Shown here: in pieces, positions 1-11,778 of the stretch | How the letters are laid out: each line of letters starts with the position of its first letter | Position numbering within the stretch: the stretch's first letter is position 1 | NCBI GenBank assembly: GCA_030587475.2 | Contig: JAUQYZ020000225.1 | Span: forward strand, 1-11,778 | DNA length: 11,778 bases | Direction of reading: 5' to 3' | DNA from: Candidatus Sigynarchaeum calidifontis | GTDB lineage: Archaea > Asgardarchaeota > Lokiarchaeia > Sigyniarchaeales > Sigyniarchaeaceae | Notes under the pieces: model-generated | Told to the model about the DNA's origin: nothing | What the model saw: the letters and a program-made list of their open reading frames with translations, nothing else | Database searches by the model: none | Made by a program: the position numbers and the translations under genes

Positions 1-36
1 CGCTCGAACCGGCGATCGCGCCCGGCCAGGCACGAC

Positions 37-627
37 GTGGCCGCTCTCGCCTCCCTCGCCGCCATTGCCACGATGGCCATCGTCGCGAGCGTTTTCTCTA
101 ACTTGCAAGTGCCCTTCGGCAATATTTTTCCCCGGGGCGATATGGCAGGCTCTGACGTGCAAGGCGACCTCGATGCCGCGCGGTCGCGGCTCGCGCGCAT
201 GCTCGGGAGCGTCCAGCAAGCGGAGGGGCTCGTGCCGCAAGCCAGCATCGCGCCCGTCGTCGCCAGCTTGAACGATGCCCTCGATCACCTGGAGCTGGCG
301 ACGCTATCCATTTCAAAGAACCTTCTAACGGAAGCCGCCAGCAACATAACCCTCGCGAACGGGATCATGGACGCCATCGCCCCGGCCATTGATGCGCTCG
401 TCGCGCAAGCCGCATCGGCCAGGCGCACGAACCTCTTGCTGGCCGCGGCCGGCATCGGTGCCGCGTGCGTCGCCGCCGTGTTCTTGTTCTGGCTCAAGCG
501 GCGTCGCGACAAGAAGCAGCTCGAGGCGTTCCTCGCTGCCGAGATCGATTATGGCGGGGATGCCGCGGGGCGAAAGGCGAGCGACGCGGGTTCGAGCACG
601 CTGGACGCCGGCGATGGCTCGCCATGA
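37..627 (+). CDS. Hypothetical membrane protein: N-terminal hydrophobic helix, Ala/Leu-rich helical bundle, C-terminal TM helix with basic stop-transfer
   Basis: Hydrophobic N-terminus (AALASLAAIATMAIVASVF), amphipathic helices, and C-terminal TM LLLAAAGIGAACVAAVFLFWL followed by KRRRDKK. The frame is open back to base 1, so the true start may lie upstream of the window. Confidence 0.7.
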   Translation: MAALASLAAIATMAIVASVFSNLQVPFGNIFPRGDMAGSDVQGDLDAARSRLARMLGSVQQAEGLVPQASIAPVVASLNDALDHLELATLSISKNLLTEAASNITLANGIMDAIAPAIDALVAQAASARRTNLLLAAAGIGAACVAAVFLFWLKRRRDKKQLEAFLAAEIDYGGDAAGRKASDAGSSTLDAGDGSP

Positions 628-645
628 AAGGTAGGCGCGGGGTTC

Positions 646-867
646 TCAGCTTTCGCCGAGCATCTCTTGCATCAGCGCGATGGTCTCTTGTGCCTCTGCC
701 GGGTCGATGCGCTGGATGGCGCAGCCCGCGTGGATGATGACGTAATCCCCCACTTGCACCTGGCTCTTCACCAGCGAGATCGACACGACGCGCTTCAGCC
801 CGCCATAGTCCACGGTGGCGCGCTCGCCATCGAGGGCGAGGATCTTGACCGGCACGGCGATGCACAT
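646..867 (-). CDS. hypC: [NiFe]-hydrogenase maturation chaperone HypC/HybG/HupF
   Basis: Signature MCIAVP and VGDYVIIHAGCAIQRID; 73 aa. Start moved to ATG 867 so that Cys2 is N-terminal after Met removal; AGGTGG SD-like site upstream. Confidence 0.96.
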   Translation of the reverse strand: MCIAVPVKILALDGERATVDYGGLKRVVSISLVKSQVQVGDYVIIHAGCAIQRIDPAEAQETIALMQEMLGES

Positions 868-900
868 TTGTCCAGCCACCTGACACGGTACATGAAGCGG

Positions 901-913
901 GGAATTTTTAACC
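901..913. promoter_or_regulatory. Candidate shared TATA-like element between divergent hypC and HD genes
   Basis: GGAATTTTTAACC is the main AT-rich patch in the short divergent spacer. It reads TTTTTAA on + and TTAAAAA on -, about 35-40 nt from ATG 945 and ATG 867. Confidence 0.45.
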
Positions 914-914
914 T

Positions 915-1604
915 ATGGCGTTGAACAGAAAATCGACCGCGCACATGAACGCAGACATCGAAGCCCGGCTTCGCGGGATTGTCGACCGCTATTTTCCCGA
1001 CGCGCTGGCGCACGGCAGGGCACACGTGCTGCGCGTCGTGGCATCGTGCAAGGAGATAGCCACGAGCATCGAGGCCGAGAAAGGGCAGTGGATCGACCGC
1101 GACGTGCTGCTCGCGGCCGCTTACTTGCACGATACCGGCCGGCTCGGCGACATGAAGCCCCTCGCCCGCGCCGTGCCGCCCGCGAACGCGCCGCACGCGG
1201 AGCGCTCCGCCGGCTTCGCACGGGAGATATTGCAAGGCATGGACGGCTTTCCCGCGGCCAAGATACCCGCGGTCGAGCAAGCGATCCTCGCCCACAGCTT
1301 CTCGAAGGGCGAGCGGCCGGCCACGATTGAAGGGGAGATCTTGTCCGACGCTGACAAGCTCGACGCGCTCGGTGCCCAGGGCATCATCCGCACGGTCGCC
1401 TACTCGGTCGAGAATGGCCGGTCGCTCCAGGACACGCTCGACCACTTCACCGAGAAGATCTTGAAATTGAAGGATCTCCTCTACACGAATCCAGCGAAAC
1501 GGATCGCTGCAGCAAAGCACGAGATCGTCGCCTGCTTCGTCGGCGACCTGGTTCACGACATCGACGCGGTGCCCGATCGGGCCGACAGCACGAGTTCCAG
1601 GTAG
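915..1604 (+). CDS. HD-superfamily metal-dependent phosphohydrolase (YedJ-like)
   Basis: Motifs AHGRAHVLRV, AAYLHDTGR, HAERSA, AILAHS, LSDADKLDALGAQGIIR. The start may be ATG 945 rather than 915. Confidence 0.92.
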   Translation: MALNRKSTAHMNADIEARLRGIVDRYFPDALAHGRAHVLRVVASCKEIATSIEAEKGQWIDRDVLLAAAYLHDTGRLGDMKPLARAVPPANAPHAERSAGFAREILQGMDGFPAAKIPAVEQAILAHSFSKGERPATIEGEILSDADKLDALGAQGIIRTVAYSVENGRSLQDTLDHFTEKILKLKDLLYTNPAKRIAAAKHEIVACFVGDLVHDIDAVPDRADSTSSR

Positions 1605-2146
1605 GACCGCCGCTCGGACATGTCCCGCCCGATGCCGAAACCGGCCAGGTACCGGAACAGCTGCTCGCGCCGCGCGTCGAGGGTGGCCTCGTCATCCACC
1701 ACGATTTCCACTTCCATGTACGGGTCGGGGAGTCCCTCGACCCGGTCGAGCATTATGCCGATTTCGCCGTGCAAGTAATGCTTGCGAACTTTCTTGATGA
1801 CGATGACCTCCTTGAAACCGATCATCGTCAAGAGGCGCCGAACCTTCCCCGCGTCCGCCACGCCCACGTCGATCTCCTCGCGGGTCTTCGTCGTCGCGTC
1901 GACCTTCGGCCCCTTGTATGTCAGGAACGCTTCCACCTTCCCTTCCGTCACGTTCCGGGAGACTCGCAACCGCAAGGCCTCGTCTGTCCGGGCAAAAGAG
2001 CCGAGTTTCGCGGGCTTGTCGAAATAATAATCCTCGTGCACGAGATCACACTCGAAAATCGCACCTGCTTTCGTGATCCGTTCGGCCAGCTGCTCGACCG
2101 ACGGGATCTTGGCCTTGATCTCGATCTCCAGGCGTTTTCCGCTCAT
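1553..2146 (-). CDS. cyaB: CYTH-domain protein / class IV adenylate cyclase CyaB-like triphosphate tunnel metalloenzyme
   Basis: ExExK motif (EIEIKAK), DYYF, ALRLR, LTYKGPK, REEI, LDRVEGL..YMEVE, SYLEL. Start set at ATG 2146 with GGAG upstream; 197 aa. Confidence 0.93.
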   Translation of the reverse strand: MSGKRLEIEIKAKIPSVEQLAERITKAGAIFECDLVHEDYYFDKPAKLGSFARTDEALRLRVSRNVTEGKVEAFLTYKGPKVDATTKTREEIDVGVADAGKVRRLLTMIGFKEVIVIKKVRKHYLHGEIGIMLDRVEGLPDPYMEVEIVVDDEATLDARREQLFRYLAGFGIGRDMSERRSYLELVLSARSGTASMS

Positions 2147-2207
2147 GTCTCCATACCCGTGGTGGTTATGCACGGTAATGCGCTGGCTTATTGAAAGTGT
2201 TTCCTTG

Positions 2208-3275
2208 ATGCATCCTATCACTATCCAGCGAATAGCACGGGTGGATGCCCAGTTGACCGCGGAGATCGGCCGGATCATGAAGGACGAGGGGTACGCGCCC
2301 TACGTCGTCGAGCGATACTTGATACTGTTCGGCGAGCAGCGGACGCTGGACATCATGAAGGCGTTCCAGCGGGCGCCGGTACCAAGCATCAACGTCAACA
2401 CGTGCAACACGACGGTGAAAGCACTGCGCGAGCGGCTGGAAGCCAAGCACTTCCACCTGGAGCAAGTGCCGTGGTGCAGCACGGGGTTCTGGCTCTACGA
2501 CGCGCGGGACTACGAGAGGAAGCACGACCCAGGCAGCCTCGCCGATTTTGCCATGGCGCCCGGCGCCACGCACGAGTATCTCCTCGGGCTCTACTCGCTA
2601 CAAGGCGCGAGCAGCATGATCCCCCCGTTATTGCTCGATCCCAAGCCGGGCGAACAAGTGCTCGACATGGCGGCCGCGCCCGGCTCAAAATTTGTCCAGA
2701 TCGGGCAGATGATGCAGAACAAGGGTTTGCTCGTGGGCGTGGAACGTTCGCTCGATCGGATCCCCGCGTTGAAGGCGAACGTGCAGCGATGCGGCGTGAC
2801 GAATTCGGTCATCGTGTGCAACGATGCCCGTCATCTCGGGAAGCAGTTCCAGGGCTTTGACAAGGTGCTGCTCGACGCGCCATGCACGGGCGAGGGTCTC
2901 ATGGGCTCGGACCCGTCCCGGAAAAATTCCCGCAGCGTCGGCGACATCGAGACCATGATGAACATCCAGCTCCAGCTACTCGAGAAGGCCATGGGGCTCG
3001 TCAAGCCGGGCGGCCGCATCGTGTATTCCACGTGCAGCCTTGCCCCTGAAGAGGACGAGCACGTGGTTAACGAGGTGTTGAAGAAGCACAAGAACTTCAA
3101 GATCATCCCGCCACCACGTTCGATCGCAAGTCACTTCGAGCCGGGCATGGTCAAGGCATTCCAGGTCAAGTTCCGCGAGGACCTCGCGAACGCCGTGCGC
3201 GTGTTCCCGTACAACCACCCGGCGCGGCCCGAGGGGTTCTTCGCGGCGATCCTAGAAAGGCATGGAACACGATGA
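2208..3275 (+). CDS. Nop2/NOL1/RsmB-family SAM-dependent RNA cytosine-C5 methyltransferase
   Basis: GATHEYLLGLYSLQGASS, motif I VLDMAAAPGSK, motif IV LLDAPCTGEG, motif VI VYSTCSL, C-terminal EGFFAA; both catalytic Cys present. Start uncertain (ATG 2208, GTG 2241 or ATG 2277). Confidence 0.96.
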   Translation: MHPITIQRIARVDAQLTAEIGRIMKDEGYAPYVVERYLILFGEQRTLDIMKAFQRAPVPSINVNTCNTTVKALRERLEAKHFHLEQVPWCSTGFWLYDARDYERKHDPGSLADFAMAPGATHEYLLGLYSLQGASSMIPPLLLDPKPGEQVLDMAAAPGSKFVQIGQMMQNKGLLVGVERSLDRIPALKANVQRCGVTNSVIVCNDARHLGKQFQGFDKVLLDAPCTGEGLMGSDPSRKNSRSVGDIETMMNIQLQLLEKAMGLVKPGGRIVYSTCSLAPEEDEHVVNEVLKKHKNFKIIPPPRSIASHFEPGMVKAFQVKFREDLANAVRVFPYNHPARPEGFFAAILERHGTR

Positions 3276-3280
3276 GGTGA
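3274..3280 (+). promoter_or_regulatory. Shine-Dalgarno site GAGGTGA overlapping the methyltransferase stop codon
   Basis: Archaeal-type SD 8 nt upstream of ATG 3289, overlapping TGA 3273-3275. Confidence 0.7.
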
Positions 3281-3288
3281 CACGTGAC

Positions 3289-3999
3289 ATGGGCAAGAAA
3301 CCGAGCAACCGGCCCCGTAGGGCCCGCGACGACCGTGAACCGGACGATGAACGTGCTCCCGATGATTTGCAACGCGAATCAAGCCGCGAGGCGCCCGAGC
3401 GCGCGGGGAAGGCGCGGGAATCCCACTGGATCGATTTCGCCACGAAAGAACAGAAAGACATCGTTCACGCGGAGGTGAACATGTTCGGCGACGGGGACGG
3501 GGCATGGGATGCACTCGTCGTGCGGGGCGACAACAACGTGTTCCATTACCAGAAAGGCGATTTCACGAGCATCCACCTCATGCCCCGCGAGGCCAAGGAC
3601 CGATTCAAGGTGCTCATGGGCAACCCCGGCTTGAAACATTTCGGCCTGTTCCTTGGCATGCTCAAGGGGAGCCAGTTCAACTTGTCCCTCGAGGGGGCGG
3701 CGGAGCTCGTAAAGCGCGGCGCTGCAACACGGAACTGGATCAAGCTCAGCGACGATGGCGAAAAATCGTTCTTGTACGGCCAGGACATCAAGAAAGCGGC
3801 GTTACAAGAGATTTGCCCCCGTGGAATCACGCATGACCGCGGCATCTGCATCATCTTGAATGCCCGCGGCGAGTGCTTGGGTCTTGGGAAGTTGGAAGCC
3901 CGTGATCCGCGTCTCGTGAAGGTGTCCGATGACGAGATCCTCGTCAAGACCTTGATCGACCGCGGGGTTTATTTACGCGACCAGGATCGCTTCGCGTGA
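3289..3999 (+). CDS. nip7: Nip7-like large-subunit ribosome biogenesis protein (pre-PUA + PUA domain)
   Basis: FGLFLG..FNLSLEG, GEKSFLYGQDI, IILNARGECLGLG and terminal LIDRGVYLR are typical of Nip7/PUA proteins; directly downstream of a Nop2-like gene. Start set at 3289 from the SD. Confidence 0.85.
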   Translation: MGKKPSNRPRRARDDREPDDERAPDDLQRESSREAPERAGKARESHWIDFATKEQKDIVHAEVNMFGDGDGAWDALVVRGDNNVFHYQKGDFTSIHLMPREAKDRFKVLMGNPGLKHFGLFLGMLKGSQFNLSLEGAAELVKRGAATRNWIKLSDDGEKSFLYGQDIKKAALQEICPRGITHDRGICIILNARGECLGLGKLEARDPRLVKVSDDEILVKTLIDRGVYLRDQDRFA

Positions 4000-4075
4000 G
4001 GCTAACCCACGAATCACGACGAGAACTGGTGTTATTTCCCTTCTAACAAATACCTCAGCCTCCTAAAACGTCACG

Positions 4076-4117
4076 TTTTATTCCTACGATGGCTTCTACA
4101 AATCAAGTACAAGGTGA
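4076..4117 (+). promoter_or_regulatory. TATA-like box (TTTTATT, 4076-4082) and SD (AGGTGA, 4112-4117) for the FKBP gene
   Basis: AT-rich intergenic region 4000-4126; SD lies 9 nt before ATG 4127. Confidence 0.5.
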
Positions 4118-4126
4118 CAGCGCGCA

Positions 4127-5056
4127 ATGGCTGACACGATCGAAAGCGGCAACGTGGTTCGCGTTCACTTGACCGGGCGCGTGAACTCGCATGATGGCCC
4201 CGTCTTCCAGGTAACCGATGAGGCGGTCGCCAAGGCAGAAGGACTGGTCGAGGAAGGGAAACACCAGCATTACGAGCCCAAGCTCGTCATCGTTGGCAAG
4301 AAACAAGTCATCGAGGGGATTGACGAGGCGCTCGTGGGGATGAAGGTCGGCGAGGAGAAGAAAATCGAGATCCCCCCCGAGAAGGCGTTCGGAAAATCCG
4401 ATCCCAAGAAACGGCAATCGATGGCATTCCCGGAGTTCCGGAAGCGGTTTAAAAAGGTGCCCCGCGTCGGGGAGGTCGTCGAGCTCCCCCAGACCAAAGA
4501 GGACGCCCGCGTCGTGAGCACGAACCAGGGTAGAGTCATTCTTGACACGAACCACCTGCTTGCCGACCGCACCGTGTATTACACGATCAAGGTCGTGGAA
4601 AAAATGGAGGGTGAAGACGCTCTTCTCAATGCCCTCATCGAGCAGCGTATGCCCGGCATCCCTGCCAGCGAGTTGAAGATCAACAAGGCTGGCAAGACAC
4701 TCGAGCTCACGATCCCGAACCAGGTCATGTTTTACCAGCAATCCGGCTTCATGCTCTATCTTTTGGCCAACGAAATCCAGAAAGAAATCCCGCAATTCGA
4801 GAAAGTGCGGTACATCATCGACATCGAGAAGCCCAAGCTACCAGAAAAGCCTGCTGGTGCCGAGGCCGAAAAGCCCGCGGAAACCGTTACTTCCACCGCG
4901 GAACCAGCCACCGATGCAGTAAAGCCCGCGGAGGCCACTACCACCACCGAGGAACCGGCCGCCGATGAGAAAAAGGCAAAAAAGCCGGCCAAGAAGGGTT
5001 CCAAGAAGGCAACGGATGAGTCCGCATCGGACGGGGCCGGAGAGAAGAAAGAATAA
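4127..5056 (+). CDS. Archaeal long-type FKBP peptidyl-prolyl isomerase/chaperone (SlyD-like insert-in-flap domain, C-terminal domain, low-complexity tail)
   Basis: YEPKLVIVGKKQVIEGIDEALVGMKVGEEKKIEIPPEKAFG, IF-domain segment, GRVILDTNHLLA; extra C-terminal domain and a ~75-aa E/K/A/P/T tail. Confidence 0.92.
   Translation: MADTIESGNVVRVHLTGRVNSHDGPVFQVTDEAVAKAEGLVEEGKHQHYEPKLVIVGKKQVIEGIDEALVGMKVGEEKKIEIPPEKAFGKSDPKKRQSMAFPEFRKRFKKVPRVGEVVELPQTKEDARVVSTNQGRVILDTNHLLADRTVYYTIKVVEKMEGEDALLNALIEQRMPGIPASELKINKAGKTLELTIPNQVMFYQQSGFMLYLLANEIQKEIPQFEKVRYIIDIEKPKLPEKPAGAEAEKPAETVTSTAEPATDAVKPAEATTTTEEPAADEKKAKKPAKKGSKKATDESASDGAGEKKE
4870..4967 (+). repeat. Intragenic tandem duplication with 51-bp (17-aa) period in the FKBP tail
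   Basis: 4870-4916 vs 4921-4967 match at 38 of 47 bases by hand count; KPAETVTSTAEPATD / KPAEATTTTEEPAAD. Confidence 0.8.
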
Positions 5057-5080
5057 GCCCGGTCTTGTTATCTCCGCCCG

Positions 5081-5097
5081 TTTTCATTTTTCCCCTT
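5081..5097 (+). terminator. Oligo-T archaeal-type terminator after the FKBP gene
   Basis: TTTTCATTTTTCCCCTT about 25 nt after the stop codon. Confidence 0.45.
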
Positions 5098-5100
5098 CGG

Positions 5101-5113
5101 ATTAATTTTTATG
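5101..5113 (+). promoter_or_regulatory. TATA-like box for a probably leaderless transcript of the 5136 gene
   Basis: ATTAATTTTTATG ends about 23 nt upstream of ATG 5136; no SD seen. Confidence 0.5.
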
Positions 5114-5135
5114 TTCTCGCCGTGCTCGAGCTGCT

Positions 5136-6128
5136 ATGCGATCCGCAAAGAAGCTCGAGATGACTGCCATTGCCGTGGCGTCTATCCTCGTGCTCTTCGC
5201 ATTTTTTCTTCCCCTGGACATCATGGAATACCTTTCGCTGAACGTCGTCGGGGAACCGCCGATCAACGGCCGCTCGTGGCTCGACGGCGTCGGGGAACTC
5301 GGCGGGGAACTGTCGATGCGCTTACTTGCCGCGTGGGGCGTGGCGATCACGGTGCTGGGGGCGGTTCTCTTGCTGTGGAAGGAGAGCAAGCCGGTTTCCC
5401 GGCCGCGGGCGTCGCGGGGCGAGCTTGCCACCTACGTCGCGGGCATCGTCGCGTTTTTCGCCGCGAACGTGCTCATTGGTTACGCATGGTGGGATCCGGA
5501 TGGATCCCTGGGCATGGGGCCGTTGTATGCCCCGTCGATCGCGAGCCTCGTCGCCTTCGGGATCATCCCGTTCCTCGTCAAGTGGAAGTGCAAGCTCGAC
5601 TCGTCCGCTTTCGCGGCATCCCGGGAAGGACTCCCGAGGAACCTCGTGATCGTCGCGGTCATAGCGTTCGGGTATGGCCTGGTCTCGTGCATCTGGCATT
5701 GCTGCTCGTTTTTCGACGTGAAGATGTATTATTTCTACTTCGTGACCAAGATCATCCAGCTCTGGGCCATGTGCAGCTATTTCTACATGTGGGGACTGCC
5801 GATGCTGGAGGCGCGGTTCAAGAAAGGCTCGCTGCTGCCCGCCCTCCTCACCGCGGTGCTGTTCGGGATCTGCTACCCGTGGCATACCGTGGGATTCGCC
5901 ATCACCTTTGCTGCCTTCGGCTTCTTGCTGGCCGTGCTCGCGAGGAAAACGGGCTCGTACGTGCCCGGCCTGGTCTTGCTATTTCTCGCTTACATCTTCC
6001 ACACGGGCTTGCCATGGAACGGCCCGGGCTTCACGATCTACGTGCTACAGCCGGTTTCGGCCGGGATCGCTTGCATCCTCGCCTTGCTCGTCGTGAACCG
6101 GCGGGTTGGCCGGGAATCGAAAACGTGA
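5136..6128 (+). CDS. Multi-pass membrane protein with a CPBP/Abi (type II CAAX protease)-like C-terminal region, catalytic motifs degenerate
   Basis: Many hydrophobic segments. ALLTAVLFG...FGFLLAVLARKTGSYVPGLVL follows the CPBP scaffold pattern, but EExxxR, FxxxH and HxxxN are absent. Confidence 0.7.
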   Translation: MRSAKKLEMTAIAVASILVLFAFFLPLDIMEYLSLNVVGEPPINGRSWLDGVGELGGELSMRLLAAWGVAITVLGAVLLLWKESKPVSRPRASRGELATYVAGIVAFFAANVLIGYAWWDPDGSLGMGPLYAPSIASLVAFGIIPFLVKWKCKLDSSAFAASREGLPRNLVIVAVIAFGYGLVSCIWHCCSFFDVKMYYFYFVTKIIQLWAMCSYFYMWGLPMLEARFKKGSLLPALLTAVLFGICYPWHTVGFAITFAAFGFLLAVLARKTGSYVPGLVLLFLAYIFHTGLPWNGPGFTIYVLQPVSAGIACILALLVVNRRVGRESKT

Positions 6129-6197
6129 AACAGGAAAACCACGAACGCGAGGATCCGGGGAAAAAAATGGGCGCCCGCGGACACGTCGCTCGTGCTG

Positions 6198-6222
6198 GTG
6201 GTTTTACCACATTCCTTTATAT
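6198..6222 (+). promoter_or_regulatory. Palindrome GTGGT-TTT-ACCAC (6198-6210) next to TATA box TTTATAT (6216-6222)
   Basis: Consensus-like archaeal TATA box with an inverted repeat at the BRE position; candidate promoter/operator for the MFS gene. Confidence 0.55.
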
Positions 6223-6246
6223 GCATGGGCGCGCGGTTTGCCTTTA

Positions 6247-6343
6247 CAAGCGTCAGAGCGAGGCAACCGACGTGTTCTCGACCACCAACCCTGGATCCAT
6301 GGAGCCGTTCCATGTATCGATCATCCAGGCCACTCTACGCTTG
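6247..6343 (+). ncRNA. Putative structured RNA element (three-way junction) in the leader of the MFS gene; strand and function unproven
   Basis: Hand-found nested helices: 6247-6258/6333-6343, 6259-6262/6277-6280, 6290-6296/6323-6329, 6298-6303/6309-6314. It begins about 25 nt after the TATA box. Confidence 0.35.
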
Positions 6344-6426
6344 CACATGATCCTTGCCTGAGCGATCCCCCGGCGAGGACGTGCGATTTTTTCCTTCGGG
6401 CATGAATTTTCCCGGGTGTATCAGCC

Positions 6427-7644
6427 ATGACGGAATTGTCGCCGCGAGAAGAAAAATCACCAGCATCCACGAGGTTCGCCGCTAACCTGTGGCCGATATA
6501 CGTGTTCCAGTTCTGCTTGAACATGCACTTCATCGGCGGGGTACTCGTCCCGTTCTTCACGCAATGGGGAGGCATCTCGCTCCTGCAAGTCATGTTGCTG
6601 CAGTCGTGGTTCATGGCGTGGATATTCGTGTTAGAGGTTCCCACGGGAAGCATCGCGGACAAGTACGGTCAAAAAAAAAGCGTCATGCTCGGCACGATAG
6701 CCTTGCTAGCCGCGGTCATCGTCTACACGTCCATCCCGAACATCGCGGTGTTCGCTGTTGGCGAGTTTCTCTGGGCGCTCTCGGGCGCCTTGATCTCGGG
6801 GGCGGAGAACGCGCTCGTGTACGACACGCTCAAGGCGGCGGGCCGCGAAGTCGAGTCGAAGCGGGTCTTCGGCAGGATCGGCATCGCCTCCCAGCTCGCG
6901 CTCCTGGTCGCAGCACCCGTCGGGAGCTTTATTGCCATATCCCTGGGCTTGCGGGAGACCATGCTCTTCATGGCTTTTCCGACCGTGGTCGCATTGCTCG
7001 CGATGCTCGCGGTCAAGGAACCCGCGGACGGTCGCAATGGCAATCGCTCGGATTACCGCGCGATCCTGTTCAACGGGGTCAAGAATTTCGCGCGCAGCAA
7101 GCCTTTGAAGCGTCTCGCGGCGAACATGATCGGCGTTGGTATTATCGGGTATGGCACGATCTGGCTCTACCAGGTCAAGCTTAAGGCCATCGGCGTGCCC
7201 ATGGAATTTTTCGGCATGATGCACGCGTCGATCGTGGCAGCAGAGATCTTGTCCATCGCCGTGTTCCGCAAGCTGGAGAAAGCGCTGAAATCGAAACGCC
7301 GGCTGCTCGTGCTCACGACGGCCGTCCTGGGCGGGAGCTACCTGGTGCTCGTATTTGCGAACGATGTCGTGCCTGTCGTCATCGCCATCTTGCTCGCGGG
7401 CGGGTTCGGGCTGTCGAGATTCACGCTGTTCAACAGCTATTTCAACAAGCACATCCCGTCCGAGGAGCGGGCAACGACATTATCGGCGATCTCGATGTTC
7501 CGCACGCTCGCGCAAGCGGCATTCAACCCGCTGCTGGGCGCCTTCACGGACTGGTCATTGCCATGCACGTTCGCGATCCTGGGTGCTGCCGCGCTGGTCC
7601 TCGCTGCGTTTCCCGTCGTGAAGGACGATGACTTGATTGATTAA
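6427..7644 (+). CDS. Major facilitator superfamily transporter
   Basis: 405 aa with about 12 TM segments; motif A-like EVPTGSIADKYGQKKS, SGAENALVYD, IPSEERAT. Confidence 0.95.
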   Translation: MTELSPREEKSPASTRFAANLWPIYVFQFCLNMHFIGGVLVPFFTQWGGISLLQVMLLQSWFMAWIFVLEVPTGSIADKYGQKKSVMLGTIALLAAVIVYTSIPNIAVFAVGEFLWALSGALISGAENALVYDTLKAAGREVESKRVFGRIGIASQLALLVAAPVGSFIAISLGLRETMLFMAFPTVVALLAMLAVKEPADGRNGNRSDYRAILFNGVKNFARSKPLKRLAANMIGVGIIGYGTIWLYQVKLKAIGVPMEFFGMMHASIVAAEILSIAVFRKLEKALKSKRRLLVLTTAVLGGSYLVLVFANDVVPVVIAILLAGGFGLSRFTLFNSYFNKHIPSEERATTLSAISMFRTLAQAAFNPLLGAFTDWSLPCTFAILGAAALVLAAFPVVKDDDLID

Positions 7645-7645
7645 C

Positions 7646-7670
7646 GTTTTTTTTTCCCCGTTTTTTCCCC
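7646..7670 (+). terminator. Tandem oligo-T tracts (G-T9-C4, G-T6-C4), probable terminator
   Basis: GTTTTTTTTTCCCCGTTTTTTCCCC immediately after the MFS stop codon. Confidence 0.55.
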
Positions 7671-7675
7671 ATCTT

Positions 7676-8182
7676 ATGACCAAATACCTCGTCGTCTACT
7701 ACTCGCGATCTGGCGCCACGAAGGCCGCTGCTGAGGCCATCGCGTCGCGCCTGGGTAGCTGCGATATCGACGAGATCAAGGCGAAGAAATACGACGCGGG
7801 CATCATGGGCATCATCACCGCCGGCATCGATACCCTCATGAGGACAAAAGCCGAGATCGAGTCGACCAAGGATCCATCCGCGTATGACCACGTGATCGTG
7901 GGCACGCCCGTCTGGGGATTCACCGCATCGAACCCCGTCATCAGCTATCTCGAAAACAACAAGGGGAAGTTCAAGGCGGTCTCGTTCTTCAGCTGCAGCT
8001 TGATGTTCGGCGGAGTCTACGCGTTCGAGGCCATGGAAAAGGCGAGTGGCATGGTTCCCGTTGCCAAGCTCGACCTTGGCGACACGGAAGTGCGCCAGGC
8101 GGGCCCGTCGCTCGAGCGCCACATCGGCCAGTTCTTGATGCAGCTTCGCTCGCGGCCCAACGTTTCCGCGCCCTCGCGTTAG
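7676..8182 (+). CDS. Flavodoxin-like FMN-binding protein
   Basis: FMN phosphate-binding loop LVVYYSRSGATKAAAEAIA and YDHVIVGTPVW; start ATG 7676; 168 aa. Confidence 0.9.
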   Translation: MTKYLVVYYSRSGATKAAAEAIASRLGSCDIDEIKAKKYDAGIMGIITAGIDTLMRTKAEIESTKDPSAYDHVIVGTPVWGFTASNPVISYLENNKGKFKAVSFFSCSLMFGGVYAFEAMEKASGMVPVAKLDLGDTEVRQAGPSLERHIGQFLMQLRSRPNVSAPSR

Positions 8183-8284
8183 CTCCCCTTCTCCGTTCAC
8201 CCGCCACGGCCTTAACATCGGCAAGCTCCCCAGGCCATCACGGTCGCGCAACGTTTTAGGCCAGGACCGGCTCCAATACTCCTC

Positions 8285-9124
8285 ATGGACGACATCTTGT
8301 TGCTCTCGCGCGACACGCTGCGGGAGGAGCGAGACGAGCTGTTGAAGCGCGGGGTGGCGGTGGCATATCGCACGTGGGCGGAAGTTACTGCCCCGCCCGT
8401 GGATCCCCCGGCGGTGGCGCGCTGGATGCTGTTCGTCCAGGACATGACCTTCCAGCTGTCATACATGGAGGAACTCGAACGCAGCGGCACGCGCGTGATC
8501 AACACCTCACGATCGGTGCAGATGTGCGACAAAGCATCGATCTATTTTCTCTGGAACCGGCACTTGAAGGAACGCATCGACATACCGCCCACGATCATGA
8601 CCGCCGACGTGAAGCGAGCGTGGGAATTCGTCACGACGCACGGCCAAGCCGTGCTCAAGCCGATCGATGGTCAAGGCGGGGAAGGGACATATATCCTCGA
8701 TGCGAGGGATGTGCACGGCTTCTCTAAACTCAATGATCACCCGGGCACGATGTTCTTGCAGGCAATGATCCCGTCCACCCACGAGATCCGCACGGTCGTT
8801 GCAGGGGAAGAAGTCATCGCTCAATACGCGCGCTACAACCCGGGCGGGCTCCACTCGCTCGGTGCGGGTGCCACCTTGCTCCCGGTCGACGATGGCAGGA
8901 TTGATCTTCCCCCCGACATCGCCCGCGATCTCGGGGAACTCGCCCTTGCCACGCGGAAATTGACCGGCCTCGATCTGCTCGCGCTCGACACCTTGATCGA
9001 TGCCAGGCAGCAGCCGTGGTTGCTGGAATGGAACCCGTTTTTCGCGTACGGACAGACGAAAGGGCTTGGGTTCAACATTGCATACCGCATCGCGTGTTTC
9101 ATCTTATCGACTCGCAGTAGGTAG
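8285..9124 (+). CDS. RimK/LysX-like ATP-grasp ligase
   Basis: RVIN..CDK, IPPT, VLKPIDGQGGEG, FLQAMI, EIRTVV, LLALD, LLEWN (ExN metal-binding motif). Confidence 0.88.
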   Translation: MDDILLLSRDTLREERDELLKRGVAVAYRTWAEVTAPPVDPPAVARWMLFVQDMTFQLSYMEELERSGTRVINTSRSVQMCDKASIYFLWNRHLKERIDIPPTIMTADVKRAWEFVTTHGQAVLKPIDGQGGEGTYILDARDVHGFSKLNDHPGTMFLQAMIPSTHEIRTVVAGEEVIAQYARYNPGGLHSLGAGATLLPVDDGRIDLPPDIARDLGELALATRKLTGLDLLALDTLIDARQQPWLLEWNPFFAYGQTKGLGFNIAYRIACFILSTRSR

Positions 9125-9192
9125 AAATAGCAGAAACACTATTTTTCAAATAGGAATTGCTGCGCTCTCGACGAAAGAAGGATGACTCCCCA

Positions 9193-10008
9193 ATGAGCGA
9201 TAAGAGCTTGGAAGGATTCCTCAAGAAGCTGGAGGCTGAGAAGAAGGAAGCGGACAGCAAGGACGAGGACAAGTTGAGTGTCTTGCAAGGGGTAGTGGAG
9301 AAGATCCTCAACTACGTGTTGACCGCCGTTGAAACCACCGGTAACCGTTTAATGAACCTGGAATCAGGGATCAACAACATCCAAGCATACCTCACGCAAC
9401 AGCTGAATGACCTCACGGGCCGACTTCGACAACTACCCGGCTTGCAAGGCTTGAAGGATGTTCAAGTGCCGGTCCTCGATGCACCCCCCAACCCGACGAC
9501 GATGGCCAATGCGTACTTCCAAAGCCTCGCCCAGTTCATCGCGCAGAAGGCATCCGAGTTGCAAGCGATGCGATCGAACCAGGCCGAAGTGAAGGCAGCC
9601 GTGCCCGATAGCAAGATCGATTCAGGGCCCGACGAGTTTTCTGGCGGGTTAAACGAGGAGTTCCTCCAGAAGAAAAAGGAGCTAGAGGCCAGGGAAAAGT
9701 ATCTCTCGAAATTAGCAGACCAGCTCGCAGCCAAGGAGCAAGCCTTGCAAGAGCGCGAGAACACGATCGAGATCCTCGAGTCGGGCCTTCAAGACAAGCT
9801 CAAGATGTCGGCAGCCATCCAGATGGTCCAGGAAGACACGAAGGCCGGGAAAGAAGGGGAAGGAAGCGACGAGCTCGCGGAGCTCTCGAAGCTATCCGAG
9901 TCTATAATACACGGCGATTCGACAAGCGAAGAAGACGAGAATGACGAGGATGGTATCGATCCGGATGCCTTGAATGATCTCGTGGAAGAGGACAAGGACG
10001 AAGGATGA
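9193..10008 (+). CDS. Hypothetical coiled-coil protein A with acidic C-terminal tail
   Basis: 271-aa ORF with protein-like composition and heptad patterns; AT-rich promoter-like region at about 9139-9152 and AGGATGA upstream of the ATG. Confidence 0.8.
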   Translation: MSDKSLEGFLKKLEAEKKEADSKDEDKLSVLQGVVEKILNYVLTAVETTGNRLMNLESGINNIQAYLTQQLNDLTGRLRQLPGLQGLKDVQVPVLDAPPNPTTMANAYFQSLAQFIAQKASELQAMRSNQAEVKAAVPDSKIDSGPDEFSGGLNEEFLQKKKELEAREKYLSKLADQLAAKEQALQERENTIEILESGLQDKLKMSAAIQMVQEDTKAGKEGEGSDELAELSKLSESIIHGDSTSEEDENDEDGIDPDALNDLVEEDKDEG

Positions 10009-10024
10009 AAAAAGGTGCGTGAGC

Positions 10025-11071
10025 TTGGCAAAAAAAAATAGCCTTGCCGAACTGCTCGGGGGATTCAGGGCCGGGACGAGGAACGAGCGGCGCGAGGCGA
10101 CGGAACAGGGCGATGCGGGCGATGCCGTCACGCCCGAGATCCCGCGTGCCAAGAAGGCACCAGGTATCCTCGACCCCATCATGGCCCTGCTCACGCCGGA
10201 GGAGAAATTCCAGTTCTTGTCGGGGCTCATGGACTTCATAGGCGATTTCATCGTCAACATGCTCGACCAGTACACGTTCGAGCTGGGCAAGGTGGAAAGC
10301 TCGATCTCCAACTTGCAGAGCACCGTGCTCAACCAGGTGCGCACGATCCGGAACCAGGTCGACATCGCCCGCCAACAAGGTCACTTCAAGGCGTTGGAGG
10401 GGCCACCCGTGCCGCCGGGCCTTGCAGGCACGCTGCAAGGCAACATGATCGCCGCTGCCGCCGCGGCCGTCGGCTCGAGCGATGAGCCGAGGAAGAGGCG
10501 GGAGGCCACGGAGCGGGATGTCATGGACATCGCGGCGAGCATCCGCACGCTGATCACGCGGCAGAAGATGGCAAAGCCCGCGGCAACCCAGCCTGCCACC
10601 GATGAGGCTGCCATCAAGGCCGAGACCGCCCAGGAGACCACGGGAAAGGCATCGCTCGACACGAAGCTCCAGCAGTTCCAGAAATCCGCGGACGAGCAGA
10701 AGCAGCGCATCGACCGCATCGCGAGCACGGCGAAACCAACGACGGCACGGGCGACTCAAGCTCTCACGCAGCAGCCCGAAAAAACCCCGGTACAAGCGAA
10801 GCAAGAGAAACCAGCGAAGCCGGCGAAATCCGCATCGCGCAAGAAGCAAGGAACACCAGCGGCGGCAGCCGCCGCAAAACCGGGGCCCCGACCTCAAGCC
10901 CAACCCCAGGCGAAACCGGCGATGGCAGGCACCCCCAAGCCTGCCGTTGCCCCCAAGCTCGACAAGGAAAAGGACATGCTACCCAAGGGCTTCCAGCAAG
11001 AACTAATGAAAAACATCAAGGACTTGATGAAAGAAAAGGGGAAGGATATGAAGAAACCCGACGCGAAATGA
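10025..11071 (+). CDS. Hypothetical coiled-coil protein B with Pro/Ala/Lys-rich linker and C-terminal amphipathic helix; probable paralog of protein A
   Basis: Starts 16 nt after the protein A stop. SD AGGTG at 10013-10017 favours TTG 10025 (GTG 10019 is an alternative). Shares a gapless helical block with protein A. Confidence 0.8.
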   Translation: MAKKNSLAELLGGFRAGTRNERREATEQGDAGDAVTPEIPRAKKAPGILDPIMALLTPEEKFQFLSGLMDFIGDFIVNMLDQYTFELGKVESSISNLQSTVLNQVRTIRNQVDIARQQGHFKALEGPPVPPGLAGTLQGNMIAAAAAAVGSSDEPRKRREATERDVMDIAASIRTLITRQKMAKPAATQPATDEAAIKAETAQETTGKASLDTKLQQFQKSADEQKQRIDRIASTAKPTTARATQALTQQPEKTPVQAKQEKPAKPAKSASRKKQGTPAAAAAAKPGPRPQAQPQAKPAMAGTPKPAVAPKLDKEKDMLPKGFQQELMKNIKDLMKEKGKDMKKPDAK

Positions 11072-11083
11072 CGGTTTCCAGGC

Positions 11084-11778
11084 TCATTTTTTCCCGGCTA
11101 CCTGCACGAGCACGTCCGGGTAGTTGGAATACAGCGCGTCCGGGCCCCAGCTCGCCGCCTCGCGCATGGCCTTCTCGTCGTTCACGTCCCAGATGAACGA
11201 TTTCAAGCCCTTTGCATGTATTGCATCCACGATGGCCTTGCTTGCTTCGCCGACGGGCACGTTCACGACCTTGATGATGGCCGGATCCACCTTGTCGAGG
11301 TCTTCGATCACGCCCGCGCTTGTAGCATGCGTCGATAGCACGTACGTGAGGTCGGGAAACTGGCGCTGTACCTTCTTGATGAAGAGGCGCGATTCCATGC
11401 ACGTGAATACGCGTGCCGTGACACCATGCTTGGCGAGCACGGCGTGGTAGGCTTCCGCGTCCCGCACGTCCTTGAGATCGATCGAGTAGAATAATTTCCC
11501 GTCGCGAAGCTTTTCCATGGTCGAGAACACCTCGTCGAGCGTCGGGACACGCTGCTGTTTCGGCAGCTCGATTTTCTTGATCTCGGCAAGCGGTAGCTTC
11601 GTGATGCGGTACAAGTGGCCATCGATGTCGAGGGAATCCACGTGCGAGACGACGACGTGGCCATCCTCGGACGTGTAGACGTCCAACTCGATCCCGTCGA
11701 CGCCCATGCCCACCGCCGTGGTGAAGCTGGCCAGCGTGTTCTCGGGCTCGTAGGCCATCGCGCCCCTATGACCGAACA
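11084..11778 (-). CDS. Glycerophosphodiester phosphodiesterase (GDPD family), 5' end outside the window
   Basis: The reverse strand at the window edge reads FGHRGAMAYEPENTL, followed by GIELDV, RVPTLDEV, IWDVND, LYSNYPD. Confidence 0.94.
   Translation of the reverse strand, partial: FGHRGAMAYEPENTLASFTTAVGMGVDGIELDVYTSEDGHVVVSHVDSLDIDGHLYRITKLPLAEIKKIELPKQQRVPTLDEVFSTMEKLRDGKLFYSIDLKDVRDAEAYHAVLAKHGVTARVFTCMESRLFIKKVQRQFPDLTYVLSTHATSAGVIEDLDKVDPAIIKVVNVPVGEASKAIVDAIHAKGLKSFIWDVNDEKAMREAASWGPDALYSNYPDVLVQVAGKK

Follow-up and report, generated by a model that had tools for sequence, protein, structure and literature searches.

A linked pair of paralogous coiled-coil proteins in Candidatus Sigynarchaeum, probable offshoots of an Asgard-wide adaptor module

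The window analysed here, a contig of 11,778 nucleotides (C267) from a 4.99 Mb assembly that has 54% G+C and is 89% complete, carries two adjacent, co-oriented genes, A and B, in neither of which a Pfam domain was found at significance. Full-length profiles of both, compared with PDB sequences and Pfam, returned generic coiled coils only. This raises the question of what these proteins are, and whether they act together. An earlier note, made from the sequence alone, had read them as paralogues that hetero-oligomerise through a shared helix and that may be prokaryotic relatives of the WAVE/WASH coiled-coil core. We believe the best explanation as a whole, and one somewhat more probable than its opposite, is that A and B form a hetero-oligomeric adaptor or scaffold pair drawn from an Asgard-wide module.

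The two genes and their parts are as follows.

8285 to 9124, plus strand: RimK-like ATP-grasp gene; wherever the locus was seen, it immediately precedes A (context only).
9193 to 10008, plus strand: gene A, 271 residues from an ATG start at 9193; acidic (pI 4.4, net charge −27), all-helical, with flexible linkers.
9208 to 9252, plus strand: short N-terminal amphipathic helix of A (residues 6–20), matching the helix that opens the pan-Asgard module described below.
9265 to 9441, plus strand: long assembly helix of A (residues 25–80) and a conserved Leu-Pro-Gly cap; the 47-residue block in common with B is 9265 to 9405.
9493 to 9549, plus strand: end-helix homologue of A (residues 101–119), with its E-L-K triad eroded in the window copy.
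9649 to 9846, plus strand: A-specific second coiled coil (residues 153–218), strongly conserved across the A family.
9865 to 10005, plus strand: conserved amphipathic helix of A (residues 225–240) and acidic tail (residues 219–271, net charge −19).
10009 to 10024, plus strand: A–B spacer of 16 nucleotides, purine-rich, with a putative stretch resembling a ribosome-binding site; 25–35 nucleotides at six other loci.
10025 to 11071, plus strand: gene B, about 348 residues (350 from a GTG at 10019); basic (pI 9.8), four conserved helices amid disordered linkers.
10196 to 10375, plus strand: long assembly helix of B (residues 60–119, counted from 10019); the block in common with A is 10199 to 10339, and residues 67–104 are the Abi2-like stretch.
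10511 to 10570, plus strand: B-specific helix (residues 165–184), nearly invariant among orthologues.
10655 to 10729, plus strand: B-specific helix (residues 213–237), conserved among orthologues.
10730 to 10954, plus strand: disordered basic arm of B, rich in Pro, Ala and Lys (longest Pro run 2, no polyproline).
10982 to 11044, plus strand: C-terminal helix of B (residues 322–342), its best match to the family end helix, degenerate.

The start of B most likely lies at the TTG codon at 10025, because its orthologues start there. A search with A matched 19 proteins of 39–100% identity. Among named organisms, Ca. Sigynarchaeum springense has the closest relative of A, a hypothetical protein at 86% identity, and Loki-type Asgard archaea are the source of every named relative of A and B. 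The net charges of the two proteins are opposite (acidic versus basic). Monomer models were of low confidence overall (pTM 0.26 for A and 0.18 for B). A Foldseek search with the A model gave no match at E up to 0.001, single long helices yielding no fold signal, and the ESM Atlas returned a single match (0.75) to the A block, which is a lead only.

The kinship of the two proteins can be read from their assembly helices. The gapless block described in the earlier note, with 12 identities, was reproduced exactly; its 47 columns start at residue 25 of A (9265) and at 10199 in B, include 16 that are hydrophobic on both sides, and score 58 on BLOSUM62. None of 500 shuffles of full-length B reached that score (maximum 47), and a shuffle of the block that preserved its hydrophobic pattern gave P = 0.0016. 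Among 52,782 six-frame ORFs of the host, a search set that includes its other coiled coils, the two blocks are each other's best non-self windows (runners-up 33 and 32). Plain BLASTP of A against B was not significant (E 0.85); comparison of their family profiles gave E 4.6e-4 over 55 columns in the identical register. The block was picked post hoc, so an independent route through a third family weighs more.

That route was opened by searching the A block over 400 Asgard genomes, which uncovered a family of proteins of 125–200 residues in which a short aromatic helix is followed by a long one, then a proline-rich arm and, at the C-terminus, a helix bearing an invariant E-L-K triad (the ‘end helix’). 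The N-domain profile of this family finds matches in 201 of the 400 genomes, and its end helix occurs in 97 of 100 Asgard genomes with a completeness of 95% or more, almost invariably as a single copy; the host's own free-standing member lies on another contig (C206). The module also forms the C-terminal tails of Arf/Rag-like GTPases, one of them in the host. A parent profile built from 35 diverse members, with A and B left out, ranked the free-standing copy first among the host ORFs, followed by A (E 7e-5), the tail of the Arf-like GTPase (2.6e-3) and B (0.087); the fifth ORF came in at 3.8, and no reversed decoy scored better than 3.5. In profile–profile comparison the parent family matched A at 95.6% (E 1.2e-8) and B at 70% (E 4e-5), both single-pair values, in one register. 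In turn, the A and B profiles each recovered free-standing members from other Asgard genomes (two genomes in the case of B), and family members from across the Asgard phylum align with A and B over 50 gapless columns with a core rich in Ile and Val.

Since the parent profile matches both proteins in one register, their paralogy, as the earlier note had proposed, is well supported, in agreement with the reciprocal best windows and the direct profile comparison. In a tree of the 50 columns A and B group together at 87/85 (unstarred) on long branches, which is compatible with tandem duplication and no proof of it. Judged from sequence, A and B are derivatives of a near-universal Asgard adaptor module, and are probably lineage-restricted paralogues that arose by tandem duplication. 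The membership signal resides in the short helix and the long assembly helix. The two proteins differ from the pan-Asgard forms, with which they have the short and long helices, apparently the end helix, and their register in common, in being about twice as long, in their extra conserved helices, in forming a fixed pair confined to one lineage, and in having no polyproline arm (longest Pro run 2, versus 5 in the host's free-standing member).

In A the module appears to be present as a whole. The full-length family profile matched the A family at 95.3% (E 2.2e-8) over 102 columns, corresponding to residues 5–116, and a segment cut from A matched the family end helix at 69.8% (E 4e-5). The end-helix profile favours residues 101–119, residues 150–164 being conserved in close orthologues only; the E-L-K triad is intact in three distant orthologues and lost in the window copy. 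On this alignment the entire module would sit within residues 5–119 of A, a short linker replacing the polyproline arm. The counterpart in B is degenerate. Of 13 B orthologues, 11 have their best end-helix site in the C-terminal helix (P in shuffles at most 0.03); this helix scores 16–18 on a profile that gives true members 27–52, and its comparison with the family end helix in hhalign was not significant. An end-helix HMM run over the host ORFs found neither A nor B. The middle helix of B (residues 165–184) was considered as a homologue of the end helix and rejected.

The gene order is uniform. At all seven loci with flanking DNA, B follows A at a distance of 16–35 nucleotides, down to 34% identity in A. 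The surroundings, which extend from HypC to a convergent GDPD gene downstream of B (where the contig reaches that far), are housekeeping and syntenic, with no cytoskeletal gene; within the window, positions 646 to 5056 hold HypC, HD, CYTH, RsmF-like methyltransferase, Nip7-like and FKBP genes that are syntenic across the A–B loci. Gains and losses in this block (MFS, flavodoxin, PIN/VapB) never fall between A and B. Orthologues of the pair were found in two of the 400 GTDB Asgard genomes, which belong to the same genus as the host, and were absent from two other genomes of its family (63% and 78% complete). A scan for promoters and terminators, of a design not made for archaea, performed at chance level.

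The proposed role in actin regulation presupposed a host with actin homologues. Consistent with the earlier note's expectation, the host is an Asgard archaeon whose genome has an actin gene (E 1.8e-130) and two others of the actin family, along with two gelsolin-domain proteins and a profilin match that is weak and below the curated cut-off, so that a lack of actin cannot be held against that role. The profilin match is a protein of about 220 residues with a C-terminal extension (L121:799-1467, minus strand), convergent with a roadblock-like gene. On the same contig as the free-standing family gene (C206), and about 19 kb from it, lies a multi-gelsolin protein of 748 residues (L099:343-2586, plus strand) with long charged coiled-coil inserts. 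Fusions of the module to gelsolins were sought in the host and five other genomes, and none was found at the thresholds used.

The oligomeric state of the assembly helix is probably trimeric, because Ile and Val are abundant in its core and the PDB neighbours of the family profiles are mostly trimeric coiled coils; its hydrophobic face is wider in the first half. This supports the trimer-type helix in the earlier note's proposal that A and B hetero-oligomerise through the common helix. For the mixed complex itself, structure prediction of a 2:1 assembly (A2B) gave a score of 0.59 against 0.01 for the best control, with at least 88% contact agreement between runs and a partner pLDDT of at least 74. 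In calibration, 58 of 80 solved pairs reached the mark, as did 2 of 110 mismatched ones, but only seven of these solved pairs, and both mismatches, scored 0.60 or less; the A2B score thus falls where the tool is wrong more often than right unless a complex is likely beforehand, and it was set against controls that were neither coiled coils nor homotrimers. The prediction lends weak support to the view that A and B probably assemble with each other.

The specific eukaryotic pairings fared less well. The earlier note had aligned A with BRK1 and with CCDC53, and B with the WAVE homology domain. Among PDB sequences, with E values up to 10 allowed, a profile of the A block retrieved neither BRICK1 nor any WAVE chain, no WAVE1 chain appeared among the PDB matches of B, and neither the CCDC53 nor the WASH_WAHD profile picked A or B; the WHD/WAHD domain has no match in either protein. 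The same is true of HSBP1, whose profile selected neither protein; as a candidate for the closest eukaryotic relative it was rejected, since across 43 genomes it picks other coiled coils. At the family locus, the CCDC53 and HSBP1 profiles matched in about one of the 43 genomes each. HSBP1 was matched weakly by four of 35 family members (best E 3e-4) and WASH_WAHD by one or two, all far under the curated cut-offs. Overall, the Asgard host, the paralogy and the trimer-type helix of the WAVE/WASH reading stood, while membership in the BRK1, CCDC53 or WAVE helix families found no significant match.

One unexpected lead came from B. Residues 61–98 of human Abi2, a component of the WAVE complex, were the top match of the B profile among 177,635 PDB sequences (gapless, E 0.19). 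In the reverse direction this 38-residue piece ranked B first and A second of the 52,782 host ORFs, a result that is partly circular because the B profile had itself picked Abi2; the piece also outscored every non-family host ORF on A-only and parent-only profiles. Other sub-threshold matches were BRICK1 against the Loki parent-family profile (E 0.13, about rank 43, in the PDB search) and WASH_WAHD against the host's free-standing member (E 0.067). The Abi2 match disappeared once four distant orthologues joined the B profile, and pooled or diverse profiles against the PDB were led by viral and designed trimers, with no WAVE-complex chain in the top 60. A trimer geometry in common can generate likeness of the Abi2 or BRICK1 type.

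In layout, the pair nonetheless resembles the trimer of ABI, WAVE and BRK1/HSPC300 (PDB 3P8C, chains D–F): both have a trimer-type helix of about 45 residues near the N-terminus followed by flexible arms, both consist of paralogous chains that, in the Asgard case, may form a mixed trimer, and both B and A (to Abi2 61–98) and the parent family (to BRICK1) show the gapless matches just described, all below threshold. They differ in that A and B have no significant homology to these chains, no Abi_HHR region or C-terminal SH3 domain, no polyproline, and no WH2-central-acidic output region (WH2 gave no Pfam match in either protein, and A has an acidic tail only), while A carries a second coiled coil and B two extra helices. 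With the WASH–CCDC53–FAM21 trimer and its assembly factor HSBP1 (PF11945, PF10152 and PF06825) the pair has in common a coiled-coil assembly helix of probable trimer type, but neither protein is selected by any of the three profiles, nor is the family locus selected reproducibly. The platform subunit CYFIP and strumpellin were not matched in five Asgard genomes, in a scan that had no positive control.

These comparisons bear on the boldest reading of the locus, in which the Asgard helix is ancestral to the helices of BRK1, Abi and WAVE (and of CCDC53, FAM21 and WASH), and A and B are a living step from homotrimer to mixed trimer that controls actin. It has attractions: the target class had been named beforehand, Abi2 leads the matches of B, the free forms of BRK1 and CCDC53 (and HSBP1) are homotrimers from which BRK1 and CCDC53 pass into heterotrimers, ABI, WAVE and BRK1 forming a heterotrimeric coil (PMC8047104), and the host has actin and actin-related genes. 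Every WAVE/WASH match is, however, below significance, the leading one does not survive a broader B profile, and the partly circular reverse scan, the rarity of CCDC53 and HSBP1 matches, the missing platform subunits (in the uncontrolled scan) and the absence of output motifs all weigh against it. We consider this reading unlikely, and descent of the Asgard and WAVE/WASH helices from one ancestor is, on the same sequence comparisons, a minority prospect of similar weight. What the comparison does suggest is a resemblance in working to the WAVE/WASH small-subunit trimer, with membership unproven.

The end helix might point to a different kinship. In the parent family it resembles the F-actin-binding motif of Ena/VASP, and A and B might accordingly be multivalent filament binders that bundle or tether Lokiactin, any eukaryotic relationship being confined to that helix. 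Its near-universal presence in Asgard archaea and the long basic arm of B (net charge +12) would suit such a role. An EVH2 region (polyproline, F-actin-binding helix and oligomerising coil) likewise combines a coil with a flexible arm that bears a basic amphipathic helix. The order of these elements is reversed, though, the Asgard coil is trimer-type where that of Ena/VASP is tetramer-type, and there is no EVH1 domain; the family end helix has no Pfam match and no meaningful PDB match, and the copies in A and B are degenerate and unaccompanied by polyproline for profilin loading. The text of a Lokiactin co-immunoprecipitation study reports enrichment of gelsolins, a profilin and an Arf GTPase and does not name the Asgard-wide family (10.1101/2025.11.30.690169). 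We regard direct filament binding of this kind as rather improbable. It is also unlikely, if a little less so, that A and B are two independent homo-oligomers, or a scaffold outside the actin system with a GTPase/roadblock or nucleic acid partner, and are neighbours simply by inheritance. The HypC–GDPD block is syntenic as a whole, so adjacency of A and B need not imply interaction; B is basic and disordered, and the host's free-standing member adjoins a roadblock-like gene. Against this, insertions and losses elsewhere in the block have never separated the two genes, and the mixed A2B complex passes, if weakly.

For the adaptor or scaffold pair that we favour, the following mechanism may be envisaged. 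A and B would be co-expressed and would zip together through their common helix into a mixed trimer of 2:1 composition, or would draw its third chain from the GTPase tail or from the free-standing copy in the host. The assembly would consist of a long parallel trimer-type coiled coil, flexible arms and docking end helices, the latter being offered on the arms to a conserved protein partner, and its role would be that of a non-enzymatic scaffold or tether. In view of the fusions to Arf/Rag-like GTPases, the most plausible partner would be a component of the actin/small-GTPase machinery for membrane shaping; actin itself is a possible choice, though a less than probable one. The GTPase fusions, together with the presumed likeness to the VASP motif, point towards actin or membrane remodelling.

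The literature on actin regulation in Asgard archaea names mainly profilins and gelsolins (10.1101/2025.11.30.690169), and we found none on the Asgard-wide family or on an Asgard relative of the WAVE/WASH core, in a search outside which most subscription papers lay. What appears to be new is that A and B form a long, linked and lineage-restricted pair, that the whole module can be mapped onto A, and that Abi2 emerges as a lead. A near-universal adaptor with duplicated, diverged and linked copies offers a small and cheap system in which to test mixed trimers and contact with actin. Were the link to Abi and BRK1 true, the core of the WAVE and WASH complexes would predate eukaryotes; were it false, A and B would be a lineage-specific elaboration of an Asgard family.

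The wider family shows a number of further arrangements. Arf/Rag-like GTPases with the module as their tail occur at L006/L112 (G128:C11) and L119:2202-3632 (minus strand); in one genome (G128) three such genes, two of them confirmed as GTPases, are apparently in tandem. In G128 the module also follows a HEAT-like repeat protein as a fusion (L106:1321-2550, minus strand). In a variant from another genome (G144; L091:1934-2464, minus strand) a Cys-rich, zinc-ribbon-like tail replaces the end helix. A separate family (L107:1108-1683, minus strand; L109:1405-2091, plus strand; L068:1492-2244, plus strand) has a similar N-terminal helix and a C-terminal helical domain but no end helix. Tandem duplicates of the free-standing gene also occur in another order of the same class (L051:85-973, minus strand; L117:938-1761, plus strand), as an independent adjacent pair. 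Three genomes from the family of the host have, as the next gene downstream of the free-standing one, a gene that is roadblock-like by eye and has no Pfam match (for example L013:903-1355, minus strand, and L080:2053-2508, plus strand). Finally, at 41 of about 70 loci the free-standing gene has, no more than about 1.5 kb away, a gene for an all-helical protein of 210 residues that looks BAR-like by eye and matches nothing in Pfam or among PDB sequences (for example L013:146-775, minus strand; L005:1849-2484, minus strand; L096:2567-3244, plus strand).
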